A stretch of DNA of 64,000 nucleotides, from sequence record PX880103.1. The stretch is one strand, 5' to 3'. The translations under genes and the position numbers were made by a program. This stretch comes from a phage. Shown here piece by piece: positions 1-64,000 of this stretch (the first letter of the stretch is position 1; each line of letters begins with the position of its first letter). The notes under the pieces were generated by a model. That model was not told the origin of the DNA, searched no databases, and was given only the letters and a program-made list of their open reading frames with translations.

Positions 1-390
1 CATTGTATTCAAAACGATATTGGTGGGAGACTAAGAATTAATAATGGTGGAGCTATTGCAGGCGGCGGTGGCGGCGGTGGCGGCGGTAACAGGGGTAGAC
101 TATCATTTGGTGGTGGCGGTGGTCGCCCATTCGGTGCTGGCGGGTCTTCCTCTCATATGAGTTCCGGTGCAACTGCTGGCACCATTTCCGCTCCGGGTAA
201 AGGATCTGTTGGTGAGGGGTCTCTTAGTGCATATACAGGCGGTGCTGGCGGTAACGTTGGTGCTGCTGGAGGAAGATGTAATACTCAAGGTACCGGTACA
301 GAATATAACGGAGGAGCTGCTGGTTATGCCGTCATAGGGTCCGCTCCAACGTGGATAAATGTTGGAGCAATATATGGTCCAAGAGTATAA
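1..390 (+). CDS. 38: Distal tail-fibre adhesin gp38, C-terminal part (5' end outside window)
   Basis: Frame is open from nt 1 to the stop at 388-390. Translation has poly-Gly blocks (GGGGGGGGG, GGGGG, GGAGGN, GGAAG) separated by short variable segments, as in T2-type gp38 adhesins; lies directly upstream of holin t. Confidence 0.7.
   Translation, partial: HCIQNDIGGRLRINNGGAIAGGGGGGGGGNRGRLSFGGGGGRPFGAGGSSSHMSSGATAGTISAPGKGSVGEGSLSAYTGGAGGNVGAAGGRCNTQGTGTEYNGGAAGYAVIGSAPTWINVGAIYGPRV
61..87 (+). repeat. (GGC GGC GGT)x3 glycine-codon tract inside gene 38; a shorter tract follows at about 109-123
   Basis: Direct reading: ggcggcggtggcggcggtggcggcggt. Confidence 0.8.
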
Positions 391-394
391 TTTG

Positions 395-402
395 AATAAA
401 TA
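395..402 (+). promoter_or_regulatory. Late-promoter-like box AATAAATA upstream of t
   Basis: 7/8 match to T4 late consensus TATAAATA, about 19 nt before the ATG; AAAGGAGGG Shine-Dalgarno follows. Confidence 0.3.
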
Positions 403-420
403 TCCTTAAAAGGAGGGTCT

Positions 421-1077
421 ATGGCAGCACCTAGAATATCATTTTCGCCCTCTGATATTCTGTTTGGTGTTCTAGATCGCTTGTTCAAAGATAACGCTAC
501 CGGGAAAGTTCTTGCTTCCCGGGTAGCTGTCGTAATTCTTTTGTTTATAATGGCGATTGTTTGGTATAGGGGAGATAGTTTCTTTGAGTACTATAAGCAA
601 TCAAAGTATGAAACATACAGTGAAATTATTGAAAAGGAAAGAACTGCACGCTTTGAATCTGTCGCCCTGGAACAACTCCAGATAGTTCATATATCATCTG
701 AGGCAGACTTTAGTGCGGTGTATTCTTTCCGCCCTAAAAACTTAAACTATTTTGTTGATATTATAGCATACGAAGGAAAATTACCTTCAACAATAAGTGA
801 AAAATCACTTGGAGGATATCCTGTTGATAAAACTATGGATGAATATACAGTTCATTTAAATGGACGTCATTATTATTCCAACTCAAAATTTGCTTTTTTA
901 CCAACTAAAAAGCCTACTCCCGAAATAAACTACATGTACAGTTGTCCATATTTTAATTTGGATAATATCTATGCTGGAACGATAACCATGTACTGGTATA
1001 GAAATGATCATATAAGTAATGACCGCCTTGAATCAATATGTGCTCAGGCGGCCAGAATATTAGGAAGGGCTAAATAA
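421..1077 (+). CDS. t: Holin T
   Basis: 218 aa, the size of T4 holin; N-terminal TM segment (VAVVILLFIMAIVWY) then large periplasmic domain; ATG at 421 with strong SD. Confidence 0.9.
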   Translation: MAAPRISFSPSDILFGVLDRLFKDNATGKVLASRVAVVILLFIMAIVWYRGDSFFEYYKQSKYETYSEIIEKERTARFESVALEQLQIVHISSEADFSAVYSFRPKNLNYFVDIIAYEGKLPSTISEKSLGGYPVDKTMDEYTVHLNGRHYYSNSKFAFLPTKKPTPEINYMYSCPYFNLDNIYAGTITMYWYRNDHISNDRLESICAQAARILGRAK

Positions 1078-1350
1078 TTATTTGTTCGTATACATCTCTA
1101 GATATCGATATACACCCTCAAAACCCTCGTTGAATTCGTCGATGAGGGTTTTCTTATCTTCTTGGGTTAATTCAGAAACAATTTTACGGAATGAATTCTG
1201 ATTCAACTTTCTACCTTCATGCATTACTCCAATCTCATTTAGAAATGCAATAAAATTAGCACGATTCTCAACAATATCTTCTCTGGAAAATTTAATCAAA
1301 ATAGACGCAACAGTAATAATTTCACGAACTGTATCAATGTTTTTATTCAT
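1078..1350 (-). CDS. asiA: Anti-sigma70 factor AsiA
   Basis: 90 aa; sequence recognisable as AsiA (MNKNIDTVREIITVASILIKFSREDIVENRANFIAFLNEIG...); ATG confirmed at 1348-1350. Confidence 0.9.
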   Translation of the reverse strand: MNKNIDTVREIITVASILIKFSREDIVENRANFIAFLNEIGVMHEGRKLNQNSFRKIVSELTQEDKKTLIDEFNEGFEGVYRYLEMYTNK

Positions 1351-1362
1351 TAACTATACCAC

Positions 1363-1515
1363 TCAATTAGCTGACTTTGTTATAATATCATCAGACGCTT
1401 GATTTGTAAACTGGTCTGTGTTATTTTCTTCAAAAATTTTTTCTACGAATTCCTTGAACGATTCACGTTCCTGAGCTACATTATGCTCGATTACTTTTTC
1501 AAGATTATGACTCAT
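1363..1515 (-). CDS. Small hypothetical protein (50 aa, asiA.1 position)
   Basis: Below track cutoff; ATG overlaps arn stop (ATGA), ends before asiA; acidic protein MSHNLEKVIEHNVAQERESF... Confidence 0.35.
   Translation of the reverse strand: MSHNLEKVIEHNVAQERESFKEFVEKIFEENNTDQFTNQASDDIITKSAN
1382..1411 (-). promoter_or_regulatory. Early promoter (GTTTAC-N18-TATTAT) upstream of asiA
   Basis: Minus-strand GTTTAC at 1406-1411 and TATTAT at 1382-1387; approximate. Confidence 0.45.
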
Positions 1516-1790
1516 TCGAAATAATCTTCAATTTCATAATCAAGGACATAAATCATTATAGTTTTTAATACATCATCAATACTTTTTCCTGGAGCTGGAA
1601 TTACGTAAAAATATCCTGCTTTTGAGAGGTCTTTATAAGTTCCAATCAAGAAATCATTATTCTCAAGATGTAGTTCTTCAACTAATTCATTGACAATTGA
1701 ATGGTATAAATTTGGTAGAAACTTATATAGCTTTTCTAGAATATCAATTTTGATTGTGTATTGAACCACGGACTGAGAATCAATAATCAT
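1512..1790 (-). CDS. arn: Anti-restriction nuclease Arn (McrBC inhibitor)
   Basis: 92 aa, acidic, matches T4 Arn in size and position between asiA and motA; ATG with AAGGGGAAGG SD. Confidence 0.8.
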   Translation of the reverse strand: MIIDSQSVVQYTIKIDILEKLYKFLPNLYHSIVNELVEELHLENNDFLIGTYKDLSKAGYFYVIPAPGKSIDDVLKTIMIYVLDYEIEDYFE

Positions 1791-1873
1791 AGACCTTCCC
1801 CTTATGTTTCTGTTTGCGATTAGATTCTTTAAACGCTTTCTTCTTATCCTTATGAACAGAAGCTTTATTAAAA

Positions 1874-2092
1874 TTATGTTTTGCGACTAAATTGTTCATA
1901 GTGCTGAATTACCTCTCTTAAACATTTGCATGTGAATGAAAACTTTTTAGCTACACCACATTCAAATATATGTTCTCTTAAATCACGTGTATCGGTATAT
2001 CCCATCTCAACAATAAAATGCCGTATTAGATTTTTATCTTTATCATTGAGAGAATTAAAATAATCAGATTTTGAATTAATTTCCCTGGCCAA
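1874..2092 (-). CDS. Hypothetical protein (72 aa, arn.x position)
   Basis: ORF track; in the arn-motA accessory interval. Confidence 0.45.
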   Translation of the reverse strand: MAREINSKSDYFNSLNDKDKNLIRHFIVEMGYTDTRDLREHIFECGVAKKFSFTCKCLREVIQHYEQFSRKT

Positions 2093-2372
2093 ATTGAATC
2101 ACCTTCAGTTGACGTTTTAATTCTTTTATCATTTCTTCGTTCATCGCAATATAAAGATCGCGTAAAGCAGGTTTTAGCATTCCATTTACTGGAGAACTAA
2201 ATGGGCACACATAATCTTTTCCTACGAGCTTTTTAGTGAATTCCATATTACAGAACTGAAATGCCGGTTCATTGGCATAAATTCCCCATTTGGTTGACAT
2301 CATTTTATTAGCATATTCCAGCGCCTGGATTTGATTCATAATTCCATCAATTTGAAACTGTTTAATATTCAT
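2076..2372 (-). CDS. Hypothetical protein (98 aa)
   Basis: ORF track; tightly packed with neighbours. Confidence 0.5.
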   Translation of the reverse strand: MNIKQFQIDGIMNQIQALEYANKMMSTKWGIYANEPAFQFCNMEFTKKLVGKDYVCPFSSPVNGMLKPALRDLYIAMNEEMIKELKRQLKVIQFGQGN

Positions 2373-2833
2373 TAGTAAAGGTCCTCAGAGTAAAGTTCTT
2401 TTTCACTACCACCACGTTCAATACGTACTTGTCCAGCGTAAGTTGCAATAATCATTGCTTCTTCACGTGTCCAATAATTACTATATTGGTCAATAAACCC
2501 TTGGTCATCATCACAAACTTGCTGAGTAACTAATTGAGATTTAACTACATCTAAAACTTCTGCCATATCTTTAGAATAATGACGAGCACCTGGAATAATA
2601 AGAGTTCGTCCATCTTTTAATTTAAAACGGTTGGCTGCACAGACAATTCGTCGTTGATACTTTTGGTTTTCATCCCAGTACGCAGTCTGCCAACAAATTT
2701 CAGGAACTTCATCTAAAACATTTTGTTCTGTATATTCACCACCGTGAGAAGCTAATTTAGCAGCCAGACTTTCCGGAGTCTCACGCGACAAAGCTTTATC
2801 TAACAGAGCTAAACGTTCTTTAAAAGTTTTCAT
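2372..2833 (-). CDS. Hypothetical protein (153 aa)
   Basis: ORF track; stop/start overlap with flanking ORFs. Confidence 0.55.
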
Positions 2834-3159
2834 TTAAACCATCCTTTAATACGTTGCCACAAAGTTTTCTGTTGAGCTTTGTTAACACCAATTGAGCGAA
2901 TAACTGGTTGAGATTCCTGGAATTCTTTATAATCAGCAAGGTAAATTTCGTAAGCTGCATCCGTAAAGGAACTTATCGCTGCCATAAAATTATTGCGAAT
3001 ACCTACTGGAGCATCTTTACTTTCACGAATAATCATGTATTTACCAGTCTTAATCTTTACAATAGTTCCAAGATAAGCTCCATGGTACCAAATATCCCAA
3101 CCCTCTTGAGTAGGTTCTGCGCAACGACGAAGTTCATTAACAATTTCTAACTTGTTCAT
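2830..3159 (-). CDS. Hypothetical protein (109 aa, motA.1 position)
   Basis: ORF track; 4-nt overlap with upstream gene. Confidence 0.55.
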
Positions 3160-3169
3160 TATTTATTCC

Positions 3170-3805
3170 TCACAGTTCAGATGCTACAGTGATTACAGCT
3201 TCAATGTTTTCTGCCGAGCGTTTAATATCAAGATACACATTACCGTTTTTAGCGATTTTACATGACATTCCGATATCAGTAAATTTCTGAATATGATGTT
3301 CCATCATTTTGTATCCAAAAATTCGCATATTTCCATTATTGTTAATTTCAAAATTACGAATTCCGTGAGTGCGTTTTTCTAAAATAGCAAGATAGTTACT
3401 GCGATAAGTTTCAACCTTTTTAAGAACAAATCCATTTTCATCTAAAAGTTTTAACATGAGGTCTTTATCTTCTTCCATATCGGAAGTAATCTCACGAGCT
3501 TTACGAGTTGCTCGTTTTTTCAGCAGTTCCGGAGCATTTTCCTGTGCATATAAAGTTGCTGCATTTGAAATAATATCTTGAGCTTCACCAGTAATGATTA
3601 ATCCATCACCAGATTTCTCCACTAGGCCTTTTTTAATCAATACCCCAATATTACTATTAACTACCGCGTTACCTAAATCTGGATGCACCTCACGAACTTC
3701 TGCGGCTGTAATGAAATCTTTCTTAGCAATGGTAATTAAAATCGCAGCAGTTTTTTCATTCAGAACATCGTTAGAAGCTTTGATGATGTAAGTTACTTTA
3801 GACAT
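3170..3805 (-). CDS. motA: Middle-transcription activator MotA
   Basis: 211 aa, the size of T4 MotA; ATG confirmed at 3803-3805 behind a GGAG SD in the conserved leader. Confidence 0.9.
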   Translation of the reverse strand: MSKVTYIIKASNDVLNEKTAAILITIAKKDFITAAEVREVHPDLGNAVVNSNIGVLIKKGLVEKSGDGLIITGEAQDIISNAATLYAQENAPELLKKRATRKAREITSDMEEDKDLMLKLLDENGFVLKKVETYRSNYLAILEKRTHGIRNFEINNNGNMRIFGYKMMEHHIQKFTDIGMSCKIAKNGNVYLDIKRSAENIEAVITVASEL

Positions 3806-3846
3806 TTTCTAATCTCCGTAATTCTGTATCAGTAGTTGATAGTTGT

Positions 3847-3876
3847 ATAGTACCACAGTATGCTTTGGTTGTAAAC
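3847..3876 (-). promoter_or_regulatory. Early promoter for motA (GTTTAC-N18-TACTAT) with conserved leader
   Basis: Minus-strand GTTTAC at 3871-3876 and TGgTACTAT at 3847-3855, followed by leader ACAACTATCAACTACTGATACAG...GGAG. Confidence 0.7.
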
Positions 3877-3910
3877 CGTTTTGTGAAAAAAAAAATTTTA
3901 AAATAAAAAA

Positions 3911-3930
3911 GGGAGAGCCTCGGCTCTCCC
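3911..3930 (-). terminator. Hairpin plus T-run downstream of gene 52 operon
   Basis: gggagagcc..ggctctccc inverted repeat followed on the minus strand by TTTTTTATTTT. Confidence 0.65.
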
Positions 3931-3935
3931 TAAAA

Positions 3936-4085
3936 TTACTGCATGACTGTGATAACTGTCATGATAACACGTTGAATTCCAAACGCAAGAAGACCTCCTG
4001 CTACGGCTGGAACAACACCTAACCCTGCCAGTAAAATGCTACCAGATACTAATGCAGCGCTTGTAATACCAATGAATGGACTCAT
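3936..4085 (-). CDS. Small hydrophobic peptide (49 aa)
   Basis: Below track cutoff; ATG overlaps gene 52 stop; MSPFIGITSAALVSGSILLAGLGVVPAVAGGLLAFGIQRVIMTVITVMQ, one or two TM helices. Confidence 0.4.
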   Translation of the reverse strand: MSPFIGITSAALVSGSILLAGLGVVPAVAGGLLAFGIQRVIMTVITVMQ

Positions 4086-5410
4086 TTGATTTCCTCTAAA
4101 TCTTTGGTGTATTCAGTAACTACATCAGTAGTTTTCCAATATTCGTTTTCTTCTTTTTTAGCTTTAGCTTCTTCAGCAAGTTTCTTTGCTTCATCGGAAG
4201 TCATATGAAAAATATTCATTCCAACTAGTTTATCAACATAAGAAGAATACATATCGATTTTCGAAAGTTCTTCGGTCAGTTCTTTACGAGTTTTACCCTG
4301 TACAACAATTTCACCTGAAATTACTTTCTTAATGAAATGTGCCTTGGCAAAGGCTAAACGAAAAGCTGACTCAGTTTCTTTAATTTTGTTATCAATTCGT
4401 TTTTGGACATAAGTTTTACGAACTTCAACAAAGTCTTTAATTAAATCAACTACGTTATCGTAAACTTGTAGTTTTCCTTTCTCATTAATAACCGTAATAT
4501 TCTGAGAACGACGCTCAATCAACCCGAAGTCTTTCATAATTTTTGCATGGCGTTCTTCTTCGTTATCGCTCAAAGAGTATTCTTTGCGGAATTTAACTTT
4601 GAAGCCAAAACCATGCTCACCACAAGCATCATCCCATGTAATGAAGCCTTTATCTTCAAGTGGGTCTAAGATTTTACTCACATAAGTTTCACGATCATAC
4701 TTGTACGGAATCTCAGTGATATGCATTTGAGTTCGTGAAGTAAACTTATATGTTCCACGAATTTCATATTGCCCATCAATTTCAACGACTTCACCGCGAA
4801 ATTCTGGGAATTCTACCTTCGGTTTAGTTACTTTCTTTCCTTGAAGAGCTTGCAGTACAGCTTTCTTGACAGAAGAAACACTATGAGGAAGAATGTAAGT
4901 TGCATAACCAGTTGCAATACCGGAAACGCCATTAAGAAGAACAGTAGGAATAATAGGCAAATAGAAAGCAGGCGGAATGTGTTCTTTATCTTGATGTACC
5001 GGAGCATATTCAGTATCTTTATATACGTTATAGAAATTTTTACTTACACGAGCAAAAATATAACGACTTGCTGCTGCTTTTTGAACGGTACGAGAACCAA
5101 AGTTTCCTTGACCATCTAACAGAGGAAAGTTATTATTCCAGGTGTTAGCCATCAAAGCGCCCGCATCTTGTGCAGAGTTTTCGCCATGGTGATATCCAAG
5201 GTCCGCTACACCACCTGCGATAGAAGCGAGTTTGTGAAACTTATCTTTATTTCCTCGCGCCAAATCAAGAGCTCGAGCAATAACAAATCGTTGAACTGGC
5301 TTAAATCCATCAATCATATTTGGAATAGCACGATTTTCAACCGTGTACATAGCATAAGCCAATGCTTCATTATCAATGATACTTTTTAAATCGCGATTAT
5401 TCAGTTGCAT
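4082..5410 (-). CDS. 52: DNA topoisomerase II medium subunit gp52
   Basis: 442 aa as in T4 gp52; GyrA-like breakage-reunion sequence; ATG confirmed. Confidence 0.95.
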   Translation of the reverse strand: MQLNNRDLKSIIDNEALAYAMYTVENRAIPNMIDGFKPVQRFVIARALDLARGNKDKFHKLASIAGGVADLGYHHGENSAQDAGALMANTWNNNFPLLDGQGNFGSRTVQKAAASRYIFARVSKNFYNVYKDTEYAPVHQDKEHIPPAFYLPIIPTVLLNGVSGIATGYATYILPHSVSSVKKAVLQALQGKKVTKPKVEFPEFRGEVVEIDGQYEIRGTYKFTSRTQMHITEIPYKYDRETYVSKILDPLEDKGFITWDDACGEHGFGFKVKFRKEYSLSDNEEERHAKIMKDFGLIERRSQNITVINEKGKLQVYDNVVDLIKDFVEVRKTYVQKRIDNKIKETESAFRLAFAKAHFIKKVISGEIVVQGKTRKELTEELSKIDMYSSYVDKLVGMNIFHMTSDEAKKLAEEAKAKKEENEYWKTTDVVTEYTKDLEEIK

Positions 5411-5414
5411 AAAT

Positions 5415-5555
5415 TTACCATACTAGTGAATGTAGTGCCATAATAACATCAGAAATGAAAAGCACGACTTGAATTAATCCGAACATTACTCCATAATATA
5501 GTGCTACCAATAAAGTAGCAAGGGCTAATGAATAGCCCAAGATTTTCTTAATCAT
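5415..5555 (-). CDS. Small membrane peptide (46 aa, 52.1 position)
   Basis: Below track cutoff; MIKKILGYSLALATLLVALYYGVMFGLIQVVLFISDVIMALHSLVW; start overlaps upstream stop. Confidence 0.4.
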   Translation of the reverse strand: MIKKILGYSLALATLLVALYYGVMFGLIQVVLFISDVIMALHSLVW

Positions 5556-5706
5556 TAGTGGATAACAACACAAATGTTAAATATGCACACATACCCTGGG
5601 CTAAAGCTTGTGAAAACACACTGCTAGCATCGATACAGATAGTTAAAACACATGCTACTATCCAACAAATAAATGAAATAACTCCTAATAATTTTGCGAT
5701 ATTCAT
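5548..5706 (-). CDS. Small membrane protein (52 aa, ac-like by position)
   Basis: Below track cutoff; GAGGAAA SD; two hydrophobic segments; T4 ac (about 51 aa) sits between stp and 52.1. Confidence 0.45.
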   Translation of the reverse strand: MNIAKLLGVISFICWIVACVLTICIDASSVFSQALAQGMCAYLTFVLLSTND

Positions 5707-5713
5707 ATTTTCC

Positions 5714-5794
5714 TCACTGACGTCCGAATACGCCTTTGGTTTTAAGATTGTTACGATAGAACTGCATCACATGTTCGTTATGGAAATTACTCAT
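5714..5794 (-). CDS. stp: Stp peptide (26 aa; activator of host PrrC anticodon nuclease in T4)
   Basis: Translation [26 protein letters not shown]; ATG overlaps ndd stop (TAATG); matches the T4 order ndd-stp-ac. Confidence 0.6.
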
Positions 5795-6249
5795 TAATAT
5801 GCCTGTAAAACAAATTTAAAGTTATCAGCCAACATACGATTCATTTCTTCAAGTGTTTGATACTCAGAATGATGATTACGAGTAAACGCCAAAGCTAACT
5901 GACCTTTTCCAAATCCCGTCGTTAGAGGTTTCATCTTAGAAGCAGGCAAATAAAACACTGTGTATGGAACATTGTTATTTGCAATAGTACGCGCAAGTTG
6001 AGACCGGCGTTGACGAATATGACTTAAAACCGCACTGAATCCTTGCTTAGAACGCTGATTACCTACATAAAATCGTGCAGATACGCATGGATTACTAAAT
6101 GGACCACCGAGTTTACTCACTAAAAAGTAAAATCCAGGTTTAGACAAAATGTCTTTGTGCGGAGTTCCCAAAAACCACTCACCACCCTTGATTGTACCAA
6201 TAACAGTAGCGCCTGCATTATTCAGATCAATAACAGTCATATATTTCAT
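5794..6249 (-). CDS. ndd: Nucleoid disruption protein Ndd
   Basis: 151 aa from ATG at 6249 (track start at 6297 is GTG inside the upstream region); GAGGAAA SD. Confidence 0.85.
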
Positions 6250-6309
6250 ATTAATTTCCTCTAAATTATTTTCTACTCCAAGGCCGCATGAATACACACG
6301 GCCATTAAA

Positions 6310-6525
6310 TTAATCGTCGCAGTCGACGCTCAATTCCCAAAACTCTTCTACAGTATAAGTTTCAGTATCATTTTCAATACAGAAACGTTCATTACTATTG
6401 TTTGCTAAAGTAGCATTAACTGTCATTTTCTCGCTAGTGCTCTTAAGAGGTGAAATACGAATTAACTGATCACCGTTATCTAAACAGAAAATTTCACCAA
6501 CTTTTACATCTTTAAAGATTTTCAT
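6310..6525 (-). CDS. Hypothetical protein (71 aa, ndd.x position)
   Basis: ATG with GAGGTGA SD. Confidence 0.55.
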   Translation of the reverse strand: MKIFKDVKVGEIFCLDNGDQLIRISPLKSTSEKMTVNATLANNSNERFCIENDTETYTVEEFWELSVDCDD

Positions 6526-6533
6526 AATTCACC

Positions 6534-6644
6534 TCAAGGAGTATAAAATCCAAATGCAGTTGTTGACCATCCCATCCAATACGGAAAATTTGCACCGATG
6601 TAAAACACGAGAATATAAAACCAAATACCCAGTAAATTCATCAT
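6534..6644 (-). CDS. Small hydrophobic peptide (36 aa)
   Basis: Below track cutoff; MMNLLGIWFYILVFYIGANFPYWMGWSTTAFGFYTP; start overlaps upstream stop. Confidence 0.35.
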   Translation of the reverse strand: MMNLLGIWFYILVFYIGANFPYWMGWSTTAFGFYTP

Positions 6645-6838
6645 TTTACACCATTCCAAATTGTTTCAACTACTGATTTTAAACCATTTTGATGAATATC
6701 CATTCCGACTACTGCCATCAAATAGATTCCAACTACAACTGAACCTAGCGCAAAAATCAGCATGAAAATGAATAAAGCCGGAAAAATATTATCGAAAAAC
6801 CATTCCATAAATGTAAAAGCACTGCGTTTACGCTTCAT
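6641..6838 (-). CDS. Small membrane protein (65 aa)
   Basis: ATG at 6838 with GAGGAAA SD (track start at 6859 is TTG); hydrophobic core. Confidence 0.5.
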   Translation of the reverse strand: MKRKRSAFTFMEWFFDNIFPALFIFMLIFALGSVVVGIYLMAVVGMDIHQNGLKSVVETIWNGVK

Positions 6839-6845
6839 ATTTTCC

Positions 6846-6959
6846 TCACATAAATCCAAAGTAAACGTTTAACACATCAATCATTAAAACGATTGGGAAT
6901 ATACTCAAAACTATTAGTATTATAACTACATTCCATATAGCTTTAATAATCTTTTTCAT
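6846..6959 (-). CDS. Small membrane peptide (37 aa)
   Basis: True ATG follows the promoter cassette GGAGGAACAGAAA; MKKIIKAIWNVVIILIVLSIFPIVLMIDVLNVYFGFM. The track's 82-aa version is the cassette read in frame. Confidence 0.45.
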   Translation of the reverse strand: MKKIIKAIWNVVIILIVLSIFPIVLMIDVLNVYFGFM

Positions 6960-6987
6960 TTTCTGTTCCTCCGTAGTTGATAGGGTA

Positions 6988-7017
6988 ATAGTACCACGGA
7001 AGAACAGTCTTGTAAAC
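6988..7017 (-). promoter_or_regulatory. Early promoter cassette (GTTTAC-N18-TACTAT plus conserved leader)
   Basis: Minus-strand GTTTAC at 7012-7017 and TACTAT at 6988-6993. Confidence 0.6.
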
Positions 7018-7024
7018 AACTTTT

Positions 7025-7123
7025 TTAAAAATATTCGTAATAAATGTGAATACCAACTACTACCGCTGAAACCTGTGCAACCCACCACGCACAAGCAATA
7101 AGTACAGAATTCATAATTTTCAT
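7025..7123 (-). CDS. Small hydrophobic peptide (32 aa)
   Basis: Below track cutoff; SD TGAGG; MKIMNSVLIACAWWVAQVSAVVVGIHIYYEYF. Confidence 0.35.
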   Translation of the reverse strand: MKIMNSVLIACAWWVAQVSAVVVGIHIYYEYF

Positions 7124-7206
7124 AATAACCTCATTACAAAAGTAAATATTAAACAAATTACTGGAATACTAATTAACCAAACAAAACACCACCACAATGA
7201 ACTCAT
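7120..7206 (-). CDS. Small hydrophobic peptide (28 aa)
   Basis: Below track cutoff; MSSLWWCFVWLISIPVICLIFTFVMRLL; overlaps the next start. Confidence 0.3.
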   Translation of the reverse strand: MSSLWWCFVWLISIPVICLIFTFVMRLL

Positions 7207-7263
7207 AGCTCAATCTCAGCGATTTTCATTTCATTCTCCAAATCCGTATCAGTTGATAGTTGT

Positions 7264-7293
7264 ATAGTACCACGGTCCTTGTGGTATGTAAAC
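7264..7293 (-). promoter_or_regulatory. Early promoter cassette with duplicated imm.1 leader and first four codons
   Basis: Minus-strand GTTTAC at 7288-7293 and TACTAT at 7264-7269; leader ...GGAGAATGAAATGAAAATCGCT is identical to the imm.1 start region (33889-33903). Confidence 0.6.
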
Positions 7294-7308
7294 TGTTTTG
7301 TGAATTTT

Positions 7309-7866
7309 TTAAATGAAAAGATACCATCCATTGTAGTTGCTTTTTCTTACAACCTTACGAAGGTCTTCTCTGTCACCGATGAACTTCGGAGTGTACTGGA
7401 TGACACCTGGATGAATTTCTTTAGTGTTGAATATAATTATACAGTCAGCGACTTGATGATTTAGAATGGGCCCTAGATTTATTCCAGAACCGTATGGATA
7501 CTCTCCGCTGCATCCTGTTGTTACAGAAATCCAACGTGAGTCAGTTTGGTGTGTCTTAACTTCTACACGAAGCCCGCAGTATTTTGGATGTGCTAAAACA
7601 TCCCATGCATATGTGTACGGATCATCGACATCTTCTTGGCCTTTATTGACATACCCGCTTAGCCAATCTGCTACAAAAAATTCTGCGTACACAGCGATAC
7701 GGCATCTTTCGATAACTTCTGCCTTATCCTGATTTGGGTTTTGTTTTAAAGAGTATCTTGCAGTATCAGCAATTTTGGCCTTCATTTCACTAGTCAAGTC
7801 ACTGTTCGATAGGGTAAATGACGGAATCTGAAATAGTCTCTGCAAACCCGGATTCGTTTTCTGCAT
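7309..7866 (-). CDS. denB: Endonuclease IV DenB
   Basis: 185 aa as in T4 DenB, between ndd and rIIB; ATG confirmed. Confidence 0.8.
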   Translation of the reverse strand: MQKTNPGLQRLFQIPSFTLSNSDLTSEMKAKIADTARYSLKQNPNQDKAEVIERCRIAVYAEFFVADWLSGYVNKGQEDVDDPYTYAWDVLAHPKYCGLRVEVKTHQTDSRWISVTTGCSGEYPYGSGINLGPILNHQVADCIIIFNTKEIHPGVIQYTPKFIGDREDLRKVVRKSNYNGWYLFI

Positions 7867-7932
7867 TTAAACTTTCCTTTTATGTCGGAATCACTGGTAT
7901 TCATATAATAAATCATAATTTCTCTTAAAACA

Positions 7933-7950
7933 AAAGGGCCGAAGCCCTTT
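7933..7950 (-). terminator. GGGCCGAAGCCC-type hairpin
   Basis: aaagggc-cgaa-gcccttt; T-run on both strands. Confidence 0.55.
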
Positions 7951-7953
7951 ATT

Positions 7954-8148
7954 TTACTTGAATTGTGCAATTCTTTTCTCTAGACATTCAGCATAAGATT
8001 TCATTGAGATAAACTGCGAAAGCAGCAGTTCTTGCTCAACTGCACTAACTGTTAGAAACTTTGCGCTTTCTAAAAATTTACTCAGTGCATTAATTTTGAG
8101 CATTAATTGATCGTATTCTTCTTTTACTCGTGCTTGATAACCTAACAT
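7954..8148 (-). CDS. Hypothetical protein (64 aa) between rIIB and denB
   Basis: ATG with AAGGAAA SD; bracketed by two GGGCCGAAGCCC hairpins. Confidence 0.55.
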   Translation of the reverse strand: MLGYQARVKEEYDQLMLKINALSKFLESAKFLTVSAVEQELLLSQFISMKSYAECLEKRIAQFK

Positions 8149-8162
8149 AATTTTCCTTAGTT

Positions 8163-8178
8163 AAGGGCCGAAGCCCTT
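8163..8178 (-). terminator. GGGCCGAAGCCC-type hairpin overlapping rIIB stop
   Basis: aagggc-cgaa-gccctt; weak T-run, may be an RNA-stability stem rather than a terminator. Confidence 0.4.
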
Positions 8179-9115
8179 ATTTAAATTGTTCAGTAACGTC
8201 TTCAACTACTTCATATTGGCAGGTACGCATTTTAGCATCGTTGTAATCAATCGGAATTGATACTACATCGCGAGGATGAACTTTAACTTTTACAACTCGG
8301 CTGGTTGAACTACCAAAGTGACGAATATAAGATTTAGAACACACATGCAGACCACGAGAACAAGTCTGTGTATCATCGTCATTCACACGAGTACGCGGCA
8401 TTTTAACTACTTTACCCGGACTGTTATCAAAGGTATTTGAGTGACAGTCAAAGTAATTGCTACGAACTACTTTCCAAGCATAGAAGTAACCATCTTCTGT
8501 AATTTCAATATCGTTTGCTACCAAGAAATCAAAGAGTCGAGATACCGCTTTTTGGCTTGGGTTTTCCAACAGATTTTCCAAGAACGGAAAATAAAATTCA
8601 AAGTTTTCGCCTTTTTCCATCGAGTCAAGAATACGATCAACCAAACCAGACCGCAATTCAATATTTTGATAGAACAAGCTTCCACCTTCAATTCGAACAT
8701 CGCCGGAAATATATTTTTCAACAGCACGACGAACATTAATTTTTTGTGCCGCTTCTTCCAACTTATCCGCTACAAGCAGATTAAGAATTTCCTGGAAGTT
8801 TGAATGAGTATTAGGAGTTGCGTTATAAGTTACGCCATCAACAGTAATTGAAATGAATTTTTTAGATGCATTCCAAATAATGTCAGATTTAGCAACTGGA
8901 GCAATAACTGCATCGCTATTAACTTTAACTGTAATATCACCGCTAATAGTAACTTTAGGGTGTTTAGCTTCTTCAGCATTTTTCAAAACACGGCGGATTG
9001 TGTCAACCGATACACCTTGCCAATCAGCCAATTCCTGTTGGGTATAATTACCACTTGAATACAGCTTAACAATTTCAGCTTGTTCGTTTTTGGTCAGGCA
9101 TTTAATATTGTACAT
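8177..9115 (-). CDS. rIIB: rIIB protein
   Basis: 312 aa as in T4 rIIB; adjacent to rIIA; ATG confirmed. Confidence 0.9.
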   Translation of the reverse strand: MYNIKCLTKNEQAEIVKLYSSGNYTQQELADWQGVSVDTIRRVLKNAEEAKHPKVTISGDITVKVNSDAVIAPVAKSDIIWNASKKFISITVDGVTYNATPNTHSNFQEILNLLVADKLEEAAQKINVRRAVEKYISGDVRIEGGSLFYQNIELRSGLVDRILDSMEKGENFEFYFPFLENLLENPSQKAVSRLFDFLVANDIEITEDGYFYAWKVVRSNYFDCHSNTFDNSPGKVVKMPRTRVNDDDTQTCSRGLHVCSKSYIRHFGSSTSRVVKVKVHPRDVVSIPIDYNDAKMRTCQYEVVEDVTEQFK

Positions 9116-9126
9116 AATTTTCCTTA

Positions 9127-11304
9127 TTAGGCCGCAAGGGCCTTCATAGTTTTAGCGATTTGGGAAACTTCATCATCACTTAAAGAGTTGCGATAACCGA
9201 TGAAGTCGGAAACAATACGGAATTTCTTGGTAAACTCAGCAACCATTTTATCACTGTTTTTTGAAGCATTATTTGATAATACATCAAAAAGATTAGTTAC
9301 TGTCCAGATGTCATGACCGATGGTATCTTTTCCACCATTGAAATATACGCCACGTAATGAACTAACTATATTAGCGAGTCGTGTATATTCTTCAGAAACT
9401 TCATCTGTACTGAAGTACTTCATCATAAAATCTAGTTCAGGATACTTGATAATTTTATCAATATATCGTTGAGCTGAACTTGAATAACCTACATACTTAT
9501 CATAATCTACATCATCAAAAGCATCTACATATAAATCACGCAGAGTTTCAAAAATACATTGGCACTGACCGAGTTCTTTTACCTTTTTCTGTAAAAGCGG
9601 ACGAATAACATAAAATTCATTAATGCCAATAAGATTAGCCATACGAATCAAAATATTCATAGATGGATGACAAAGAGATGTAGTACCATCCATAGAGAAA
9701 ATATCAGAACGATGCATATACGCTACATAACCAGTAATTTCATCTGCTTCTGATGTGAGCGTAAATAATTCCTCTTTTTCCCAGCGCCCGTCTTTAATTT
9801 CAAACTTAAATGCTGTAGCAGCTTTAGGACGAGGAGCTTTACTTTTAACTACCTTTGGAATATAACTTTTTACTAAAGCTTCAATTTCTGACAAATAATG
9901 AATGTTAACTTCATCACTTTCAAACATCGCCATAATATCAGGAAGTAAATCAATCTGCGATTCTACTTCTGGATTAATAAACAGAAGGCGTTCGTTATGA
10001 TGAATATTCAAAGTGTTATTAAATTCACTATCATCTAACGCTCGTGCTAATCCACGAACAATATTAACACGATTTTTAATATTATCAATAACGATATTAA
10101 TTTTTGTTGTATTAATACCAAACAGACGATAACTTGATGCAACGGCTGAAGTTTCATGACTTTGCTTAATGCGCTTCAGTCGAGGGTCAAGATTTACTTC
10201 ATACACAACTCCTGCATTGCATAACTTACTGTCAGGTTCAAACATGCTCTGCATCTTTTTATATGACAGATTTTTAGTCGTGAATTTGACTGAATTACTA
10301 ATCATATAATCTCGAGCAGAATACCCCATCTTCATCAATTCACGATATGTGTGACGAGGAGATGTAGATTCTTTAAATCGTTTTACATCTTCATTAAATG
10401 CTTTCTCACTAAGTTCTTTAACTCGTTCAATAATATTTTTACGAGTACGATCATCCAGTGAAAGAGCCTCACGAGATGGAGCAATATCAAGTGAACCCAT
10501 TGGAAACTTAATGTAATTCACTTCATTGCGGATGCTTAACCAGTTACGATCTCTAATAACACCATCGATAGGATAAACAATACCGCCATAGATAGCATAT
10601 AATCCACCGCGATCAGGCCAGTATCTTTCTGGATTTACGCCGTAATAATCATCGAAATCCGGAAAATAATCAATTTCGCGGTCAAGACCATTAATGATAG
10701 CCAAATCTTTGAATGGTCGCATGATATAAGAAACTTCATAAGCAAAGTTTCTAAAGTCTTTTTCTTCAACTGGAACTACGATTTCAATACCAGTTTTATC
10801 ATCTGGACCCATTTCTTTTACGAATGTAGGTTTAATCTGTGGACCATCACCATCCATGTAAGCTACATAACCACGAATTTCACCTTTATGATACGAAGTA
10901 ATACTAAATGTATCAGTATAACTAAACGGAGATTTAGAACCTAAACCAAATCCGCCAATGAAATCGTTAGATTCAGCCTTAGATGAACTGAAGTATGAAT
11001 TATACAGTCCAGGAGAATTATCATCACCCTGAATATCAAAATCACTCATACCCGGACCAAAATCTCGACAAACAAATCGTGGATCTAAACGTCCAGGAAC
11101 TTGTATGATAAATTTTTCAGGATTTCCATTGAGAGCATGGGCATCAATCATGTTAGTAATCAATTCACGAACTACTGCGCGAATCTTGTTTGTATACAAA
11201 TCAGATGACAGAATTTTAAATACTTTAGGAGATGCTGTGATGCTAAATGCTTTTGATTTAGAACCATTACCAAGAATTGTTTCTTTTTCAGTGGTGATAA
11301 TCAT
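9127..11304 (-). CDS. rIIA: rIIA protein
   Basis: 725 aa as in T4 rIIA; ATG confirmed. Confidence 0.9.
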
Positions 11305-11314
11305 AATTTCCTCA

Positions 11315-11518
11315 TTAATTCATATTACGTTTAATAACTTCGGCAACTTCTAGTAGTTCATCTTTAGTTGCAGTGTCGGATTGAATTTTATCTCTAATAT
11401 CTTTAAAGCGGTTTTTAAATTCTTCGGCTTCTCCCATATCGAAAAAGCGTTGAATGATTCTATATTCTCGATGAACTGCTTTATCAAAAAGCTCTAAATT
11501 TACTTTATATGATTTCAT
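11315..11518 (-). CDS. rIIA.1: rIIA.1 small protein (67 aa)
   Basis: Position and size match T4 rIIA.1; ATG confirmed. Confidence 0.65.
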
Positions 11519-11543
11519 TTCAATATCCTCATTTGCCCAATTA

Positions 11544-11573
11544 ATTATACCACATCCTTGTGGTAAAGTAAAC
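11544..11573 (-). promoter_or_regulatory. Early promoter for rIIA.1/rIIA (GTTTAC-N18-TATAAT)
   Basis: Minus strand GTTTACtttaccacaaggatgtggTATAAT; -35 overlaps gene 39 stop. Confidence 0.65.
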
Positions 11574-13390
11574 TACTGGCTCATCCATTCTTTACGAAGG
11601 TCAGCATTATCTCCCATGAGCATTTCAAAAAGCTCTTTCCAGTTCTCAGGAAGTTTAACAACATCATATACTGGGTTTTGAATCATCTCACGATATTCAG
11701 ATTTTTCCAAAGAGCCAAGTCCTTTAATATAACGGATGCTATGTTTAGGTAGAGCATCTTTGGCACTCTCATATTCAGCGACTGTATAAAACCATTCTTG
11801 TTTTTTACCGACCTGAGCGATGATTACAGGAGTTTTGACAAAGCGAATTCTTCCTTGTTCAAACAGTTCTGGCCAATTACTAAAAAATCCGAGCAGAGAA
11901 GGATAAATGCTTCCTAGACCATCATGGTCAGCATCAGTCATAATAGCAATATTATGATAATTCAAGTTTTCAGCTTTTTCACCGAGAACTAATCCAGTGA
12001 TTGCGCAAATATCAAATAGTTCTTTGTTTTTAAGCATATCGGCATATGACATACCCCAGCTATTAAGAACTTTACCGCGTAATGGATAACCACCGTGAAG
12101 TTCTTTATCACGAACATCAATAAGATATCCGATAGCAGAATCACCCTCGGTTAAGAACAATGTAGTGTCAGCATCTTTACCGCAAAGATTCGCTTTAATA
12201 TGTTTATGAACCTTAGCTTTAGAAGCCTTTTTAGCTGCTTTAGTTTCTGCTGCTTTTTCTGCTGCCAATTTACGAGCTAATGCTGCTTCAATAATTGGCA
12301 TTAGAATTGCTTCATTATTTAGAATAGCGCGTGAAATCTTTTTAGCATCAAGTTGAATATGACTACGAATTTCACCAAATGGAGAAGTCAAACGCTCTTT
12401 AGTTTGAGAGTCAAATCGCATGTTTTTCATATCGCGAACAAACATAACGATAGTCAAACATTCTTTAACACGTGCTTTAGTCACATCAATTTTGAACTTA
12501 CGTTTGATTTGTGGAATAAGGTCTTCACAAATATCATCCATAACACAGTCAATGTGATGGCCACCATTCTTAGTATGAATGTTATTGACGTATGTTAATT
12601 GACGAAAACCATCCGGTGAACGACCAACCGCAATAGAACAATTTTCTTGTTCTTGAACGATAGCATGTTCATCATATTGGCGTGCGTATTTCTTAAAATT
12701 ACCCTGAACCTTTTTACCATTAAAGGTAAATTGAATATCAGGATAAACAACAGCAAGTGTTTGGAGACGATCTAGTGTAATGTCAAGATAAACTTGGGAC
12801 AGCTCATTAGTTTCAAATGACATAAAATCAGGAATGAAAGTAACACGGGTTCCTTTCCATTTTCCAGGAATATCTTCCCATGATTTATTTTCCATGCCGT
12901 TTGAACAACGAACTACAATATTATTTTGACCATCGCCAGTTTCACCAACAAACATCACAGAAAAAATGTTTGTCAAACTAGAACCAACACCATTCATACC
13001 GCCAGTGACGCGTTCTTTATCATCACCAAAGTTACCACCTGCTTTTGGAATAGTCCATGCAGCAACAGGACCAGGAATTTCTTCACCGGTAGGTGTTTTA
13101 ACCATTGCCTGCGGAATACCACGACCGTTATCTTCAACTGTTACTTGATTGTTTTTAATAGTAACATTAATTTTATTTGCGAATTTAAACTTAGTACGAA
13201 TACCTTCATCTACTGAGTTATCGATAATTTCATCAATAAGCTTAACAAGACCAGGTACATACTGAACACTTTCCCATTTACCAAACAGAAAGCGCTCATG
13301 CATTTCATTAGCAGAAGAGCCAATGTACATGCCGCTACGCTTTTTGATATGTTCAATATCGCTCAGAATTTTAATTTCATTCTTAATCAT
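11573..13390 (-). CDS. 39: DNA topoisomerase II large (ATPase) subunit, uninterrupted gene 39
   Basis: 605 aa from ATG at 13390 (track adds a GTG codon); N-terminus MIKNEIKILSDIEHIKKRSGMYIGS as in T4 gp39; continues through the region that is gene 60 in T4. Confidence 0.9.
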   Translation of the reverse strand: MIKNEIKILSDIEHIKKRSGMYIGSSANEMHERFLFGKWESVQYVPGLVKLIDEIIDNSVDEGIRTKFKFANKINVTIKNNQVTVEDNGRGIPQAMVKTPTGEEIPGPVAAWTIPKAGGNFGDDKERVTGGMNGVGSSLTNIFSVMFVGETGDGQNNIVVRCSNGMENKSWEDIPGKWKGTRVTFIPDFMSFETNELSQVYLDITLDRLQTLAVVYPDIQFTFNGKKVQGNFKKYARQYDEHAIVQEQENCSIAVGRSPDGFRQLTYVNNIHTKNGGHHIDCVMDDICEDLIPQIKRKFKIDVTKARVKECLTIVMFVRDMKNMRFDSQTKERLTSPFGEIRSHIQLDAKKISRAILNNEAILMPIIEAALARKLAAEKAAETKAAKKASKAKVHKHIKANLCGKDADTTLFLTEGDSAIGYLIDVRDKELHGGYPLRGKVLNSWGMSYADMLKNKELFDICAITGLVLGEKAENLNYHNIAIMTDADHDGLGSIYPSLLGFFSNWPELFEQGRIRFVKTPVIIAQVGKKQEWFYTVAEYESAKDALPKHSIRYIKGLGSLEKSEYREMIQNPVYDVVKLPENWKELFEMLMGDNADLRKEWMSQ

Positions 13391-13417
13391 CACTTATCCT
13401 CGTTTGGTTTCGGGAAT

Positions 13418-13443
13418 ATTATACTCCAGTAATCATAAAGCTA
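13418..13443 (-). promoter_or_regulatory. Middle-promoter-like element (MotA-box-like TAGCTTTA, 12 bp, TATAAT) upstream of gene 39
   Basis: Minus strand cctTTAGCTTTATgattactggagTATAAT directly after the 13443-13460 hairpin; one mismatch to the TGCTTtA core. Confidence 0.45.
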
Positions 13444-13460
13444 AAGGCCCGAAGGCCTTT
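13443..13460 (-). terminator. GGCCCGAAGGCC hairpin
   Basis: aaaggcc-cgaa-ggccttt; follows the stop of the lipoprotein gene. Confidence 0.5.
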
Positions 13461-13720
13461 TATTTAAAACGAATAGTCGAATCCTTGAAGAATAGTCCAG
13501 AACATACTGTTCCTTCTACTTTCTGCCCGGTAGGTCCAATAGCACGAAATCCAGTATGTTGGAAATCATTTTCAGAGCAACCGAACCAGTTATATCCAGT
13601 GATTTCAATATTAGTAAAACCACTTGAAGACAAAACTTTGGTTGCATTATCAGCATCAGTACATCCTACTAAAGACACTACTAATACTAATGCTGCGATA
13701 GAACGATTAATATATTTCAT
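13460..13720 (-). CDS. Putative lipoprotein (86 aa, 39.1 position)
   Basis: From ATG at 13720 (track start is GTG): MKYINRSIAALVLVVSLVGC, signal peptide with lipobox LVGC. Confidence 0.55.
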   Translation of the reverse strand: MKYINRSIAALVLVVSLVGCTDADNATKVLSSSGFTNIEITGYNWFGCSENDFQHTGFRAIGPTGQKVEGTVCSGLFFKDSTIRFK

Positions 13721-13725
13721 AATTT

Positions 13726-14097
13726 TCACTTAAATTTAATGGCTTGAAGAAGACTAATAACTCTCAAGCGGCTTCTTTCATCTTTAACTGTAAAGGAAAG
13801 AGGGTCACCAGATTTCATAGTGATAGTGCATCCAAAATCAAAATTTTCGGGAACTTCTTCGAAGAAGTCAAATTCTTCAGCATAAATTAGAACATTACTC
13901 TGCATACTGTGAAGAATTTTTCCATTATTTCCAGACGCTGTACTAATCATCGTAACATTATGACCTTTCATATCTTCAACGATAAATTCGCTTGTAGATA
14001 TTACAGCATTAATAGAACCATTCCTATAAATAGCAGACATTAGATATTTCTTTTCTTCGCCTTCGCGAATACGATATTTCTTACCGATTTTAAACAT
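13726..14097 (-). CDS. Hypothetical protein (123 aa, 39.2 position)
   Basis: ATG at 14097 (track start is GTG). Confidence 0.5.
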   Translation of the reverse strand: MFKIGKKYRIREGEEKKYLMSAIYRNGSINAVISTSEFIVEDMKGHNVTMISTASGNNGKILHSMQSNVLIYAEEFDFFEEVPENFDFGCTITMKSGDPLSFTVKDERSRLRVISLLQAIKFK

Positions 14098-14099
14098 AA

Positions 14100-14276
14100 T
14101 CACCCTTTAAGTAAGTCGTAAAAACCACCATTCACATGCTTAGGAGCAGAAGGCCGACGAGTAGACAAACGATGACATTTAGGGCAAACATCATTTTCTC
14201 GTTCAGAAATCTTTTTAATTTTTTCATATTCATGCCCGCAATCTTCGGATTGGCATTTATAATCATACATTGGCAT
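14100..14276 (-). CDS. Small zinc-ribbon protein (58 aa)
   Basis: Below track cutoff; MPMYDYKCQSEDCGHEYEKIKKISERENDVCPKCHRL..., CxxxxC...CxxC; fits exactly between flanking genes. Confidence 0.5.
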   Translation of the reverse strand: MPMYDYKCQSEDCGHEYEKIKKISERENDVCPKCHRLSTRRPSAPKHVNGGFYDLLKG

Positions 14277-14278
14277 AA

Positions 14279-14698
14279 TTATTCCTTAAAGTGAGCTTTC
14301 AACATCTGATACAAGGACCATGCTTGTTCATTATTTTCAATAGTAACTTTCATTACCGGGAATTCTGTGAAATCTTCTATTTGTTCTTGCTCTTCCTGCT
14401 CTTGTTCTTCAGCAGCCTGATATGGATTTTCAACTTCATCAAAGAACCCAGCTTCGTTAGTAGAGAGCCAGATAAAGTTTTCGTCAAGGATATCACCGCC
14501 GGCACAGCGTTTGAGTACACCTATGGATGTCATAATTTTAGTAGGACGCCCAAGATAATCAGCATCTAAAATTTTAAAAGGCTCCATACCTAAACGTCGT
14601 GCATAGATTCCGTTATCAGTATGGTCTTTAATAAAATTTTCTTGAGCTTGTTTATTTTTAAATTGATACCATTTATTAACTTCAAATTTAATAGCCAT
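14279..14698 (-). CDS. Hypothetical protein (139 aa; goF position)
   Basis: Size and position match T4 goF (about 141 aa) from memory only; acidic C-terminal tail. Confidence 0.5.
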
Positions 14699-14913
14699 TA
14701 ATAAATTTCCTTCCAGTAAGTTGTGCCGTCTTCAGTAATTTCACGAAATACACCGTAAATTGGCTGTTTATCACCGACTTTCTCATACACATAAACAGAA
14801 GTCAAGTGAGTAAACTTGCTAGTATGTTCCTTTTGAACTACTACCAAGTCTGGATCGAATAATACATCTTCAAATTCGTCATTAGTGCAGTTTTGAACAA
14901 TTTTACGTTTCAT
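14698..14913 (-). CDS. Hypothetical protein (71 aa; cef position)
   Basis: Size and position match T4 cef; GAGGAAA SD. Confidence 0.5.
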
Positions 14914-15012
14914 TACAATTTCCTCATTAATTGAACATTGGAGCGATGCGTTTCAGAAGAGTATCAACACCTTTAGCGAATTTTCCATTTTATTCTCCGA
15001 GTTGTTTTCTGT

Positions 15013-15055
15013 ATCAGTAGTTGATATTGATATAGTACCATAATCAACTACTGAT
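15013..15055 (-). promoter_or_regulatory. Atypical promoter inside a perfect 13-bp inverted repeat (atcagtagttgat / atcaactactgat)
   Basis: The loop carries TGGTACTAT (-10-like); followed by the conserved leader and GGAG; no canonical GTTTAC. Confidence 0.4.
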
Positions 15056-15085
15056 GTATATAGTTTTATGAAAAAATTTTAAACT

Positions 15086-15574
15086 TTATGCATAGAGAGC
15101 ATTGCTATAGTGTTTAATCCAACTTTCAGGAATGACTTTGTATGTTCCTAAAAATACCACGTTGTACAACTTAACGCCATCTTCTACCCATTGATCGGTA
15201 ATGTATCCACACATAGCGCGAGTATAAGCAGCCTTTCCATCATCTTTGATAAATTTAAATTCGCAAGGAGCAATGAACTTAATAGCTTGACCGAGTTTCC
15301 ACTTAAAGTCTACACCTACATGCGAAGTATCAATCGTTTCAATTCCTTTAGCGGGAACAGCTTTCAAAAACGCAGATTCAAGAAATTTCGCGCGAACATA
15401 ACCAAACTGGGGTTTAGACTTTCCATCTTTAGGAATGATACGAACTTTTACTTCAGAATCTTCATCTTTAACGCCATGCTTAAGCTGAATGCTTACAATT
15501 TCGACCAATTTTCCTGCTGCTTTAGAACGGGATTTATCAGATACACGAGCAATTTCACCAATATTAATAATCAT
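15086..15574 (-). CDS. motB: MotB-like DNA-binding protein (162 aa)
   Basis: Size and position (next after cef) match T4 motB; lysine-rich; ATG confirmed. Confidence 0.55.
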   Translation of the reverse strand: MIINIGEIARVSDKSRSKAAGKLVEIVSIQLKHGVKDEDSEVKVRIIPKDGKSKPQFGYVRAKFLESAFLKAVPAKGIETIDTSHVGVDFKWKLGQAIKFIAPCEFKFIKDDGKAAYTRAMCGYITDQWVEDGVKLYNVVFLGTYKVIPESWIKHYSNALYA

Positions 15575-15618
15575 AGTTATCTCTCACTTGTTAAAAAGAT
15601 TTTATACTCCACAGGACC

Positions 15619-15648
15619 ATTATACTCTGGTCCCAAGAGTTTGTAAAC
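15619..15648 (-). promoter_or_regulatory. Early promoter (GTTTAC-N18-TATAAT) for motB
   Basis: Minus-strand GTTTAC at 15643-15648 and TATAAT at 15619-15624; the -10 sits inside inverted repeat ggacca/tggtcc (15614-15633). Confidence 0.6.
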
Positions 15649-15650
15649 TA

Positions 15651-16190
15651 TTAATTCAAAATAGCTACCACTGCACTACGAGGTACTACGCTAAAATCAC
15701 CCGCATGAACAACGTTCAGAAGTTCAACACCATCTTCAATCCATTGGTCTGTTACCCAACCACAGACCGAAATAAATGGAGTCTTGATAGCTACCGCATG
15801 AGTTAGAAGGTCAGTAGGATCAACTTCTTTGAAGAGGATAAGCTCTGCTTCAAAGACTATAGTTTTAATTACTTCATCATTATCTAAGCGATGTACTCGA
15901 ATCACGTAAGCTTTATTCTTATCATGCCAGTTACTTTTTGAAAAACTTTTAACCACAAACTCGCCTTCACCAAAAGCATTAGTCAATGCTTTATAACCCA
16001 AATTTAGTTCAGTAGTTTTAATTTCAGTTTCAACCAGTTTGTAGGTTTTGCCGATTTCAATAGCGGTAGCCATAGTAGGTTCCTTAATTTCCAGTGGTTT
16101 AACAGGGCATACATAAGTGCTTACAACATCAAAATCAATCAGTTTAGCTACCGGATTTGGTATGTATTCAGGATTATAATTAAATTTCAT
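15651..16190 (-). CDS. Hypothetical protein (179 aa), MotB paralogue by C-terminal motif
   Basis: C-terminus CGWVTDQWIEDGVELLNVV parallels MCGYITDQWVEDGVKLYNVV in the 162-aa neighbour. Confidence 0.55.
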   Translation of the reverse strand: MKFNYNPEYIPNPVAKLIDFDVVSTYVCPVKPLEIKEPTMATAIEIGKTYKLVETEIKTTELNLGYKALTNAFGEGEFVVKSFSKSNWHDKNKAYVIRVHRLDNDEVIKTIVFEAELILFKEVDPTDLLTHAVAIKTPFISVCGWVTDQWIEDGVELLNVVHAGDFSVVPRSAVVAILN

Positions 16191-16192
16191 AA

Positions 16193-16693
16193 TTATCTCA
16201 TTTCAATAAAATCTACGAGTTCAGCATGCGATTTGCGGAACATTACTTGATGCCCACCAATGATAACTTCATCTTCAGGAACTTCGTATACAGCGAGATA
16301 AAATCCTTTAGAAGATAATTCTTCCCGCTCTTCTCGTGTGAACCATCTCATCATATCATATTCGCTAGCGAAAGCAAAATGATAAAGAGCTATAAACCAT
16401 CCTGGAATATGATATTCTACTCCAACATAATCTTTCTTGAACTTAGTATTAATTACTATATTAGCGTTTTTAACTAATAGTTTATCTTCGTGTGGTAAAG
16501 GAATTCTTTTATTATTATCGCTATGATGCATAAAATTAGGTCTGTCATAACCTACGTGTAATAGCCACTCTTCGCTCCATGAATCTATTATACTCCTGTA
16601 TGGCGTTATTTGAACACAAAGATTTCGACGTATTGTTATAGCATCTTCACAATTAAGAATACTAAACGATGATTCAACACGATAAATTTTCAT
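16193..16693 (-). CDS. Hypothetical protein (166 aa)
   Basis: ATG at 16693 with GAGGA SD, downstream of the 16721-16750 promoter (track start at 16732 is TTG inside the promoter). Confidence 0.55.
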   Translation of the reverse strand: MKIYRVESSFSILNCEDAITIRRNLCVQITPYRSIIDSWSEEWLLHVGYDRPNFMHHSDNNKRIPLPHEDKLLVKNANIVINTKFKKDYVGVEYHIPGWFIALYHFAFASEYDMMRWFTREEREELSSKGFYLAVYEVPEDEVIIGGHQVMFRKSHAELVDFIEMR

Positions 16694-16720
16694 TTTATTA
16701 TCCTCAGTAGCTATGGTGTT

Positions 16721-16750
16721 ATAATACCACAACTAACCGAGGAAGTAAAC
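16721..16750 (-). promoter_or_regulatory. Early promoter (GTTTAC-N18-TATTAT)
   Basis: Minus-strand GTTTACttcctcggttagttgtggTATTAT, just downstream of dexA. Confidence 0.6.
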
Positions 16751-16756
16751 AACTTT

Positions 16757-17440
16757 TTATCGTTTTGTTGGAAGAGATAGAGGATCGCATTCTTCCTCTG
16801 ATGGAGCATCTTCGAGACCCATAGCATATCGCAAAGCATACTTCATCATCAGAATATCTTTCGCACAGTCATGAATAGAATCATGCGCAACAAATCCATC
16901 TAAGGTTCCTTTTGGAAGAGGGCACGTGGTCATATCACGAACAAGCAGAAGTGCTTCAATTCTGGTACGAATATCACGCTGATTCCAGAATTTACATGGT
17001 TCTAACTTAAATGTGTCAAGCTCATTCTCAGAAACGCCGTTAAGACGTTGAATATCGCGAATGAGATCGACTAAAATTGGAAAATCAAACGACATTCCAC
17101 GGCACCAACCTTGAGATTTCCAAGGATCGATATTATGCGCATTGATGTAATCATTAAATTTTGCAATACCATCGATAGTACTTACATCTTCATCGGATGG
17201 TGCAATATTTTTTCGAGCTTCAGGAGATTGATTTTTCCACCATTCGATAGTGCTTTTAGTAAAAAGACGATGTCCTTTTTGGCTTTTTAAATCAAATTTG
17301 ATTTTAATGCCACGTGAAACTAATTCATCGAATGTTTCAACGACTTCTGGATTAGGGTCAAAAGCAATTACAGCCAAATCAATAACAGCTGCTTTTTCAC
17401 CACTTCCCATTGTTTCAAAATCTATAATAAAATCAAACAT
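16757..17440 (-). CDS. dexA: Exonuclease A (DnaQ-like 3'-5' exonuclease)
   Basis: 227 aa as in T4 DexA; N-terminal DxE motif (DFETMG); ATG confirmed. Confidence 0.85.
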   Translation of the reverse strand: MFDFIIDFETMGSGEKAAVIDLAVIAFDPNPEVVETFDELVSRGIKIKFDLKSQKGHRLFTKSTIEWWKNQSPEARKNIAPSDEDVSTIDGIAKFNDYINAHNIDPWKSQGWCRGMSFDFPILVDLIRDIQRLNGVSENELDTFKLEPCKFWNQRDIRTRIEALLLVRDMTTCPLPKGTLDGFVAHDSIHDCAKDILMMKYALRYAMGLEDAPSEEECDPLSLPTKR

Positions 17441-17682
17441 TAAACTTTCCTCGCTAAATCGCGAATTTGACCTACAGTATAGTCTTGAATATAAACTTTA
17501 TTAATAGGTTCATCAATAAATTTTGCCATAGATTCAATATCTTTTTGCATCTCTTCAAGACTGTATATTATCTTTAAAGCTTTTTCGCGAATAGTAATAT
17601 TTTCAGGACCAGAATTTTTCTCAATGACAGCTTTAACATTTGTCATAAGAGATTTAAACTGACACCAACTTAATTCAATCAT
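17440..17682 (-). CDS. Hypothetical small protein (about 80 aa), member of a tandem trio
   Basis: ATG at 17682 chosen (track start at 17715 overlaps upstream gene by 41 nt); C-terminus IQDYTVGQIRDLARKV resembles the neighbour. Confidence 0.45.
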   Translation of the reverse strand: MIELSWCQFKSLMTNVKAVIEKNSGPENITIREKALKIIYSLEEMQKDIESMAKFIDEPINKVYIQDYTVGQIRDLARKV

Positions 17683-17920
17683 TAATAACCGCCTTATAAA
17701 GATGGCTAATTTCACCTAAAACATAATCACTGATTGTAACAGTTTTTACTTCACCACAAAAGAATTCTAACGCAATTAAATCTCGTTCAATTTCTTCTAA
17801 TTGAAGCATTAACTTGCCTGATTCAGTTTTCACGTTTTTGCGATTTTTACTATAAGCTAATTCATAAATTTCATTTACTTTATCTTGAAGAAGATAAAAC
17901 TGATCTTTAGTTATTTCCAC
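17675..17920 (-). CDS. Hypothetical small protein (about 81 aa), member of a tandem trio
   Basis: GTG at 17920 with GAGGAAG SD (track start is TTG); C-terminus TISDYVLGEISHLYKAVIND. Confidence 0.45.
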   Translation of the reverse strand: MEITKDQFYLLQDKVNEIYELAYSKNRKNVKTESGKLMLQLEEIERDLIALEFFCGEVKTVTISDYVLGEISHLYKAVIND

Positions 17921-18167
17921 GAATAGCTTCCTCAAATTTAATTAGTAATTTACAGACACTTTCATCTAGTGTAATTACCGTATCTGTATTACTGTGATAT
18001 GATTGTTTTTCAATTCGTTTAATTGCTAATATAGTATCACTTATAAGATAAAGCTTATGAAGGAGCTCAGCTCCTGTTACCATAACATCGAGATTATCTT
18101 GCTTATTAGTATGCTTCCTTATACCATCTATTAGACGATTTAAATATTTTGAATTGATGTTAATCAT
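17907..18167 (-). CDS. Hypothetical small protein (86 aa), member of a tandem trio
   Basis: ORF track; similar length and charge pattern to the two downstream ORFs. Confidence 0.5.
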   Translation of the reverse strand: MININSKYLNRLIDGIRKHTNKQDNLDVMVTGAELLHKLYLISDTILAIKRIEKQSYHSNTDTVITLDESVCKLLIKFEEAIRGNN

Positions 18168-18173
18168 ATAGCC

Positions 18174-19493
18174 TCACACATAAAACACATCATAACGACC
18201 ACGGGTAACACCAACATAAAGAAGTTGTTGAGCTAATTCAGCATCTGCATAATGAATACAAGGCGTATAAATGAAAGCACGGTCTACAGACATACCCTGA
18301 GCTTTATGGAATGTTGATGCAGGAAGTGCTTTCACTTTACTAAACTGTGATTTAGCATCCCAAAAATCACTCCACGGAGCTTTTCCGCCTTTGTTCCAAT
18401 TTTTATAAGTTTCTGCCGTTTTACCTAAAAATAAGTTAAACTTATACAGCTCTTCATCAGATGAAATTATTTTAATCTTTTCACGATAATATTCATCATC
18501 GCCGTAAGTTTCTACTGTTAAATCCCAATGACGAATTAAGTATTCTCCAGAAACACCACGAGCTTTAACAAAGGTTGATGTATACTCTGCTTCTATAATA
18601 CGAACTAATTGTCCGTTATTAAAAATAATTTCTGACACAGGCTTTCCATCAATTTTATATGTTTTAATTAATGGTTCCTGCATTACAATAATTTCACCGA
18701 CAATAAAATCTTTATCAGTTTCAAAAATCTTTTTACGAATAATGCTATTTAACTTATCAACAGATTTATTCGTAAATGCCATTACACGATTTTCAAACAA
18801 ATCATCTAGTGATTTTACGATTGAAAAATAATTTACCATAAAATCACGTAAAGCGGTATCACCAGTAAATCCACGTACTCCATGCCCGTCAACAACTTTA
18901 TCATAAATCCACTTACCGTTGCGAACATCAGTAGCTACATCAATAATAGGAGCATTACTGCGTTTAACTTCAGTGAGTTCACACTGATAAAAATCTTTAT
19001 GTGTAAAGAATGGACTGATATAAGCAGTGTTTTCTCCTGGGTCAACAGGTCTGATTTGCTTATTATCACCTATTCCAATTATAGTACACCACGGCGGGAT
19101 AGTTGAAAGCAGAATTTTAAATAGCTTTCTATCATACATTGACACTTCATCGCAGATTAATACCCTGCATTTAGCTAAATCTGGTACTTCCTTCTGCTCA
19201 AAGAGGACATTTTCTTCATATGTTACCGGGTTAATTTTAAGAATACTATGAATAGTACTTGCTTCTTTCCCTGATAGTTTTGAAAGAATCTTTTTAGCCG
19301 CATGAGTAGGAGCTGCTAAAATAATACCAGTTTCACCCGTAGATATTAAAGCTTCAATGATGAACTTAGTAAGAGTAGTCTTACCAGTACCAGCAGGTCC
19401 ATTAATAGTTACATGATGTTTCTTTTCTTTAATAGCCTTCATAACAATGTTAAAGGCATTTTTCTGGCCTTCGGTCAAATCATCAAATGTCAT
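18174..19493 (-). CDS. dda: Dda DNA helicase (SF1B)
   Basis: 439 aa as in T4 Dda; Walker A GPAGTGKTT near N-terminus; ATG confirmed. Confidence 0.9.
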   Translation of the reverse strand: MTFDDLTEGQKNAFNIVMKAIKEKKHHVTINGPAGTGKTTLTKFIIEALISTGETGIILAAPTHAAKKILSKLSGKEASTIHSILKINPVTYEENVLFEQKEVPDLAKCRVLICDEVSMYDRKLFKILLSTIPPWCTIIGIGDNKQIRPVDPGENTAYISPFFTHKDFYQCELTEVKRSNAPIIDVATDVRNGKWIYDKVVDGHGVRGFTGDTALRDFMVNYFSIVKSLDDLFENRVMAFTNKSVDKLNSIIRKKIFETDKDFIVGEIIVMQEPLIKTYKIDGKPVSEIIFNNGQLVRIIEAEYTSTFVKARGVSGEYLIRHWDLTVETYGDDEYYREKIKIISSDEELYKFNLFLGKTAETYKNWNKGGKAPWSDFWDAKSQFSKVKALPASTFHKAQGMSVDRAFIYTPCIHYADAELAQQLLYVGVTRGRYDVFYV

Positions 19494-19801
19494 CGTAAAT
19501 TCCCTGCAATTGGTATACTAACAATACGCCCAGTATCTAAAATTCGCTGATATAATCTTTGTGTGTCTACGTCAGGCTTAACATGTTTAACTTCTATTTT
19601 ATTAAACCAAAACTTGCGTGGAGTCTCAACTAATCTTGGAATTCCCTTACCTAAAGCTAATTGATACTGCTCTTTAAGAGTGGTAAATACTTTATCAGCA
19701 ATCTTCCATTCAAAAAATACAGCAGGACGATGTTCATCAAGCGGAACTGGCGCTGTAAATCCGTCTTTGTCTCGGTAAACTATCGCATATACATAAACCA
19801 T
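19490..19801 (-). CDS. Hypothetical protein (103 aa, dda.1 position)
   Basis: ORF track; ATG confirmed; overlaps dda start by 4 nt. Confidence 0.55.
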   Translation of the reverse strand: MVYVYAIVYRDKDGFTAPVPLDEHRPAVFFEWKIADKVFTTLKEQYQLALGKGIPRLVETPRKFWFNKIEVKHVKPDVDTQRLYQRILDTGRIVSIPIAGNLR

Positions 19802-19802
19802 A

Positions 19803-20549
19803 TTATCCTCGGATAAGTTTAAAAATTGAACAATTTAGCGGGTATCCTCTTTTCAGTTTAAGTTTATCAATAAAAGACAAATTTTGATACCGCTCTACAC
19901 CTTGAATAATTTTATCACACATATCATATTGCATTTCTGCTTCTGACAACTTTTTCACAATTTTCCAATCCGAGCCTTTAAGAAGAACGTTCAATTTAAC
20001 AACTTCAGCACCTTCAGCTATGCGAGAACCATCAATACGTGCTTTAAGTGCTATAATTCTTAGCTTAATGTCAGAGGTCTGTTTTGATTTAGAAAGCTGA
20101 GAAATGTGCTCAATTCGGTTTTCACGTTTTTTCTGTATAGCTTTAATTTGATTATAAGTCTTTTTGATTTTAGCCCATTTCTTTTCATCTAAATTTAGTT
20201 TATGAACTTTTTTCGCAGATGAACGACCAATTCGCAAAGCAAACAAATCACGCTTTTCGATCAACTCTTCTAAAGTATAATCAGAACGAAATGTATTATA
20301 CTTTTTCTTTACTGCAATAACATTCCCTTTAATGTATCCAACGTTATTATCAAAACGTTCTAATGATAATTTCTCTCCTTCAATACGATTATCAAAAGGT
20401 TCTCCTGAATAGGCACAAACTTTTTGATCTAAAATGTTCTTAATGTAATTGAAGTCTAAGTTAAAATCTTTAGAACGTCTTTTTGCAGATGCCTGAGTAT
20501 GCTCTAAACGACGTTTAATTTTACGAATTTGATTATTAGACAGCTTCAT
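19803..20549 (-). CDS. srd: Srd-like basic protein (248 aa)
   Basis: Position between dda.1 and modA and size fit T4 srd (from memory, unverified); very lysine/arginine rich. Confidence 0.45.
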   Translation of the reverse strand: MKLSNNQIRKIKRRLEHTQASAKRRSKDFNLDFNYIKNILDQKVCAYSGEPFDNRIEGEKLSLERFDNNVGYIKGNVIAVKKKYNTFRSDYTLEELIEKRDLFALRIGRSSAKKVHKLNLDEKKWAKIKKTYNQIKAIQKKRENRIEHISQLSKSKQTSDIKLRIIALKARIDGSRIAEGAEVVKLNVLLKGSDWKIVKKLSEAEMQYDMCDKIIQGVERYQNLSFIDKLKLKRGYPLNCSIFKLIRG

Positions 20550-20585
20550 ATTTTTCTCACATCTTACGGACGGTTAACTACTTAT

Positions 20586-20615
20586 ACTATAACATTTTTA
20601 CTTTAACTTGTAAAC
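20586..20615 (-). promoter_or_regulatory. Early promoter (GTTTAC-N18-TATAGT) for srd
   Basis: Minus-strand GTTTAC at 20610-20615 and TATAGT at 20586-20591. Confidence 0.6.
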
Positions 20616-20629
20616 AACTTTATGAAAAA

Positions 20630-20654
20630 TGCTTTAAAACTTTCATGGTATAAT
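20630..20654 (+). promoter_or_regulatory. Plus-strand middle-promoter-like element (TGCTTTA, 12 bp, TATAAT), antisense to modA
   Basis: aTGCTTTAaaactttcatggTATAAT read on the plus strand; points into the 3' end of modA. Confidence 0.35.
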
Positions 20655-20671
20655 GAATCTAAGTCCTTCCA

Positions 20672-21274
20672 TTATAGATTAAATCCTTCAAAATCAAGAG
20701 TATAGATAGTGTATGTTGAATACTTTTTGTACTCATATCTGTCTGCAATTCTAAATACACTTCCAGCTGGTATCATTACTTCTTGTTCATCTGAAACTAA
20801 TTCCATATTACGATAACGATGGCTATCCGGAAACTTAAAGTTTGGATTGTATTCTTTACAGCGTAGAGCTTTTATAGCATACTCCTGGAAATTGAATACC
20901 ATAGGAGCTTTGAATTCAAAAATAACTTGTGTGTTATACTCTAAACCGGAAGCAAAATGTAGAGCTATATTTTTATCATATGAAGCTGATACTACTTTAT
21001 CAAATGTAATAATATCAATTCCTTGATTTAATACTTGTTTAGTCTCAGCTGGAACACCTCTCCAAAGAGGTTTATCGTTTGGAACCAAACGAGATTTGAT
21101 TATTTCATTTAACCAAGAATGATCGTCTGGTTTATTAGTAATACAATGAATTAAAAGTTCAATTTCAGATAAATTAAACCCTTCAGAAAGTAATTCTTCA
21201 CGAATAGAAGCACGCACCGATGCATCCATTGATTTTATTTTAAAATCTTTTAGTTGCATTACTGAGTATTTCAT
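20672..21274 (-). CDS. modA: ADP-ribosyltransferase ModA
   Basis: 200 aa as in T4 ModA; adjacent paralogue modB; ATG confirmed. Confidence 0.8.
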   Translation of the reverse strand: MKYSVMQLKDFKIKSMDASVRASIREELLSEGFNLSEIELLIHCITNKPDDHSWLNEIIKSRLVPNDKPLWRGVPAETKQVLNQGIDIITFDKVVSASYDKNIALHFASGLEYNTQVIFEFKAPMVFNFQEYAIKALRCKEYNPNFKFPDSHRYRNMELVSDEQEVMIPAGSVFRIADRYEYKKYSTYTIYTLDFEGFNL

Positions 21275-21894
21275 TCAACTACCTCAATATCATAAACTTT
21301 AAATGTTCCAAATGAATCGTGTAATTTTTCTTTTGAAATAGAAGTTATTCTATACTTTCCAATTGGAATCATCCATTCTTGTTCACGCACAATCATCATT
21401 AAGTTATCAGTACGCTCTGAATCTAGCCCATCAGTATCTTCATATGTGTACTTAAACTCAGTATTAGGAGAAGAAAGTATAATATCGCTGATATGGTCAG
21501 AATAATTAAAAGCTTTATTAGTTTTTAAGCGAAGTATTATTTTAGTAAAATATTCAGCATAAGAAAAAGAACATGCTGTGAGCAAACTAGTAGTAAATGA
21601 ATCTACTCTATTCGTTGAAAACACTTCTCCAACTTGTAAATCTTTAATAAGTTCTTCTGTTGATTTTGATATACCACGATATAACTGATAAGGCGATTTA
21701 GTTAAATGCTTTTTAATGATTTTATTCAACTGCCTATGAAGAGCTTCATTCTTTTTGGCTTCCATACATTGCCAAAGAATGGATTGTTCAAAGTCGGTAA
21801 ATTTTTCACAGACCTTTTTATACATATCATATTGAAAATCGACGCTTTCAGCTTTTATAGATAACTGTTCAACATCTGTAAGATTAATAATCAT
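21271..21894 (-). CDS. modB: ADP-ribosyltransferase ModB
   Basis: 207 aa as in T4 ModB; GGAGG SD; ATG confirmed. Confidence 0.8.
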   Translation of the reverse strand: MIINLTDVEQLSIKAESVDFQYDMYKKVCEKFTDFEQSILWQCMEAKKNEALHRQLNKIIKKHLTKSPYQLYRGISKSTEELIKDLQVGEVFSTNRVDSFTTSLLTACSFSYAEYFTKIILRLKTNKAFNYSDHISDIILSSPNTEFKYTYEDTDGLDSERTDNLMMIVREQEWMIPIGKYRITSISKEKLHDSFGTFKVYDIEVVE

Positions 21895-21920
21895 GATAGC
21901 CTCCGTATACTTCAGAAGCT

Positions 21921-21950
21921 ATCATATCATCGTTAGAAAGGAAAGTAAAC
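21921..21950 (-). promoter_or_regulatory. Early promoter (GTTTAC-N18-TATGAT) for modB
   Basis: Minus-strand GTTTAC at 21945-21950 and TATGAT at 21921-21926. Confidence 0.55.
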
Positions 21951-21961
21951 AACTTTTTGAA

Positions 21962-22144
21962 TTATTTTGCCCAGGGAGCCCAGGGCGGAGGGTCAAGATG
22001 GTATGAAGCTAGTTCTTCTAGAAGAGCATCTGGGGCTTCAATTCCATAATTCTGTAATACTATACGGTACTCTTTCTTATAATCACTAGAATCATTCTGG
22101 ATATTCGTAGTATGATTATCTTCTAACATCTCAAATAAATCCAT
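21962..22144 (-). CDS. Hypothetical protein (60 aa)
   Basis: ORF track; ATG confirmed; proline/tryptophan-rich C-terminus (PPPWAPWAK). Confidence 0.45.
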   Translation of the reverse strand: MDLFEMLEDNHTTNIQNDSSDYKKEYRIVLQNYGIEAPDALLEELASYHLDPPPWAPWAK

Positions 22145-22152
22145 ATTAATTC

Positions 22153-22623
22153 CTAGCGATAAAAACCAAAATGACGATTAGCTTCAATAATCTTTCTTTC
22201 TTCTTCGGACATTCTCCAGCGTAGTCCAACATCAAAATGAGCCCAGACCATCTTAACAAATGCGTGTATGTCTTTAATATCTTCAATAATGAATGTTTTA
22301 CTTTTCGAAGGTTGACTCGCTAATTTAACTTTATCATCTTCAAACAGGTCAAAAAGACCATATTCATGAGCTCTTTTATAGCCTTTAATAATTAAAGCTT
22401 CAGAAGAAGAAAACGGTGAATCAGTATTCTGCAAAATATCTTCAGTATGCTTTATAATTAGAATAACATTTTCTGGATATTTTCTTTCTTTTATATCTTT
22501 AATTAAAATATCCGGATTTTCTGCTAAAGGAATAATTAATGAACAATTTTTATCAAGCGTATTTACTGATTTACCTTCTTTAGACATAAATTCTATTGAA
22601 TAATGTTTTGCTACTTCAATCAT
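22153..22623 (-). CDS. Hypothetical protein (156 aa)
   Basis: ORF track; ATG confirmed. Confidence 0.5.
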
Positions 22624-22768
22624 GTGATTTCCTTTTGCCTACTAATGGACCGTCAGGAATTTTGTTTTCCTGGATATATTTCTCATTTTCTTCCATCATT
22701 TTACTGCCAATTTTAAGAAGCAAATCCATTGCTTCATTTGCTTTAGCTTTAGCCTCTTCTAACGTCAT
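22616..22768 (-). CDS. Hypothetical small protein (50 aa)
   Basis: Below track cutoff; [33 protein letters not shown]...; overlaps next start by 8 nt; weak SD. Confidence 0.3.
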
Positions 22769-22776
22769 ATCTCTGT

Positions 22777-22980
22777 TCACGATTTATCCCCATAGATGTC
22801 TCTCATTAATTTAAGCGCTGAGCGTTCTAATTTCTTTTCTTTCTCAGCACTAATCATTGATTTCATCCATTCTTCTGATTCGTTCTGCATTTCTTTATTT
22901 GCTTGTTCAATCCAACCATCATCAATATACATTGAGTTTGGTCTATTGAACCATTCAAGAATCTTCTTGAGAGCTTTCAT
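22777..22980 (-). CDS. Hypothetical protein (67 aa)
   Basis: ORF track; ATG confirmed. Confidence 0.5.
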
Positions 22981-23440
22981 TTGTTTTACCTAAAACGATA
23001 GTATGGACACCGTCAAATTCATGAATTTTTAGCAAATTTGGATTTAAATTATTCCATAAAGAGGTAATAAAATATGATAGCGCACTTTCGTCCGTAATTA
23101 TAAATTTATTTCCTTTATCTATTTTCCAATCATATATTGAATCGTATGAATAGAAGGATAACGGTTTATTATTATAGTATGCTTCAGCAACATCAATATA
23201 GTTAGATTTAGTAAATGCTTGAATTGCCATAAATGGAGAATTTTGTACAGTTTCAATAATTCCGATCTTTTTAAGTTTTATTTCAACATCTTCTGGAACT
23301 GGCATTGAAATAAAATCTTCTACTAGATACATGTCATTGTCATATCTTTTATCAATCATTACTGCTACTGTAATTGGAACATCCTTGACAAACGCCATAC
23401 TAATACTATTGATAGACATTTCAAACAAAATCGCTTCCAT
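22955..23440 (-). CDS. Hypothetical protein (161 aa)
   Basis: ATG at 23440 with GAGGAAA SD (track start at 23473 overlaps upstream ORF). Confidence 0.5.
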
Positions 23441-23448
23441 AATTTTCC

Positions 23449-23787
23449 TCAATCGCAAGATGTAGATGAACAACTAGAATCACAAGAACTTCCACATGAA
23501 TCGCCCGTCCATACATGAACAGGAACATTAGTATCATATGAATCAGAACTAGACTGTGTATTCTGCGTATTAGATGATGTAGGTGTTGACCAGCGCCAAG
23601 GATTTTTATAATATTCTTGGGCTTCTTCATAAGTCATAGTAACTGCTTCTACTGTTCCATCTCCCATATAAACATATTCAACTACAGTTAAAGGAAGATA
23701 GTCATTTGAAATAGGAACTACACCTTCCCCAGGAGTCGTAGAGAAAAAATCCGTAAAGAAACTTTTAAACCAATTAAAGATAAACAT
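23449..23787 (-). CDS. Hypothetical protein (112 aa) with Ser/Cys-rich C-terminus
   Basis: C-terminus ...[20 protein letters not shown] preceded by a Ser/Thr/Gln-rich linker; ATG confirmed. Confidence 0.5.
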
Positions 23788-23993
23788 TACAAAAAGCCTC
23801 TTTTGAATTCGACTTGCTTCTCACCATAATCATACCGAATCTCTGCATTAAACTCAACAGAACCATCTGCGTACATCATAAATGAATGCACGACAACTTC
23901 TGTAGACCATGGTTGCAATTCATATTTCTTCATTACATGCCGTGAAATGATAATATCTAAATCTTCATTTGGTTTAATCCAACGATTTAACAT
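23787..23993 (-). CDS. Hypothetical protein (68 aa)
   Basis: ATG with GAGGAGAG SD, downstream of the 24020-24049 promoter. Confidence 0.5.
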   Translation of the reverse strand: MLNRWIKPNEDLDIIISRHVMKKYELQPWSTEVVVHSFMMYADGSVEFNAEIRYDYGEKQVEFKRGFL

Positions 23994-24019
23994 AGTGCTC
24001 TCCTCTATAAGATAATTCT

Positions 24020-24049
24020 ATTATACCATACTCATTTTGGAAAGTAAAC
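24020..24049 (-). promoter_or_regulatory. Early promoter (GTTTAC-N18-TATAAT)
   Basis: Minus strand GTTTACtttccaaaatgagtatggTATAAT. Confidence 0.65.
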
Positions 24050-24065
24050 CAGTAAAATGAAAAAA

Positions 24066-24083
24066 GGACTCCCGAAGGAGTCC
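24066..24083 (-). terminator. Hairpin plus T-run after soc
   Basis: ggactcc-cgaa-ggagtcc followed on the minus strand by TTTTTTCATTTT. Confidence 0.65.
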
Positions 24084-24091
24084 TTAAATTA

Positions 24092-24328
24092 TTAACCACC
24101 TATTTCTGTAGGGGTAAACATTGCAGCATTCTTAGTTTTCCAATCAGCTGCATCAGAAACTACGGTAGAATATGCTGCCTTTTCAGAAGGAAAGATCTGA
24201 TAATGAGAATCTGCGATACGATGCTCGTTAGAATAAATTTCAAACGGAACAGAAACTTCCATACCTTTAACTTCTTTGCCTTCACCTGCTGGATGAGTAA
24301 AGGTCTTGATGTTAACGAAACCACCCAT
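24092..24328 (-). CDS. soc: Small outer capsid protein Soc
   Basis: 78 aa; resembles T4 Soc (GFVNIKTF...EGKE..AHYQIFPSEKAAYSTV). Confidence 0.8.
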   Translation of the reverse strand: MGGFVNIKTFTHPAGEGKEVKGMEVSVPFEIYSNEHRIADSHYQIFPSEKAAYSTVVSDAADWKTKNAAMFTPTEIGG

Positions 24329-24370
24329 AATAAACTCCTTTATTGTTTAATTACAGGTGTATTTATATCA

Positions 24371-24889
24371 TCAATAACCTCGGTCTTGACGAGCGAAGTT
24401 TTCAGCATTTTTCAGATAATAAAGTTTAAAGATTTCTTCAGCCGTAAGACCGAGACCTTGGAACATGTTCAGAACGAAATGAAGAATATCAATCATTTCG
24501 AATTTAATTTCCAACTGGTCTTGTGGAGATAAGTCAGTAATCAGAGTTTCACGACGTTCACCGTGTTGCGACTTCCAAGGCTTCCATACAGCAGATGCAT
24601 CTTTTTCGCCATTGCTCATACCACCAAGAGAAGTCAGAAGTTCGCGGAATTCATCATCAATATAATCTTTCTGATTACGCAGCCAATCAACAACTTCACC
24701 TGCAGTAGCCAAATCATCAGGATGACGGTTATATTCAGGTTTATCTTTAGCTAAACGAACCTGCAGAGATTTCTGCATATCAAGCATAACTTGCAACGGA
24801 TCTTTTTCATCACCGAGAATATCCCAGTATTCATTTTGAGCTTTATCAGCGCCTTCGATCAGTTGACTACATTCGTTGAAATGTGGCAT
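24371..24889 (-). CDS. 56: dCTP pyrophosphatase (dCTPase/dUTPase) gp56
   Basis: 172 aa as in T4 gp56; MazG-like acidic motifs; ATG confirmed. Confidence 0.85.
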   Translation of the reverse strand: MPHFNECSQLIEGADKAQNEYWDILGDEKDPLQVMLDMQKSLQVRLAKDKPEYNRHPDDLATAGEVVDWLRNQKDYIDDEFRELLTSLGGMSNGEKDASAVWKPWKSQHGERRETLITDLSPQDQLEIKFEMIDILHFVLNMFQGLGLTAEEIFKLYYLKNAENFARQDRGY

Positions 24890-24890
24890 G

Positions 24891-25541
24891 TTATTTTTCC
24901 TTTCTTATGAAGTTTTCTATCATATGTCTATAGCAGATATTAGGATAACCTGCCTTGACAGCTATTTTATTAAATTTTGTGCGCTTAGGTCTATTATTAT
25001 AAACCCATAATTCATAAAGCGCATCATAACTATTCCATATTTCTCCTCGCCTAGGATTTGGTAAACCATATCGAGGTGAATTTTTACCGCTAAATCTTCC
25101 TTTTCGGGCTTTACTCATATTAGCCTTGGCTTCATCGGATATAATTTTACCTTTATGAGCTAGACGCATTTTGGCTTTAGTTTCTTCTGGGGTCTTTTTG
25201 CCTTTAATCCATGACGGCTTGCCATATCTAGGATTATTTTCACCCGAGAAAAGAACAGAGTTTTGGATTTTAAGGGTTTCTATTAATCTACTTGTTAATT
25301 TAACACCTTTATTATATCGCATTAAATTTACAGCATAATGCAATCCTCTCACATCTGGATATATTTTAGTTAATAATCTATGAGCTATAAAATGCTCACG
25401 CGCAGTTAACTCAACAAGATTGTTTTTGTCATCTGCTCCTCCTATACATCTAGGAATTATATGATGGCGTTCTTTATATCCGCCAAGATGCCGGCATTTA
25501 GCTTTTGTAATTAAAGCCGAGTAAATTTTTTGGTAATTCAC
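24891..25541 (-). CDS. Free-standing HNH homing endonuclease with NUMOD-like repeats
   Basis: GTG start with AAAGGA SD; HNH core GGYKERHHIIPRCIGGADDKNNLVELTAREHFIAH; repeated GxNxPxYGK / K(A/G)K motifs; C-terminus paralogous to 41877..42731. Confidence 0.75.
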   Translation of the reverse strand: MNYQKIYSALITKAKCRHLGGYKERHHIIPRCIGGADDKNNLVELTAREHFIAHRLLTKIYPDVRGLHYAVNLMRYNKGVKLTSRLIETLKIQNSVLFSGENNPRYGKPSWIKGKKTPEETKAKMRLAHKGKIISDEAKANMSKARKGRFSGKNSPRYGLPNPRRGEIWNSYDALYELWVYNNRPKRTKFNKIAVKAGYPNICYRHMIENFIRKEK

Positions 25542-25574
25542 ATATATCCTTTCAATTCATGGGTTAGTAGATTA

Positions 25575-25598
25575 ATTATACAATAAATATATAAAGCA
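25575..25598 (-). promoter_or_regulatory. Middle-promoter-like element (TGCTTTA, 11 bp, TATAAT) upstream of the HNH gene
   Basis: Minus strand tTGCTTTAtatatttattgTATAAT; overlaps the plus-strand AATAAATA box of the divergent small ORF. Confidence 0.45.
25582..25589 (+). promoter_or_regulatory. Late-promoter-like AATAAATA box upstream of plus-strand ORF 25612..25812
   Basis: 7/8 match to TATAAATA, about 22 nt before the ATG; strong AAGGAGGA SD follows. Confidence 0.3.
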
Positions 25599-25611
25599 AT
25601 AAGGAGGACAT

Positions 25612-25812
25612 ATGGTACAAAAATTAATGGCACTTGTTAATGCCATCAAAGGTAATAAGAAACGTATAGCTTTTACTATTTCTGCTATGGTAGGAATTTT
25701 ACTCTGGAATTTTGTTTTATCGCCAATTGCTATTGCTCATGGCGTTAATATTCCAGTAATTACTCTTGATACATTCGTAGATTTAGCATTTGCTTTAGTT
25801 GGGTTAATTTAA
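25612..25812 (+). CDS. Small membrane protein (66 aa), plus-strand
   Basis: Strong SD AAGGAGGA 6 nt before ATG; two hydrophobic segments; the only plus-strand ORF inside the minus-strand early block. Confidence 0.5.
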   Translation: MVQKLMALVNAIKGNKKRIAFTISAMVGILLWNFVLSPIAIAHGVNIPVITLDTFVDLAFALVGLI

Positions 25813-26837
25813 ATCTTAGCATATTTAGATAGCCGCATTTTAGCCATCAACCCTTGAGCAATATTATTTTTCATATATTCCATAATTTGTTCAGGGGTTG
25901 CACCTTCCTTTCTAATCATATCATTAACATCTTTTGATTTCCAGGGAGATTTGTCCCAAAACATAACCCTTTCTCCTGCATCAACTAATTTAGTCATTCG
26001 TTTAATAGTGTCAGGGTGACGAGGTTCATTATCTAAAACCCATACACGTCTATCTTTAAATGGAACAATTTCTAGGTCTAATTGACCACCCGTAATAGCT
26101 ATACCATTTTCAATAAAAAGTGAATCTATAGGTCCTTCTAGAACATATACATCACCATCTTTAACTCGTTCGACTCCATATATTTTTGTTGCCTCAGGAT
26201 AAGCTTTAATGGTGATATATTTTTGGGGAGCATCTTTCTTTAATGCACGTCCTTGAAAAGACTCAGCTTTTCCATTAGCATTATAAATTGGAATAACAAG
26301 ACGAGGCTCAGAAATTTCCTTTTTATATGTTCCCGGTGCTATGCTATTAACCAATTTAGGCCATTCGGTTGTAAACCAAAGATATTTCCATTTATCCTTT
26401 GGAATACAACGAGCTTTTACATATTTTATAATTGGATGGTCTTCCGTCAGTTTATCTAATCTAACACATGACGGAAGAGATTTAATTATTTTCTTCTCAG
26501 GTTGTTTAGGAAGTTCTTTAGGTTTTTCTACTGGACGACTTTTACCTTTTTCTTTTCTTATTTCAAAGATATACTCACGATATAAATCAGGTTCAAACTC
26601 CTTTAAATATATTCCGATTGGTGCATGATAGTTGCAGTTATAACAATGAATATTTCCTTCATTATTATCACCATAATACCATCCACGAGCTTTATTCTGG
26701 TCGGTTTTTGAATCTCCACAAACAGGGCATCTAAACCGTAATTTAAAAGTTGAACTATTATTTACTTGTGTGAATTTAGGTAAATGAGCTAATGCACGAT
26801 ACGCAAACTCATTATCAATCCAAGGTATTGATGACAT
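25809..26837 (-). CDS. 61: DNA primase gp61
   Basis: 342 aa as in T4 gp61; N-terminal zinc ribbon CPVCGDSK...CYNCNYH; ATG confirmed. Confidence 0.9.
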   Translation of the reverse strand: MSSIPWIDNEFAYRALAHLPKFTQVNNSSTFKLRFRCPVCGDSKTDQNKARGWYYGDNNEGNIHCYNCNYHAPIGIYLKEFEPDLYREYIFEIRKEKGKSRPVEKPKELPKQPEKKIIKSLPSCVRLDKLTEDHPIIKYVKARCIPKDKWKYLWFTTEWPKLVNSIAPGTYKKEISEPRLVIPIYNANGKAESFQGRALKKDAPQKYITIKAYPEATKIYGVERVKDGDVYVLEGPIDSLFIENGIAITGGQLDLEIVPFKDRRVWVLDNEPRHPDTIKRMTKLVDAGERVMFWDKSPWKSKDVNDMIRKEGATPEQIMEYMKNNIAQGLMAKMRLSKYAKI

Positions 26838-26839
26838 TT

Positions 26840-27004
26840 TTACTCTTCTTTTTCTTTAGATTCCTCTTTTTTCTTTTTAGGAATCTGTTCAGGACCTTTA
26901 TTTACTACAGCGCCTGATGTTGTTCCAGTAGAGATATTTTCAGGATTACCACCTGAATCTCCAGCGACCATATCTTCTTTGATAAATTCTTTATATGTTT
27001 TCAT
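26840..27004 (-). CDS. Small protein (54 aa, 61.1 position)
   Basis: Below track cutoff; SD AGAGG; fits exactly between 61.2 stop and primase start; lysine/glutamate-rich tail. Confidence 0.45.
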   Translation of the reverse strand: MKTYKEFIKEDMVAGDSGGNPENISTGTTSGAVVNKGPEQIPKKKKEESKEKEE

Positions 27005-27005
27005 A

Positions 27006-27632
27006 TTAACCTCTATTCATAAAAGCATTAAAAATTTGGTCATCAATAGAAACATTTACTTTAGACTGTTTTTCTGATGGTAATTCATATCCACATATTA
27101 CAATTTTGTGATCAATATCAAAATACACAGAAGCAATATGATTAATGATGTTTTCAGTAAAGTCTAAATCAACATCAATATCTTTTTGACCACAGCCCAA
27201 AGGATAAATAATGCGAGTAATTCGATTATCTTTAACAAAGATTCCACCGACATACTCTGTGCTGCGTTTAAAGTCTACACGCCGACGAAATGAAAAATAT
27301 TCAGGCTCTTTATGAGCTCGGCTCATAGGGCACAACGAATAACTAGAATAAGAGATGTCAAATCCTACGCCTTCAATATGAACTAAATTGTCATGATTAA
27401 ACCAATTATAATCATATGCCAAGTCCATTAGATTGTCATATGTGAAAGGCACCGGATTAACATCATTGGTCACAAGCATATAATTAGCAACTGCTATAAT
27501 TTCATTATTTTTAACGAATACAAACCGTGATTGATGCGAATGACCTGGACCTGCGTTTTCACGATTAATGATATAACACTGGGCACCTTTATATTTGTAC
27601 GTGTCTTTACACTTGTGCATTTGATAAAGCAT
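27006..27632 (-). CDS. Hypothetical protein (208 aa, 61.2 position)
   Basis: ORF track; ATG confirmed. Confidence 0.6.
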   Translation of the reverse strand: MLYQMHKCKDTYKYKGAQCYIINRENAGPGHSHQSRFVFVKNNEIIAVANYMLVTNDVNPVPFTYDNLMDLAYDYNWFNHDNLVHIEGVGFDISYSSYSLCPMSRAHKEPEYFSFRRRVDFKRSTEYVGGIFVKDNRITRIIYPLGCGQKDIDVDLDFTENIINHIASVYFDIDHKIVICGYELPSEKQSKVNVSIDDQIFNAFMNRG

Positions 27633-27925
27633 TATTCACCTACCACTTCAGCGATGATATTTTTATTATTAAAGTTTTTATCGCAATACAGAACATAATT
27701 ATACTGCATTACACCACCAGACTTAAGCTGTTTTTGCACTTCAGCTTTCATTTCAGGACGATCGCGCTCAACGATATTCATAATATCTGCTTCAATTTGG
27801 GTTTCAACTTCAATCTGATCTGCAGACATAGACCATTCACACAAATCTTTATCATAACCTGCCATAGCAGGCTGAGCAGCACAAGAAGCTAAAGCAAAAA
27901 TTGTAGCAAAGATAAATTTTTTCAT
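27632..27925 (-). CDS. sp: Spackle periplasmic protein (superinfection exclusion/lysozyme inhibitor in T4)
   Basis: 97 aa with signal peptide MKKFIFATIFALASCAAQPAMA; size and position match T4 sp (61.3). Confidence 0.7.
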   Translation of the reverse strand: MKKFIFATIFALASCAAQPAMAGYDKDLCEWSMSADQIEVETQIEADIMNIVERDRPEMKAEVQKQLKSGGVMQYNYVLYCDKNFNNKNIIAEVVGE

Positions 27926-27985
27926 GATAATCTCCTCAGTAGTTTATGTTTATATAGTATCTCAATTTCCAACAAAAGTAAACAG

Positions 27986-28243
27986 TTATTTTAAAACTTC
28001 TGCGTAATCACATGTTACAAACTGTTTCTCTAGCTTGACGATTTTACGAAAGTATCTTTTGCATTGACGAATCTGTCGCTTCGTAGGGCGAACAGCAAAC
28101 TTAATAAATTCCACTCGACCAAATGGAGGACTTTCTTCTGCTGGAATATCTAGCACCAATTCCCACGTATCTGCAATAAGTGCTTTGAATTGCGTATTTT
28201 TCCTGACGTTATACGGAGTAGGTTTAAATAAAACAATATGCAT
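27986..28243 (-). CDS. Hypothetical protein (85 aa, 61.4 position)
   Basis: ATG at 28243 with GAGGA SD, one nt after dmd stop (track start is TTG and overlaps dmd). Confidence 0.5.
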   Translation of the reverse strand: MHIVLFKPTPYNVRKNTQFKALIADTWELVLDIPAEESPPFGRVEFIKFAVRPTKRQIRQCKRYFRKIVKLEKQFVTCDYAEVLK

Positions 28244-28244
28244 A

Positions 28245-28427
28245 TTATCCTCGGCAATCCACTTCACACACTTTCTTGTCATCAATGAAAGCTTTAACTA
28301 ATGCTTTATTAACTTCAGCATATTGAGTAGTAGCCCATTGAACGTCATCTTTCATCATTGTGGTTTCTTTAGTAAACATACTTTCATTCTTAAACCACCC
28401 CATAAAAACTACCTTTACCAATTCCAT
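28245..28427 (-). CDS. dmd: Dmd antitoxin (inhibitor of host RnlA/LsoA RNase toxins)
   Basis: 60 aa; sequence MELVKVVFMGWFKNESMFTKE...KKVCEVDCRG recognisable as T4 Dmd; GAGGAG SD. Confidence 0.8.
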   Translation of the reverse strand: MELVKVVFMGWFKNESMFTKETTMMKDDVQWATTQYAEVNKALVKAFIDDKKVCEVDCRG

Positions 28428-28456
28428 AACAATCTCCTCATTTAACCAACAAGACT

Positions 28457-28486
28457 ACTATACCATAGTCTTGTCAGCTTGTAAAC
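28457..28486 (-). promoter_or_regulatory. Early promoter (GTTTAC-N18-TATAGT) for dmd
   Basis: Minus-strand GTTTAC at 28481-28486; the -10 lies in the loop of inverted repeat acaagact/agtcttgt (28449-28474). Confidence 0.6.
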
Positions 28487-29913
28487 TAAAATTTTAATTC
28501 ATTTGCCAAAGCATCTAACTGAGCTCGAGCTGATTCGTTTCTTTGATAGCGATTCTGCTCAGCCTGAATCTGCTGTGAACCTGCTACCTCACTCACTTCA
28601 GTTGGAGTAGAATCTTGTTCAATTTCTACCCATTTCTGATTTCCTTTTTGAACACCCATCAAAAACTTATTCCATTTGTTCTTATCGCCATATCGTGATT
28701 TGATTTGCTTAATGAGTTGTTGCTCAGCAGCTGCCAACTCCTCGGTTTCAATGACCGCAAGCATAAAATCGGCTGTTGCTGGAAGACCGGCAGATTCTGC
28801 AATATCGCTCATGTTAACATCAGAAGAGTCCCAAGCTTGCTTACCAACCTGTGCTGCAGTCCAAAGAACAGTTTCGGTTTCAACAGCAAGAGCACGCAAT
28901 TCCTCTGCAATAGCTTTAACAGTTGTGTAACTATTTTCTGAATAAACTCTGATGCGGCAAGATTTACAAATACCTAGATAGTCGACAATAATGATTGTTG
29001 GAACAAAATTCTTTTTGAGCTTCAATTCGTTTAAAAGTGATCGAAATGTATTAGCATCTGCTCCGCCAGTAGGATACTGTTTAACGATTAAACGACCGAG
29101 AGTAGATTTCTCACGCCATTTTTCCATTTTTCCTTTATACTCAGCGTAAGAAATATGCCCATCATCAATGTCATCAAGAGAAACATCAAGCATATTAGCA
29201 TCAATACGTTTAGCACAGACTTCTTCTGCCATTTCCATGGAAATGTAAAGAACATTATGTCCGAGCTGCAAATAATCTGCTGCCAATGAACACAGACCTA
29301 ATGACTTACCAACGTTAACGCCAGCCATTAAAACGTTCAGTGTTCCAGTCTCAGCTCCGCCTTTAGTAATTTTGTTTAGAATTCTGAGTTTAAATGGAAC
29401 CTTACGAGCTTTATTCATATAAGATAGCCAACGTGCTTCGTAGTCATCCATCCAATCATGACCAACGTAGCTATCAAATGAAATAGATAATGCTTGGCGC
29501 ATGATGTCAGGAATAGCACCAACGTCCGGCATTTTCTTATTTCGTTTTTCCGGAGGAAGCTCAGCATTAGTTTGAATTTCGATTATTTTAGACGTAGCAT
29601 TAAACATCGCCCTTTGCTGAACATATTTTTCTGTTTCTTTTATTAACCAGCTGTGGTCTTCCGGAGAATCAGCTAGTTTTGAAATAAGTGTTTTTACACC
29701 AGAATATTCTGTTTCAGTAAATGAACTATTTTCTAATGCAACATTTAACGCATTAATAGATGGAACGCTATGATACTCATTGACATGAGATTTAATTAAT
29801 TTGAATGTATTTTTAGCTGGACCACTTTCAAAATATTCTGAATCCATATATGGCCAAACTTTTGAAAAATAAGCTTGATCAAATATGAGATGAGAAAGAA
29901 TAATTTCTACCAC
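28486..29913 (-). CDS. 41: Replicative DNA helicase gp41 (DnaB-like)
   Basis: 475 aa as in T4 gp41; Walker A GVNVGKS; GTG start per track. Confidence 0.9.
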   Translation of the reverse strand: MVEIILSHLIFDQAYFSKVWPYMDSEYFESGPAKNTFKLIKSHVNEYHSVPSINALNVALENSSFTETEYSGVKTLISKLADSPEDHSWLIKETEKYVQQRAMFNATSKIIEIQTNAELPPEKRNKKMPDVGAIPDIMRQALSISFDSYVGHDWMDDYEARWLSYMNKARKVPFKLRILNKITKGGAETGTLNVLMAGVNVGKSLGLCSLAADYLQLGHNVLYISMEMAEEVCAKRIDANMLDVSLDDIDDGHISYAEYKGKMEKWREKSTLGRLIVKQYPTGGADANTFRSLLNELKLKKNFVPTIIIVDYLGICKSCRIRVYSENSYTTVKAIAEELRALAVETETVLWTAAQVGKQAWDSSDVNMSDIAESAGLPATADFMLAVIETEELAAAEQQLIKQIKSRYGDKNKWNKFLMGVQKGNQKWVEIEQDSTPTEVSEVAGSQQIQAEQNRYQRNESARAQLDALANELKF

Positions 29914-29922
29914 ACTTACTCC

Positions 29923-30267
29923 TTAAAAGAATTTAAATTTTTTCTTTGACCTTTTATTAAATGCATCTTGCAGTTGCATTGTAATACATTTTTCTACATG
30001 AGGAGCTAACTCAGCTTTTCTTTCTTGGTCAAGAACAGCAAAGTCCATTACAACCTTTCCATCAACCCAATCCAGTTTAGTTACATACACTATATGTGTA
30101 GAACCATCTTCTAGTTTAATGACAATCTCCTGGATAACATTTTCCATAGCGGATTTAATTATCTTAAGAGACTCATTAAAAAGACGTTCTTTTCTTTCTT
30201 CTTCCCCCTCCGAAGAGGGGGATTCATCGATAATTTCTAGATCTAAATCTAAATCATCTTTATTCAT
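29923..30267 (-). CDS. 40: gp40-like head vertex assembly protein (114 aa from ATG)
   Basis: Position between 41 and uvsX; ATG at 30267 preferred over the GTG track start at 30285; acidic N-terminus. Confidence 0.5.
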   Translation of the reverse strand: MNKDDLDLDLEIIDESPSSEGEEERKERLFNESLKIIKSAMENVIQEIVIKLEDGSTHIVYVTKLDWVDGKVVMDFAVLDQERKAELAPHVEKCITMQLQDAFNKRSKKKFKFF

Positions 30268-31441
30268 TAAATTCTTCCATATCACTTAACTGTTCGAGGT
30301 CAGTTTCTAAATCAGCTGCTGATTTACTTTTACTTTCTGGAGATTTAAATTTTTCAACCTTTGAGTTAATCAATTCATCAACTTCAGCTTCAACAATTTC
30401 ATTACTATCAATAGCACCTAACTGATAAGCACGTTTAATAGCATCTCGGAATGGTTGATGTTTAAATAAAGGACCCCAGAATGTAGTGCAGTTGGTATCT
30501 TTTGCACGCCAAGATTTTTCTTCACGAATCATCTCGCCGGTTTCTTCATCAAGAAATTCACGAGCATACCAACCGTTCTTAGGTTTTACCACAAATCCTA
30601 ATTCTAGAGCCATATCTAACAATCCAGAATAAGGATCGATACCACCGTCAAATTTAACATCAATAAAGAATTTACTTTTTTCTTTAACGGTACGAGATTT
30701 TTCTACATTTAGAACAAATTGATACCCTTGAAGATCGGAACCATCTTTAATCTGGCGCTTACCGATAATGAATACAGTATCAGCCGAATACATTACGCCT
30801 GTACCACCTGTCATCACGGTTTTACTAAACATTTCAATTGTTTCAATTGTATGGTTAACCGCAACACATGGAATATTTTTAATGCTAAAATAAGGAGTAA
30901 CAATACGGAATAATGACTTCAGTGATTTAGCACGAGTCATATCTGCCACAGATTTTTCATTCAAGGCATCTTCCGTTTCTTTCTTAGAAGCCATATTACC
31001 GATTGAGTCGATGAATACAATAACCTTTTCACCACGCTCAATAGCTTCAAGCTGGTTCACCATATCAATTTTCAGCTGTTCAACTGACTGGATTGGCGTA
31101 TGAATTACTCGTTCCGGGTCAACTCCCATGGATCGCAAATAAGCTGGAGTAATACCAAATTCGCTATCATAGAATAGACAAACCGCGTCAGGATATTTGT
31201 TCAAATATGCCGCAACCATAGTCAAAGACATATTTGATTTAAAGTGTTTAGAAGGTCCTGCGAAAATAGTTAAACCAGACTGCATACCGCCATCAATCGC
31301 GCCAGAAATAGCGATATTAAGCATTGGGATTTTTGTACGGATTACATCCTTTTCATTAAAGAATTTAGACGTAGTCAGTTCAGCAGTCATTTTAGAAGTG
31401 GAAGCTTTAATCAAACGGGATTTTAAATCTGCAATAGACAT
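30260..31441 (-). CDS. uvsX: RecA-like recombinase UvsX
   Basis: 393 aa; RecA fold with Walker A GPSKHFKS; size as T4 UvsX; ATG confirmed. Confidence 0.9.
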   Translation of the reverse strand: MSIADLKSRLIKASTSKMTAELTTSKFFNEKDVIRTKIPMLNIAISGAIDGGMQSGLTIFAGPSKHFKSNMSLTMVAAYLNKYPDAVCLFYDSEFGITPAYLRSMGVDPERVIHTPIQSVEQLKIDMVNQLEAIERGEKVIVFIDSIGNMASKKETEDALNEKSVADMTRAKSLKSLFRIVTPYFSIKNIPCVAVNHTIETIEMFSKTVMTGGTGVMYSADTVFIIGKRQIKDGSDLQGYQFVLNVEKSRTVKEKSKFFIDVKFDGGIDPYSGLLDMALELGFVVKPKNGWYAREFLDEETGEMIREEKSWRAKDTNCTTFWGPLFKHQPFRDAIKRAYQLGAIDSNEIVEAEVDELINSKVEKFKSPESKSKSAADLETDLEQLSDMEEFNE

Positions 31442-31518
31442 TCATTTTTTCCATAGGCATCATTATATTTTCCTCACTGGTTAAAGATAGAGTAATTATA
31501 ACACAATAAATTTAGGCA

Positions 31519-32361
31519 TTAATCAACTGCTATTGGATGAATAGCATTAAACTTATGAAATGCTTCTGATTTTTCTTTACGCGAAACACACATGCGAAGA
31601 ACCTTTAGTGGTTCATCTTCTTCACCCAACGATTTTCGTTTTTCAATATTCGATGTTTTCCAACGAGCTTGCTCTGGAAACTCTCTATTGATTTGCTCAA
31701 GCGCTCTATTATGTTTAGAATTACTACGAATTGAACTGCACCCGCCAGGAGCTTGTGCTTTTCCAGATACAACCAGATATTTGAACAAGGCCAAATGCGG
31801 ATAACCTTGATTAATTAAATTGAGAAATGCATACATATCTTCGCATAAATCAATTTTTCCATACCCAATTTGTTCTGTCGTAAGTTTTCCGAGGTCATAC
31901 CATGTATTCGTGAATCCATATGAATTTTCACGATAATTACCCCAAGATGAAGTAATTTTAAAAATTGGTAAACGAGCATGACCATGATAATACCCGCAAT
32001 CCATGGCATCTTCAACGTATTGAATCAATTCATAGAACTGTTCACGAGTTAATTGATTAACTTTATCCACACAACGACGATCATCTCGTTTTCGCATTGA
32101 ACTCATACGAATAGTAGTATCATCGTCAATCATCCAGATTCGTTGACCTGCATACATATCAGTAATTGCTTTACGAGTACCGGCAATTCCGTTTACATCA
32201 TCAGGAATAGTTATAATTTTAGCTCTAGACCCATAGGCATCATAATAAGCTTTTTCTTCATGTTCACGCACTACAATATGCGGTTCATAATCAGTCGGAA
32301 ACATATCAAGGGCAGAAACTGCCCCTACGCGCTGATAACTTGGAATTACAAATTGAATCAT
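31519..32361 (-). CDS. Putative DNA glycosyltransferase, GT-A fold (DxD), in the beta-gt position
   Basis: About 280 aa from ATG at 32361 (overlaps gene 42 stop); N-terminal VIPSYQR and WMIDDDTTI motifs typical of family-2 glycosyltransferases; does not resemble T4 beta-gt. Confidence 0.5.
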   Translation of the reverse strand: MIQFVIPSYQRVGAVSALDMFPTDYEPHIVVREHEEKAYYDAYGSRAKIITIPDDVNGIAGTRKAITDMYAGQRIWMIDDDTTIRMSSMRKRDDRRCVDKVNQLTREQFYELIQYVEDAMDCGYYHGHARLPIFKITSSWGNYRENSYGFTNTWYDLGKLTTEQIGYGKIDLCEDMYAFLNLINQGYPHLALFKYLVVSGKAQAPGGCSSIRSNSKHNRALEQINREFPEQARWKTSNIEKRKSLGEEDEPLKVLRMCVSRKEKSEAFHKFNAIHPIAVD

Positions 32362-33098
32362 TTCCACTCACCGTTATAATCTTTTTTCACAATATGAGTT
32401 TCGCCAGTATTCCACCAATGATCAACCAAGTAAAAATGACGAGAATATACATGAAGACTTCCAACATTCCATATAATAGAACCTGCTTTATACTGACGAG
32501 TTGAATCGCCTGCATTCAAATCAGATACTAATTTATCTAATACGTATTTTTGCCATGCATAATCATTACGGAATCCGAAGACTACGTCATTTGAACGCAT
32601 GCTTACTACTGCATTGACTTTCTTATCACGAATCAGGTACTGTACTGTATTCGTACACATGAAATCTGACATACCATCTTTATTGTAGTCAAACTGCATG
32701 GATGGACGAGTATAAATCATGATACCGCGTCGAGAATCAGGATTTTGACCAAGTTCAGCTAAACACATATCATACTGGGCATAGTTATCTTCTGACCAGA
32801 TAGCCCAACCATAATTCGAGTTAATTTCACCTTTAGAAGATGCTACTTGTTGCCAAATCTTCGGTGTTTCACCCGGAATATCTTTAACGAACAAGCTCTT
32901 AGATTTATACCATTCAAGTTCACGCTGAATGTATTCATCATTAAGAGCGCCAAAAATAAACGGTTCATCTGCTATAAATGATGCGCCAATAATTTCAATA
33001 GTTTTAACACCAGTTTTATCAACTACGAAATCTTTTTCTTTTAATGCAAGCCCCAAATGAAGACGGATTTCTTCAACTGTCATAGAGTCACTAATCAT
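32358..33098 (-). CDS. 42: dCMP hydroxymethylase gp42
   Basis: 246 aa as in T4 gp42; thymidylate-synthase-like; ATG confirmed. Confidence 0.9.
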   Translation of the reverse strand: MISDSMTVEEIRLHLGLALKEKDFVVDKTGVKTIEIIGASFIADEPFIFGALNDEYIQRELEWYKSKSLFVKDIPGETPKIWQQVASSKGEINSNYGWAIWSEDNYAQYDMCLAELGQNPDSRRGIMIYTRPSMQFDYNKDGMSDFMCTNTVQYLIRDKKVNAVVSMRSNDVVFGFRNDYAWQKYVLDKLVSDLNAGDSTRQYKAGSIIWNVGSLHVYSRHFYLVDHWWNTGETHIVKKDYNGEWK

Positions 33099-33251
33099 TT
33101 AAACCTCAATTGATACATTCATATTTAACTTGTAACAGTAATAAACTCCAACCTAAAATAATAGTTGGAATCATAAGAGGAACCGTTACACTATAGTATA
33201 TACTTATTATAACCATCAAGATTAAAAGCAACACTGCTATAATTTTGCTTT

Positions 33252-33503
33252 TCATTCCTTCTCTCTGATGATAATTACTTGATTTGGCTGTGCAGACTTT
33301 TTAGTTTCACCCGCAATTGACCAAATAAATGTAATAAACCAACCAATAATTGACCAGTTAAACAGTAAAGACGTGAAAAAGATTCCTACTGTCGATTTTG
33401 ACCCACGCATCAAGGCGATAAACCACGGAAGCATGTATATAATAATAGCCAACACACCTGAAACTAAAACCATAAAAATTGAACCTGCTATTAAAGTTTC
33501 CAT
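33252..33503 (-). CDS. imm: Immunity protein Imm (superinfection exclusion)
   Basis: 83 aa, two TM helices; size as T4 Imm; ATG confirmed. Confidence 0.8.
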   Translation of the reverse strand: METLIAGSIFMVLVSGVLAIIIYMLPWFIALMRGSKSTVGIFFTSLLFNWSIIGWFITFIWSIAGETKKSAQPNQVIIIREKE

Positions 33504-33510
33504 GTTTTCC

Positions 33511-33891
33511 TCACTTAATCAAATTTTTTACACATGAATTATAAGAATTCACTACATACTCCATCGGAGCATTTTTACCAGTACGCCACTGGTAATTATT
33601 AGCCCAATTTGCCCAAAGTTCTGCGCAGTAGTTTTCAATTTTTTCTTCGCGTGTAATTACATCAGAATTACGATATGCTTGAGCAGATTCATCTGGACGA
33701 ATAGCTTCGTCAAAATTCGCCTGCATTTGTTCTACTGTCTGTTTTGGAGCTTCTTTATAACACTTGACATTAGGATTATAAAATTTGCTTGAACAGTTTA
33801 CAATTTTTCCTACATCAGACTGATTTATTACCGGTCCTTGAGCTACACAACCAGTAAGACCTAATGCAATAACCAAAATAGCGATTTTCAT
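33511..33891 (-). CDS. Putative lipoprotein (126 aa, imm.1 position)
   Basis: ATG at 33891 after leader GGAG (track start at 33903 is TTG in the leader); signal peptide MKIAILVIALGLTGC with lipobox. Confidence 0.6.
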   Translation of the reverse strand: MKIAILVIALGLTGCVAQGPVINQSDVGKIVNCSSKFYNPNVKCYKEAPKQTVEQMQANFDEAIRPDESAQAYRNSDVITREEKIENYCAELWANWANNYQWRTGKNAPMEYVVNSYNSCVKNLIK

Positions 33892-33925
33892 TTCATTCTC
33901 CAAATCCGTATCAGTTGATAGTTAT

Positions 33926-33955
33926 ATAGTACCATAGAAGAACAGTCTTGTAAAC
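33926..33955 (-). promoter_or_regulatory. Early promoter cassette (GTTTAC-N18-TACTAT plus conserved leader) for imm.1
   Basis: Minus-strand GTTTAC at 33950-33955 and TACTAT at 33926-33931. Confidence 0.65.
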
Positions 33956-34044
33956 AGTTTTGTGAAAAAATTTTTTAGGGAATTCTAAAGGTCCAGAATC
34001 ATCTGTTTTTCATAAGTATAGATTTATATTACTTGTATGAAAAA

Positions 34045-34060
34045 GGGACCCGGAGGTCCC
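34045..34060 (-). terminator. Hairpin plus T-run after gene 43
   Basis: gggacc-cgga-ggtccc followed on the minus strand by TTTTTCAT. Confidence 0.65.
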
Positions 34061-34073
34061 TAGATTTATTCTA

Positions 34074-36770
34074 TCAGCCAAACAGGAAGTCTAACGAAGC
34101 TTTTTCCTCATAGTCCATACCCGCCGATTCACACATACCCGCAAGCGGTTTAACAAACGATTTTTGGAACAAAGTTGAGTAGTCAATCCAAGACAGTACG
34201 TCAGAACGAATTTCCTTTGGAAGTTCTGTACCCGACGGCCAAGCAATACACTTGTCACCAAATGGATTTCCTTCACGTAATGGAAGAACCATTACTTTAT
34301 TTCCATCCAAAATTGGAGCTACACCTAAACCACTAACAGCTCGACGATAAGTTAGCACACCACGAATATGGAACGGGCATTTAAATCCTGGCCAACCTTT
34401 ATCATCATATTTCGCTATATCGTTCGCAGTTTTTACTTCAGCAATAACTTTATAGTCAAGTTGACGATATTCTTTCTCGAAGTTCTTGTAATATTCTTGG
34501 ACAGACTCTTCACCTTCCTGAAGAATACGACGAATACTTTCTTCGAGAGCTTCTTGCACTGCCTTTGGTGTTGAACTCTGCTGAGTTTCCATACCCATGA
34601 TTTTTAGATGCGGTTCAGCAAATCGCTTATCTTCCATATCATAAACGTTCAGAGCATAACGCTTTTTCGCTTTCCAAAATCCACCAACACCCTTTGAACC
34701 AAGTGGAGGGCAAGAAATAGCTTCACGGTCCATATGCATCAGATGCTCGCGGTTATTCATATAATCACATAACTCACGATATGCAACATCAATCATAGGT
34801 TCCATCTTTTTCTTACCGAACTGATTCATGAATTCAACCAAATCGTTCTGCTCTTTGAATCGGTCAAGACCTACTTTTTCAATAACTTTATCTACGCAAA
34901 CATATACCGAATCAGTATCACCTGCTGCAATGAAATCTTCACCATTAGTTCCGCATACTTTATTCAGATATTCATTAATTTTACGAGCAATCCACTGAAT
35001 ACCAACTTGGCCGAAAATTGTGATAGCAGTAGCATTTCGCAAATCATAGTAACGGAAATGAATATTACCAAGAGCACCATAAAGACTGTTAATAAGAATT
35101 TTACGGTTCAGCTGATTTGTGTTAGCAAGTGTAGCTGCTTTTTCACATTCCTCAATCAGACTATTGAGAACAGATTCAGTATAATTCGATAGCTCATTTA
35201 AGAAATCATCACTGAACTTAACATATCGTTCAACTTCTGGTTTAGTTGAACAGGACCCTGCGCCTTTCATAATAATCTTTTTAATAGCTTCGGCATTCAT
35301 TTCTTCAGCGAACATTTTCTTTTTCCAATCTTTACGCTGGAAAAATACTTTAGCAATTTCCTTTGGAATGATACCTTCTTGATGCTTATCATACATCCAT
35401 CCATTCGGAGAACAAGAATATTCATCACTCGGTTTAGGAGCTGTTCCTGCGATATATTCATGAATTGGATGAACTTTAAACTGCCCACGAATAGTCTCAG
35501 GACTAATGTTAACCTGACGAATAATGCTCGGATACAGAGACGTCAAGTCAAAACTCATAATATATCGACGAGCAATTGGTTTAGGTTCAAATACAAATGC
35601 ACCCGGAAAACTTTGTTTAACGTGCGAACCTTGTTGAGGAATAACCTTATGTTCACCTTTCAATGAGTTAAAAATAATAGCATCCCAAGTTTTAATAGGA
35701 CTCATTACACCAGAAAAAGGCATTTTAGCATAATAAGACATACTTAAAACTAGATCGATAAACCCGCGAATTTTATCAATTGCTTGAACTGATTCTACGT
35801 CAATGATGTTATAACTAATGTATCGTTGATGATTAGTCTCACGAAGTTTATTAATAGGGCCATCATATGGTAATTTACCTTTTTTGGTTTCATGTTGAGC
35901 AACTGATTCCAAAGAGAATGACGGCAAATTAGTAAAAGCGAATTTCTTGTATAAATCTAAATAATCAAGAATAGATACGCCATCAATAGAATAAATTTCT
36001 TTGCTACCGTACATATTTTGAATTAGTTTAGATTTTACTCGACCGATTGGAGAGAAGCGTTTCATACTGCGTTCACCTAGAATCATTTTAACACGATTCA
36101 TGATATATGGAACGTCAAATCCCTCAATATTCCAACCAGTAAAAATAGCAGGTCGTTTCTGTTCCCAGAGATTGATATATTCCATGAGCATATCACGCTC
36201 ATTATCGAATGGCATATAAATTACTCGGTCAAGAATTTCTTGAGGAACTTCATCACCACCTTCACAGTCAAGCTTAGCAGCTAACTTTGCATCCCATTTT
36301 GATACTGAGCCGTACATTGAATTCAAAAGGTCGAAAACATAAAAACGGTCGTCAATTGAATCATAATGAGTGATAGCATCAATTTCATATTCTGCTTTCA
36401 TTGGGTCAGGAAATTTATCACCAGTAACCTCAATGTCACAGTTAGCTACACGAACAAATTTTCGGTCATAAACAATTTCTGAACCATATGTATCACTGAT
36501 ATAAGCGAGTTTAAAATCGTTCATACCGAGAGCTTCGAGACCGATGTCTTCCATTCGCTTCATCCAATCTCGAGCATCTTTCATTGATGGAAATTTTTGA
36601 GGAGCGCAGTTTTTACCATAGATGTCTTTGTATTTTGACTCTTCCTTACAATGCCTAAACATAGTTGGAAGATATTCTACTTCACGAGTACGTTCCTTTC
36701 CATTTTCATCAATATAGCGTTCAACAATATTATTTCCGACTGTTTCGATAGAGATATAAAATTCTTTCAT
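34074..36770 (-). CDS. 43: DNA polymerase gp43 (family B)
   Basis: 898 aa as in T4 gp43; exonuclease and polymerase motifs (e.g. YGDTDS); ATG confirmed. Confidence 0.95.
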   Translation of the reverse strand: MKEFYISIETVGNNIVERYIDENGKERTREVEYLPTMFRHCKEESKYKDIYGKNCAPQKFPSMKDARDWMKRMEDIGLEALGMNDFKLAYISDTYGSEIVYDRKFVRVANCDIEVTGDKFPDPMKAEYEIDAITHYDSIDDRFYVFDLLNSMYGSVSKWDAKLAAKLDCEGGDEVPQEILDRVIYMPFDNERDMLMEYINLWEQKRPAIFTGWNIEGFDVPYIMNRVKMILGERSMKRFSPIGRVKSKLIQNMYGSKEIYSIDGVSILDYLDLYKKFAFTNLPSFSLESVAQHETKKGKLPYDGPINKLRETNHQRYISYNIIDVESVQAIDKIRGFIDLVLSMSYYAKMPFSGVMSPIKTWDAIIFNSLKGEHKVIPQQGSHVKQSFPGAFVFEPKPIARRYIMSFDLTSLYPSIIRQVNISPETIRGQFKVHPIHEYIAGTAPKPSDEYSCSPNGWMYDKHQEGIIPKEIAKVFFQRKDWKKKMFAEEMNAEAIKKIIMKGAGSCSTKPEVERYVKFSDDFLNELSNYTESVLNSLIEECEKAATLANTNQLNRKILINSLYGALGNIHFRYYDLRNATAITIFGQVGIQWIARKINEYLNKVCGTNGEDFIAAGDTDSVYVCVDKVIEKVGLDRFKEQNDLVEFMNQFGKKKMEPMIDVAYRELCDYMNNREHLMHMDREAISCPPLGSKGVGGFWKAKKRYALNVYDMEDKRFAEPHLKIMGMETQQSSTPKAVQEALEESIRRILQEGEESVQEYYKNFEKEYRQLDYKVIAEVKTANDIAKYDDKGWPGFKCPFHIRGVLTYRRAVSGLGVAPILDGNKVMVLPLREGNPFGDKCIAWPSGTELPKEIRSDVLSWIDYSTLFQKSFVKPLAGMCESAGMDYEEKASLDFLFG

Positions 36771-36788
36771 AGATATTCCTTAGTTTAT

Positions 36789-36806
36789 AGCCCGAGTTAT
36801 TAGGCT
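36789..36806 (-). promoter_or_regulatory. Gene 43 translational operator hairpin (autogenous repression site)
   Basis: Minus strand AGCC-UAAUAACUC-GGCU hairpin just 5' of the AAGGAA SD, matching the T4 gp43 operator arrangement. Confidence 0.5.
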
Positions 36807-36829
36807 TTGATATATTATACTCCAAATAA

Positions 36830-36843
36830 GGGGCCGAAGCCCC
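36830..36843 (-). terminator. GGGGCCGAAGCCCC hairpin between regA and gene 43
   Basis: ggggc-cgaa-gcccc. Confidence 0.5.
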
Positions 36844-36847
36844 TTGC

Positions 36848-37216
36848 TTAATTACCAATCGTATATTTAGGAACAAGTTTCCATTCATGTTTTTGTTTAA
36901 AAGAAATAACTCGGAAGTTATTAGTTAAATCTTTCATAAAAGTTCTTTGACCAGGAACGATTTCAATCAGTCCCCAATCTTCTAATAGCCATGCAATCGA
37001 ATCACGACGAACTTCATCTTCTTCTGTCATTTCAACTTGGCGACCATCCATACGAAGCATTTCTTTAAAATGAACGATATAGTATAGTCCTTTTTTCTGA
37101 AGAATATGACAGGACTGATACAGAACTTTATCTTTATTATTAGCAATTCCCATACGAGTCAAAGTTTCTTTTACTTTCAGAAAATCTTCAGGTTTTTTAA
37201 GAGTAATTTCAATCAT
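36848..37216 (-). CDS. regA: Translational repressor RegA
   Basis: 122 aa as in T4 RegA; ATG confirmed. Confidence 0.85.
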   Translation of the reverse strand: MIEITLKKPEDFLKVKETLTRMGIANNKDKVLYQSCHILQKKGLYYIVHFKEMLRMDGRQVEMTEEDEVRRDSIAWLLEDWGLIEIVPGQRTFMKDLTNNFRVISFKQKHEWKLVPKYTIGN

Positions 37217-37217
37217 T

Positions 37218-37781
37218 TTACCATTCCAATGCTAGTTTTTTGAGTTGTTTCTGTTCTTTTACGTTCTTAGTCACTTCTTTCAAAAAATCATCCGTGACTA
37301 AACCTTTTAGTTCTTTTAATACTAAAGGTAGTTTTCCGTTTTTAGTAAGAATTGATTTATAGTTAATTGCATCATTTGTATTAACTTGATACCGCTTAGC
37401 AAGTAACTTAATAATCAATACTTCGGTGGAATCTTCAACCAGTTTTGCCCATTTACCATATCTTTTACCACGAGGAACTGCAGCCATTAGATAATTAAAA
37501 TGAGCTTCATCACTTAAGCCTGATCCAATTAAATTCATAGCATATACAGCTGGCATGCACTCTGGAAATTGTGATAATGCATTTTCAACCATGAATTTTG
37601 AATAATCCTTTTGAGCAATAGAGCATTTAGTTTTATTATTGATAGCTCCAATTATTTCAAAAAATTCATTTTCAGCTTTTTCTTTAAAAGAATCAGCAGC
37701 GGATTGGACAGCTGTCCAATCTTTTGAATACCAAGCAACTTGATGCTCGTTTAATTGAATATCATCTTCAAATAAGCTCAT
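37218..37781 (-). CDS. 62: Clamp-loader subunit gp62
   Basis: 187 aa from ATG at 37781 ([14 protein letters not shown]...), one nt after gene 44 stop; track start is further upstream. Confidence 0.85.
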
Positions 37782-37782
37782 A

Positions 37783-38742
37783 TCACTTCCACTGCATTTC
37801 ACATGCTAATTGAATGAAAAGATAAACTAAATGCAATTCAGTATTAGCTGCAATACCATGATACTGATTATTTTCGCCAACAATTTCGTACATACGAATA
37901 ATACTCTGTGGAGTTACACGTGAATAGATTTCTTCGGCAAGTTTACCCACGAACCACGAATAATCAGCCGCATATTTTGGTGCTAAAGCTCTGAGTTGTT
38001 TAACATCTTTATTTTTGAGAGACTCAAGAACATCATCAATAGCACCACGATCGTTAGTAACCAGTGATAAAATACCAGCATCCAAAACACCTTTAGATGA
38101 ATAACTATCGAGCTCGCCAATAGTTTTACGAAAATCAGGAAAATTCTTTTTAACCAAAGCTGCTACAACTTTCATATCAGCTATAGCAATTCCTTCATGC
38201 TTACAGATTTCAGTCAATCGACGAATCATCTGCTTCATCATTTCAATTTTATCTTCATCGGTCGGTTGACCGAATGTAATAACTCGACAGCGTGACTGAA
38301 GTGGTTTAATAATACCATCAATATTGTTAGCAGTAATAATAATACTACAGTTTGAACTATAAGCTTCCATAAAGGAACGAAGATGTCGCTGAGACTCTGC
38401 TAACCCTGAGCGGTCAAATTCATCAATAACGATTACTTTTTGACGACCATCAAATGAAGCGGCGCTGGCAAAATTAGTCAAAGGACCACGAACGAAATCA
38501 ATTTTACAATCTGATCCATTCACAAACATCATATCAGCATTTACATCATGACACAATGCTTTTGCTACAGTTGTTTTACCTGTTCCTGGAGAAGGAGAAT
38601 GAAGAATAATATGTGGAATCTTACCTTTACTTGTAATAGATTTAAAGGTTTCTTTATCAAAGGCGGGAAGAATACATTCATCGATAGTAGATGGACGATA
38701 TTTCTGTTCAAGAATGTGTTCTTTTTCATTTACGGTAATCAT
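37783..38742 (-). CDS. 44: Clamp-loader ATPase gp44
   Basis: 319 aa from ATG at 38742 with GAGGAAA SD ([13 protein letters not shown]...); Walker A GTGKTT. Confidence 0.9.
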
Positions 38743-38774
38743 AATTTCCTCATTCAAGTTTTAGTGTAAATTAT

Positions 38775-38792
38775 AAAGGGCCGAAGCCCTTT
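38775..38792 (-). terminator. GGGCCGAAGCCC hairpin between genes 45 and 44
   Basis: aaagggc-cgaa-gcccttt. Confidence 0.5.
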
Positions 38793-38793
38793 A

Positions 38794-39480
38794 TTAAAAA
38801 TCGTGGGTAGAATCAGCTTCAAGAGCTACTACATAATTCGCGTGTTCACCTTCAAATTTAGCAGCACCTTGTTTACCTTTTGCCCAGAGCAGAAGTTTAT
38901 AATTTCCTGGTTGCATTTTCATATTTGCCATATTGATAATGAAATTAAATGTATTTTCACCATCATAATCACCAAGAGTCAAAGAATATTTAACACGGGT
39001 CAGAGCAGAATCTTCTACTTTATTAAAACCGTTAATTACGATTTTACCTTCTTTTACCGTGATAGCAATTGTATCAATTTGCAGACCACGAGATACACGC
39101 AACAGTTGTTGAAGGTCTTCAGCTTTAATTTCAGTAACAACAGATGCTACTGGGAATGGAATTGGTTTATTAGGAGCAACTACTGTACTCGGATCGGCTG
39201 CTGGCCAAAAAATTGTTGAGCGGGCATCAGCAATTTTAATATTTCCATCTTCTGACTGGGAAATTTCTGCATCATCATTAACTAGAGACAGAATACCGAG
39301 AAAACCGTTCAAATCGTAAATTGCTACATCAAAATCAATAACGTCAGAAATATTTGCTTCCGCGTAAGTTGTACCATTAACTGCGCGAGTCATAATAAAT
39401 TGACCGGATTTAAGCATAATGCCAGAGTTAATAGTAGCGAAATTTTTAAGCAGAGCAGTAGTATCTTTAGACAGTTTCAT
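38794..39480 (-). CDS. 45: Sliding clamp gp45
   Basis: 228 aa as in T4 gp45; ATG confirmed. Confidence 0.9.
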   Translation of the reverse strand: MKLSKDTTALLKNFATINSGIMLKSGQFIMTRAVNGTTYAEANISDVIDFDVAIYDLNGFLGILSLVNDDAEISQSEDGNIKIADARSTIFWPAADPSTVVAPNKPIPFPVASVVTEIKAEDLQQLLRVSRGLQIDTIAITVKEGKIVINGFNKVEDSALTRVKYSLTLGDYDGENTFNFIINMANMKMQPGNYKLLLWAKGKQGAAKFEGEHANYVVALEADSTHDF

Positions 39481-39535
39481 GTAATTTCCTTCAATTCAAA
39501 TGAGATTTAATTTTATAACTAATTTAATAAAGCAA

Positions 39536-39925
39536 TTAACGATTAAAATCAGCCGCAATTGTTTCCGCAACAATTTGAGCAGCAACAATTAGACGTTCAT
39601 CTGCATTACCGCAATAATCATCTTCAAGGCGTTCACCACATGAAGTCATAATAAATTTAGCACCGGCGTTTAGGGATTCTGCAGTATGTTTGCGCATTAG
39701 TTCAATCCATTTATTACTTACTTCACGATCGATAGCTTCATAATACGCATGACGAGCAGGTGCAGATTTAATTTTGTTCTGAATAACTTCCATCGCGTTA
39801 TCAGAAAGAGACAAAACCCACGCTCGACGAATTTTATTTTGGTTTTGTGGATTTGATTCAGAACGCACGTGTTTTGGCTGAATATCTTTTACATCAACAG
39901 TATAATTCACAGTAATTTTAGTCAT
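39536..39925 (-). CDS. rpbA: RNA polymerase-binding protein RpbA
   Basis: 129 aa; position between 45 and 46 as T4 rpbA; ATG confirmed. Confidence 0.65.
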
Positions 39926-39934
39926 AATACACCT

Positions 39935-40123
39935 TTAGTCATAATAATCAGTAACAGTCCAAGCTTCATTTCTATTGGACATTATTTTTGTATATTCTGC
40001 TTTAAATGCATTCCTAAGCATAGATTCAGTAACTATATGCTCTTCATTAGAAAAATTATTTCTCAGAATATATCGTTTTATTTCAGGAATAGTTAATAGA
40101 TGCTGTCCAGTTGAATATTCCAT
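39935..40123 (-). CDS. Hypothetical protein (62 aa, 45.2 position)
   Basis: ORF track; ATG confirmed. Confidence 0.5.
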   Translation of the reverse strand: MEYSTGQHLLTIPEIKRYILRNNFSNEEHIVTESMLRNAFKAEYTKIMSNRNEAWTVTDYYD

Positions 40124-40178
40124 GTTTTTCCTCCATAGAGATTATACTCTAATAAATTAAAGCATAATCTCTTATAAA

Positions 40179-41861
40179 TTAAACCATTACAGTAAATCGA
40201 CCAACTTTCTTCATTTGAAGATGCTGACCGTATGCTTGCGGGTCATGGTCTCTATGCGAAATAACAAAAACGTTAGTATTTTTTAAACTATCTAAAATAG
40301 TTGAAATAGCTTTTACACCTTCAACGTCGGTCGCTGAATCAAAAACTTCGTCAAGAATTAGCGTGTTTATTTTAACACCTGAAACTTTTTCAGCAATATC
40401 ACGCCAAGTAAATAAAAGAGCAATATCAATTCGTGCTTTTTCACCTTGACTGAATGAAGCATAACTAAAATCTTCACGACCACGGGATTTAATTGTCTCA
40501 TTAAATTCTTCATCTAATGTAAACACATAATCCGCTTCCATTATTTTAAGATAATGGTTAATCTGCTTATTAAATAATGGAATGTACTTTTTAATAATAG
40601 CACCTTTAATACCAGAATCTTTGAGCATATCAGTCAAAATTCCTCGGTGGTATTTTTCCATTACTAAATTAGTTTTTGTCTTAACAATTTTATCAAGTTC
40701 TTCTTGAAGCAGTGCTATTTCATCAGCATGGTCAATAAACTCAGAAGATGCTTTTTCTATAGCCGCTTTAACTTTTTTAGCTTTATCTACCGTCGTGATT
40801 AGAGATTGCTTTTTATTGCGAATATCATTTGCCAACGACTGTTGGGTTTTAATATTATCTCGGTATTCATCAACAAGAACTTTTAAATTATCACGGTGTG
40901 TTGAAAGCTGTTCAAACGAATACGTACATTCAGAAACTTTATCTTTAATTTTGGAAACAACTTTATCACCGGAACTCAATTGCGACAAACAGGTTGGACA
41001 TAATCCACCTTCGTGATACATATTAATGACTTTATTATACGAGTCAATTTTTGATTTAATTAAAACTGCTTCTTGACCGATTTTATTAAATGCATCAGTC
41101 GGGTCTTCATCTAAAACAATATTAACTAATCTTTCATTAGCTTCTTCTATTTCCGATTTTAGCGTTCTAGCTTCTTTTGCCAAATCATCATACATATTTT
41201 GCAGACGAGTAAGGTTGTCACCAGTTAATTTTTTCTGGCGTTCAACATTATCATTATATATTTTAATTTGTTGGATAATACTATCTTTTTTAACATCAAG
41301 CACTTGGTTCTGTGAATTTAATTCACGTATTAGTGCTTTGTTAAGCTTATCCATTTCAGCTAATGTTCCTACCTCAAGCAGGTCTTCCACAAGCTTTCTT
41401 CGCACAGGGGTCGACAAACCCATGAAAGGGGTATACCCTGCTGTACCAAGGACAACAATCTGCTTGAAACTGGCATATGACATTCCGATAAGCTGTTCAA
41501 ATTCTGCTTGGAAATCTTTACTGCTGGCAGATTCATTAAGACGTGTACCGTTAACGGTGATTTCGAAAACGTTTGGTTTTTGTCCTCTTTTGATATAGTA
41601 CTTTTTCTCATCATATTCCATCCACAGTTCAACTAAAAGTTCTTTCTTATTTGTGCTGTTTATTAATTGACCTTTCTTTACATCACGAAATGGCTTGCCA
41701 AAAAGCCCAAATGTGATGGCTTCTAACATAGTAGACTTACCACCGCCATTTCGTCCAGTAATAAGAGTTTTTTGAACCTTATCTAATTGAATGTCAACTC
41801 CATTTTGACCAACTGACATTATATTTTTATATTTTACTCTATTAAGTTTAAATGATTTCAT
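40179..41861 (-). CDS. 46: Recombination nuclease subunit gp46 (SbcC/Rad50-like)
   Basis: 560 aa as in T4 gp46; Walker A GRNGGGKST, coiled-coil middle, CPTC zinc hook; ATG confirmed. Confidence 0.9.
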   Translation of the reverse strand: MKSFKLNRVKYKNIMSVGQNGVDIQLDKVQKTLITGRNGGGKSTMLEAITFGLFGKPFRDVKKGQLINSTNKKELLVELWMEYDEKKYYIKRGQKPNVFEITVNGTRLNESASSKDFQAEFEQLIGMSYASFKQIVVLGTAGYTPFMGLSTPVRRKLVEDLLEVGTLAEMDKLNKALIRELNSQNQVLDVKKDSIIQQIKIYNDNVERQKKLTGDNLTRLQNMYDDLAKEARTLKSEIEEANERLVNIVLDEDPTDAFNKIGQEAVLIKSKIDSYNKVINMYHEGGLCPTCLSQLSSGDKVVSKIKDKVSECTYSFEQLSTHRDNLKVLVDEYRDNIKTQQSLANDIRNKKQSLITTVDKAKKVKAAIEKASSEFIDHADEIALLQEELDKIVKTKTNLVMEKYHRGILTDMLKDSGIKGAIIKKYIPLFNKQINHYLKIMEADYVFTLDEEFNETIKSRGREDFSYASFSQGEKARIDIALLFTWRDIAEKVSGVKINTLILDEVFDSATDVEGVKAISTILDSLKNTNVFVISHRDHDPQAYGQHLQMKKVGRFTVMV

Positions 41862-41876
41862 TTTGTATCCAATTGT

Positions 41877-42731
41877 TCACAATGAAGAAAATTCTTTAAC
41901 TAAAGCCTGTAATGAAGCCTCTATTGGATATCCATTCTTAACTAACATTTTTCTAAACATCACATGTTTAGGACGATTATATGATATCCACAATTCATAC
42001 AATTTATCTTTATTATCCCAATGATAGCCTTTTCGTCGAGACGCTATATGAGCTTTTCTAATCTCCGGATTTTTCCAACTAGCAGCTACTGAATTTGATA
42101 TAGCTATTTTATATTCAGGTTTTGATAAAGCAGCACGAACAGCCTTTTGGTGTTTAATTTTATTTTCTTCGTTATTAAACCATTCCCTTGAAGCCATTGA
42201 AATTTTTTGTTTTGTTTTAAAATTATTTAATCTTTCTTTGTTATCTTTCCTATTTTTTGCTACTGAAAAATATTTTAATGCCCTTTCTCTAGCAGCATTT
42301 CTATTTTGTGGATTTGAATAATACTGTTGAAGCCTTTTTGATATTGTGTCACTTACATCCTGTCTTATAAAACTATATTCAGCAGCTATTAAATCAACTT
42401 CGGCTAAAGATAAATTTTTATATGTTTTTCCTGACATCATTCTATTTAAAGCATTTAGCATTTTTCCATTTTTACCTTTTGCTAATAAGAAATGTGCTTT
42501 GAAATGATTAAAATGACTTAAATTAACTAAATTCCATGTAGATTTTAAATATTCAGGAAATATTGATTTAGGAAGCACGTGGTGTGCTTCCGTTTTACCT
42601 GGAGTTTTAACAGTTGAATTCATAGAAATAAAATTAATGTAAGACTTGGCGTCTTCTTCACTCAACGCTAATTTTTCAACTAATTCCTTTATTAAAAATT
42701 CATCATTAATATCAAGTTTAAAATTCTTCAC
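41877..42731 (-). CDS. Free-standing HNH homing endonuclease (second copy)
   Basis: 284 aa, GTG start with AAAGGA SD; HHVLPKS...HFNHFKAH core; C-terminus KDKLYELWISYNRPKHVMFRKMLVKNGYP parallels the 24891..25541 protein. Confidence 0.7.
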   Translation of the reverse strand: MKNFKLDINDEFLIKELVEKLALSEEDAKSYINFISMNSTVKTPGKTEAHHVLPKSIFPEYLKSTWNLVNLSHFNHFKAHFLLAKGKNGKMLNALNRMMSGKTYKNLSLAEVDLIAAEYSFIRQDVSDTISKRLQQYYSNPQNRNAARERALKYFSVAKNRKDNKERLNNFKTKQKISMASREWFNNEENKIKHQKAVRAALSKPEYKIAISNSVAASWKNPEIRKAHIASRRKGYHWDNKDKLYELWISYNRPKHVMFRKMLVKNGYPIEASLQALVKEFSSL

Positions 42732-42943
42732 AAAAGATTCCTTTTAATGTATCTTTTAGACCATTCTATCATATCATCATAATCTAAAAAGTATTCATCA
42801 AATTCAGCCATGCAAACAACGCCTTGTGCTGTTTTTGATGTAATATAAATTATTCCAACATATCTAGAATCTTCTTCGGTATAATCAATGTTTGCTATGA
42901 ATTCATCATTAATGTCAAATGTCGAAAACTTCACAGTATGCAT
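42728..42943 (-). CDS. Hypothetical protein (about 71 aa, 46.1 position)
   Basis: ATG at 42943 chosen to reduce overlap with the upstream ORF (track start at 42991); start uncertain. Confidence 0.4.
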   Translation of the reverse strand: MHTVKFSTFDINDEFIANIDYTEEDSRYVGIIYITSKTAQGVVCMAEFDEYFLDYDDMIEWSKRYIKRNLL

Positions 42944-43178
42944 CCTTAATACAAGATACAGCCATATCTCGCAATGATTTAGGTGTGTCATTATCTAAAA
43001 TGTTGAAGTTAAAGGATACAGCCCAGTCAGTGCAGACCGTAACTTTTTTAATACAATTATCTTCAACTTCTAGTGGTTCAAACCAGTATTCAATAATTTC
43101 TTTATGACCAATATCATCTTTTACTTCACATTCAAAATGCTGACTCATCATAACATTTTTAAATTCATCAAAAGTCAT
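42915..43178 (-). CDS. Hypothetical protein (87 aa, 46.2 position)
   Basis: ORF track; overlaps gene 47 stop by 4 nt. Confidence 0.5.
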   Translation of the reverse strand: MTFDEFKNVMMSQHFECEVKDDIGHKEIIEYWFEPLEVEDNCIKKVTVCTDWAVSFNFNILDNDTPKSLRDMAVSCIKDAYCEVFDI

Positions 43179-44194
43179 TGTGTTGCCTCTACATATAACT
43201 GATTTGCATATTGAATAAGTGCTTCACGGTCAGAATCAGTGATGTCTGGAATTGCATTAATGTATTCTTCCATCAATGTCTGAAGCGATTGAACTTCAAC
43301 TTCTTCACTGTCATCTGACTCGACAGAGTTATCAATCTTTGACACAACTCGTAATGAATGCACAACTTTCTCTAGTTCAGATTCGAACTTCGTCAGATTT
43401 TTGTCTACTTCAGTTACTATAACACGTACTGATAGATTTGTAAAATCTTTATAGTCAATTTTTCCTTTAAATGGATAATGAATTCTACGATGCCAAGTAG
43501 TATTGTTTGGAATAAATTCCATTCGTTCTGTTTCTGTATCAAACATCCAGAACCCGCGGGGGTCATTCTCGTCACCTGCAGTTAGTGTCCATGGTGTCCC
43601 AATATATCTGACGTTAGCAGCCTCAGAGATAGTATGGAAGTGACCAGACCACACTTCTTTGTAAGTCTTAAGGAAATCAGGTTCAAGACCGTGAGATTTC
43701 ATTCCTTTATAAAAATAAAATCCATTCAGTTCCCAGTGACCGACACAATAAGAAGCAGATGAAGTTTTGATATGCTCAAGAATTTCACCAGTATTTTCTT
43801 CGCACATCCAAGGAATCAAATCAATCAAACATCCGTCAAAATCTACTGTAGTAGGCTTATCATATACTTTAACATTAGGATATTTAGCCAAAAGCTCAGT
43901 AGAGGCATTTGGAGTTAAAGTATTTTTAAAGTGCATATCATGGTTTCCTACAACAGTATGTAGGGTAATACCAGCATCATCAAGCATTTGAACTATTTCA
44001 CGGGCGAACTCCATAGTTTTATGCGTGATTGCTTTTCGCACATCAAAAATATCGCCGTATTGAATCCAGGTAGTAATTCCATTTTTCTTAGAATATTCTA
44101 TCGCTTGCTTAATTCCATCCAACTGAATGGATTGAACCCACTCGTCATCGGCTTTAACGCCTAAATGCCAATCACCTAAATTTAAAATTTTCAT
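43175..44194 (-). CDS. 47: Recombination nuclease subunit gp47 (SbcD/Mre11-like)
   Basis: 339 aa as in T4 gp47; phosphoesterase motifs (GDWH, GNHD); ATG confirmed. Confidence 0.9.
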   Translation of the reverse strand: MKILNLGDWHLGVKADDEWVQSIQLDGIKQAIEYSKKNGITTWIQYGDIFDVRKAITHKTMEFAREIVQMLDDAGITLHTVVGNHDMHFKNTLTPNASTELLAKYPNVKVYDKPTTVDFDGCLIDLIPWMCEENTGEILEHIKTSSASYCVGHWELNGFYFYKGMKSHGLEPDFLKTYKEVWSGHFHTISEAANVRYIGTPWTLTAGDENDPRGFWMFDTETERMEFIPNNTTWHRRIHYPFKGKIDYKDFTNLSVRVIVTEVDKNLTKFESELEKVVHSLRVVSKIDNSVESDDSEEVEVQSLQTLMEEYINAIPDITDSDREALIQYANQLYVEATQ

Positions 44195-44329
44195 ATATCA
44201 AGAACCGTCATTGAAATGCAAAATAAAATTATTGAAATAAATCCATCTGGAGTGCTAAAGAACCCAATCCAACATGCTCTAGTGAATAGATAAAATGCAA
44301 GAAAAAGTATCACATATCCAAGAAATATC

Positions 44330-44355
44330 ATTATATCAAACTCTGTATAAAGCTA
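44330..44355 (-). promoter_or_regulatory. Middle-promoter-like element (TAGCTTTA, 12 bp, TATAAT) upstream of gene 47
   Basis: Minus strand cccTTTAGCTTTATacagagtttgaTATAAT directly after the 44355-44372 hairpin; same arrangement as 13418-13460. Confidence 0.45.
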
Positions 44356-44372
44356 AAGGGCCGAAGCCCTTT
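44355..44372 (-). terminator. GGGCCGAAGCCC hairpin overlapping alpha-gt stop
   Basis: aaagggc-cgaa-gcccttt. Confidence 0.5.
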
Positions 44373-45573
44373 ATTTTGTAATAATGTCAAACTGTTCTTT
44401 AAAGCAGAAGCTTGAATCTTGATGCTGATACAAAAATTCATATGCTTTTTCTCGCTCACGGTCATAAAGAGCTCGGTCAGATGACAGTTCTTTAATACGT
44501 TCAAATGTTGATTCCATATCATTTTCATCAAACCAAATGATACCGCTATCATGCGAGGTCAAAGGAGTATTATCAACACGGAATTTTAAATTTTCGCCAG
44601 TAGATTTCCAAAATACTGGAATTGTTCCACATGCACCAAGCTCGAGGTGAGTATATTCTAAAGAACGTTGTAGATATTTTTTATCCAACTTACTCAACTG
44701 ATAACCAAATCCGGATTTACTCATGCGTTCAAGCATTTCGCTATTTACATAGCGATCGAGAATTTGCGTTGGCAAATTAGGAGCAATTTTAATTTGGTCT
44801 ACTTGATGAAGACGATAATACTCGTATGGAATTCCTTTTTCTTTAATAGGAATGAACGCTGGAGAACGTTCCAGACCTTCCATAATAGTACTTAGTCCTG
44901 CAGGTTTAAGATGTTTTTCGTGAAAATCAAACATCTGATAAAAACCTTTCCATGTAGTCGTACGACCAATCCAACGGTTGACATTCATGTTAATTTCAGA
45001 AACATCTTTCCAGTAGGTTGACCGAACCTTCGCAATATCCATAGGAGGCTGAAAGTTATATACTGTCGGCGCTTCTTCAATATCATCAAACAAAGAAACT
45101 GTTTCAGGATACCATTCTTTCATCAGAACTTTATTAAAATCACCATTATCAGAATGGCTAAAAATAACATCAGCTCGACGAACAGTTTCTTCTAATCCCA
45201 AATTTCGGCGCAAAGAAAGAGAAGAATGGTCATGCTGATAAACTACAACACGAACAGAAGGTTTAATGTTATCAATAATTTTTTTATAGTTATTAATAGT
45301 GTCTTCTTCAACTGAAGTAGCAGGAACTGAATTGATAATTAGAATATCACAATCATTTACCAGCTTAAGTGTTTTATCGTATTCTTTTGCCAATAAAACC
45401 GGAATTGAAAATGATTTATAATCATGCGCACAGTTACGAGTAAATGATTTATCTTTGGCATAAACCAAAGTTACTTCATGACCATTTTTAATAAACCAAT
45501 CACGTTGCTCAAGAGAAAATTTAGTTACACCACAACCTTCAAGACCTCGAGCCATAAAAATACATACTTTCAT
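44371..45573 (-). CDS. a-gt: DNA alpha-glucosyltransferase
   Basis: 400 aa; long stretches match T4 alpha-gt (CIFMARGLEGCGVTKFSLEQRDWFIKNGHEVTLVYAKDKSF...); ATG confirmed. Confidence 0.9.
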   Translation of the reverse strand: MKVCIFMARGLEGCGVTKFSLEQRDWFIKNGHEVTLVYAKDKSFTRNCAHDYKSFSIPVLLAKEYDKTLKLVNDCDILIINSVPATSVEEDTINNYKKIIDNIKPSVRVVVYQHDHSSLSLRRNLGLEETVRRADVIFSHSDNGDFNKVLMKEWYPETVSLFDDIEEAPTVYNFQPPMDIAKVRSTYWKDVSEINMNVNRWIGRTTTWKGFYQMFDFHEKHLKPAGLSTIMEGLERSPAFIPIKEKGIPYEYYRLHQVDQIKIAPNLPTQILDRYVNSEMLERMSKSGFGYQLSKLDKKYLQRSLEYTHLELGACGTIPVFWKSTGENLKFRVDNTPLTSHDSGIIWFDENDMESTFERIKELSSDRALYDREREKAYEFLYQHQDSSFCFKEQFDIITK

Positions 45574-45626
45574 TTAATATCCTCATTGTTTTGGTTTATT
45601 TTACCAAAAATTTATAAAGCAATATA

Positions 45627-45640
45627 GGAGCCGAAGCTCC
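45627..45640 (-). terminator. GGAGCCGAAGCTCC hairpin
   Basis: ggagc-cgaa-gctcc; no clear T-run, possibly an RNA-stability stem. Confidence 0.35.
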
Positions 45641-45816
45641 TATCCGCATAATACGCCATACAAAGGCTCATTAGAGCTTCTAAATTTTATGCGCTTATAT
45701 GTTATAGTTCCTTCTGCTTTAGCTTTATCATGAGACTCTTTAAAGCGTCTCATCATTTCCTCTTTAGAGGAACGAATTTTATTATAATCTATTTCAGAAG
45801 TCTGGGTGTTCATCTT

Positions 45817-46020
45817 TCATAACTGCCACCATTTTTTAACTTGATAAGAATCAACCCACACTTTCATATTAGGGTCTGCTCTTACAATAGGAGGATTAAC
45901 TTCTTTAATTGAACTATCATGGTATTCTTTTTCAGAAATTTTCACACAAAGATGACCATTCAAAGATTCAGTAAATCCTGCATTAATTTTAAGACGCTTG
46001 AATTTTACGTGTGTAAGCAT
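45817..46020 (-). CDS. Hypothetical protein (67 aa)
   Basis: ATG at 46020 (track start is TTG); overlaps upstream ORF; doubtful. Confidence 0.35.
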   Translation of the reverse strand: MLTHVKFKRLKINAGFTESLNGHLCVKISEKEYHDSSIKEVNPPIVRADPNMKVWVDSYQVKKWWQL

Positions 46021-46306
46021 CAATCATATCCTCAATCTGCGATCTAGTAGTCTTCCAAAGAATACTGATGAGTTCATCGTTATATGGCTGTTTTAGAATA
46101 TCCCGACTTTTCTTGATAGCATATTCGTATTGAGCAAAATTATTGTTTTCAGCTGCAATCTGAGCGTGCTTATAAAGACGGTTCAGTTCGCGTTTGTTTT
46201 TAGATAATAACTTATTTGCTTTTCTTTCTGCTTCAAGACGGTTCTTTTCTTCAATAGAAGAAATAAGCTTTTCCACTTCATCATTAATTTCGGGTTTATC
46301 AGTCAT
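45989..46306 (-). CDS. Hypothetical protein (105 aa)
   Basis: ORF track; helical, charged. Confidence 0.5.
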   Translation of the reverse strand: MTDKPEINDEVEKLISSIEEKNRLEAERKANKLLSKNKRELNRLYKHAQIAAENNNFAQYEYAIKKSRDILKQPYNDELISILWKTTRSQIEDMIDAYTRKIQAS

Positions 46307-46307
46307 A

Positions 46308-46526
46308 TTATTTCTCTAATATAAAATAAAAATCATCATCTGTTAAATGATACCGATAGTTTAATTCTACACCATTAGATTTAAAAGCGGTATCATACGG
46401 ATTTTCTGGATCAATATCAATGTCAAGAGCTAAAACTTCCCTGAGATACATTTTAAGTAAATAGGGAATAGCTTCAACTTCAGGTATTTCTTCCAAGAAT
46501 CCGGAGAGGTTAATCGTTAGCCTCAT
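46308..46526 (-). CDS. Hypothetical protein (72 aa)
   Basis: ORF track; ATG confirmed. Confidence 0.5.
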
Positions 46527-47067
46527 ATAAAAAATCCAAACTAGGAGAATCGTCTACAACACTTTTCTTTTCAGCCCCCGGTGTTCTATAGGTTGATTCT
46601 TCGTAATGCGTCATTTTATCGTAGATGTCTTGAATAAAAGTTTCATCTACTAACGCAACCATATCGTCGTCACGGCTGTCATAGACATTGTGAACGAAGT
46701 AACTATATTTCTTTGCAACTTCCTTACGTTCTTTTTTAATACGTTGGACGAATGCATTAAAACAAGCTTGAGTTATATACGCATGTGGGTTTTTATATTT
46801 CGTTTCATCAAAATTGTGAAGCCCCTTAATAGAAGCTTCTATACCATCTGCAATCATTTCTTGTTTCCAAGACTGGGTGTATCCTGAAAAGTTGAAACGT
46901 TTAGATAAGCCTTCTGCAATAAGCATAATGGCTAATCCGATAGTATCATTCTGACGAACTACTTTATTTGGGTCTTTATTATTTGCTAATTCTGTTTTCC
47001 AATCAATAATAGCTTGTAAAAGCTCTTTATTGTTTACGTAATTATATTTAGGCTTAGTTTCTGACAT
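46510..47067 (-). CDS. 55: Late-transcription sigma factor gp55
   Basis: 185 aa from ATG at 47067 ([23 protein letters not shown]...), as T4 gp55; track start is GTG two codons upstream. Confidence 0.9.
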
Positions 47068-47149
47068 TTTCACCTCTTAGCTCAATTCATAGATCTATTA
47101 TATCATAATATTTGAAGATCTATCTTAAAGCACAGAGGATGAATCAATT

Positions 47150-47365
47150 TCAAGCATTCATCAGCTTAGCTGCTCCAAGAGCTGCATCTAGTGAATCAAA
47201 TTGGTCAACATATTCAATCAATTCGCCGTAATTAGCATATAACCACCATTGGCTAAATTCATACTCAAGGATGAATCCGTTTCCTTCAATTTGAGTTAAA
47301 CCAATGCCATTTGTATTTACTTCATATCCAGCAAGACGTAAATCGTTAATAAGAGCTTCGTTCAT
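47150..47365 (-). CDS. Hypothetical protein (71 aa, 55.x position)
   Basis: ORF track. Confidence 0.5.
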   Translation of the reverse strand: MNEALINDLRLAGYEVNTNGIGLTQIEGNGFILEYEFSQWWLYANYGELIEYVDQFDSLDAALGAAKLMNA

Positions 47366-47367
47366 AA

Positions 47368-47694
47368 TTATACCTTAGTAATTTTCAGGTCTGCAAATTT
47401 TTTCTTGCGTTGATTTTTCATGCGACGAATAGTTTTATCGGAAATTTCATGCTTTTGATAAGCTTTAGATTCTACACCAAAAGCTTTAACATCAAATTCT
47501 GACAAGATATATTGAACCAGCAATTCACGGACAGTATTGCGTCCAATCTTCTGATCATTCTGTTTCATCATCTGATGAAGCTCTTTTTCCCATTTATCCA
47601 AAATTTGAGGAGTTACAATATCGCCTTTTTCTAACAAAGAAACTACTTTATCATATGCGTAAGAATTGATGGCGTTTTTAATTTGAATAGTCAT
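47368..47694 (-). CDS. Hypothetical protein (108 aa)
   Basis: ORF track; GAGGA SD; basic C-terminus. Confidence 0.5.
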   Translation of the reverse strand: MTIQIKNAINSYAYDKVVSLLEKGDIVTPQILDKWEKELHQMMKQNDQKIGRNTVRELLVQYILSEFDVKAFGVESKAYQKHEISDKTIRRMKNQRKKKFADLKITKV

Positions 47695-47732
47695 ACATTA
47701 TCCTCAATTACGTTAAAATTTTATTATCCAAA

Positions 47733-47748
47733 AAGGGCCGAAGCCCTT
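47733..47748 (-). terminator. GGGCCGAAGCCC hairpin plus T-run
   Basis: aagggc-cgaa-gccctt followed on the minus strand by TTTTTGGATAAT. Confidence 0.55.
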
Positions 47749-47947
47749 AGCTAAACTTTTTGGCACCCTTCCAGCCTTCATACATCATTGCGGCTGATAT
47801 TAATATTGCTCCTGAGCAACTTGAATATTTGTGATTCCAAAACCAGTTCAGAAAAACTTCGTCATCAATACCTTGGGCTATCATATTTTCAAAGAACTGA
47901 CGACGAGCTTCAGCAATTCGCTGCGATAATTTAGATTCAGGATTCAT
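47747..47947 (-). CDS. Hypothetical protein (66 aa)
   Basis: ORF track. Confidence 0.45.
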   Translation of the reverse strand: MNPESKLSQRIAEARRQFFENMIAQGIDDEVFLNWFWNHKYSSCSGAILISAAMMYEGWKGAKKFS

Positions 47948-48082
47948 TTAAATTTCCCACCAATTGCCATTTTCATCAATAAATTTAATCCAGTCATTTA
48001 CTGACCACTTAGTTGTATCGCCTTTTGGAGTAACATTTAAAGTGTATAACCCTTGTTTAAAAAGCATTCGTTTAATATTCAT
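47948..48082 (-). CDS. Hypothetical small protein (44 aa)
   Basis: ATG at 48082 with GAGGAAA SD; the track's longer version overlaps the upstream ORF. Confidence 0.35.
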   Translation of the reverse strand: MNIKRMLFKQGLYTLNVTPKGDTTKWSVNDWIKFIDENGNWWEI

Positions 48083-48089
48083 ATTTTCC

Positions 48090-48383
48090 TCAGCTGTAAC
48101 GATAACACTCGTTTGATTTACGTTTAGCAACTCGTTGAGAAGTATTATAATCAAAATCATCGTCAATGTAAACTGATTTTTTCAACTTTCTTACTTCACC
48201 GCGTAATTGACGATTTAGCTCATCTTTAACTTCTGAATCAATGCCTTTCATTCTACGCCATTTATCTGAGCGAAAAATGTTTTCAACCATATCTTTATGA
48301 CTTACCCCATCAGGAGCTTTACGCTTTCCGAAATAGTCATAATCACGCACTTTTAAGTCTTTACGACGATACGTTTTACCCAT
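48090..48383 (-). CDS. Highly basic hypothetical protein (97 aa)
   Basis: ATG at 48383 (MGKTYRRKDLKVRDYDYFGKRK...); the track N-terminus is upstream read-through. Confidence 0.45.
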   Translation of the reverse strand: MGKTYRRKDLKVRDYDYFGKRKAPDGVSHKDMVENIFRSDKWRRMKGIDSEVKDELNRQLRGEVRKLKKSVYIDDDFDYNTSQRVAKRKSNECYRYS

Positions 48384-48552
48384 GGAGTTTAATTTCCTTA
48401 GCAACTGAACTAAATACAGCACGATCACAAATCATACGTTTGTTCCATTTAATCACAGTATAATGAACATCTAGATCATCGACTGCTGTAACAATAACGA
48501 TATGTCCGTTAACACGATAATACTGGTCAATTTTAATCTCTTTATCAACCAT
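48376..48552 (-). CDS. Hypothetical small protein (58 aa)
   Basis: Below track cutoff; first ORF after the 48583-48612 promoter; SD GAGGAA. Confidence 0.4.
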   Translation of the reverse strand: MVDKEIKIDQYYRVNGHIVIVTAVDDLDVHYTVIKWNKRMICDRAVFSSVAKEIKLHG

Positions 48553-48582
48553 ATCAATTCCTCAAAGGTAATTCATATGTTA

Positions 48583-48612
48583 ATAATACCATAGTTTGAA
48601 CTTGTTGTAAAC
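48583..48612 (-). promoter_or_regulatory. Early promoter (GTTTAC-N18-TATTAT)
   Basis: Minus strand GTTTACaacaagttcaaactatggTATTAT. Confidence 0.6.
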
Positions 48613-48693
48613 AACTTTGTGAAAAATATTTTAGGGAATGATAAGAAAGGAACGATAGCTTAGAATGGTAATATACAGAATGCGAGAAAGAAA

Positions 48694-48706
48694 GGCCCAG
48701 AGGGCC
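48694..48706 (-). terminator. GGCCC/GGGCC hairpin plus T-rich tail after nrdH
   Basis: ggccc-aga-gggcc followed on the minus strand by TTTCTTTCTC. Confidence 0.5.
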
Positions 48707-48710
48707 CGTC

Positions 48711-49019
48711 TTAATCTTCTATGATATCTCTATCATATCCAAGTGAAATGAGAGTTTCTTTGAAGTGTTTAATGTTCTTTTGTCTAGAATCATTAATGAA
48801 AATGACTGGATAACGAATGTTAAGAGATGTGAATCCAGCGCGTTTAGCAAGAGATACAATCAGCGGACGATCATACTCAATCTTACCATTATTTGTAAGA
48901 ACTTTATAGAAAGTAAAAGGAGCATTGAGCTCCTTTAGAAGTTTTGTAACTGATTGACATCCAGGACAACGACCTACTTCATCTGGAATTCCATAGACTT
49001 CAATCTTATTTTGTTTCAC
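48711..49019 (-). CDS. nrdH: Glutaredoxin-like protein NrdH
   Basis: 102 aa; redox motif CPGC near N-terminus; position upstream of nrdG/nrdD. Confidence 0.75.
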   Translation of the reverse strand: MKQNKIEVYGIPDEVGRCPGCQSVTKLLKELNAPFTFYKVLTNNGKIEYDRPLIVSLAKRAGFTSLNIRYPVIFINDSRQKNIKHFKETLISLGYDRDIIED

Positions 49020-49021
49020 AA

Positions 49022-49234
49022 CTATTCCTTACTAAGAGCAGCATTCAACTTGTTAGTAATTTTATCCAGACGCTCATTGAACTCGCTAGAAGATAAACCC
49101 TTTTCTGGAGAAATCAAACTAATCACGAAAAATATAGCAATAAAAGGAATAAGGAAAATAGCTCCAACTGCCATAAACAGAAAGAATGTTACAGTTGTAA
49201 GAAAATCAGCTAAACCTTTACGAAATTTATACAT
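49022..49234 (-). CDS. Small membrane protein (70 aa)
   Basis: ORF track; long hydrophobic stretch. Confidence 0.5.
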   Translation of the reverse strand: MYKFRKGLADFLTTVTFFLFMAVGAIFLIPFIAIFFVISLISPEKGLSSSEFNERLDKITNKLNAALSKE

Positions 49235-49352
49235 TTACATTTACCCTTAATTGATTAACCAAGCATTGATAAGCACTAAACTATACTGTGAATAAAATTC
49301 TGGACCAAAATGAAAAATCATATCATTTATAGTATCCATAATATAATTCAAT

Positions 49353-49823
49353 TTAATCATGTTTCCACACCCCATCGGTATTTGACCAAAGTCGCTGATT
49401 ATCTGATCCTCGCCACAGCTTTTTAGTCGGAAGATTTTTCTCATACTTCCCATCAATAATAACATCAACATATTTAAGCATTTCTAGTTGTTTAATATCT
49501 TCAAACTTATATCCTGTCCACAACCAAATGCTTTTATTGGGATAAAGATTTTTTACTGTTTGAACAATGCAATGAATAACATCTCGGTTATCAGGATAGA
49601 GAGGGTCTCCTCCAGTTATAGTTAATCCTTCTATATAATCATTATCCAAACATTCAATTAATTGTTCTAGTGTTTCACCGGTGAATGGAATACCATTTCT
49701 AGCATTCCATGTTGATTTATTATAACACCCTTCGCATTTATGCAAACAACCTGTAACGAAAAGAACGACCCTGCAACCAGGGCCATTCACAAAATCGCAA
49801 GGATAAAATCTATCATAATTCAT
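49353..49823 (-). CDS. nrdG: Anaerobic ribonucleotide reductase activase NrdG (radical SAM)
   Basis: 156 aa as in T4 NrdG; CLHKCEGC cluster motif. Confidence 0.9.
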   Translation of the reverse strand: MNYDRFYPCDFVNGPGCRVVLFVTGCLHKCEGCYNKSTWNARNGIPFTGETLEQLIECLDNDYIEGLTITGGDPLYPDNRDVIHCIVQTVKNLYPNKSIWLWTGYKFEDIKQLEMLKYVDVIIDGKYEKNLPTKKLWRGSDNQRLWSNTDGVWKHD

Positions 49824-51637
49824 TGGTGTTTAACCCTATGCATGATTTCTTTATTTTTACCGAGATTAAATCCGCGCTCGTTCGGATTTCCCAAATAACC
49901 ACATGTTCTTCTTATGGTATTCATCTTTTTAGGATCAGTTTCTCCACAAATAGAACAAACAAATCCATTTTCAGTAGGAGTCATTTCATGGGTACTTCCA
50001 CATGTAAAACATTTATCTACTGGCATATTAACACCAAAATAATCTAAATGTTGTGCAGCATAATCCCATACGGCCTCAAGACCTTTTAAGTTATTTTTCA
50101 TATCAGGAAGTTCAACATAAGAAATGTGACCACCTGTCGCAATGAAATGATACGGCGCTTCACGAGAAATCTTTTCAAACGGAGTAATATTTTCTTCTAC
50201 TGAAACATGGAAACTGTTAGTGTACCAGCCTTTATCGGTAACATCTTTTACACTTCCATATTTTTCTGTATCAAGTTTACAGAAGCGATAACAAAGGTTT
50301 TCAGCAGGAGTCGAATATAAACTAAAAGCAAATCCGGTTCTTTCAGTCCACTGTTTAAGATGAGCATTCATTTTAGTTAAAATTTCTCGTCCAATATCAC
50401 GACCGACAAGAATATTCAATTCGTGAATACCAATGTATCCTAAAGACACTGAACTTCTACCGTTTTTAAATAACTCAATTATGTCGTCATCAGGTTTAAG
50501 ACGAACCCCGAATGCACCTTCTTGGTAAAGAATAGGAGCAACAGTTGCTTTAACTCCTTTTAAGGAACTAATTCTACACATCAAAGCTTCAAAACACAAA
50601 TCCATTCGTTCATTGAATAATTCAACAAATTTCTGTTCATTGAACTGTGTTCCAATATAAGAATCTAACGCAATGCGAGGAAGATTCAGTGTTACAACAC
50701 CAAGATTATTACGTCCATCAAGAATTTCATTGCCAGTCGAATCTTTCCATACGCTCAAAAAACTACGGCAACCCATTGGAGAAACAGGAACAGATGAACC
50801 AGTGATAGCTTTATTGTTCTTAGCTGAAATAATATCAGGATACATCCTTTTGCTTGCACACTCTAGAGCAAGCTGCTTAATATCATAGTTCGGATCGTCT
50901 TTATAAAGATTAACACCTTCTTCAACGAACATAACAAGCTTAGGGAAAATAGGAGTTATTCCATCACGACCAAGACCTTTAATACGATTTTTCAGAATTG
51001 CTTTCTGAATCATTCGTTCAGTCCAGTCAGTTCCCGTACCAAATGTAATTGTTACAAAAGGAGTCTGTCCGTTTGAACTAAAGAGAGTATTTACTTCATA
51101 TTCATAAGCTTGGAATGCATCGTATACGTCTTTTTCTGTTTTAGATTGAGCATAATTCAACGCATCAGCGATTTGCCATTTTTCTGCATCCTCAATATGT
51201 TTTGCATAGGTGCGTTTAACATAAGGAGAAAGTACTTTATCTACATTCGCAAAAGTCGTTCCGCCATATTGGTGAGAAGCAACTTGTGCAGTAATTTGTG
51301 CCATAATTGCAGTAGCAACGCCAATTGATTTAGGAGTTTCAATCTGTGCATTACCTAGCTTAAATCCGTTCTCAAGCATTCCTTTTAAATCTACTAAACA
51401 GCAATTAGTAAATGGAAGAGCAGGGGAATAATCAATATCATGGAAATGAATAATTCCGCTTTCATGCGCTTTCATAATAAAAGACGGGACCATATTTTTG
51501 GCAATGTGTTTAGACACAATACCAGCCATAAGGTCCCGTTGAGTTGGAAAAACACGAGAATCTTTATTAGCATTCTCGTTTAAAAGGTCTTTATTAGTTT
51601 TATGAATCAATCCTTCAATTTCTTTTTCAATTGTCAT
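49820..51637 (-). CDS. nrdD: Anaerobic ribonucleotide reductase NrdD, uninterrupted
   Basis: 605 aa; C-terminal glycyl-radical motif RRTCGYLG and zinc ribbon CFTCGS...CSICG; no intron interruption. Confidence 0.95.
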   Translation of the reverse strand: MTIEKEIEGLIHKTNKDLLNENANKDSRVFPTQRDLMAGIVSKHIAKNMVPSFIMKAHESGIIHFHDIDYSPALPFTNCCLVDLKGMLENGFKLGNAQIETPKSIGVATAIMAQITAQVASHQYGGTTFANVDKVLSPYVKRTYAKHIEDAEKWQIADALNYAQSKTEKDVYDAFQAYEYEVNTLFSSNGQTPFVTITFGTGTDWTERMIQKAILKNRIKGLGRDGITPIFPKLVMFVEEGVNLYKDDPNYDIKQLALECASKRMYPDIISAKNNKAITGSSVPVSPMGCRSFLSVWKDSTGNEILDGRNNLGVVTLNLPRIALDSYIGTQFNEQKFVELFNERMDLCFEALMCRISSLKGVKATVAPILYQEGAFGVRLKPDDDIIELFKNGRSSVSLGYIGIHELNILVGRDIGREILTKMNAHLKQWTERTGFAFSLYSTPAENLCYRFCKLDTEKYGSVKDVTDKGWYTNSFHVSVEENITPFEKISREAPYHFIATGGHISYVELPDMKNNLKGLEAVWDYAAQHLDYFGVNMPVDKCFTCGSTHEMTPTENGFVCSICGETDPKKMNTIRRTCGYLGNPNERGFNLGKNKEIMHRVKHQ

Positions 51638-52107
51638 TTTAAACTCTTTCTAAGCTGCTTCTTAAATGAAGCTATTAACTGTGTTTTGGTGTCAGATTCA
51701 TTATATTCAAATCCTCTTTGAAGCATCTCGGCCATCATTTCCTCTTTTCCTAAACGAGAAAATTCCTTTGATTTATCTCCAACAAAGTTAGGGTGAATAT
51801 TATTTTGGGTGTAATCGGATTTTAAATAAGTAAGTAAATTTTCTAACCATTCAAGATAATCAACACCTTGTCCCTTTAAGCCAGAACGATTAAATTTGTG
51901 CTTCATTTGACCTTCTGCAGCATTGCAGAGATTACAAAGCAATCCACGCACCTTTCCTGCTTTTGGTCCATTTAATTCATGGTCATGGTCGAGGTGATTA
52001 GCTTGAACATCAGGATTTAGTTCTCGTTGGCAAATTAAGCATTTACCGTTTTGTGCATCATAAAATTTCTGTTTTTCTTCTTTATATAATTTGCCAGTCA
52101 ATAACAT
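51634..52107 (-). CDS. 49: Endonuclease VII (Holliday junction resolvase) gp49
   Basis: 157 aa as in T4 endo VII; zinc/His-Cys region CLICQRELNPDVQANHLDHDHELNGPK...CNLCN. Confidence 0.85.
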   Translation of the reverse strand: MLLTGKLYKEEKQKFYDAQNGKCLICQRELNPDVQANHLDHDHELNGPKAGKVRGLLCNLCNAAEGQMKHKFNRSGLKGQGVDYLEWLENLLTYLKSDYTQNNIHPNFVGDKSKEFSRLGKEEMMAEMLQRGFEYNESDTKTQLIASFKKQLRKSLK

Positions 52108-52148
52108 AATAAACCCTTACCTTAAATAGATAAGGGTATTTATTATTT

Positions 52149-52634
52149 TCAAGTATTGTAAAACATTTGATGCAATCGCTTATATTGCCGAATCTTTTGG
52201 TCAGAAAAAGAAATTTGAGTTTCAAGCCATTCAATGTACTCTGCGGCAGCTTGCATCAGGTTACCTTCATAGCCATCGTTATTTTCTTGTGCAGCTAATT
52301 TAGCTAATGCGTATGAAATGCGTTCACCTTGAAAATCGGCTTTAGGCTTCTGAACAACTTGATTAGTTCGCTCTACAACTTCTTCAATTTCGCCATTTTC
52401 GACTGATTCAGTATTCCACAAACACCAGTACGTAATTGGCTTATCGTAGATGTTAATAATCTTTCCGTCGGAAAGTTCAATTTCAATAATTCCAGTGTCA
52501 GGCTCTATATCATCTTCGCATTCTTTTGCAAGTTCACGAACTTTAAAGACAGTACCTGCACTAAGTTCTGGCCAGTAATTACACAGCCCTGTATCAACAC
52601 GATTAATTCTAAACCACTTATCTACTGTAATCAT
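52149..52634 (-). CDS. pin: Pin-like protein (inhibitor of host Lon protease in T4)
   Basis: 161 aa from ATG at 52634, the size and position of T4 pin; identity rests on synteny and size only. Confidence 0.55.
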   Translation of the reverse strand: MITVDKWFRINRVDTGLCNYWPELSAGTVFKVRELAKECEDDIEPDTGIIEIELSDGKIINIYDKPITYWCLWNTESVENGEIEEVVERTNQVVQKPKADFQGERISYALAKLAAQENNDGYEGNLMQAAAEYIEWLETQISFSDQKIRQYKRLHQMFYNT

Positions 52635-52757
52635 GTCCCATCTCCATATCAATTAAGTCATTTATCGTTGGTTCATTATATACTGTTTCTTCATCAGTGT
52701 AAACCGGTTCTTCCGGCTCTGGCTCTACAGTTTCCCATCTAGCCGCCCACCAAGGTT

Positions 52758-53078
52758 TTATAGCGTAATCCATTCTCGTACTGTCTGAGTTACTACACGT
52801 TCTCGAAGCTCAACCAGTTCAACGGTAGGAACTGCATAATACCAGTCAGAATGATAAGAACCTGAGCGAGATTCATTTACAGCCACATGTACATTATGTT
52901 TTGGACTAAAATAAACACACTGACGATATTGGCATTTACCATCTTGCACCCAGTCTTCTATTTCGATAGGTTTAAGATAATCGGAAAAATCGAAATCATA
53001 GTTTTCTGAAAATGCATCGTGGTCTTCGATGATTTCGCTCAGAACTGCATCAACATCTAATTTATTTTCAATAGTCAT
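52758..53078 (-). CDS. Hypothetical protein (106 aa)
   Basis: ORF track; acidic. Confidence 0.5.
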   Translation of the reverse strand: MTIENKLDVDAVLSEIIEDHDAFSENYDFDFSDYLKPIEIEDWVQDGKCQYRQCVYFSPKHNVHVAVNESRSGSYHSDWYYAVPTVELVELRERVVTQTVREWITL

Positions 53079-53089
53079 TTTTTCACCAA

Positions 53090-53299
53090 TTAATTTCGCA
53101 ATTTATTAAGTTCTTCATAATCAATCCAGGATTCTAATCCTGATGGCAAATCAGATTCAATTTCCCAAAGAAGTTCTTCAATTTTATGAAGACGATCTAG
53201 TTCTTCAGCTGGAATAGTAACCATTGATGGAGTTCTTGATACACTAATATCGTAAATCATATTTACCCCAGTTTGACCATACAATCGCCGTATTTCCAC
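53090..53299 (-). CDS. Hypothetical protein (69 aa)
   Basis: ORF track. Confidence 0.45.
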   Translation of the reverse strand: MEIRRLYGQTGVNMIYDISVSRTPSMVTIPAEELDRLHKIEELLWEIESDLPSGLESWIDYEELNKLRN

Positions 53300-53478
53300 T
53301 TAGAAATAGACTTTTCGCCATTAGAATAATAAACTTCAAGTTTAGCACGGTTATTTTTAATTTGAATAACCTTTGCTGTCATCAAAGTTCCATACCCATA
53401 ATAAACTGCAACTTCATCACCTACATATACCGCGCTTCCGCGGTAGTCATGGATATAATCAGTTCCTTCGAGCATCAT
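53263..53478 (-). CDS. Hypothetical protein (71 aa)
   Basis: ORF track; overlaps neighbours. Confidence 0.45.
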   Translation of the reverse strand: MMLEGTDYIHDYRGSAVYVGDEVAVYYGYGTLMTAKVIQIKNNRAKLEVYYSNGEKSISKWKYGDCMVKLG

Positions 53479-53738
53479 TTAAAGTATTCCCGCAATTGGT
53501 CAAATCCACCAATATGACTTCCATCAGGAGCAAATACCTGAGGCATTGTCAAGCCGATTTGAGTATCACGACCTAGTTTAGTCAGAAGCTCAGCGATTTT
53601 TTCATCATCAAAAACACCTTTTTCCGGCATAATGTTGATAAATTCAAACGGCTGTTTCTTCACGGTCAAAAGACGTTTTGCATTATCACAATACACACAT
53701 TTATGGATGTTGCTATCATAACCATATACTTTAAACAT
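53475..53738 (-). CDS. nrdC: Thioredoxin/glutaredoxin NrdC
   Basis: 87 aa as in T4 NrdC; active site CVYC. Confidence 0.85.
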   Translation of the reverse strand: MFKVYGYDSNIHKCVYCDNAKRLLTVKKQPFEFINIMPEKGVFDDEKIAELLTKLGRDTQIGLTMPQVFAPDGSHIGGFDQLREYFK

Positions 53739-53739
53739 A

Positions 53740-53982
53740 TTATTCCTTAATTCCTAGTACTTGTTTAAAAGTCTCATCGTAATCAAGACTTTGGCCCGTC
53801 TGTTCTTTATGTTTGTATATAATATCACTTACTTCTGATAGCATATTTTTATATGAACGAGTTAAAGCAGATTTAAGCACGCTGTATCTATCAGGAAATT
53901 TACCATGTTCATTATAATACGCTATTGCTAATTCACGGACTGCCTTTTCAGCAGTCTCCATATATTCTTTACGCTTTGTCAT
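53740..53982 (-). CDS. Hypothetical protein (about 80 aa, nrdC.1 position)
   Basis: Internal ATG at 53982 preferred; the track's 127-aa version overlaps the upstream zinc-ribbon ORF; start uncertain (alternative ATG at 53961). Confidence 0.4.
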
Positions 53983-54283
53983 TTTCTTCTCGGTCAAATC
54001 GGTGTTTACAATGGCGGCATTTATAACGAAGATTACTAGTCTGCCAATGGACCAATTGCACCTGTTCAGTTCCACATTCAGGGCAATTAGGAACGTTTTT
54101 AGAAGCACGTTCGCGACGTTCAACCATAACCATTACAGAATCCCAATTAACAGGAGGGCTATAATCATCACAACCATGAATCTTTCCACGCATTTCCAGA
54201 TCGTCTTCTTCACCAGCCATAATAATTTTAATTAGACTAGAATTACTTGAAGCTGCAATGTCTTCTAATAAACGCTTTTTCAT
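53969..54283 (-). CDS. Zinc-ribbon protein (104 aa)
   Basis: CPECGTEQ...17 aa...CRHCKH, TFIIS-like C4 ribbon; ATG confirmed. Confidence 0.55.
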
Positions 54284-55206
54284 TTCAATACCTCAATAGC
54301 ATTACGTAAACCATTTGCTTTGGCGGTTAAAGCCTTGAGAACTTTAGTATGCTCTTCAATTTGTTTTTCAACTTCAACCAAACGAGCATTGAGATATTCG
54401 CGTTCTTCTTTCATAGTATCATTCCCATGATTGGATTTTGGCGTAGGTTTAAATTCACTAGGGTCCTTTAACTTAATAACAAATTTAGTTTCAAACAGTG
54501 AAAGACCATAATTCGTATTATCATCAAAGGATTTGACTACATCCATATCAGATAATAACACGCGCAAATTATAAGCCAAAGAACTAATAGTTTCATTGTG
54601 TTTATTAGCTTCGCGGGGTTTCATATACGGAAGATTTTTATATATCTCGTGCGGAGCGCAAATTATAATTGACAATTCAAATTGCCCATTCTGGGACGAT
54701 GGAGTGAATTTAGCTGTAACCCAGTCTTTTACATTCACATTAATAGTACGGTTATCACCATGACAAAACAGTCTACGAGAATGCTTAAAAAGCATATTCA
54801 CGTTATTATTGAATTCGTGTGAAAATTCACTAGCAAATTTTTCTTTACTATCTTTAGAAAACCATTCTTCTAAATAAGTTCTTTTCACGTCGTTAATAAT
54901 ATTAAATGTAACAACACTAGCATTTGATACATTAGTCTCAATGTAGCTTGGATACATAAATTTTTTAACATTATTAACAGCTATCACAGAAGATAGTAAT
55001 CGGGAACGTTTGAACCACTCGAGCAAAGAACCAAGAGAATGTGAATACGCATTTTGTGTATCTTTACAAATATGGTTTTCCCATCCAATATAGTCTAAAA
55101 AATCACGAAGAATATTATTGATTACTGCTCTGTGTCCTATCTGATAATTACGATGTTTAGTAATAAGACTGTCAAAATAATCAATATAATGTTTACGAGT
55201 TTTCAT
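54280..55206 (-). CDS. Paralogue family member A (308 aa), C-terminal coiled coil
   Basis: N-terminus MKTRKHY...; C-terminus [41 protein letters not shown]; see finding. Confidence 0.6.
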   Translation of the reverse strand: MKTRKHYIDYFDSLITKHRNYQIGHRAVINNILRDFLDYIGWENHICKDTQNAYSHSLGSLLEWFKRSRLLSSVIAVNNVKKFMYPSYIETNVSNASVVTFNIINDVKRTYLEEWFSKDSKEKFASEFSHEFNNNVNMLFKHSRRLFCHGDNRTINVNVKDWVTAKFTPSSQNGQFELSIIICAPHEIYKNLPYMKPREANKHNETISSLAYNLRVLLSDMDVVKSFDDNTNYGLSLFETKFVIKLKDPSEFKPTPKSNHGNDTMKEEREYLNARLVEVEKQIEEHTKVLKALTAKANGLRNAIEVLK

Positions 55207-55257
55207 GTTCTTCTCACTTGTTAATGATTTATACTCCGAGCCATCCTTGGCTTTAAA

Positions 55258-56259
55258 TTACTTAATTAACTGTAAAGCTTGTTCAAGACGATCCAAGCGA
55301 TTAACAGATTCTTCCCAAATCCTTTTAGCCTGCTCATATTCTTTCTGCGCTTTATTAGAAATTTCTAGAACTTCTTTATAAGCTTTTTCTAGTGCAATAA
55401 CTTCTGGACGAATTTCTACCGATTCAGGTGAATCGTCAAGACATTCCATTAGTTCCTCAAGGGTAGTTTCTTCTTTAGGAGTATTCACAATTTCATCACA
55501 TTTTTGTTGATAAATTTCTTTATCAGTAGGTGAGTACGCGCACTTTACTTCACGAAGACTAATTACAATTTTATATCCTTCCCAACCGCATATATTCTTA
55601 AAAGGATATGTATGAATATTTTCTACTGTTTCCATACAAAGTAATGCGGTCTCTAATTGACGAGTTATAGTGCTAGCAATTGAGAAAAATTTATTAATAT
55701 TCTTTTGGTTAGTTTCTGGTGTAAAAAATCCATAATTCACAAAAATAGCTACTTTATTTTTATCAAGCTCATATTCTTTTATGATAATCATATCAGAAGC
55801 CAAAGGATGAATTTGACGATAATCGCCATAACATAATTTAGAAGCTGATTTTAGAATTTGCTTCTTAAAAAGTCTGAAATTACTAATCCAACGACGAGTA
55901 AAAATATTCTCAGGGTCTTCTTTGACATTAAGATGATAAGAATTAACATCACCGAACCAATTATATCCTACTACATCTTTGGTTCGTTTAATTTCTTTCC
56001 CAAAATTACCAAGAATATCCCGATTAACCAAATATGAAAGAAGACGAGACTCTTTAAAGGTTTTCTTGATATTATCTTTATCTACACGGCTAGAAATTTT
56101 ACGAATTTCATGAATAAATTTAGCAGAAGAAACAATACCTGCATCAACACTATTGAGCCATTGATTGATAATAGAAAGAACGCTATTTTGGCCAAACATC
56201 GGTATAGCTTTATCATCAATAACGCTATTGAATGATTTGATATATTCGTTACGAGTCAT
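55258..56259 (-). CDS. Paralogue family member B (333 aa), C-terminal coiled coil
   Basis: ATG at 56259 with GAGGAG SD after the 56288-56317 promoter (track N-terminus is the promoter translated); contains FRLFKKQILKSASKL. Confidence 0.6.
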   Translation of the reverse strand: MTRNEYIKSFNSVIDDKAIPMFGQNSVLSIINQWLNSVDAGIVSSAKFIHEIRKISSRVDKDNIKKTFKESRLLSYLVNRDILGNFGKEIKRTKDVVGYNWFGDVNSYHLNVKEDPENIFTRRWISNFRLFKKQILKSASKLCYGDYRQIHPLASDMIIIKEYELDKNKVAIFVNYGFFTPETNQKNINKFFSIASTITRQLETALLCMETVENIHTYPFKNICGWEGYKIVISLREVKCAYSPTDKEIYQQKCDEIVNTPKEETTLEELMECLDDSPESVEIRPEVIALEKAYKEVLEISNKAQKEYEQAKRIWEESVNRLDRLEQALQLIK

Positions 56260-56287
56260 AATAATCTCCTCAGTAGAAAGTAAGAAC

Positions 56288-56317
56288 ATTATACCACATC
56301 CTTGTGGCAAAGTAAAC
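56288..56317 (-). promoter_or_regulatory. Early promoter (GTTTAC-N18-TATAAT) for paralogue B
   Basis: Minus strand GTTTACtttgccacaaggatgtggTATAAT; nearly identical to the rIIA.1 promoter. Confidence 0.65.
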
Positions 56318-57336
56318 TAGTTCAGTGCATTTAGTGCATTGTTCAGTTTAGAACGTTGCTTTGTCAGATTTTGAACCCTTGACTGAGCTTGTTCTAACAC
56401 CTTTTCAGCTTCTAGCACTTCATTGGTCGCTTTAATGAGTTCAGCATCTACTGCCTTAAGAGACTTCTCAATCGCGTCAGCGTGCCATTTTTCTACAGGT
56501 TTAAAATTTGAATTTTCAGTAGGAAGAAAACTCACTTTATTAAGTTTACATGCATCTATATTGCTTGAGCTATACATCCAAAATTTAGGATCGTTTGATG
56601 AGTAATTGGATAAATTTAAGATATCTTGCACTTCCTGCTTTTTCTCTCGCGGGACTTCGTCCTTTCTCAAAAAATCGTATTTAAATGAAACGATCATATC
56701 AAGTTCATATGTTGTTGTGTCTAATTTAAATCGCTCAAAACGAGGTAAAATCTTAGACTGAACAGCGGCAACAACATCCATATACTTAAATGCTTCTGTC
56801 AACTGCGATTTAAGGCATTCGCAAATTGAAAGAGAATTTTTTGTATTAGGTTTAAAGCTAATTCGTGCAGTTCTGTTATTTTCTTTTAATGGTCTTACTT
56901 CCATCTGAAGAGTATAACCATCAAATTTCAGATTCTTTAAGTTAATATCAGAACCTTTTAATCGACTAGCCGTCGACAAAATTTGCTTTAATTGTTTACG
57001 GAATAGAGCAATAAATCTCCATTCAATACGATAATGATTTGGATTGAAAAATCCAGATGATAAATCGACCTTACTCTGACCAACACCTTGAACAAATAGA
57101 GGATTTTTATAATCAATAGTTTTACAGAAATCAACGAGCTGCTCACGAGCCGTCATTTGTGTAATATACCCTGCTTCGTTAAAATGACGTAACCATTCAC
57201 TGCTATTCATATACTTAAAGTGAATGGAACTATTAACTCTATCAGGGTCTAAATTATTTTCACACAAAAATGTCATAACATCACGAGTATAACTGGCATT
57301 ACGAACCATATCTTCAATTTGAGAACGAGTTTTCAT
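56317..57336 (-). CDS. Paralogue family member C (339 aa), C-terminal coiled coil
   Basis: N-terminus MKTRSQ...; contains FRKQLKQILSTASRLKG; C-terminus LEAEKVLEQAQSRVQNLTKQRSKLNNALNALN. Confidence 0.6.
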   Translation of the reverse strand: MKTRSQIEDMVRNASYTRDVMTFLCENNLDPDRVNSSIHFKYMNSSEWLRHFNEAGYITQMTAREQLVDFCKTIDYKNPLFVQGVGQSKVDLSSGFFNPNHYRIEWRFIALFRKQLKQILSTASRLKGSDINLKNLKFDGYTLQMEVRPLKENNRTARISFKPNTKNSLSICECLKSQLTEAFKYMDVVAAVQSKILPRFERFKLDTTTYELDMIVSFKYDFLRKDEVPREKKQEVQDILNLSNYSSNDPKFWMYSSSNIDACKLNKVSFLPTENSNFKPVEKWHADAIEKSLKAVDAELIKATNEVLEAEKVLEQAQSRVQNLTKQRSKLNNALNALN

Positions 57337-57344
57337 GGTGTTCC

Positions 57345-58259
57345 TTAAGATTTAAGTAAATCAACAATTTTAATTAACTTTTCACGCTCAGATTTAGCTT
57401 TACTACTCAGTCCAGATAGTCTGAAAATTTCATCATCATATTGCTGAATAGAAATATTCAGCTCTTCAATCTGCTTATTAAAATAATCAATTTGTTCAGA
57501 ATGTTTTTCGTTACTACGAAATGGTACAGGTTTTGTAGGCAATTTAGTTAAACTGGATTCATCCGGGCGATAAATTAAAATACAATTTGAACCAATCGGG
57601 CATTTTGCCCCAGATGAATATTCTAATGTTCCAGCTTCTTTTAAAATTTCAAAAGCTAAACAGAGATGATGCCCCATATTAACATAATCTGTAGAGTGAG
57701 CTCTGACGTAATAATCATCTCCACGAGTGCTAAATTTAAAGCATTTAAGGTCTTCTGTATTATTGGTCTTAAAAATCATTTGTTTATCTAGACCTTTAGC
57801 TAATCGAGCGCCTAATGCTAATAATCGTCGTTGATTTTCCCACAAATCCGCAATCATTTGATCGAATGATAATTTCGGCATTAGTCGACCATAAAGGTCA
57901 TATCCTTTATTATAATTGCGAAGGATTTCACTCGCATTAATACGAGACAACGCTCCAATTTTATTAAGGGCTTTCATGATGCGATTAGATAAACTCATTC
58001 CAGACCCATTTGTTCGCTGTAAATGTTTTTCTAATCCAAATCCAATATCAACTTTAAATTTATCTAAAATTTTGGCATGAACATCTCTGTCAATAACATT
58101 CAAATCCAAAGTTGGGTTAAATCTATGAAAAAATTTATCTGGCTCTCCACGACGAAGTACAGTCCATTCATTCATCATTTTTTTATTAACTAAGGATTTA
58201 ATTACTGCATTGACATTATTAATTACTACTGACATATTTTCCTCACTCAATTTTACCAA
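57345..58259 (-). CDS. Paralogue family member D (304 aa), C-terminal coiled coil
   Basis: Contains LALGARLAKGLDKQ; C-terminus QIEELNISIQQYDDEIFRLSGLSSKAKSEREKLIKIVDLLKS. Confidence 0.6.
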   Translation of the reverse strand: MVKLSEENMSVVINNVNAVIKSLVNKKMMNEWTVLRRGEPDKFFHRFNPTLDLNVIDRDVHAKILDKFKVDIGFGLEKHLQRTNGSGMSLSNRIMKALNKIGALSRINASEILRNYNKGYDLYGRLMPKLSFDQMIADLWENQRRLLALGARLAKGLDKQMIFKTNNTEDLKCFKFSTRGDDYYVRAHSTDYVNMGHHLCLAFEILKEAGTLEYSSGAKCPIGSNCILIYRPDESSLTKLPTKPVPFRSNEKHSEQIDYFNKQIEELNISIQQYDDEIFRLSGLSSKAKSEREKLIKIVDLLKS

Positions 58260-58644
58260 TTACGCGGAATAAGATTGAACAAACTATATAAGTACCACAT
58301 ATAGATTGAACTAATGCCATTCCAAAGAACCAAACAATATTATCAAACCATGTCTGTTTTACGTCGAAAGGACGTAAACTTACAGTAATATTATCGCCTT
58401 TTTCTATTGAAGAATACATCTCCGGTGAAATATATTCGCTAAATCTATAACCGTCTTTGAGTTCATATACAGCAATAAACGATAAACTAGACCCCTTTCC
58501 TTGAGTTCCTGTAAGGGTATTAACTACAGTAACATCATAATCTTTATAATGCATATAATCATTAATAGCATAATAACCATATGCAACTACTATACATAAA
58601 CAACATATCAATAAATTCAATCTTTTAATTATCAACTGTTTCAT
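58243..58644 (-). CDS. Membrane protein (133 aa)
   Basis: N-terminal TM LLICCLCIVVAYGYYAI and C-terminal TM VWFFGMALVQSICGTYIVCSILF. Confidence 0.5.
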   Translation of the reverse strand: MKQLIIKRLNLLICCLCIVVAYGYYAINDYMHYKDYDVTVVNTLTGTQGKGSSLSFIAVYELKDGYRFSEYISPEMYSSIEKGDNITVSLRPFDVKQTWFDNIVWFFGMALVQSICGTYIVCSILFRVIGKIE

Positions 58645-58699
58645 AATAATCTCAATTAAAAGGGCTTAGAACCATTATACCATCCTTGGTATAAAGCGG

Positions 58700-59227
58700 T
58701 TATGCGAGTACCGTCTTTAACCGTTCTTCAAACTTCCGAAGAGTATTCTGGCGTTCAGCTCTTTGCTTTTTGTAAGTTTCAATACGCTCTGAAATGAGAG
58801 TGTATCGTTCATTTACTGATTCTTTCATAAAATCAGGAATTTCACGAGAAGCTTTAATCTCATCAAATTTATCAATAACAGCTTGCTCTTCAGCAATTAA
58901 GTTATCATACATCAAAATATCTTTCTTGATGAACTCAATATCTTCTTGAGTTACACGAGATAATTTAGATGCTTTATCCTTTTTGTACTGTTCGTTAGTA
59001 TCACGAGACCAGTGTAATGTACGATTTTTATTCGTATTCTTGTAAATTTCTACAATACCAATCTCATCAATAATAACGATCCAATTCCAACGGGATTTGT
59101 AAATTTGTCCTCCATCAACCGTGATTTCACCTCCGATTGAGATGTCATTAAAGAACTTGCTTTGTGCTTCTGATTTAAATTTACCATCGTTGTAATTTAC
59201 CAGGTTGAAAATATCTTTAGCGTTCAT
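58700..59227 (-). CDS. Hypothetical protein (175 aa)
   Basis: ATG at 59227 after leader GGAGGAACACAAA (MNAKDIFNLV...); the track N-terminus is the translated cassette. Confidence 0.55.
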   Translation of the reverse strand: MNAKDIFNLVNYNDGKFKSEAQSKFFNDISIGGEITVDGGQIYKSRWNWIVIIDEIGIVEIYKNTNKNRTLHWSRDTNEQYKKDKASKLSRVTQEDIEFIKKDILMYDNLIAEEQAVIDKFDEIKASREIPDFMKESVNERYTLISERIETYKKQRAERQNTLRKFEERLKTVLA

Positions 59228-59255
59228 TTTGTGTTCCTCCGTAGTTGATAGTTGT

Positions 59256-59285
59256 ATAGTACCACAGAGGAACGGTCTTGTAAAC
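59256..59285 (-). promoter_or_regulatory. Early promoter cassette (GTTTAC-N18-TACTAT plus conserved leader)
   Basis: Minus-strand GTTTAC at 59280-59285 and TACTAT at 59256-59261. Confidence 0.65.
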
Positions 59286-59287
59286 AA

Positions 59288-59602
59288 CTAAAAGAAACTT
59301 CTTTCACAATTTTTTCCACTGAACCACGCGCTCACTGCTTTCTTAGTCTCAGGAGCAGTGTTATCCATAAACCATTCAAAAGCAGCCTTTTTATGATTCT
59401 GGAGGGCTTCTCGGGCTTTAATCTGCTCACGGTCTATTAACACTAACATATGAGCCTTTCTTGTCACCAGGGGCTTCTTATGATTTTTTGAATACTCCCA
59501 ATCATTTGTCCATCGCATCGTTGTTGCGAATTGAAGTACAGCTTCTTTAATCTTAGTTTCGTAAATTTCACGAGCCTTTGAGTATAACATCATTACCTCC
59601 AT
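59288..59602 (-). CDS. Hypothetical protein (104 aa)
   Basis: ORF track; its 3' end runs into the promoter cassette. Confidence 0.45.
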   Translation of the reverse strand: MEVMMLYSKAREIYETKIKEAVLQFATTMRWTNDWEYSKNHKKPLVTRKAHMLVLIDREQIKAREALQNHKKAAFEWFMDNTAPETKKAVSAWFSGKNCERSFF

Positions 59603-59691
59603 TTACCAGTTTAATTTTAGTCATCTTTTTGATGGCAGTCCATATAATCTATTTCTGAACTGCCTTTTTGTCATAGAAGTCCTCTTATGAA

Positions 59692-60660
59692 TTATTTCAG
59701 AAGAGTAACCTCAGCAATTTCTTCCCAACCGTTTTTGTCGGTCATAATAAAGTCAGCAAGATAAAGAGCGGTACGCAGTGAAACATTGCGTAAACGGTTA
59801 ACATTGACTTTCATCCATGATAATGCTTTATAAGTTTCTTCATCAGAAAGACCGCGCTTTTGCATCATGTCGGTTGAAAGAATAACATCTTCAACCCTGA
59901 CCATAATTTCTTCATTAGTGTGAACACCCAAATCTAAATAAACTGAGCGGGACACTAATGCTTGTAAATGTGGAGCAAGTTTAGTACCACGGTCTAATTC
60001 GCGGTCAATATCAACGTTTGTGATAAAAACAATTGTTCCTTTAAATTCAAACTCACGATCAATGCCTTTTTCTTCTAAGTAAGAAGATGCAGTGCTCCAG
60101 CAGACTTTACGGGTCTCTCCAGTGTCCAGAGCAGCTTTCAGAAGATTAAGAATGTCCATATCAGAAAAAACATCCACATCATCAATCAAAAGGACAGAAT
60201 TCTCTTCACGATTATTCCAAAGCTGCTCATAAAGACCGATACCAGAGATTTTACCATTAATGCTTTTATACTCAATGTATCCAATATCATTTGCTTTATT
60301 CAAAGCTTTATCTAAAGAATACGTTTTACCAATACCCGCCGCACCAGAGATAATTAATGAACGAATATTTCCGTTAATAATACCATTCGTCATCATTCCC
60401 ATAACATTAAATCTTTTATTAATGCGGGTTTTCATATCTTCATATGATTCTTTAACTTCTTCAACTTTTACACCATCATATGAAATGTCTGATTTATAAA
60501 CCCAAACACCGCGACGTTTACCATCAATTTCAACAAAAACTTTACCGTCTCCTTGTGCATCTACCGGAGCATTATCTGGGAACCATTCGCCTAAGAGTTC
60601 AAAGGTTCCAGAGATTTCTTTACCGAAGTAGATACCCTTATTGATAGTTACAGTTTTCAT
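59692..60660 (-). CDS. P-loop ATPase (322 aa; Walker A GAAGIGKT, Walker B LLIDDVD)
   Basis: ATG at 60660 after leader GGAGAATAAA (MKTVTINKG...); the track N-terminus is the translated cassette. Confidence 0.6.
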   Translation of the reverse strand: MKTVTINKGIYFGKEISGTFELLGEWFPDNAPVDAQGDGKVFVEIDGKRRGVWVYKSDISYDGVKVEEVKESYEDMKTRINKRFNVMGMMTNGIINGNIRSLIISGAAGIGKTYSLDKALNKANDIGYIEYKSINGKISGIGLYEQLWNNREENSVLLIDDVDVFSDMDILNLLKAALDTGETRKVCWSTASSYLEEKGIDREFEFKGTIVFITNVDIDRELDRGTKLAPHLQALVSRSVYLDLGVHTNEEIMVRVEDVILSTDMMQKRGLSDEETYKALSWMKVNVNRLRNVSLRTALYLADFIMTDKNGWEEIAEVTLLK

Positions 60661-60694
60661 TTTATTCTCCAAATCCGTATCAGTTGATAGTTGT

Positions 60695-60724
60695 ATAGTA
60701 CCATAAAGCTTTATGCTTGTAAAC
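60695..60724 (-). promoter_or_regulatory. Early promoter cassette (GTTTAC-N18-TACTAT plus conserved leader) for the ATPase gene
   Basis: Minus-strand GTTTAC at 60719-60724 and TACTAT at 60695-60700. Confidence 0.65.
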
Positions 60725-60754
60725 AACTTTGTGAAAAATTTTTGAAATAAAAAA

Positions 60755-60772
60755 GGGAGCCCGAAGGCTCCC
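60755..60772 (-). terminator. Hairpin plus T-run after the nucleotidyltransferase gene
   Basis: gggagcc-cgaa-ggctccc followed on the minus strand by TTTTTTATTT. Confidence 0.65.
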
Positions 60773-60774
60773 TA

Positions 60775-61788
60775 TCATTTATAATAACTTCGATGGTTTT
60801 CAAGATAGACCTTCTCAAGGAAGTCATCCCAGAAACTCATGTCTACTTTTTGCTGCATACCGTTCTTAGAAGCTTCAGTAGATGCTGCTTCTACTTGATC
60901 GACCACATCTTCCAAAAACTCTTGAACCGTTTTAAATGGATGTTTACCCAACTTCACGTCGAGAATAAATGGAGCATCTTGGAGTGGATAAATCAAGTCG
61001 CCAGTTTTGTAAATTTCCAATAGTTGGAGTCCACCACGACAAGCATGGCTCAGAGCTTTCCAGTCAATACCTTCGTTGGCTTCGGCCTTACGAGCACGTT
61101 CACCATATTCAGCATCTAATTTGTTCAGTGACTGCTTAAGCTCAATAAGAGAAAGCGTTGTCTGATATTTACGACCCAACACAGTGTAGAACGTTTGTGG
61201 GCCTGTTTTCTCATGATTATGGAACACCCATTCACAGAATTCGTTTTCTGGAAGACGATGCTTAATATCTTCAACTTTAGTGCGACGCTGCTTAATAGAA
61301 CCATCTTCTTGGTAATCAACCCATTGCTCAGGGATTTGATTAACTACTTTCAATACATCACGTAATGCAGCCAAACGAGAACCCTTGACACCGTATTTAG
61401 AAGCTTGCTTGCGGACATATCCTAAATATGATTTCATGTTAGTCGTATAAAAACGAGAACGGTTGTCTTGAATAAACTTCCACACATCAGGCAAATCAGA
61501 TTTAACCACTAGTTCAGGTGGAGTGTGAAGCATATCTAATGCTACGGTTTCACCATCTGCTGCTAATTTAAAGAAATATTTAAGACTGTATAGTTCATGG
61601 TCAATATCATCTTTAGTGTTTTTAGATGATGTGTTGTTAGTGTTTTTACTCATGTGCTCTTTGACATTTCCGATAAGAATATCACGAGCAGGAGGAACAA
61701 AAATTTCTTTAAAATCTACATCAGATTCTGGGGTAGAAGTTCCATAAAGATGACTACCAAAATAGCTTTTCATTACTGTTTTCATCAT
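60775..61788 (-). CDS. Nucleotidyltransferase-fold protein (337 aa)
   Basis: N-terminal FGSHLYGTSTPESDVDF fits the GS-x(9-13)-DxD signature of the Pol-beta nucleotidyltransferase superfamily. Confidence 0.55.
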   Translation of the reverse strand: MMKTVMKSYFGSHLYGTSTPESDVDFKEIFVPPARDILIGNVKEHMSKNTNNTSSKNTKDDIDHELYSLKYFFKLAADGETVALDMLHTPPELVVKSDLPDVWKFIQDNRSRFYTTNMKSYLGYVRKQASKYGVKGSRLAALRDVLKVVNQIPEQWVDYQEDGSIKQRRTKVEDIKHRLPENEFCEWVFHNHEKTGPQTFYTVLGRKYQTTLSLIELKQSLNKLDAEYGERARKAEANEGIDWKALSHACRGGLQLLEIYKTGDLIYPLQDAPFILDVKLGKHPFKTVQEFLEDVVDQVEAASTEASKNGMQQKVDMSFWDDFLEKVYLENHRSYYK

Positions 61789-62246
61789 TCAGCCTTATAT
61801 TCAATAACAGGACATACTTTAGCTTTACGAGCTTTTAAAAATTCGACGATAATCGATTTCTTGGGTTGAATAGGAGGTAAACCTTTATACGCTCTATCAA
61901 TATTTTCTACGTGTAAAGCATAATCCTTTTTCCATTTATAATCTTTATATTTTTCATGCAAATGTGCAGGAATAACAAATGAACCGATAATAAGTAAAAC
62001 AACCAAAAGCGCAAGTATAAATGCCGATGGAAGAAGAGTCCATAAACTACCGAAAATAAGCCAACGTTGTAGGCTTTCTGCACAAATAATTGTTAGCCCT
62101 ACGAGTATAGCACATCCAAAAATAGAAACGAAAAATGTAGGAATGGCAATAGACCAAAAATATGCGCATAGTGTCTTAGGTCGTTGCCATTCATCGTTAA
62201 ACAATTTGAATAATTTATAATGCCAAGAGTTTTCATTAATAATCAT
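61785..62246 (-). CDS. Membrane protein (153 aa)
   Basis: At least three hydrophobic helices. Confidence 0.5.
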   Translation of the reverse strand: MIINENSWHYKLFKLFNDEWQRPKTLCAYFWSIAIPTFFVSIFGCAILVGLTIICAESLQRWLIFGSLWTLLPSAFILALLVVLLIIGSFVIPAHLHEKYKDYKWKKDYALHVENIDRAYKGLPPIQPKKSIIVEFLKARKAKVCPVIEYKAE

Positions 62247-62248
62247 AA

Positions 62249-62770
62249 TTATCCTTTCATTGAAGGCGTAACGGTTGTTAAATACTTAATCATAGCTTCA
62301 GCTTCTGATTTTGATAATGAAATTTCTCCATTGTTTTGACGAATAGAAATAAAATCCGGATGACGGTCACCACCAGCTTTTAAAACACACATATAAGTAT
62401 CAGTTTCACCTTCAATATTTGAAATGATTGAAGCAGTTCCACATGAATGCGGTTTTTGATAAATCAATGCAGCTTTTCTTCCGCCATTTGACTGCTCATA
62501 GGCTTTTAATACATCAAGCAAATCAGTTCTTTTATCAATAGCTAAAATGTTATTTTCATCTTCAATGTTAAATCCTTCGGATACTTCATAAAGTGTTACC
62601 CATAAATCACTAATGTCAATAACAGCATTTACTTTTCCACGGCTTTCAAGAGTATGACAAATTTTCTTGATTTCGTCATAACTCATTTTAATAATATCAT
62701 CTCCTTGACTAAGGAAGATGTCATTTTTAAATTCAACACGAATTAAACCGCTTCCACTTGAAATAAACAT
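62249..62770 (-). CDS. Hypothetical protein (173 aa), paralogue of 62777..63322
   Basis: Shared motifs EGFNIEDE / PGFNIESE and C-terminus EAEAMIKYLTTVTPSMKG / DEAIALKTYLDSVIPTMISK. Confidence 0.5.
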   Translation of the reverse strand: MFISSGSGLIRVEFKNDIFLSQGDDIIKMSYDEIKKICHTLESRGKVNAVIDISDLWVTLYEVSEGFNIEDENNILAIDKRTDLLDVLKAYEQSNGGRKAALIYQKPHSCGTASIISNIEGETDTYMCVLKAGGDRHPDFISIRQNNGEISLSKSEAEAMIKYLTTVTPSMKG

Positions 62771-62776
62771 ATTTCC

Positions 62777-63322
62777 TCACTTTGAAATCATAGTTGGAAT
62801 AACAGAATCAAGATAAGTTTTTAGTGCAATAGCTTCGTCTTTGGTAAATGTGACAATATGTGCTCGAAAATCGTCAATTTGACGAATAGTTAAGACATCT
62901 CCATCTTCATAACATTTTGATACGTTTAAAACAGTTTCATCATTCTGATTGCAAGCGTTAGTAATAATAGCATTGCAATTTTTAAACCATTTTAAACTAT
63001 GTTTTCTTTCATTAGAATAATAAAAATATTTAATCTTATCTATAAAACTATCCCAATGGATAACTGATAAGCATATTGACTCGCTTTCAATATTAAATCC
63101 TGGGCATGAAGAATAAAAATGAATTTTATGCTCATCATTAATGCTTACAATTTTATCAGTATAAGGATTTTCAATTTTGGTTAAATGAATGATTTCACTA
63201 GGCGTAAAATACAGCATATCGTCTTCTTGTGTCAAACGATACATATTATTTACTTTTTCTATAGCCAATTCACCAAAAAGTGAACTAACTTCTAATACTA
63301 ATCGTTTCGCCGCTACCGTCAT
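62777..63322 (-). CDS. Hypothetical protein (181 aa), paralogue of 62249..62770
   Basis: See neighbour; ATG with GAGGAG SD. Confidence 0.5.
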   Translation of the reverse strand: MTVAAKRLVLEVSSLFGELAIEKVNNMYRLTQEDDMLYFTPSEIIHLTKIENPYTDKIVSINDEHKIHFYSSCPGFNIESESICLSVIHWDSFIDKIKYFYYSNERKHSLKWFKNCNAIITNACNQNDETVLNVSKCYEDGDVLTIRQIDDFRAHIVTFTKDEAIALKTYLDSVIPTMISK

Positions 63323-63426
63323 TACATACTCCTCTGAATCATATCAATAATGTTGTTCACCAAATTATAAGTAAACATTGGGTAATTATATTGAATCATC
63401 ACATACACAACAAACAAAACTTTCAT
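63322..63426 (-). CDS. Small peptide (34 aa)
   Basis: Below track cutoff; first ORF after the 63455-63484 promoter, GGAG SD; may be a leader peptide. Confidence 0.3.
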   Translation of the reverse strand: MKVLFVVYVMIQYNYPMFTYNLVNNIIDMIQRSM

Positions 63427-63454
63427 TCTCTTCTCCTTGGCAGTTGACAAGATT

Positions 63455-63484
63455 ACTATATCATAACCTTGCCAACTTGTAAAC
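63455..63484 (-). promoter_or_regulatory. Early promoter (GTTTAC-N18-TATAGT)
   Basis: Minus strand GTTTACaagttggcaaggttatgaTATAGT. Confidence 0.6.
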
Positions 63485-63649
63485 CATTAAATGACGTTTT
63501 CAATAAAATTCTGAAGCTTTGTGTGAGCATCAACCATGATTTTCATTTCTTCTTTGGCGAAAGCTGTACCTCTTTCCCGAGAAGAACATTCATAGTCAGA
63601 AACTGCGTTAGCATATTCTTCAATTAGTTTCATTAAAAACATCTGCTTT

Positions 63650-63844
63650 TCAGTTTTCATTATTCCACCTAATCATTTCAAGATATTGAACTAACTTAGC
63701 TTTAGATTTATCCAAATCCTTTTTAGCTGCTTCTATACCGTCGTATGAATATCCTTCACAATGCTCAACTGCTAATTGATATGAATCTATTTCAATATCA
63801 CGTGCTAATTTAATGATTTTTTCAAACTGTTCGCGTGTTAGCAT
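63650..63844 (-). CDS. Hypothetical protein (64 aa)
   Basis: ORF track; ATG confirmed. Confidence 0.4.
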   Translation of the reverse strand: MLTREQFEKIIKLARDIEIDSYQLAVEHCEGYSYDGIEAAKKDLDKSKAKLVQYLEMIRWNNEN

Positions 63845-63846
63845 AC

Positions 63847-64000
63847 TTAAACTCTCGTATTATGATCGATAATTTCATCAAGAAACATATCTAACGCTTC
63901 TAAAGCATTATCAACTTTAGCTTCAAATTCTTCAATACCTGATAAGGCAAAGTTAATGCGCTCCTCATCTGCTTTACGAATTAAAGCTACCAATTCCTTA
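63847..64000 (-). CDS. Hypothetical protein, C-terminal part (5' end outside window)
   Basis: Minus-strand frame open from the window edge to TAA at 63847-63849 (...ALEALDMFLDEIIDHNTRV). Confidence 0.4.
   Translation of the reverse strand, partial: KELVALIRKADEERINFALSGIEEFEAKVDNALEALDMFLDEIIDHNTRV

Follow-up and report, generated by a model that had tools for sequence, protein, structure and literature searches.

Small hydrophobic genes between gene 52 and denB of a T4 relative correspond to conserved early genes of T4

Bacterial inner membranes contain small regulators such as AcrZ, MgrB, KdpF, MgtS, and CydX, which act by binding to larger membrane complexes. Phage T4 itself encodes the small envelope proteins Imm, Sp, RI, and RIII, which have about 80–100 aa, are made early or early-middle, are non-essential on laboratory hosts, and have defined roles in superinfection exclusion or lysis inhibition. 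For the T4 genes between gene 52 and denB, the T4 annotation states that Stp activates PrrC and that Ndd disrupts the nucleoid. When Ac is expressed, E. coli becomes more sensitive to both acriflavine and ampicillin, and a T4Δac mutant shows resistance; an interference of Ac with AcrAB-TolC has been proposed in this preprint on the basis of the phenotypes and a predicted structure (bioRxiv 10.1101/2025.06.30.662393). The deletion saΔ9 removes 52.1 through denB and leaves T4 viable with a burst of about 50%, and the stimulation of phospholipid and phosphatidylglycerol synthesis by the phage is lost in this mutant (PMC6071114). Furthermore, hyperplastic regions with PeSL (promoter-early stem-loop) cassettes have been described in T4-like genomes (Arbiol 2010; Comeau, Arbiol and Krisch 2014, PMC4122927), and the example given is that T4 and phage PST have exchanged ndd.4/ndd.5 (PMC4122927).

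We analyzed the corresponding block in the window, a 64,000-nt stretch of phage DNA (record PX880103.1). The 52-aa ORF of this block is Ac itself, the only hydrophobic peptide of the block with a phenotype, and the other six show no detectable sequence similarity to it. The likeness to the AcrZ-like regulators lies in the size of 30–65 aa, the one or two hydrophobic helices, and the lack of a signal-peptidase site, and all seven peptides fall within the size and helix range of these regulators (under about 70 aa, one or two bilayer-spanning hydrophobic helices). However, these regulators are a functional class and not a homology family; the block peptides are phage-encoded and without homology to them, an NCBIfam search with the peptides of the block gave no match, and a similar mechanism can be suggested by analogy. 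Imm, Sp, RI, and RIII are larger and have no sequence relationship to the block peptides. As in the PeSL cassettes, small ORFs without annotated function lie behind repeated early promoters, but the block differs from hyperplastic regions in that 52.1, ndd.4, and ndd.3 are conserved across genera and are not ORFans.

Gene content of the block and its relationship to T4

The initial annotation had noted stp, ndd, a 71-aa ORF, and seven hydrophobic micro-ORFs (46, 52, 36, 65, 37, 32, and 28 aa) between gene 52 and denB. All of them are present on the minus strand of 5415–7293, where the ORFs have 46, 52, 26, 151, 71, 36, 65, 37, 32, and 28 codons, and the gene names 52, stp, ndd, and denB are borne out by T4 alignment, annotation, and Pfam. 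The features of the block are as follows:

4082–5410, minus strand: gene 52, flank of the block
5415–5555, minus strand: 52.1, 46 aa, almost wholly hydrophobic
5548–5706, minus strand: ac, 52 aa, acridine-sensitivity membrane protein
5714–5794, minus strand: stp, 26 aa, activator of the host PrrC anticodon nuclease
5794–6249, minus strand: ndd, 151 aa, nucleoid disruption protein
6282–6303, minus strand: GC-rich hairpin within the 60-nt ndd.1–ndd spacer, followed by TTGGAG and the ndd Shine-Dalgarno (SD) sequence
6310–6525, minus strand: ndd.1, 71 aa, acidic, soluble
6534–6644, minus strand: ndd.2, 36 aa, single hydrophobic segment
6641–6838, minus strand: ndd.3, 65 aa, basic N-terminus and transmembrane segment
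6846–6959, minus strand: ndd.4, 37 aa, MKKIIK N-terminus, then one transmembrane helix
6988–7017, minus strand: P_E2, putative T4-type early promoter (GTTTACAAGACTGTTCTTCCGTGGTACTAT) upstream of ndd.4, exact motif match
7025–7123, minus strand: ndd.5, 32 aa, one hydrophobic helix, aromatic C-terminus
7120–7206, minus strand: ndd.6, 28 aa, one hydrophobic helix
7203–7229, minus strand: MKIAEIEL mini-ORF, 8 codons, SD GGAG at 7236–7239, stop overlapping the ndd.6 ATG (ATGA)
7264–7293, minus strand: P_E1, putative T4-type early promoter (GTTTACATACCACAAGGACCGTGGTACTAT) upstream of ndd.6, exact motif match
7309–7866, minus strand: denB, flank of the block

What did not stand was the description of the micro-proteins as extra, as each of them is an annotated T4 gene and a member of a PHROG family, and for two there is a Pfam DUF family as well. 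By sequence comparison, the interval consists of the T4 genes 52.1, ac, stp, ndd, and ndd.1–ndd.6, and the small-ORF observation is therefore correct but not new. The interval is 97.2% identical to T4 at the nucleotide level, with one-to-one gene correspondence and the same order and orientation (AF158101, HM137666, MT984581). At least eight T4 records align over 100% of the interval with 97.1–97.3% identity, and a base-by-base alignment over 2.1 kb contains 61 differing columns, which are substitutions and small indels. The T4 proteins are 88–100% identical to those of the block in tblastn (52.1 97%, ac 96%, stp 100%, ndd 98%, ndd.1 97%, ndd.2 88%, ndd.3 96%, ndd.4 100%, ndd.5 96%, ndd.6 96%). 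The source phage is a T4 relative, and no record exceeds a match of about 97.6%. A PHROG family was found for every product of the block and a Pfam family for several, and the coding fraction is about 92%.

The region between denB and ndd.6 is a site of cassette replacement, carrying an 87-aa gene, an unrelated 68-aa gene, or a deletion. At the position of the MKIAEIEL mini-ORF, relatives have either the 87-aa gene (MKFKF...NEMKIAEIEL) or the 68-aa gene, and the mini-ORF is a remnant of the former, left in T4 and in the window after the sequence between two AATGAAA repeats had collapsed in frame.

Promoters, translational coupling, and expression

The two promoter cassettes that had been assigned to the cluster match the motif of T4 early promoters, which are of the sigma-70, MotA-independent type (−35 GTTTAC, 15-nt gap, extended −10 TGnTAYWAT) at 7264–7293 and 6988–7017. 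The exact motif occurs 17 times in the window, always on the minus strand, versus 0.17 expected matches. P_E1, whose −35 element coincides with 7293, the end coordinate of the initially annotated interval, was also picked up by a generic sigma-70 scan, with an extended −10 TG. Both promoters share CCGTGGTACTAT...CTATCAACT (repeat D3) and are conserved in relatives, P_E2 being nearly invariant in 19 of them. Early transcription starts at P_E1 and P_E2 are putative, as deduced from the motif, and the early class of the T4 transcripts agrees with them. The PeSL stem-loop was not found at either promoter, with folding energies of the 57 nt upstream of −2.8 kcal/mol (z = 0.38) at P_E1 and −6.4 kcal/mol (z = −1.37) at P_E2, but other genera do show a hairpin-plus-promoter arrangement upstream of ndd.

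The initial annotation had also pointed to good SD sequences and coupled start codons, and these could be located: GAGG or GGAGG precedes ac, ndd, ndd.1, ndd.3, ndd.4, and ndd.5, ATGA overlaps connect ndd.6 with ndd.5 and ndd.3 with ndd.2, a TAATG overlap links ndd and stp, and the ac and 52.1 frames share 8 nt. In stp, ndd.4, and ndd.2, the stop codon falls within the SD (GTGAGG) of the following gene. The 81-nt stretch 6250–6330, which includes the hairpin of the ndd.1–ndd spacer, has a folding z of −2.84, and in the majority of divergent lineages, a hairpin of another sequence, followed by GGAG or GAGG, lies before ndd. No known RNA family was found in 5000–8200. Taken as a whole, the block would represent a tightly packed early operon of known T4 genes, in which P_E1 (7293) and P_E2 (7017), possibly together with upstream read-through, would drive one polycistronic mRNA. 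As the cistrons are chained by SD-in-stop arrangements or ATGA/TAATG overlaps, they should be co-translated in the first minutes of infection.

For T4, Table S2 of PMC9697503 classes the transcripts of ac, stp, ndd, ndd.1, and ndd.2–ndd.6 as early and lists the Ndd and Ndd.1 proteins as detected early by mass spectrometry; in the same table, Ac, Stp, and Ndd.2–Ndd.6 are absent from the shotgun proteomics of T4-infected cells. It is expected that mass spectrometry misses small hydrophobic proteins.

Conservation of the small genes and features of their products

The small hydrophobic ORFs of the 52–denB interval are real, conserved, early-transcribed genes. There are seven non-overlapping small transmembrane ORFs on the coding strand and one antisense, and 300 dinucleotide shuffles gave 1.37 ± 0.97 with a maximum of 4. 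In 19 close relatives, the ORF lengths are unchanged save for four single-record defects (a truncated ac, the ndd.3 frameshift of AF158101, an ndd.4 without ATG, and a frameshift in ndd.6); the ndd.2 start lies one codon later in three records. Among the close relatives, pN/pS in the annotated frame is 0.03–0.26, with the exception of ndd.4, whose value of 0.62 rests on 11 variable sites only, and in seven of the ten genes the annotated frame has a lower value than both other frames. The initial annotation would have had to be given up if none of the ORFs were conserved, and they clearly are: beyond the intact ORFs of the relatives, iterative searches in 30 divergent loci, in which Ndd is 46–66% identical, found homologues of 52.1 in 27, ndd.4 in 21, ndd.3 in 14, ndd.1 in 10, ac and stp in 9 each, and ndd.2 and ndd.6 in 8 each, while no ndd.5 homologue outside Tequatrovirus was detected in these loci. 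Each family found across divergent loci has its own conserved motif, with synonymous sites largely randomized across genera (pS 0.4–0.9), and the 30 loci contain 128 small transmembrane ORFs on the coding strand versus 15 antisense. Eight of the nine small genes have the same order in other Tevenvirinae genera, with single-hydrophobic-segment peptides upstream of ndd and two-segment ones between ndd and 52, and the content of the block varies between genera in a cassette-like manner. The most widely conserved candidates are 52.1, Ndd.4, and Ndd.3.

That the micro-ORFs are mostly transmembrane peptides is supported by a simple hydropathy rule (17-residue window, mean Kyte-Doolittle of at least 1.8), by which membrane topology was assigned and which is passed by all seven, namely 52.1, Ac, Ndd.2, Ndd.3, Ndd.4, Ndd.5, and Ndd.6, with window means of 1.8–3.4 and GRAVY values of 0.8–2.0. 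52.1 carries a conserved VLFISDVI motif and a terminal Trp and matches Pfam DUF7396 over residues 1–46 of 46 (81.9 bits, cut-off 27). Its AlphaFold2 model predicts a single continuous helix of residues 2–45 (pLDDT 96); hydropathy suggests two segments. In comparison with other coliphage genera, the pN of 52.1 is 0.04–0.06 versus 0.12–0.20 for gp52 and 0.26 for Ndd. The named homologues of 52.1 belong to T4-like phages that infect Escherichia, Shigella, Klebsiella, Enterobacter, and Salmonella, the sole exception being a 24-residue fragment labeled Xanthomonas campestris. Ac (phrog_2501, pN/pS 0.04) differs from T4 Ac by one extra Thr (...LLSTND), a variant that has been described and has not lost its function (bioRxiv 10.1101/2025.06.30.662393). 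Ndd.2 (phrog_4135, pN/pS 0.15) has an aromatic GxNxxYWxG motif, ndd.5 (phrog_5011, pN/pS 0.10) is intact in all 19 relatives, and ndd.6 (phrog_8851, pN/pS 0.16) is intact in 18 of the 19, with a WCxxW..IPxIC motif common to its homologues in 8 of the 30 divergent loci.

The gene models of ndd.3 and ndd.4 could be corrected. Ndd.3 (pN/pS 0.06) matches phrog_2401 over its full length and has a conserved C-terminal GLKSVVExIWNG motif. Its residues 5–63 match positions 3–57 of the 58 positions of the Pfam DUF7248 model (73.4 bits, cut-off 27), and since this match spans the N- and C-terminal parts, the undivided 65-aa Ndd.3 is the family norm. AF158101 lacks one base at window position 6833, which splits the gene into 'ndd.2a' and 'ndd.3', and the 198-nt ORF is annotated in HM137666, MT984581, and OL964735. 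The split is confined to this old reference, and T4 records from resequencing agree with the 65-aa and 37-aa forms. Ndd.4 is identical to T4 in 37 of 37 aa and has an SD GGAGGA 7 nt upstream; the 42-aa annotation of T4 ndd.4 uses an upstream ATG that is found only in the four T4 strains and is absent from the window. The T4T annotation has a 37-aa ndd.4, and the 65-aa ndd.3 and 37-aa ndd.4 of the window agree with it exactly. These gene models help the design of deletion and tagging work.

Ndd, Stp, and Ndd.1 would be the three soluble effectors of the block. Stp (pN/pS 0.03) is identical to the T4 peptide and matches Pfam PF08133 Nuclease_act over residues 1–26 of 26 (75.3 bits, cut-off 25), and because of this 100% identity to a characterized peptide, the Stp of the window can be inferred to activate PrrC in prr+ hosts. 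Ndd matches PF06591 Phage_T4_Ndd over residues 1–151 (304.3 bits, cut-off 25), and Ndd.1 is predicted to be a small SH3-like beta-barrel with a C-terminal helix. In infection, Ndd would compact the host nucleoid, and the 26-aa Stp would activate the host PrrC anticodon nuclease.

Possible roles of the membrane peptides

The view that this interval is a hotspot of host interaction fits the T4 literature on Stp/PrrC, Ndd, Ac, and saΔ9 (PMC6071114; bioRxiv 10.1101/2025.06.30.662393). We consider it probable that the 52–denB interval is an accessory early module of T4 whose inner-membrane peptides remodel the host envelope. The peptides would form alpha-helices inserted into the inner membrane of the host, where they may bind and retune host envelope proteins, with Ac as the model by analogy. 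At least one gene of the block would account for the rise in phosphatidylglycerol synthesis that the phage induces; the lipid phenotype of saΔ9 could also belong to ndd, denB, or stp. Laboratory hosts do not require the module, which is probably of use under certain conditions, and it is a reasonable inference that 52.1 and ndd.2–ndd.6 encode modulators of host proteins or defense systems.

Other explanations have to be weighed against this. That the ORFs are chance frames in an AT-rich spacer between promoter cassettes might be thought of, as they are short, as AT-rich DNA favors Phe, Ile, and Leu codons, and as the proteomics in Table S2 of PMC9697503 did not detect them. However, the seven such ORFs compare with one on the antisense strand and 1.4 ± 1.0 in shuffles, purifying selection is frame-specific, the ORFs are intact across the 19 relatives save for the four single-record defects, and they are conserved across genera. 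Intactness, selection, divergent-locus homologues, and shuffles thus effectively refute this reading. It is also highly improbable that some ORFs act chiefly as translational relays or leaders, in which the act of translation and not the peptide would hold ribosomes on the mRNA and thereby determine how strongly genes further downstream, such as ndd and 52, are expressed. The extreme coupling, with stops within the next SD and ATGA/TAATG overlaps, would agree with such a role, as would the MKIAEIEL mini-ORF, which keeps its SD and ATGA overlap although it is a mere deletion remnant, but the peptides are under purifying selection (pN/pS 0.03–0.26), and a pure relay would not need motifs that are kept across genera despite a pS of 0.4–0.9.

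The peptides could further be membrane-depolarizing or pore-forming toxins, type I toxin- or holin-like, that aid host shut-off by collapsing the membrane potential, and their 28–65 aa and strong hydrophobicity would fit Hok/TisB/Ibs-type toxins; we regard this as very unlikely. T4 infection depends on an energized membrane while the DNA enters and on about 25 minutes of metabolism, and depolarizing peptides that are expressed early would therefore damage the phage's own infection. There is no antisense RNA or other known RNA family in the interval, Ac alone gives drug sensitivity and not killing (bioRxiv 10.1101/2025.06.30.662393), and deletion of the block lowers the phage yield and does not raise it (PMC6071114), even if the E. 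coli-toxic hypothetical proteins of another T4-related phage included some with predicted transmembrane helices (PMC6893735). A rather unlikely explanation is that the peptides serve the membrane program of the phage itself and do not attack host proteins or defenses. Roles in superinfection exclusion, lysis timing, post-injection membrane sealing, or the anchoring of replication or assembly at the membrane are meant here, with the peptides as analogues of T4 Imm, Sp, RI, and RIII, and of the neighboring rIIA/rIIB. The block indeed adjoins denB.1, rIIB, and rIIA ('membrane integrity protector' genes), its early transcription is shared with imm and sp (PMC9697503, Table S2), 52.1 is present in nearly all sampled Tevenvirinae loci, whatever the host, and the burst of saΔ9 is halved even on laboratory hosts, with altered lipid synthesis, for which Kutter et al. 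discuss a possible membrane repair (PMC6071114). On the other hand, family scans gave no similarity to Imm, Sp, RI, or RIII, a variable cassette-like content between genera is more typical of host-adaptive genes, and Ac alone affects drug permeability or efflux of the host in uninfected cells (bioRxiv 10.1101/2025.06.30.662393).

Returning to an envelope-remodeling module, we can tentatively extend this idea to a Tevenvirinae 'membrane take-over module' around ndd, in which each peptide would inhibit or activate a different host inner-membrane machine, and one of them, with 52.1, Ndd.4, and Ndd.3 as the best conserved, would be the phosphatidylglycerol determinant; this extension is possible but doubtful. 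The one-segment peptides upstream of ndd would then be Ndd.6, Ndd.4, Ndd.3, and Ndd.2, and the two-segment ones downstream an Ac-like peptide and 52.1. If this were true, the conservation of 52.1 in coliphage genera, which is above that of the adjoining essential topoisomerase subunit, would result from binding to a conserved protein of E. coli.

As a discovery, the block carries little weight, as reviews and the annotation of T4 have covered the genes, their hydrophobicity, early expression, and dispensability for two decades. It is rather a small, well-defined problem, with a mapped function in only two of its ten genes. Phage-induced phosphatidylglycerol synthesis, an old phenotype, maps somewhere within 3.4 kb, and with Ac the block may contain a natural inhibitor of a major multidrug efflux pump.

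Gene content of the interval and its counterpart in T4

The interval 5415-7293, between gene 52 and denB, had been singled out in the initial annotation as a cluster of very small hydrophobic peptide genes around stp and ndd, and the ORF lengths claimed for it (46, 52, 36, 65, 37, 32, and 28 aa, plus 26 aa, 71 aa, and ndd) all proved exact. Every gene in 4082-7866 lies on the minus strand, about 92% of 5415-7229 is coding, and the ends of the flagged interval are the stop codon of 52.1 (5415) and the -35 element of the early promoter P_E1 (7293). The gene motA.1 of T4, a 49-aa hydrophobic ORF (MSPFIGITSAALVSGSILLAGLGVV...; 3936-4085, minus strand), follows just downstream of gene 52, which means that small membrane-type genes continue past the flagged interval.

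Features from denB to gene 52. Where given, pN/pS is a pooled pairwise value, and the fraction states in how many divergent loci a homologue of the family was found.
7309-7866, minus: denB, upstream flank
7264-7293, minus: early-promoter motif (P_E1), upstream of ndd.6
7203-7229, minus: 8-codon mini-ORF
7120-7206, minus: ndd.6, 28 aa; pN/pS 0.16; 8/30
7025-7123, minus: ndd.5, 32 aa; pN/pS 0.10
6988-7017, minus: second early-promoter motif (P_E2)
6846-6959, minus: ndd.4, 37 aa; pN/pS 0.62, with just 11 variable sites; 21/30
6641-6838, minus: ndd.3, 65-aa ORF; pN/pS 0.06; 14/30
6534-6644, minus: ndd.2, 36 aa; pN/pS 0.15; 8/30
6310-6525, minus: ndd.1, 71 aa; pN/pS 0.08; 10/30
6250-6309, minus: 60-nt spacer from ndd.1 to ndd
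5794-6249, minus: ndd, 151 aa; pN/pS 0.12
5714-5794, minus: stp, 26 aa; pN/pS 0.03; 9/30
5548-5706, minus: ac, 52 aa; pN/pS 0.04; 9/30
5415-5555, minus: 52.1, 46 aa; pN/pS 0.26; 27/30
4082-5410, minus: gene 52, downstream flank

The source phage is a Tequatrovirus, with at most ~97.6% identity to any database record over 9 kb. Region 5300-7400 matched 575 phage records in megablast, and T4 aligned with 100% query coverage and 97.1-97.3% identity. The T4 annotation (52.1, ac, stp, ndd, and ndd.1 to ndd.6) corresponds one-to-one to the ORFs of the interval, and the proteins are 88-100% identical to their T4 counterparts. The view of the micro-proteins as "extra", unannotated genes thus had to be given up, as each ORF is an annotated T4 gene and belongs to a PHROG family. 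An NCBIfam scan of nine small proteins gave no match.

Sequence comparison indicates that two seeming departures from the T4 reference originate in the reference and not in the source phage. The 65-aa ndd.3 appears in AF158101 and NC_000866 as overlapping ndd.2a (40 aa) and ndd.3 (26 aa), and one base is missing in AF158101 at window position 6833, inside ndd.3 (6641-6838). This base is present in the resequenced T4 records HM137666, MT984581, and OL964735, in which a 198-nt ndd.3 is annotated; the 65-aa form is intact in 18 of 19 close relatives (15 relatives plus three T4 records besides AF158101), and it is covered end to end by Pfam DUF7248 and phrog_2401. The split reflects either an error in the reference sequence or a frameshift peculiar to that strain. 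It still spreads, RB7 being annotated with a 40-aa 'ndd.2a'. In the case of ndd.4, the 42-aa T4 model starts at an upstream ATG that is unique to four T4 strains and is ACG in the 15 other relatives, and in all of them a GGAGGA Shine-Dalgarno (SD) sequence precedes the downstream ATG by 7 nt; in T4T, ndd.4 is annotated as 37 aa. Several records and protein clusters of Ndd, Ndd.1, and Ndd.4 homologues are labelled 'naphthalene 1,2-dioxygenase' (for example YP_009619074 of phage Sf21, a 37-aa Ndd.4), which is obviously a propagated annotation error.

A 42-aa ORF at 7203-7331 that overlaps denB is not a gene, but a read-through across the promoter, and in T4 it contains a frameshift. A real initiation site exists only for the final 8 codons, which are the remnant of an 87-aa gene (MKFKFYYAKHK...NEMKIAEIEL) that most relatives carry between denB and ndd.6, and in place of which RB7, ESh26, and EP01 have an unrelated 68-aa gene (MFTTAELKRAK...). 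In T4 and in the window, the 87-aa gene was lost when the stretch between two AATGAAA repeats collapsed in frame, leaving the 8-codon mini-ORF, which has its own SD and is ATGA-coupled to ndd.6, its stop overlapping the ndd.6 ATG; the SD of ndd.6 itself is weak.

Coding status and conservation of the small ORFs

Four independent lines of sequence evidence, namely excess over chance, integrity, selection, and deep conservation, indicate that the small ORFs are genes. When non-overlapping ORFs with an ATG start, 25-90 codons, and a hydrophobic 17-residue window were counted in 5415-7293, seven such small transmembrane (TM) ORFs were found on the coding strand and one antisense; dinucleotide-preserving shuffles (n = 300) gave a mean of 1.37 ± 0.97 and a maximum of 4. 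ORF lengths are kept in the 19 close relatives except for four single-record defects (a truncated ac, the ndd.3 frameshift of AF158101, an ndd.4 with no ATG, and a frameshifted ndd.6), and the ndd.2 start lies one codon later in three records. In 7 of 10 genes, pN/pS is lower in the annotated frame than in both other frames. A chance origin of the ORFs is ruled out by the shuffles, the antisense control, and the frame-specific pN/pS.

For deep conservation, loci were taken from 36 viral contigs with a gene for an Ndd relative, as well as from one annotated Gaprivervirus record, and the divergent set comprises 30 loci (one a duplicate phage) in which Ndd is only 46-66% identical and both flanking genes are included. 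Families were defined by per-family jackhmmer and did not overlap, whereas single-linkage BLAST clustering had spuriously merged 52.1, ndd.3, and ndd.4. Jackhmmer detected no ndd.5 homologue in the divergent loci (0/30). Conserved motifs are VLFISDVI plus a terminal Trp in 52.1, MKK.LKAIWN...D in Ndd.4, GLKSVVExIWNG after the TM segment in Ndd.3, WCxxW..IPxIC in Ndd.6, and GxNxxYWxG in Ndd.2. As synonymous sites are largely randomised between the divergent lineages (pS 0.4-0.9), the conservation of the peptides is selective. The 30 loci contain 128 small TM ORFs on the coding strand versus 15 antisense, the order ndd.6, ndd.4, ndd.3, ndd.2, ndd.1, ndd, stp, then 52.1 and gene 52 is kept, and between stp and 52.1 there are one to four peptides that each have two hydrophobic segments.

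Between Tequatrovirus and other coliphage genera (loci L006, L008, L009, and L012), 52.1 is 86-93% identical at the protein level, compared with 69-81% for the essential gp52 and 62% for Ndd, and the identity of 52.1 falls to 27-60% in Klebsiella and Enterobacter phage lineages. Named members of its family, DUF7396, are almost all from T4-like phages of Enterobacteriaceae, the lone exception being a 24-residue fragment labelled Xanthomonas campestris. The conservation of 52.1 may follow the host and not the phylogeny of the phages. Among the coliphage genera, pN is 0.04-0.06 for 52.1, 0.12-0.20 for gp52, and 0.26 for Ndd; pS of 52.1 is 0.36-0.42 versus ~0.7, about half the synonymous divergence of its neighbours, and therefore some recent exchange may have occurred. 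An AlphaFold2 model from 30 sequences shows one uninterrupted helix (residues 2-45, pLDDT 96), which would form either a single tilted membrane span or a hairpin around the conserved YYG.

Promoters, translational coupling, and hairpins

The motif GTTTAC-N15-TGnTAYWAT has 17 matches in the window, all of them minus-strand, versus 0.17 expected, and is the same as the T4/PST early-promoter consensus TTTACW...N17...TAYWAT (PMC4122927). P_E1 and P_E2 share further sequence beyond the motif, and P_E2 is almost invariant among relatives; in a test for promoter-early stem-loop (PeSL) cassettes, the stem-loops adjoining the two promoters were not significant. The pair ndd.4/ndd.5 is the example of promoter-cassette exchange given by Comeau et al. 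(PMC4122927). Genes are closely coupled: stp, ndd.4, and ndd.2 each have their stop within the SD of the next gene (GTGAGG), ATGA overlaps link ndd.6/ndd.5 and ndd.3/ndd.2, a TAATG overlap links ndd/stp, and ac shares 8 nt with 52.1. In T4, transcripts of ac, stp, ndd, ndd.1, ndd.2, ndd.2a, and ndd.3 to ndd.6 are classed as early, and transcription is therefore documented; Ndd and Ndd.1 were found early as proteins, and the hydrophobic peptides and Stp were not detected (Wolfram-Schauerte et al., PMC9697503, Table S2). A literature search for T4 ribosome profiling found no such study, and it is the sequence evidence that argues for translation of the hydrophobic peptides.

Upstream of ndd, the spacer 6250-6309 contains a GC-rich hairpin (6282-6303). 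A GC-rich hairpin lies ahead of ndd in nearly all lineages (the 90 nt upstream of ndd in loci L006-L037), with GGAG or GAGG, an A-rich stretch, and TTGAGGAAATTAATATG coming after it, and the stem sequence is wholly different between lineages. In several genera, the loop includes the TATAAT element belonging to a GTTTAC early promoter; in T4 and the window, the hairpin has no -35 element. RegB cleaves at GGAG, and the hairpin may be an mRNA processing site, possibly for RegB, or a stability element. An Rfam scan of 5000-8200 gave a chance miRNA (E = 0.28) as its sole match.

A 16-nt palindrome, AAGGGCCGAAGCCCTT, occurs identically five times in the window versus 0 expected.

Copies of AAGGGCCGAAGCCCTT in the window.
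7934-7949
8163-8178
38776-38791
44356-44371
47733-47748

Read on the minus strand, the palindrome folds into a hairpin with a tetraloop (GGGC-UUCG-GCCC), and the repeats look like classic T4 intercistronic UUCG hairpins. Two copies exactly bracket denB.1 (7954-8148), which suggests a cassette; the Ndd-encoding locus L003 has only one copy.

A possible role at the host envelope

Pfam and the T4 record identify Stp as the activator of the host PrrC lysyl-tRNA anticodon nuclease and Ndd as the protein that disrupts the nucleoid. Ac is the acridine-sensitivity determinant: when Ac alone is expressed, the sensitivity of E. coli to acriflavine rises by ~3 logs and the cells become sensitive to ampicillin as well, T4Δac is acriflavine-resistant, and a variant with an extra Thr, as in the window, acts like the wild type; the authors proposed that Ac enters the membrane and obstructs AcrAB-TolC, and described the interval as one of three T4 gene clusters for predicted membrane proteins (bioRxiv 10.1101/2025.06.30.662393). 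The T4 deletion saΔ9 spans 52.1, ac, stp, ndd, ndd.1 to ndd.6, and denB, several of which are thought to encode membrane proteins; it lowers the yield to ~50% of the wild type, and the phage no longer stimulates the synthesis of phospholipids, notably of phosphatidylglycerol (Kutter et al., PMC6071114).

Based on the roles of Stp and Ndd, the Ac results, and the saΔ9 phenotype, we propose that the block forms an early operon with an accessory role. The seven hydrophobic peptides that it encodes (52.1, Ac, and Ndd.2 to Ndd.6) would become embedded as helices in the inner membrane and adjust processes of the host envelope, for instance efflux and lipid synthesis, and Ndd and Stp would work in the cytoplasm. 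PSORT-style GenBank labels ('outer membrane', 'periplasmic') are likely wrong for such helical peptides without cleavable signals. The peptides might instead, with lower probability, serve membrane functions of the phage itself, such as exclusion or lysis timing, act as depolarising toxins, or be pure translational relays.

The initial description of the interval was accurate and its functional guess, membrane-targeted host or defence modulators, is reasonable, but it offered no novelty: everything flagged is already known and annotated in T4 and relatives, and reviews treat the interval as a deletable block including predicted membrane proteins. The remaining interest lies in the roles of 52.1 and ndd.1 to ndd.6, and in the comparative ranking, which places 52.1, Ndd.4, and Ndd.3 first as candidates for having a conserved target in the host.

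Follow-up and report, generated by a model that had tools for sequence, protein, structure and literature searches.

The promoter-early stem-loop (PeSL) cassettes of T4-type phages end in a Shine-Dalgarno sequence (SD) followed by a start codon, and crossovers at these cassettes have been mapped between the -10 element and the ATG (Arbiol et al. 2010, PMC2839356). For the T4/PST group, Comeau et al. (2014, PMC4122927) give the PeSL consensus TTTACW-N17-TAYWAT, use the ndd region, compared between T4 and PST, as an example (their Fig. 6A), and note that short homologies arising by chance outside PeSLs take part in some events. Albertini et al. 1982 is cited in PMC4122927 for spontaneous deletions between short direct repeats.

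Here we describe a site of this general kind in a 64,000-nucleotide stretch of phage DNA (sequence record PX880103.1; "the window" denotes this whole stretch). The window is from a T4-like phage (Tequatrovirus); it shares ~95-97% identity with its best matches among phage-collection records and is identical to none of them. Downstream of denB, on the minus strand, an early promoter and its leader are followed by an ORF of only eight codons, whose start region is repeated at imm.1. We propose, with a probability of roughly 0.8, that this short ORF is a deletion scar: the promoter module is resident; 237 nt of a gene termed here ORF-B were lost in frame; and the resemblance to imm.1 reflects a paralogous module at which another gene, ORF-C, was lost separately.

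Results

Gene order and the promoter module downstream of denB

The minus strand carries, in order, rIIA, rIIB, denB.1, denB, a run of tiny membrane-protein genes (ndd.6, ndd.5, ndd.4 etc.) and ndd, and the partner site at imm.1 is located between gene 43 and imm (Table 1).

Table 1. Features of the window at the denB-downstream site and at its paralogous sites
Feature	Position	Strand	Basis or content
ndd.5, 32 aa	7025..7123	minus	annotated in T4, PP01, RB18; phrog_5011
ndd.6, 28 aa, hydrophobic	7120..7206	minus	annotated in T4, PP01; phrog_8851
8-codon ORF, MKIAEIEL-stop	7203..7229	minus	comparison of states, T4/RB18 vs HP3, B1.1, PP01, T2, T4_ev240, WL-3
Module leader, transcribed, AACTATCAACTGATACGGATTTGGAGAATGAA	7230..7261	minus	part of the 44-nt identity with 33880-33923
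Resident early promoter	7264..7292	minus	promoter scan; -35 TTTACA 7292-7287, -10 TACTAT 7269-7264
denB, endonuclease IV, 185 aa	7309..7866	minus	ORF list; orthologues annotated denB in PP01, RB18, T4
rIIB	8177-9115	minus	
rIIA	9127-11304	minus	
imm	33252-33503		
imm.1, 126 aa, lipoprotein-like N-terminus MKIAILVIALGLTGC	33511..33891	minus	ATG at 33891; T4 annotation imm.1
Paralogous module downstream of gene 43	33880..33976	minus	-35 33954-33949, -10 33931-33926, leader, SD, first four imm.1 codons
Gene 43	34074-36770		
Third long-leader module copy	60626..60745	minus	upstream of gene starting MKTVTINKG

The denB stop codon falls within the AT-rich upstream part of a promoter module that resembles PeSLs in several respects: it has an AT-rich stretch, TTTAAAAAATTCACAAAAC, upstream of the promoter elements; these elements read TTTACA-17-TACTAT with a TG extension (7292-7264); its 3' end consists of an SD (GGAG, 7239-7236) placed 6 nt upstream of an ATG (7229); and the module is present in multiple copies (at least six in 64 kb) that lie in hyperplastic regions. 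The 17-nt spacer between the promoter elements is of the ATACCACAAGGACCGTGG type, and it contains a 6-bp inverted repeat, TACCAC/GTGGTA (7268-7286), that overlaps the TG-extended -10; this is at best a weak fit to the stem-loop, a terminator or attenuator, of a PeSL. Spacers of the CCACAAGGATGTGG kind, similar to 7268-7286, also occur at promoters near 11573 and 56317. Our scan found no terminator-like hairpin in 6900-7500; the module copy downstream of gene 43 has a terminator ~90 nt upstream.

The early-promoter architecture scan located at least six minus-strand copies of the module in the window (~60690, 59251, 33921, 7259, 6983 and 3842), all of which have a GTTTAC -35 region, a TGGTACTAT -10 region and a leader that begins with CTATCAAC. 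The copies differ in their leaders: a long leader, CTATCAACTGATACGGATTTGGAGAAT[A/G]AAATG, is found downstream of denB, downstream of gene 43 and near 60690; a short leader, CTATCAACTACGGAGGAACA.AAAATG, is found near 59251, upstream of a minus-strand gene starting MNAKDIFNL, and near 6983 (ndd.4); and a related leader precedes motA (~3842). Between TGGTACTATA, in the -10 region, and ATGAAAA, the denB-downstream site and the copy near 60690 agree at 49 of 50 positions, with one mismatch. An IMG/VR contig (IMGVR_UViG_3300045988_128797) shows a breakpoint inside the leader: immediately behind CTATCAA, its orthologue of the promoter near 60690 continues into another leader and another gene (MKITPIEV...).

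An earlier interpretation of this locus, made from the letters of the window alone (the sequence-only reading), had assigned both the promoter and the leader to imm.1. The leader belongs instead to the module family described above. The 17-nt spacer downstream of denB is almost wholly unlike that of the imm.1 promoter and is the same, and orthologous, in every relative examined; the promoter is therefore resident at this site rather than imported.

Two further ORFs bear on annotation of these regions. A 42-codon ORF (7203-7331, minus strand) starts within denB and crosses the promoter into the eight-codon frame; RB18 lists it as a CDS (RB18ORF269), PP01 and B1.1 list extended versions, and all of these entries are probably artefacts of annotation. 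A 49-codon hydrophobic ORF (33106-33255, minus strand), the ATG of which overlaps the imm stop codon, lies between imm and gene 42 and is annotated in HP3; T4 (NC_000866) has an unannotated 153-nt gap at this place.

Identity between the denB-downstream and imm.1 sites

The window contains the 22-mer GGAGAATGAAATGAAAATCGCT at exactly two places, 7218-7239 and 33880-33901 (both on the minus strand), and 100 dinucleotide-preserving shuffles gave an expectation of 0 matches, even with three mismatches allowed. The exact identity between the two sites covers 44 nt of the minus strand (7261 to 7218 and 33923 to 33880); beyond this block, after a single mismatch, ten further identical bases cover the -10 box, so that 54 of 55 positions agree; and at the other end the identity stops right after codon 4 (GCT). 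The match between the two sites is confirmed as a real one and not a product of chance.

The sequence-only reading holds in its description of the letters: 7218-7239 is identical to the translation start region of imm.1, and the match is exact and longer than had been claimed; the two sites diverge after the fourth codon; the frame encodes MKIAEIEL and overlaps a 28-codon hydrophobic ORF; and the identity runs through codon 4 rather than being limited to the SD and the ATG. The coordinates given for the partner site (33889-33903) are slightly off, as the imm.1 ATG is at 33891 and the TTG at 33903 merely opens a mechanical ORF.

ORF-B and the four states of the interval

Comparison with relatives revealed four states between the denB-downstream promoter and ndd.6. 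In state 0 (T4, RB18, IME340 and the window), the promoter, leader and SD are followed by the eight-codon ORF; state A (PP01 and T2) has a 68-codon ORF-A, then 5 nt, then MKIVEIEL-stop; state B (HP3, B1.1 and four IMG/VR contigs) has an 87-codon ORF-B (MKFKFYYAKHK...AINSNEMKI[A/V]EIEL-stop); and state AB (T4_ev240, WL-3 and ADUt) has ORF-A followed by ORF-B. The eight-codon frame of the window reads ATG AAA ATC GCT GAG ATT GAG CTA TGA (7229 to 7203), and its TGA overlaps the ATG of ndd.6 as ATGA (7206-7203); a second ATGA overlap joins the TGA of ndd.6 to the ATG of ndd.5. The ORF-B of states B and AB ends in the same eight codons, as its residues 80-87 and in frame, and has the same ATGA overlap with ndd.6.

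ORF-B matches phrog_2390 over profile positions 1-87 of 87 (E = 1e-46), and the PHROG families of ORF-A, ORF-B and imm.1 are all listed under "unknown function". By tblastn, ORF-B was found in 663 phage records, in 662 of them at full length. In our census, which was made on the INPHARED collection, allele 1 of ORF-B was present in 269 records and ORF-A in ~118, and the state-0 junction, counted with a 40-nt junction query in blastn mode, was present in 24 of ~474 matching records, most of which are isolates of T4; IMG/VR contributed six contigs with the ndd.6 pattern.

Most Tequatroviruses, as well as three other genera, carry ORF-B between the denB-downstream promoter and ndd.6. In ECO4, a divergent Tequatrovirus allele has the tail ...LEIAEIEL-stop, encoded by TTG GAA ATC GCT GAG ATT GAA CTA TGA; as ATCGCT is present in this allele with TTGGAA in place of ATGAAA, ATCGCT belongs to ORF-B. 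The corresponding tails are ...MELAEVEI-stop in ST0 (Mosigvirus), ...MEIKEIVL-stop in JS98 (Dhakavirus) and ...IEIKEVIF-stop in P896 (Gaprivervirus), and the stop codon of ORF-B overlaps the start codon of the ndd.6 homologue as ATGA or TTGA in HP3, ECO4, ST0, JS98 and P896. Since full-length homologues with a homologous tail and the ndd.6 overlap exist in Mosigvirus, Dhakavirus and Gaprivervirus, the undeleted ORF-B is ancestral, in line with the low share of state 0 (24 of 474 records); and since P896 also carries ORF-A upstream of ORF-B, the AB arrangement is ancestral as well.

The comparison of the ndd-denB interval among relatives, which the sequence-only reading had itself suggested, overturns the imm.1 origin proposed there. 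The four codons that had been attributed to imm.1 are residues 80-83 of ORF-B in states B and AB, and ATCGCT recurs in the divergent allele; all eight codons, rather than being a fusion to an unrelated tiny ORF, are the native C-terminus of an 87-codon gene; and the supposed remnant of a gene start is instead the end of a gene joined to the SD and ATG of the module. A transfer of the imm.1 promoter, leader and first four codons into the denB-ndd interval by recombination, creating a chimeric start on an unrelated short sequence, would account for an exact 44-nt identity that runs through codon 4 and ends there, and for the presence of the same leader variant (without ACT, with G at -4) at both loci of the window and of IME340. 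We nevertheless consider such a transfer highly improbable: the promoter spacer is the resident one and not that of imm.1; the eight codons form the C-terminus of ORF-B in phages where at least 237 nt separate them from any leader; ATCGCT GAG ATT GAA CTA TGA is also present in the divergent ORF-B allele that has TTGGAA and not ATGAAA; and the tail is conserved in four other lineages.

The deletion junction at the ndd.6 locus

State 0 lacks exactly 237 nt, corresponding to 79 codons, in frame (393 vs 156 nt between the same anchors). The start of ORF-B reads ...GGAGAATAAAATGAAATTT, and the sequence eight codons before its stop reads ...AGTAATGAAATGAAAATCGCT; both sites share AAT[A/G]AAATGAAA, i.e. 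12 nt with one mismatch, 8 nt of which are exact. One repeat, AATAAAATGAAA, is located at the start of ORF-B and the other, AATGAAATGAAA, eight codons ahead of its stop; B1.1 and HP3 have the arrangement GGAGAATAAAATGAAA...AGTAATGAAATGAAA, and T4 and the window retain one copy. The junction falls within AATGAAATGAAA, at 7235-7224 of the window, and has the hallmarks of a short-direct-repeat deletion in which one repeat doubles as a translation-initiation region.

The junction occurs in two variants at position -4: A in T4 and RB18, and G in the window and IME340. The G variant is the native Glu codon of ORF-B (AAT GAA ATG), and a mismatched heteroduplex over the repeat could yield either variant. 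With the G variant, an additional AUG AAA UGA arises out of frame, overlapping the true start codon (GGAGAAUGAAAUGAAA; 7230-7235 and 33892-33897, minus strand); the spacing of this AUG from the SD is probably too short for use.

We propose the following course of events. The resident early module (AT-rich stretch, -35, -10, ~35-nt leader, SD GGAG and ATG) would drive ORF-B in most relatives, in some of which ORF-A precedes ORF-B; in the lineage of T4, RB18, IME340 and the window, 79 codons of ORF-B would have been deleted in frame between AATAAAATGAAA and AATGAAATGAAA; and the product would be an SD-ATG joined to the last codons of ORF-B, encoding MKIAEIEL-stop. The sequence-only reading had recognized a recombination junction here, and a deletion junction beside a repeated promoter cassette is what we find; however, the junction does not lie between cassette copies, as had been supposed, because one endpoint is in the coding sequence of ORF-B. 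Taken as a whole, that interpretation is partly supported.

The imm.1 locus and exchange between the loci

The interval from gene 43 to imm.1 (33880-34061 of the window, minus strand) also varies among relatives. In ADUt, PP01, RB18 and HP3, a 78-codon ORF-C (ATGAAAATTGTT..., MKIVMGCLAV...) separates imm.1 from the leader, and in T2 another ORF, ORF-D, does so, behind a short-type leader; in phages with ORF-C or ORF-D, imm.1 has its own SD, GAGGAAATTATT, and still starts with ATGAAAATCGCT. ORF-C is absent from T4, IME340 and the window, in which the junction is inside ATGAAAAT, and the ORF-C-less arrangement of imm.1 was found in ~11 of 39 sampled records. In the window, imm.1 thus directly adjoins the module because the intervening ORF of other phages is absent; and because imm.1 keeps ATGAAAATCGCT behind its own SD in phages with ORF-C or ORF-D, ATGAAAATCGCT is native to the imm.1 start as well as to the ORF-B tail.

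We infer that ORF-C was lost separately, at the microhomology ATGAAAAT, and that this loss placed the leader directly before ATGAAAATCGCT, the native start of imm.1. The 44-nt identity is then best read as the sum of three parts: the shared module, ATGAAA(AT) at both junctions, and four to six further bases (ATCGCT) that each downstream sequence already possessed. T4, the window and IME340 all have G at -4 in the imm.1 junction, a feature that a simple deletion of ORF-C does not explain.

In a contig of IMG/VR (IMGVR_UViG_2938479101_000006), which carries the CTAATAC allele of the leader and the A variant (GGAGAATAAAATGAAAATCGCT), imm.1 follows the leader with no ORF in between; either the ORF-C-less state arose more than once, or the leader recombined afterwards. 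G at -4 was also considered as a diagnostic of the imm.1 state-0 junction, a use that this A variant weakens.

Another explanation for the resemblance of the two loci, which lie 27 kb apart, is that modules and first codons were exchanged between them by ectopic gene conversion, the leader-ATGAAAATCGCT junction of one locus acting as donor and templating the loss of the ORF at the other. With the promoter and leader as the left homology and 12-18 nt of ATGAAAATCGCT as the right homology, such an event would remove the intervening ORF and copy the G; for instance, the G-bearing leader-ATGAAAATCGCT junction of the ORF-B deletion may have been copied before imm.1, removing ORF-C, or the reverse may have occurred. 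The distribution of leader variants is in part consistent with this explanation: G at -4 is present in five of seven state-0 junctions and in 0 of ~17 leaders preceding ORF-A, ORF-B or ORF-C, and it is the base of the native ORF-B Glu codon; the ACT insertion is in both leaders of T4 and the rare CTAATAC in both leaders of ADUt; the window and IME340 are each identical at both loci; and the "ACT+ CAG" allele is found downstream of denB in RB18 and downstream of gene 43 in PP01. However, the concordance of leaders within genomes is not significant (permutation p ~0.11, 7 genomes), additional IMG/VR contigs are mostly discordant, the imm.1 state-0 junction of one contig has A and not G, and a single A/G site together with shared ancestry could produce the pattern. 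We therefore regard ectopic conversion as unlikely.

Some earlier contact between the loci may still be considered. Of 13 minus-strand ATGAAAAT sites in the window, only two continue with CG, and it is unlikely that the additional identity beyond ATGAAAAT (CGCT; 18 nt, AATGAAATGAAAATCGCT, counting the G variant) arose by pure chance; an old exchange between the denB-downstream and imm.1 loci is possible. If ectopic conversion had taken place, the 44-nt identity would reflect recent concerted evolution and not shared module ancestry plus coincidence.

Function of the eight-codon remnant

Overlapping stop and start codons (AUGA) are associated with translational coupling in polycistronic phage and bacterial mRNAs. 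The arrangement downstream of denB resembles such coupled cistrons, in that AUGA links the eight-codon ORF to ndd.6 and ndd.6 to ndd.5, and the ORF-B/ndd.6 overlap is conserved across genera; it differs in that the upstream cistron has here shrunk to eight codons, and the coupling is putative. As one of the two repeats is the translation-initiation region, the deletion left an in-frame mini-gene with a strong SD and a stop/start overlap downstream. The SD before the ATG of this mini-gene is near-ideal (GGAG, 6-nt spacing); the frame is intact in all state-0 phages (T4, RB18, IME340 and the window); and ndd.6 otherwise has a weak GAG ~8 nt upstream of its start.

The remnant likely delivers ribosomes to ndd.6 via the AUGA overlap, as judged from these signals: the strong SD would load ribosomes onto the eight-codon frame; the ribosomes would terminate at the UGA within AUGA; and they would re-initiate on ndd.6 and then on ndd.5. 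The scar would thereby retain the translational coupling that was once given by full-length ORF-B. The suggestion, made in the sequence-only reading, that the tiny ORF is a gene remnant which may aid translation downstream is in line with this proposal, the gene in question being ORF-B.

Alternatively, the eight-codon frame could be an inert scar, with ndd.6 initiating independently and the deletion endpoints just following microhomology. In keeping with this alternative, the endpoints coincide exactly with the sole 8-12-nt repeat available; the weak GAG that precedes the ndd.6 ATG could be enough without the upstream frame; and the predicted RNA structure of the leader, mini-ORF and ndd.6 start is not significant, showing no difference from shuffles (z = -0.67). 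We find the inert scar somewhat doubtful, given the near-ideal SD on the frame, the intactness of the frame in T4, RB18, IME340 and the window, and the retention of the ndd.6 stop/start overlap across at least five lineages.

A very short ORF with a strong SD at the 5' end of an operon is also reminiscent of leader-peptide or attenuator uORFs, but here terminators or alternative hairpins do not follow, and the peptide is the tail of a lost gene. An attenuator or riboswitch was considered and rejected on the basis of the same fold score (z = -0.67) and of the scan, which found no terminator-like site. Judging from the published specificity of RegB, the GGAG of the leader is a plausible candidate for RegB cleavage.

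Discussion

The scar that we describe adds to the known cases of gene shuffling, by PeSLs or short repeats, among T4-type phages; shuffling of modules at the promoter/SD/ATG cassettes of these regions has already been published, and the mechanism that the scar reveals is not new. As at PeSLs, which adjoin insertions, deletions and replacements of ORFs among close relatives, indels adjoin the module (ORF-A/ORF-B after denB, and ORF-C/ORF-D after gene 43). In contrast to an excision between two PeSLs, in which flanking cassettes recombine and a mini-circle is released, only one endpoint of the ORF-B deletion is in the module (SD-ATGAAA), whereas the other is in the coding sequence of ORF-B; the deletion is therefore of a mixed type.

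Singer and Westlye reportedly described, in 1988, deletions between short direct repeats in the rII region of T4. The ORF-B deletion resembles deletions of this class in that the missing 237 nt are bordered on both sides by imperfect direct repeats of 12 nt, 8 nt of which are exact, and that a single copy survives; it is distinguished from them in that one of the repeats is here a translation-initiation region.

Our analysis explains why T4 has an unannotated 106-nt "intergenic" stretch between denB and ndd.6, namely as the scar left by the loss of a gene, and it carries a caution for annotators, as ORFs of 42 codons and longer have been called across the denB-downstream promoter in several records. 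The locus also provides a base-resolved case of how small accessory genes are lost from T4-type phages at translation-initiation microhomologies without loss of the downstream expression signals.

Follow-up and report, generated by a model that had tools for sequence, protein, structure and literature searches.

An unsplit T-even topoisomerase gene 39 with an empty MobA site in a 64-kb phage window

The window, by which we mean the whole 64-kb stretch of phage DNA analysed here, carries on its minus strand at 11573..13390 what is almost certainly an intact, never-split T-even gene 39, encoding a 605-aa GyrB-like subunit and retaining an empty MobA site. According to both the ORF list and the raw sequence, the interval is one open frame of 1818 nt, comprising 605 sense codons and a TAG stop. 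The first-pass annotation had described a single 605-codon gene 39 at 11573-13390, and these coordinates are exact, although the strand had gone unstated. The ATG lies at 13390-13388 and the stop codon at 11575-11573. The program-made ORF opens one codon upstream, with GTG at 13393; the ATG is the better start, because a GAGGA Shine-Dalgarno sequence stands 6 nt upstream of it and the T4, T2, T6 and RB14 annotations all begin with MIKNEIK. The product starts with MIKNEIKILSDIEHIKKRSGMYIGS, and the gp39 N-terminus quoted in the first-pass annotation matches this beginning of the 605-codon frame. The longest competing ORF within the interval, across all other frames of the list, has no more than 96 aa. 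An open frame of 605 codons in AT-rich DNA is far beyond chance, at an estimated probability of ~0.93^605, or <1e-18. The gene and the features within it or at its start are as follows.

11573..13390, minus strand: gene 39, unsplit "gp60plus39", type II DNA topoisomerase large (GyrB-like) subunit (ORF, sequence, near-identity to RB14/T2/T6)
13397..13401, minus strand: Shine-Dalgarno GAGGA, 6 nt before the gene 39 ATG (read from the sequence; identical in T4)
12944..13252, minus strand: GHKL ATPase core, residues 47-149 (Pfam HATPase_c, E 2e-9, above cut-off)
within 12944..13252, minus strand: GHKL boxes, namely the N-box EIIDN (54), G1 box DNGRGIP (87) and G2 box GGMNGVG (130) (motif scan)
12239..12643, minus strand: transducer domain, residues 250-384 (Pfam DNA_gyraseB PF00204, E 1.4e-13, above cut-off)
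11915..12163, minus strand: TOPRIM domain, residues 410-492, contiguous (Pfam Toprim 17.5 bits, under the gathering cut-off of 23.1 bits; otherwise covered by motifs and by alignments to cellular enzymes in the PDB)
11579..11836, minus strand: TOPRIM-associated C-terminal domain, residues 519-604; in T4 it belongs to gene 60 (Pfam TOPRIM_C, 30.7 bits, cut-off 29)
11915..11920, minus strand: codons 491-492, GGT CTA (Gly-Leu), adjacent and in frame; the T4 counterpart is the take-off GGA, UAG and the 50-nt gap
11909..11972, minus strand: 64-nt segment replaced by the MobA element in T4 and HY01, gene nt 1419-1482, codons 473-494, intact here (codon alignment and alignment of the window with T2, T6, RB14, T4 and HY01)

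The full set of diagnostic type IIA B-subunit motifs is present in the gene 39 product. In addition to the GHKL boxes, the motif scan places the QTK loop of the transducer at residues 329-331 and a PLRGK motif at residue 436. The TOPRIM motifs lie in the same ORF: EGDSA with the catalytic glutamate E415, and the acidic cluster DADHD at 486-490 with D486, D488 and D490. In T4 the split falls between EGDSA and DADHD, whereas in the phage of the window both motifs are carried by one polypeptide. The order of GHKL ATPase, transducer, TOPRIM and C-terminal domain is that of the cellular type IIA B modules (GyrB, ParE and the N-terminal half of eukaryotic Topo II), which share the conserved motifs and align across residues ~5-603, with distant similarity (E 1e-36 to 1e-59). 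In the PDB search, human Topo IIα/β, yeast Topo II and ParE/GyrB each align as one continuous piece that crosses the T4 split point. A further difference is that the phage enzyme has relaxation but no supercoiling activity (PMC11461880).

The closest counterparts are the unsplit genes of other T-even phages, as expected from the first-pass description of a T2/T6-like arrangement: the T2 and T6 genes have the same length, and their products are 99.7-99.8% identical to that of the window. We compared the product with RB14 gp60plus39 (ACP30647.1), T2 gp39 (BBF63163.1) and T6 gp39 (YP_010067157.1), all of 605 aa, and found identities of 605/605 (100%), 604/605 (99.8%) and 603/605 (99.7%), respectively. 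T2 gp39 differs by F70L, and T6 gp39 by D173T and Q526H. At the DNA level the genes are 97.6% (RB14), 96.7% (T2) and 96.5% (T6) identical, with differences of 2.4-3.5% and ungapped alignments over 1818 nt. The ratio of synonymous to nonsynonymous differing codons is 42:0 for RB14, 57:1 for T2 and 59:2 for T6; this pattern shows that the gene is functional and under strong purifying selection. RB14, T2 and T6 also share the gene neighbours, with 39.1 upstream and rIIA.1 and rIIA downstream. The T6 gp39 chain in PDB entry 8ylu, and in five more entries, is matched by the same search, with residues 1-605 aligned to 1-605 (8ylu_C) at 1385 bits; the search also returns 8yo3, an artificially fused T4 gp39-gp60 chain. 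Topo II of T2 and T6 consists of two subunits, gp39 and gp52, T4 being the only known three-subunit case (PMC11461880), and for T6 both cryo-EM structures and relaxation activity with gp52 in vitro have been reported (Nat Commun 2024, PMC11461880). Near-identity to T6 gp39 suggests that the product of the window is likewise active in ATP-dependent relaxation with gp52. The locus thus combines what characterizes an unsplit T-even large subunit: a colinear ORF of 605 codons, the GHKL and transducer motifs, a contiguous TOPRIM domain, the gene order and a gp52 partner.

Comparison with T4 locates the difference precisely. T4 gp39 and gp60 were taken from NC_000866, and the annotated 50-nt gap was removed before comparison. 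By blastp, residues 1-473 of the product match T4 gp39 1-473 at 466/473 positions (99%) and residues 472-605 match T4 gp60 27-160 at 128/134 (96%), both without gaps. Alignment with T4 gp39 and gp60 and with T2 gp39, which the first-pass annotation had proposed as a check, is therefore colinear throughout, the figure for T2 being the 604/605 given above. The proposal also named what would speak against a single gene: a gp60 part that does not align, or a frameshift or bypass-like gap needed to keep the alignment. Neither was found, the gp60 part being 96% identical and ungapped. The match of the C-terminal region to gp60 holds as described except in extent: the gp60 counterpart, which had been put at 150 aa, spans only the final 134 aa (472-605). 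Nothing in the product of the window corresponds to two element-encoded pieces of the T4 proteins, the 43 aa that end gp39 and the ~26-30 aa that open gp60.

At the codon level, T4 and the window agree through codon 473 and again from codon 495 (ATT TAT CCT...). At the bypass site the window reads GAT GGT CTA GGA AGC in frame, whereas T4 reads GAT GGA (TAG + 50 nt ... GGA) TTA GGT TCT, and 9/10 codons around the take-off site carry synonymous changes between the two. Recoding at this site is neither needed nor possible, since a stop, a gap and a pair of take-off and landing codons are all missing. The 64-nt segment at 11909..11972 is the empty, parental site of the MobA element and holds the MobA target. 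It is base-for-base identical to T2, as are the next 18 nt, through gene nt 1500; its identity to the element-encoded copy in T4 is 76%, over a homologous stretch of 46 nt (blastn). Outside the site, the T4 segment with genes 39, mobA/60.1 and 60 shows 95.8% DNA identity over 1752 nt that begin in the 39.1 region and take in the 5' part of gene 39, and 98.5% over 609 nt that comprise the gene's 3' part and the rIIA.1 region after it, and its flanking regulatory sequences are the same as those of the window. Of the two, only T4 has the ~1.1-kb element, in which the 43-aa gp39 tail, mobA and the ~30-aa gp60 head are accompanied by the 50-nt gap and a recoded version of the 46-nt homologous stretch. 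The window keeps the 64 nt that are replaced in T4, and encodes one polypeptide where T4 encodes two.

These junctions match the published description of the MobA element (Manning & Atkins 2022, bioRxiv 10.1101/2022.08.31.505936). The preprint describes the parental state in RB14 numbering, with insertion at AA 466-473 and the 3' end of the element after D490/G491, to which the T4 clade adds 9 nt. It also states that 64 nt are deleted at the insertion, that the nick site lies within this region, that the copy which the element supplies in their place shares 67-81% identity with the parental sequence, and that the T4 element belongs to MobA element clade 1. It further describes, in Aeromonas phages, fused ORFs in which sequences derived from the element persist. 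Bonocora et al. 2011, as summarised by Manning & Atkins 2022, reported that MobA nicks T2 within the 64-nt region and that T4 is protected by the 50-nt insert rather than by silent polymorphisms. The phage of the window is predicted to be a MobA-sensitive recipient, because its 64-nt region and the next 18 nt are identical to those of T2, the reported nicked substrate.

We searched the whole 64-kb window for the MobA/bypass cassette or its remains. The T4 segment 2853-3860, used as a blastn query with word size 7, matches the window only in the 46-nt homologous stretch (76%) and at chance level. By tblastn against the whole window, T4 gp60.1 and the annotated T4 MobA give nothing at or near gene 39, and the element-encoded gp39 tail (~43 aa) and gp60 head (~30 aa) give only chance-level matches elsewhere in the window (E > 0.1). 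The sequence of the 50-nt coding gap has no match in the whole window. A second gp60-like sequence was likewise sought: T4 gp60 matches only 11977..11576, the 3' end of the gene 39 ORF (tblastn, whole window). Intact MobA of HY01 has no match at the gene 39 locus; it matches the window at 25541..25266 and 42647..42051 instead, and we rejected these two matches as cassette remnants, as they belong to separate free-standing genes for Mob-family homing endonucleases at 24891..25541 and 41877..42731. The searches with T4 and HY01 queries bear out the first-pass claim that there is no separate gene 60 and no bypass element. A remnant of the insertion, which that annotation had suggested looking for, was not found in the window; the element between T4 genes 39 and 60 is, however, mobA according to the T4 annotation and Manning & Atkins 2022, and not mobE as had been supposed. 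Membership in the T4-type MobA/gene 60 bypass cassette was rejected, since the locus has no split ORF, no mobA between halves, no extensions and no 50-nt gap. The "hit-and-run" type of re-fused ORF (Aeromonas clade 7, Manning & Atkins) was also discarded: the product has no extra residues relative to T2, T6 and RB14 and no homology to element peptides.

The surroundings of gene 39 and the gene of its partner subunit comprise the following features.

11544..11572, minus strand: promoter-like site of sigma-70 type, TTTACT-17-(TG)TATAAT, upstream of rIIA.1 (10/12 consensus match with TG extension)
11315..11518, minus strand: rIIA.1, 67 aa, the next gene downstream (Pfam T4_RIIA1, E 1.4e-33)
13418..13460, minus strand: upstream control region with a C(UUCG)G hairpin, AAAGGCCTTCGGGCCTTT, at 13460-13443, the MotA-box-like TAGCTTTA, a 12-nt spacer and TATAAT at 13423-13418 (read from the sequence)
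4082..5410, minus strand: gene 52, GyrA-like cleavage-religation partner subunit, 442 aa (Pfam DNA_topoisoIV, E 9e-77)

The promoter-like site starts at the base directly after the gene 39 stop codon, and T4 is matched at every base (71/71) over the 71 nt that lead from the stop codon across the intergenic spacer into rIIA.1. TTTACT-17-TATAAT is the best promoter-like match in the region, although such sites overall are no more frequent than in shuffled sequence. The rIIA.1 promoter that had been placed directly after gene 39 is, in this sense, a good consensus match (10/12) that is conserved in T4, and its standing as a promoter is that of a consensus match. Upstream of gene 39 there is one mismatch to T4 over 83 nt, and we take the MotA-box-like TAGCTTTA with its TATAAT to be a putative middle promoter of the T4 type. 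The C(UUCG)G hairpin was considered as a terminator and rejected, its T-run being insufficient; a terminator scan of 11200-13800 found none. At the position matching gene 52, phage Paracelsus is annotated with a type II topoisomerase medium subunit.

To count the unsplit state among phages we used a 171-nt junction query, which spans both T4 insertion points, and tblastn with a 92-aa junction peptide. These replaced coverage by a 2.5-kb megablast query, which was rejected as a count: pieces up to 1750 nt apart are joined there, so that T4-type records would count as covered. The 171-nt query is covered in one uninterrupted piece in 455 of 499 phage records. The other 44 match it in part; six of them are among the matches listed, and these are all T4-type and match by one flank only. 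The T4 cassette (T4 2780-3800) is present in 43 records. The 92-aa peptide is found in one piece in 1453 of 1528 Straboviridae-like (T4-like) phage records, the unsplit ones including RB69, RB16, CC31 and phages of Klebsiella, Acinetobacter, Aeromonas, Vibrio and Rhizobium. The unsplit state is thus seen in ~91% of close relatives and ~95% of the T4-like phages in the collection. It is ancestral, and the T4 state derived, because it is the majority state across T4-like phages and the cellular homologues are continuous at this place; the first-pass claim of an ancestral arrangement agrees with both observations, and the literature had already drawn the same conclusion (Manning & Atkins 2022; PMC11461880). 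The same annotation had proposed that the unsplit gene helps to place the phage relative to T4. It does so to the extent of excluding the ~43 cassette carriers, or ~8-9% of Tequatrovirus records; as a marker of placement it is weak, because the cassette is mobile and horizontally transferred and the unsplit state is that of the majority. The phage is a Tequatrovirus. The best match over the first 25 kb among records in the collection is ~95-96% identical.

An intact gene could also have arisen by loss, if an ancestor had carried the MobA/bypass cassette and lost it through precise excision or through recombination with a cassette-free phage. Manning & Atkins 2022 show that loss happens, in the form of fused Aeromonas ORFs with element remnants. 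T-even genomes are mosaic, and the identity to T4 changes along the gene: nt 1486-1818 are near-identical (4 mismatches in 333 nt), as is the run from the stop codon into rIIA.1 (71/71), while identity falls to 91-93% in the 200 nt on the 5' side of the site. Against this, the element-encoded gp39 tail and gp60 head have left no trace by tblastn, the product has exactly the 605 aa of T2, T6 and RB14, and the 64-nt site matches T2 at every base but shares just 76% identity with the copy that the T4 element encodes. The unsplit state is moreover that of the large majority, so no loss event need be assumed. We regard such a restoration as very improbable, while noting that restoration by recombination with a naive allele would leave no mark and looks in sequence like a gene that was never invaded. 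There is a similarly slim, marginally better chance for the broader proposition that the phage is perhaps a naive recipient for MobA homing, its unsplit state perhaps restored after an earlier invasion.

Still more remote, to the point of being negligible, is an artefact or pseudo-fusion, in which the ORF would be mis-assembled, mis-annotated or inactive and the gene really interrupted by an intron, intein, frameshift or other mobile element. This is raised only since introns, inteins and homing endonucleases are frequent in T-even genes, and since two Mob-family genes lie elsewhere in the window. Aligned with T2, T6 and RB14, gene 39 has no gap over its 1818 nt, in DNA or in protein, and no extra residues, which rules out an interruption by intron, intein or frameshift. 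Its product is colinear with the solved and enzymatically active T6 protein, and the substitutions are all or nearly all synonymous. The reading as a never-split gene 39 with an empty MobA site remains by far the best explanation, and the sequence holds nothing that speaks against it. Under this reading, gene 39 would yield one B-type subunit by ordinary colinear translation, and this subunit would pair with gp52 to give an A2B2 type IIA topoisomerase of two kinds of subunit, like the enzymes of T2 and T6. T4 and a minority of its relatives differ in that a ~1.1-kb MobA homing-endonuclease element has taken the place of 64 nt inside the TOPRIM-coding region; this event turned the one gene into two, 39 and 60, and brought in the 50-nt coding gap, which is bypassed by ribosomes.

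The unsplit arrangement of gene 39 is already known: hundreds of genomes have it in their annotation, publications describe it, and it has been resolved in protein structures. The significance of the present case is small beyond correct annotation, and if the phage were a naive MobA recipient or carried a restored allele, this would be a small addition to the known story of MobA and bypassing, and no new kind of system. The correct entry is one gene for the topoisomerase II large subunit, called 39 or "60plus39", with no recoding event at this place. The divergence from RB14, which is all synonymous, and from T2 and T6, which is nearly so, shows a tightly constrained protein, and the locus offers a clean example of the empty site for the mobile MobA/bypass cassette.

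Homing endonucleases of the Mob family are encoded at two places in the window, one of them beside a dCTPase gene:

24371..24889: ORF of 172 aa directly before the 216-aa endonuclease ORF, counterpart of gene 56, which the annotation of phage Paracelsus lists as the dCTPase gene
24891..25541, minus strand: free-standing homing-endonuclease ORF of 216 aa (Pfam HNH and NUMOD3; phrog_655, E 1e-59)
41877..42731, minus strand: another Mob-family ORF, of 284 aa (match to the homing endonucleases of phrog_655, E 3.5e-45)

MobA of phage HY01, the endonuclease of the element that splits the T4 topoisomerase gene, shows 49% identity to the first 92 aa of the 216-aa product and 27% identity to the 284-aa product over 207 aligned residues. 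The phage therefore has Mob-type endonucleases, while its gene 39 has none. DNA of the 216-aa ORF is found in only 59 phage records, from phages of Escherichia, Klebsiella and Yersinia, a patchy spread typical of a mobile element.

Within gene 39, the T4 reference (L001, NC_000866) reads TTG ATT CGT (Leu-Ile-Arg) at codons 326-328. The same codons are TTT GAC TCT (Phe-Asp-Ser) in the window (12415..12407) and TTT GAT TCT (Phe-Asp-Ser) in HY01. The T4 variant amounts to a compensated -1/+1 frameshift directly ahead of the conserved QTK loop of the transducer domain, and may have arisen in the laboratory strain or be a mistake in the old reference sequence.

Upstream of gene 39 lie the following features:

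13443..13460, minus strand: C(UUCG)G tetraloop hairpin, AAAGGCCTTCGGGCCTTT, overlapping the 39.1 stop codon
13460..13729, minus strand: gene 39.1 homologue, 86-89 aa (match to phrog_902, function unknown)
13726..14103, minus strand: ORF of 125 aa between 39.1 and 39.2 (match to phrog_622, function unknown)

The T4 copy of the hairpin is identical. The T4 bypass, in which ribosomes skip a 50-nt coding gap in gene 60, likewise has a CUUCGG loop, in its take-off stem-loop. The 39.1 homologue is longer than its T4 equivalent (65 aa) and matches no Pfam family. Its N-terminus (MKYINRSIAALVLVVSLVGC...) resembles a signal peptide and closes with LVGC, similar to a lipobox, suggesting that the product is a lipoprotein. 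The 125-aa ORF bears a weak resemblance to a goF family (phrog_13003, E 2.5e-7); T4 lacks an ORF at this position, whereas RB14 (RB32ORF005c) and T6 possess one.

Further along the window are an anti-defence gene and a glycosyltransferase gene:

27006..27632, minus strand: anti-defence ORF of 208 aa (Pfam AdfA, the anti-DarT factor A family, matched over its full length with E 1.5e-136)
31519..32367, minus strand: glycosyltransferase of the TET-associated glycosyltransferase family, 282 aa (Pfam TAGT, E 1.2e-9)

The glycosyltransferase gene is flanked by a 393-aa ORF on one side and a 246-aa ORF on the other, which we take to be uvsX and gene 42, respectively, from ORF size and gene order. At this position T4 carries the beta-glucosyltransferase, and T2 and T6 another enzyme. 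The TAGT gene may be a better marker of T2/T6-type DNA modification than gene 39.
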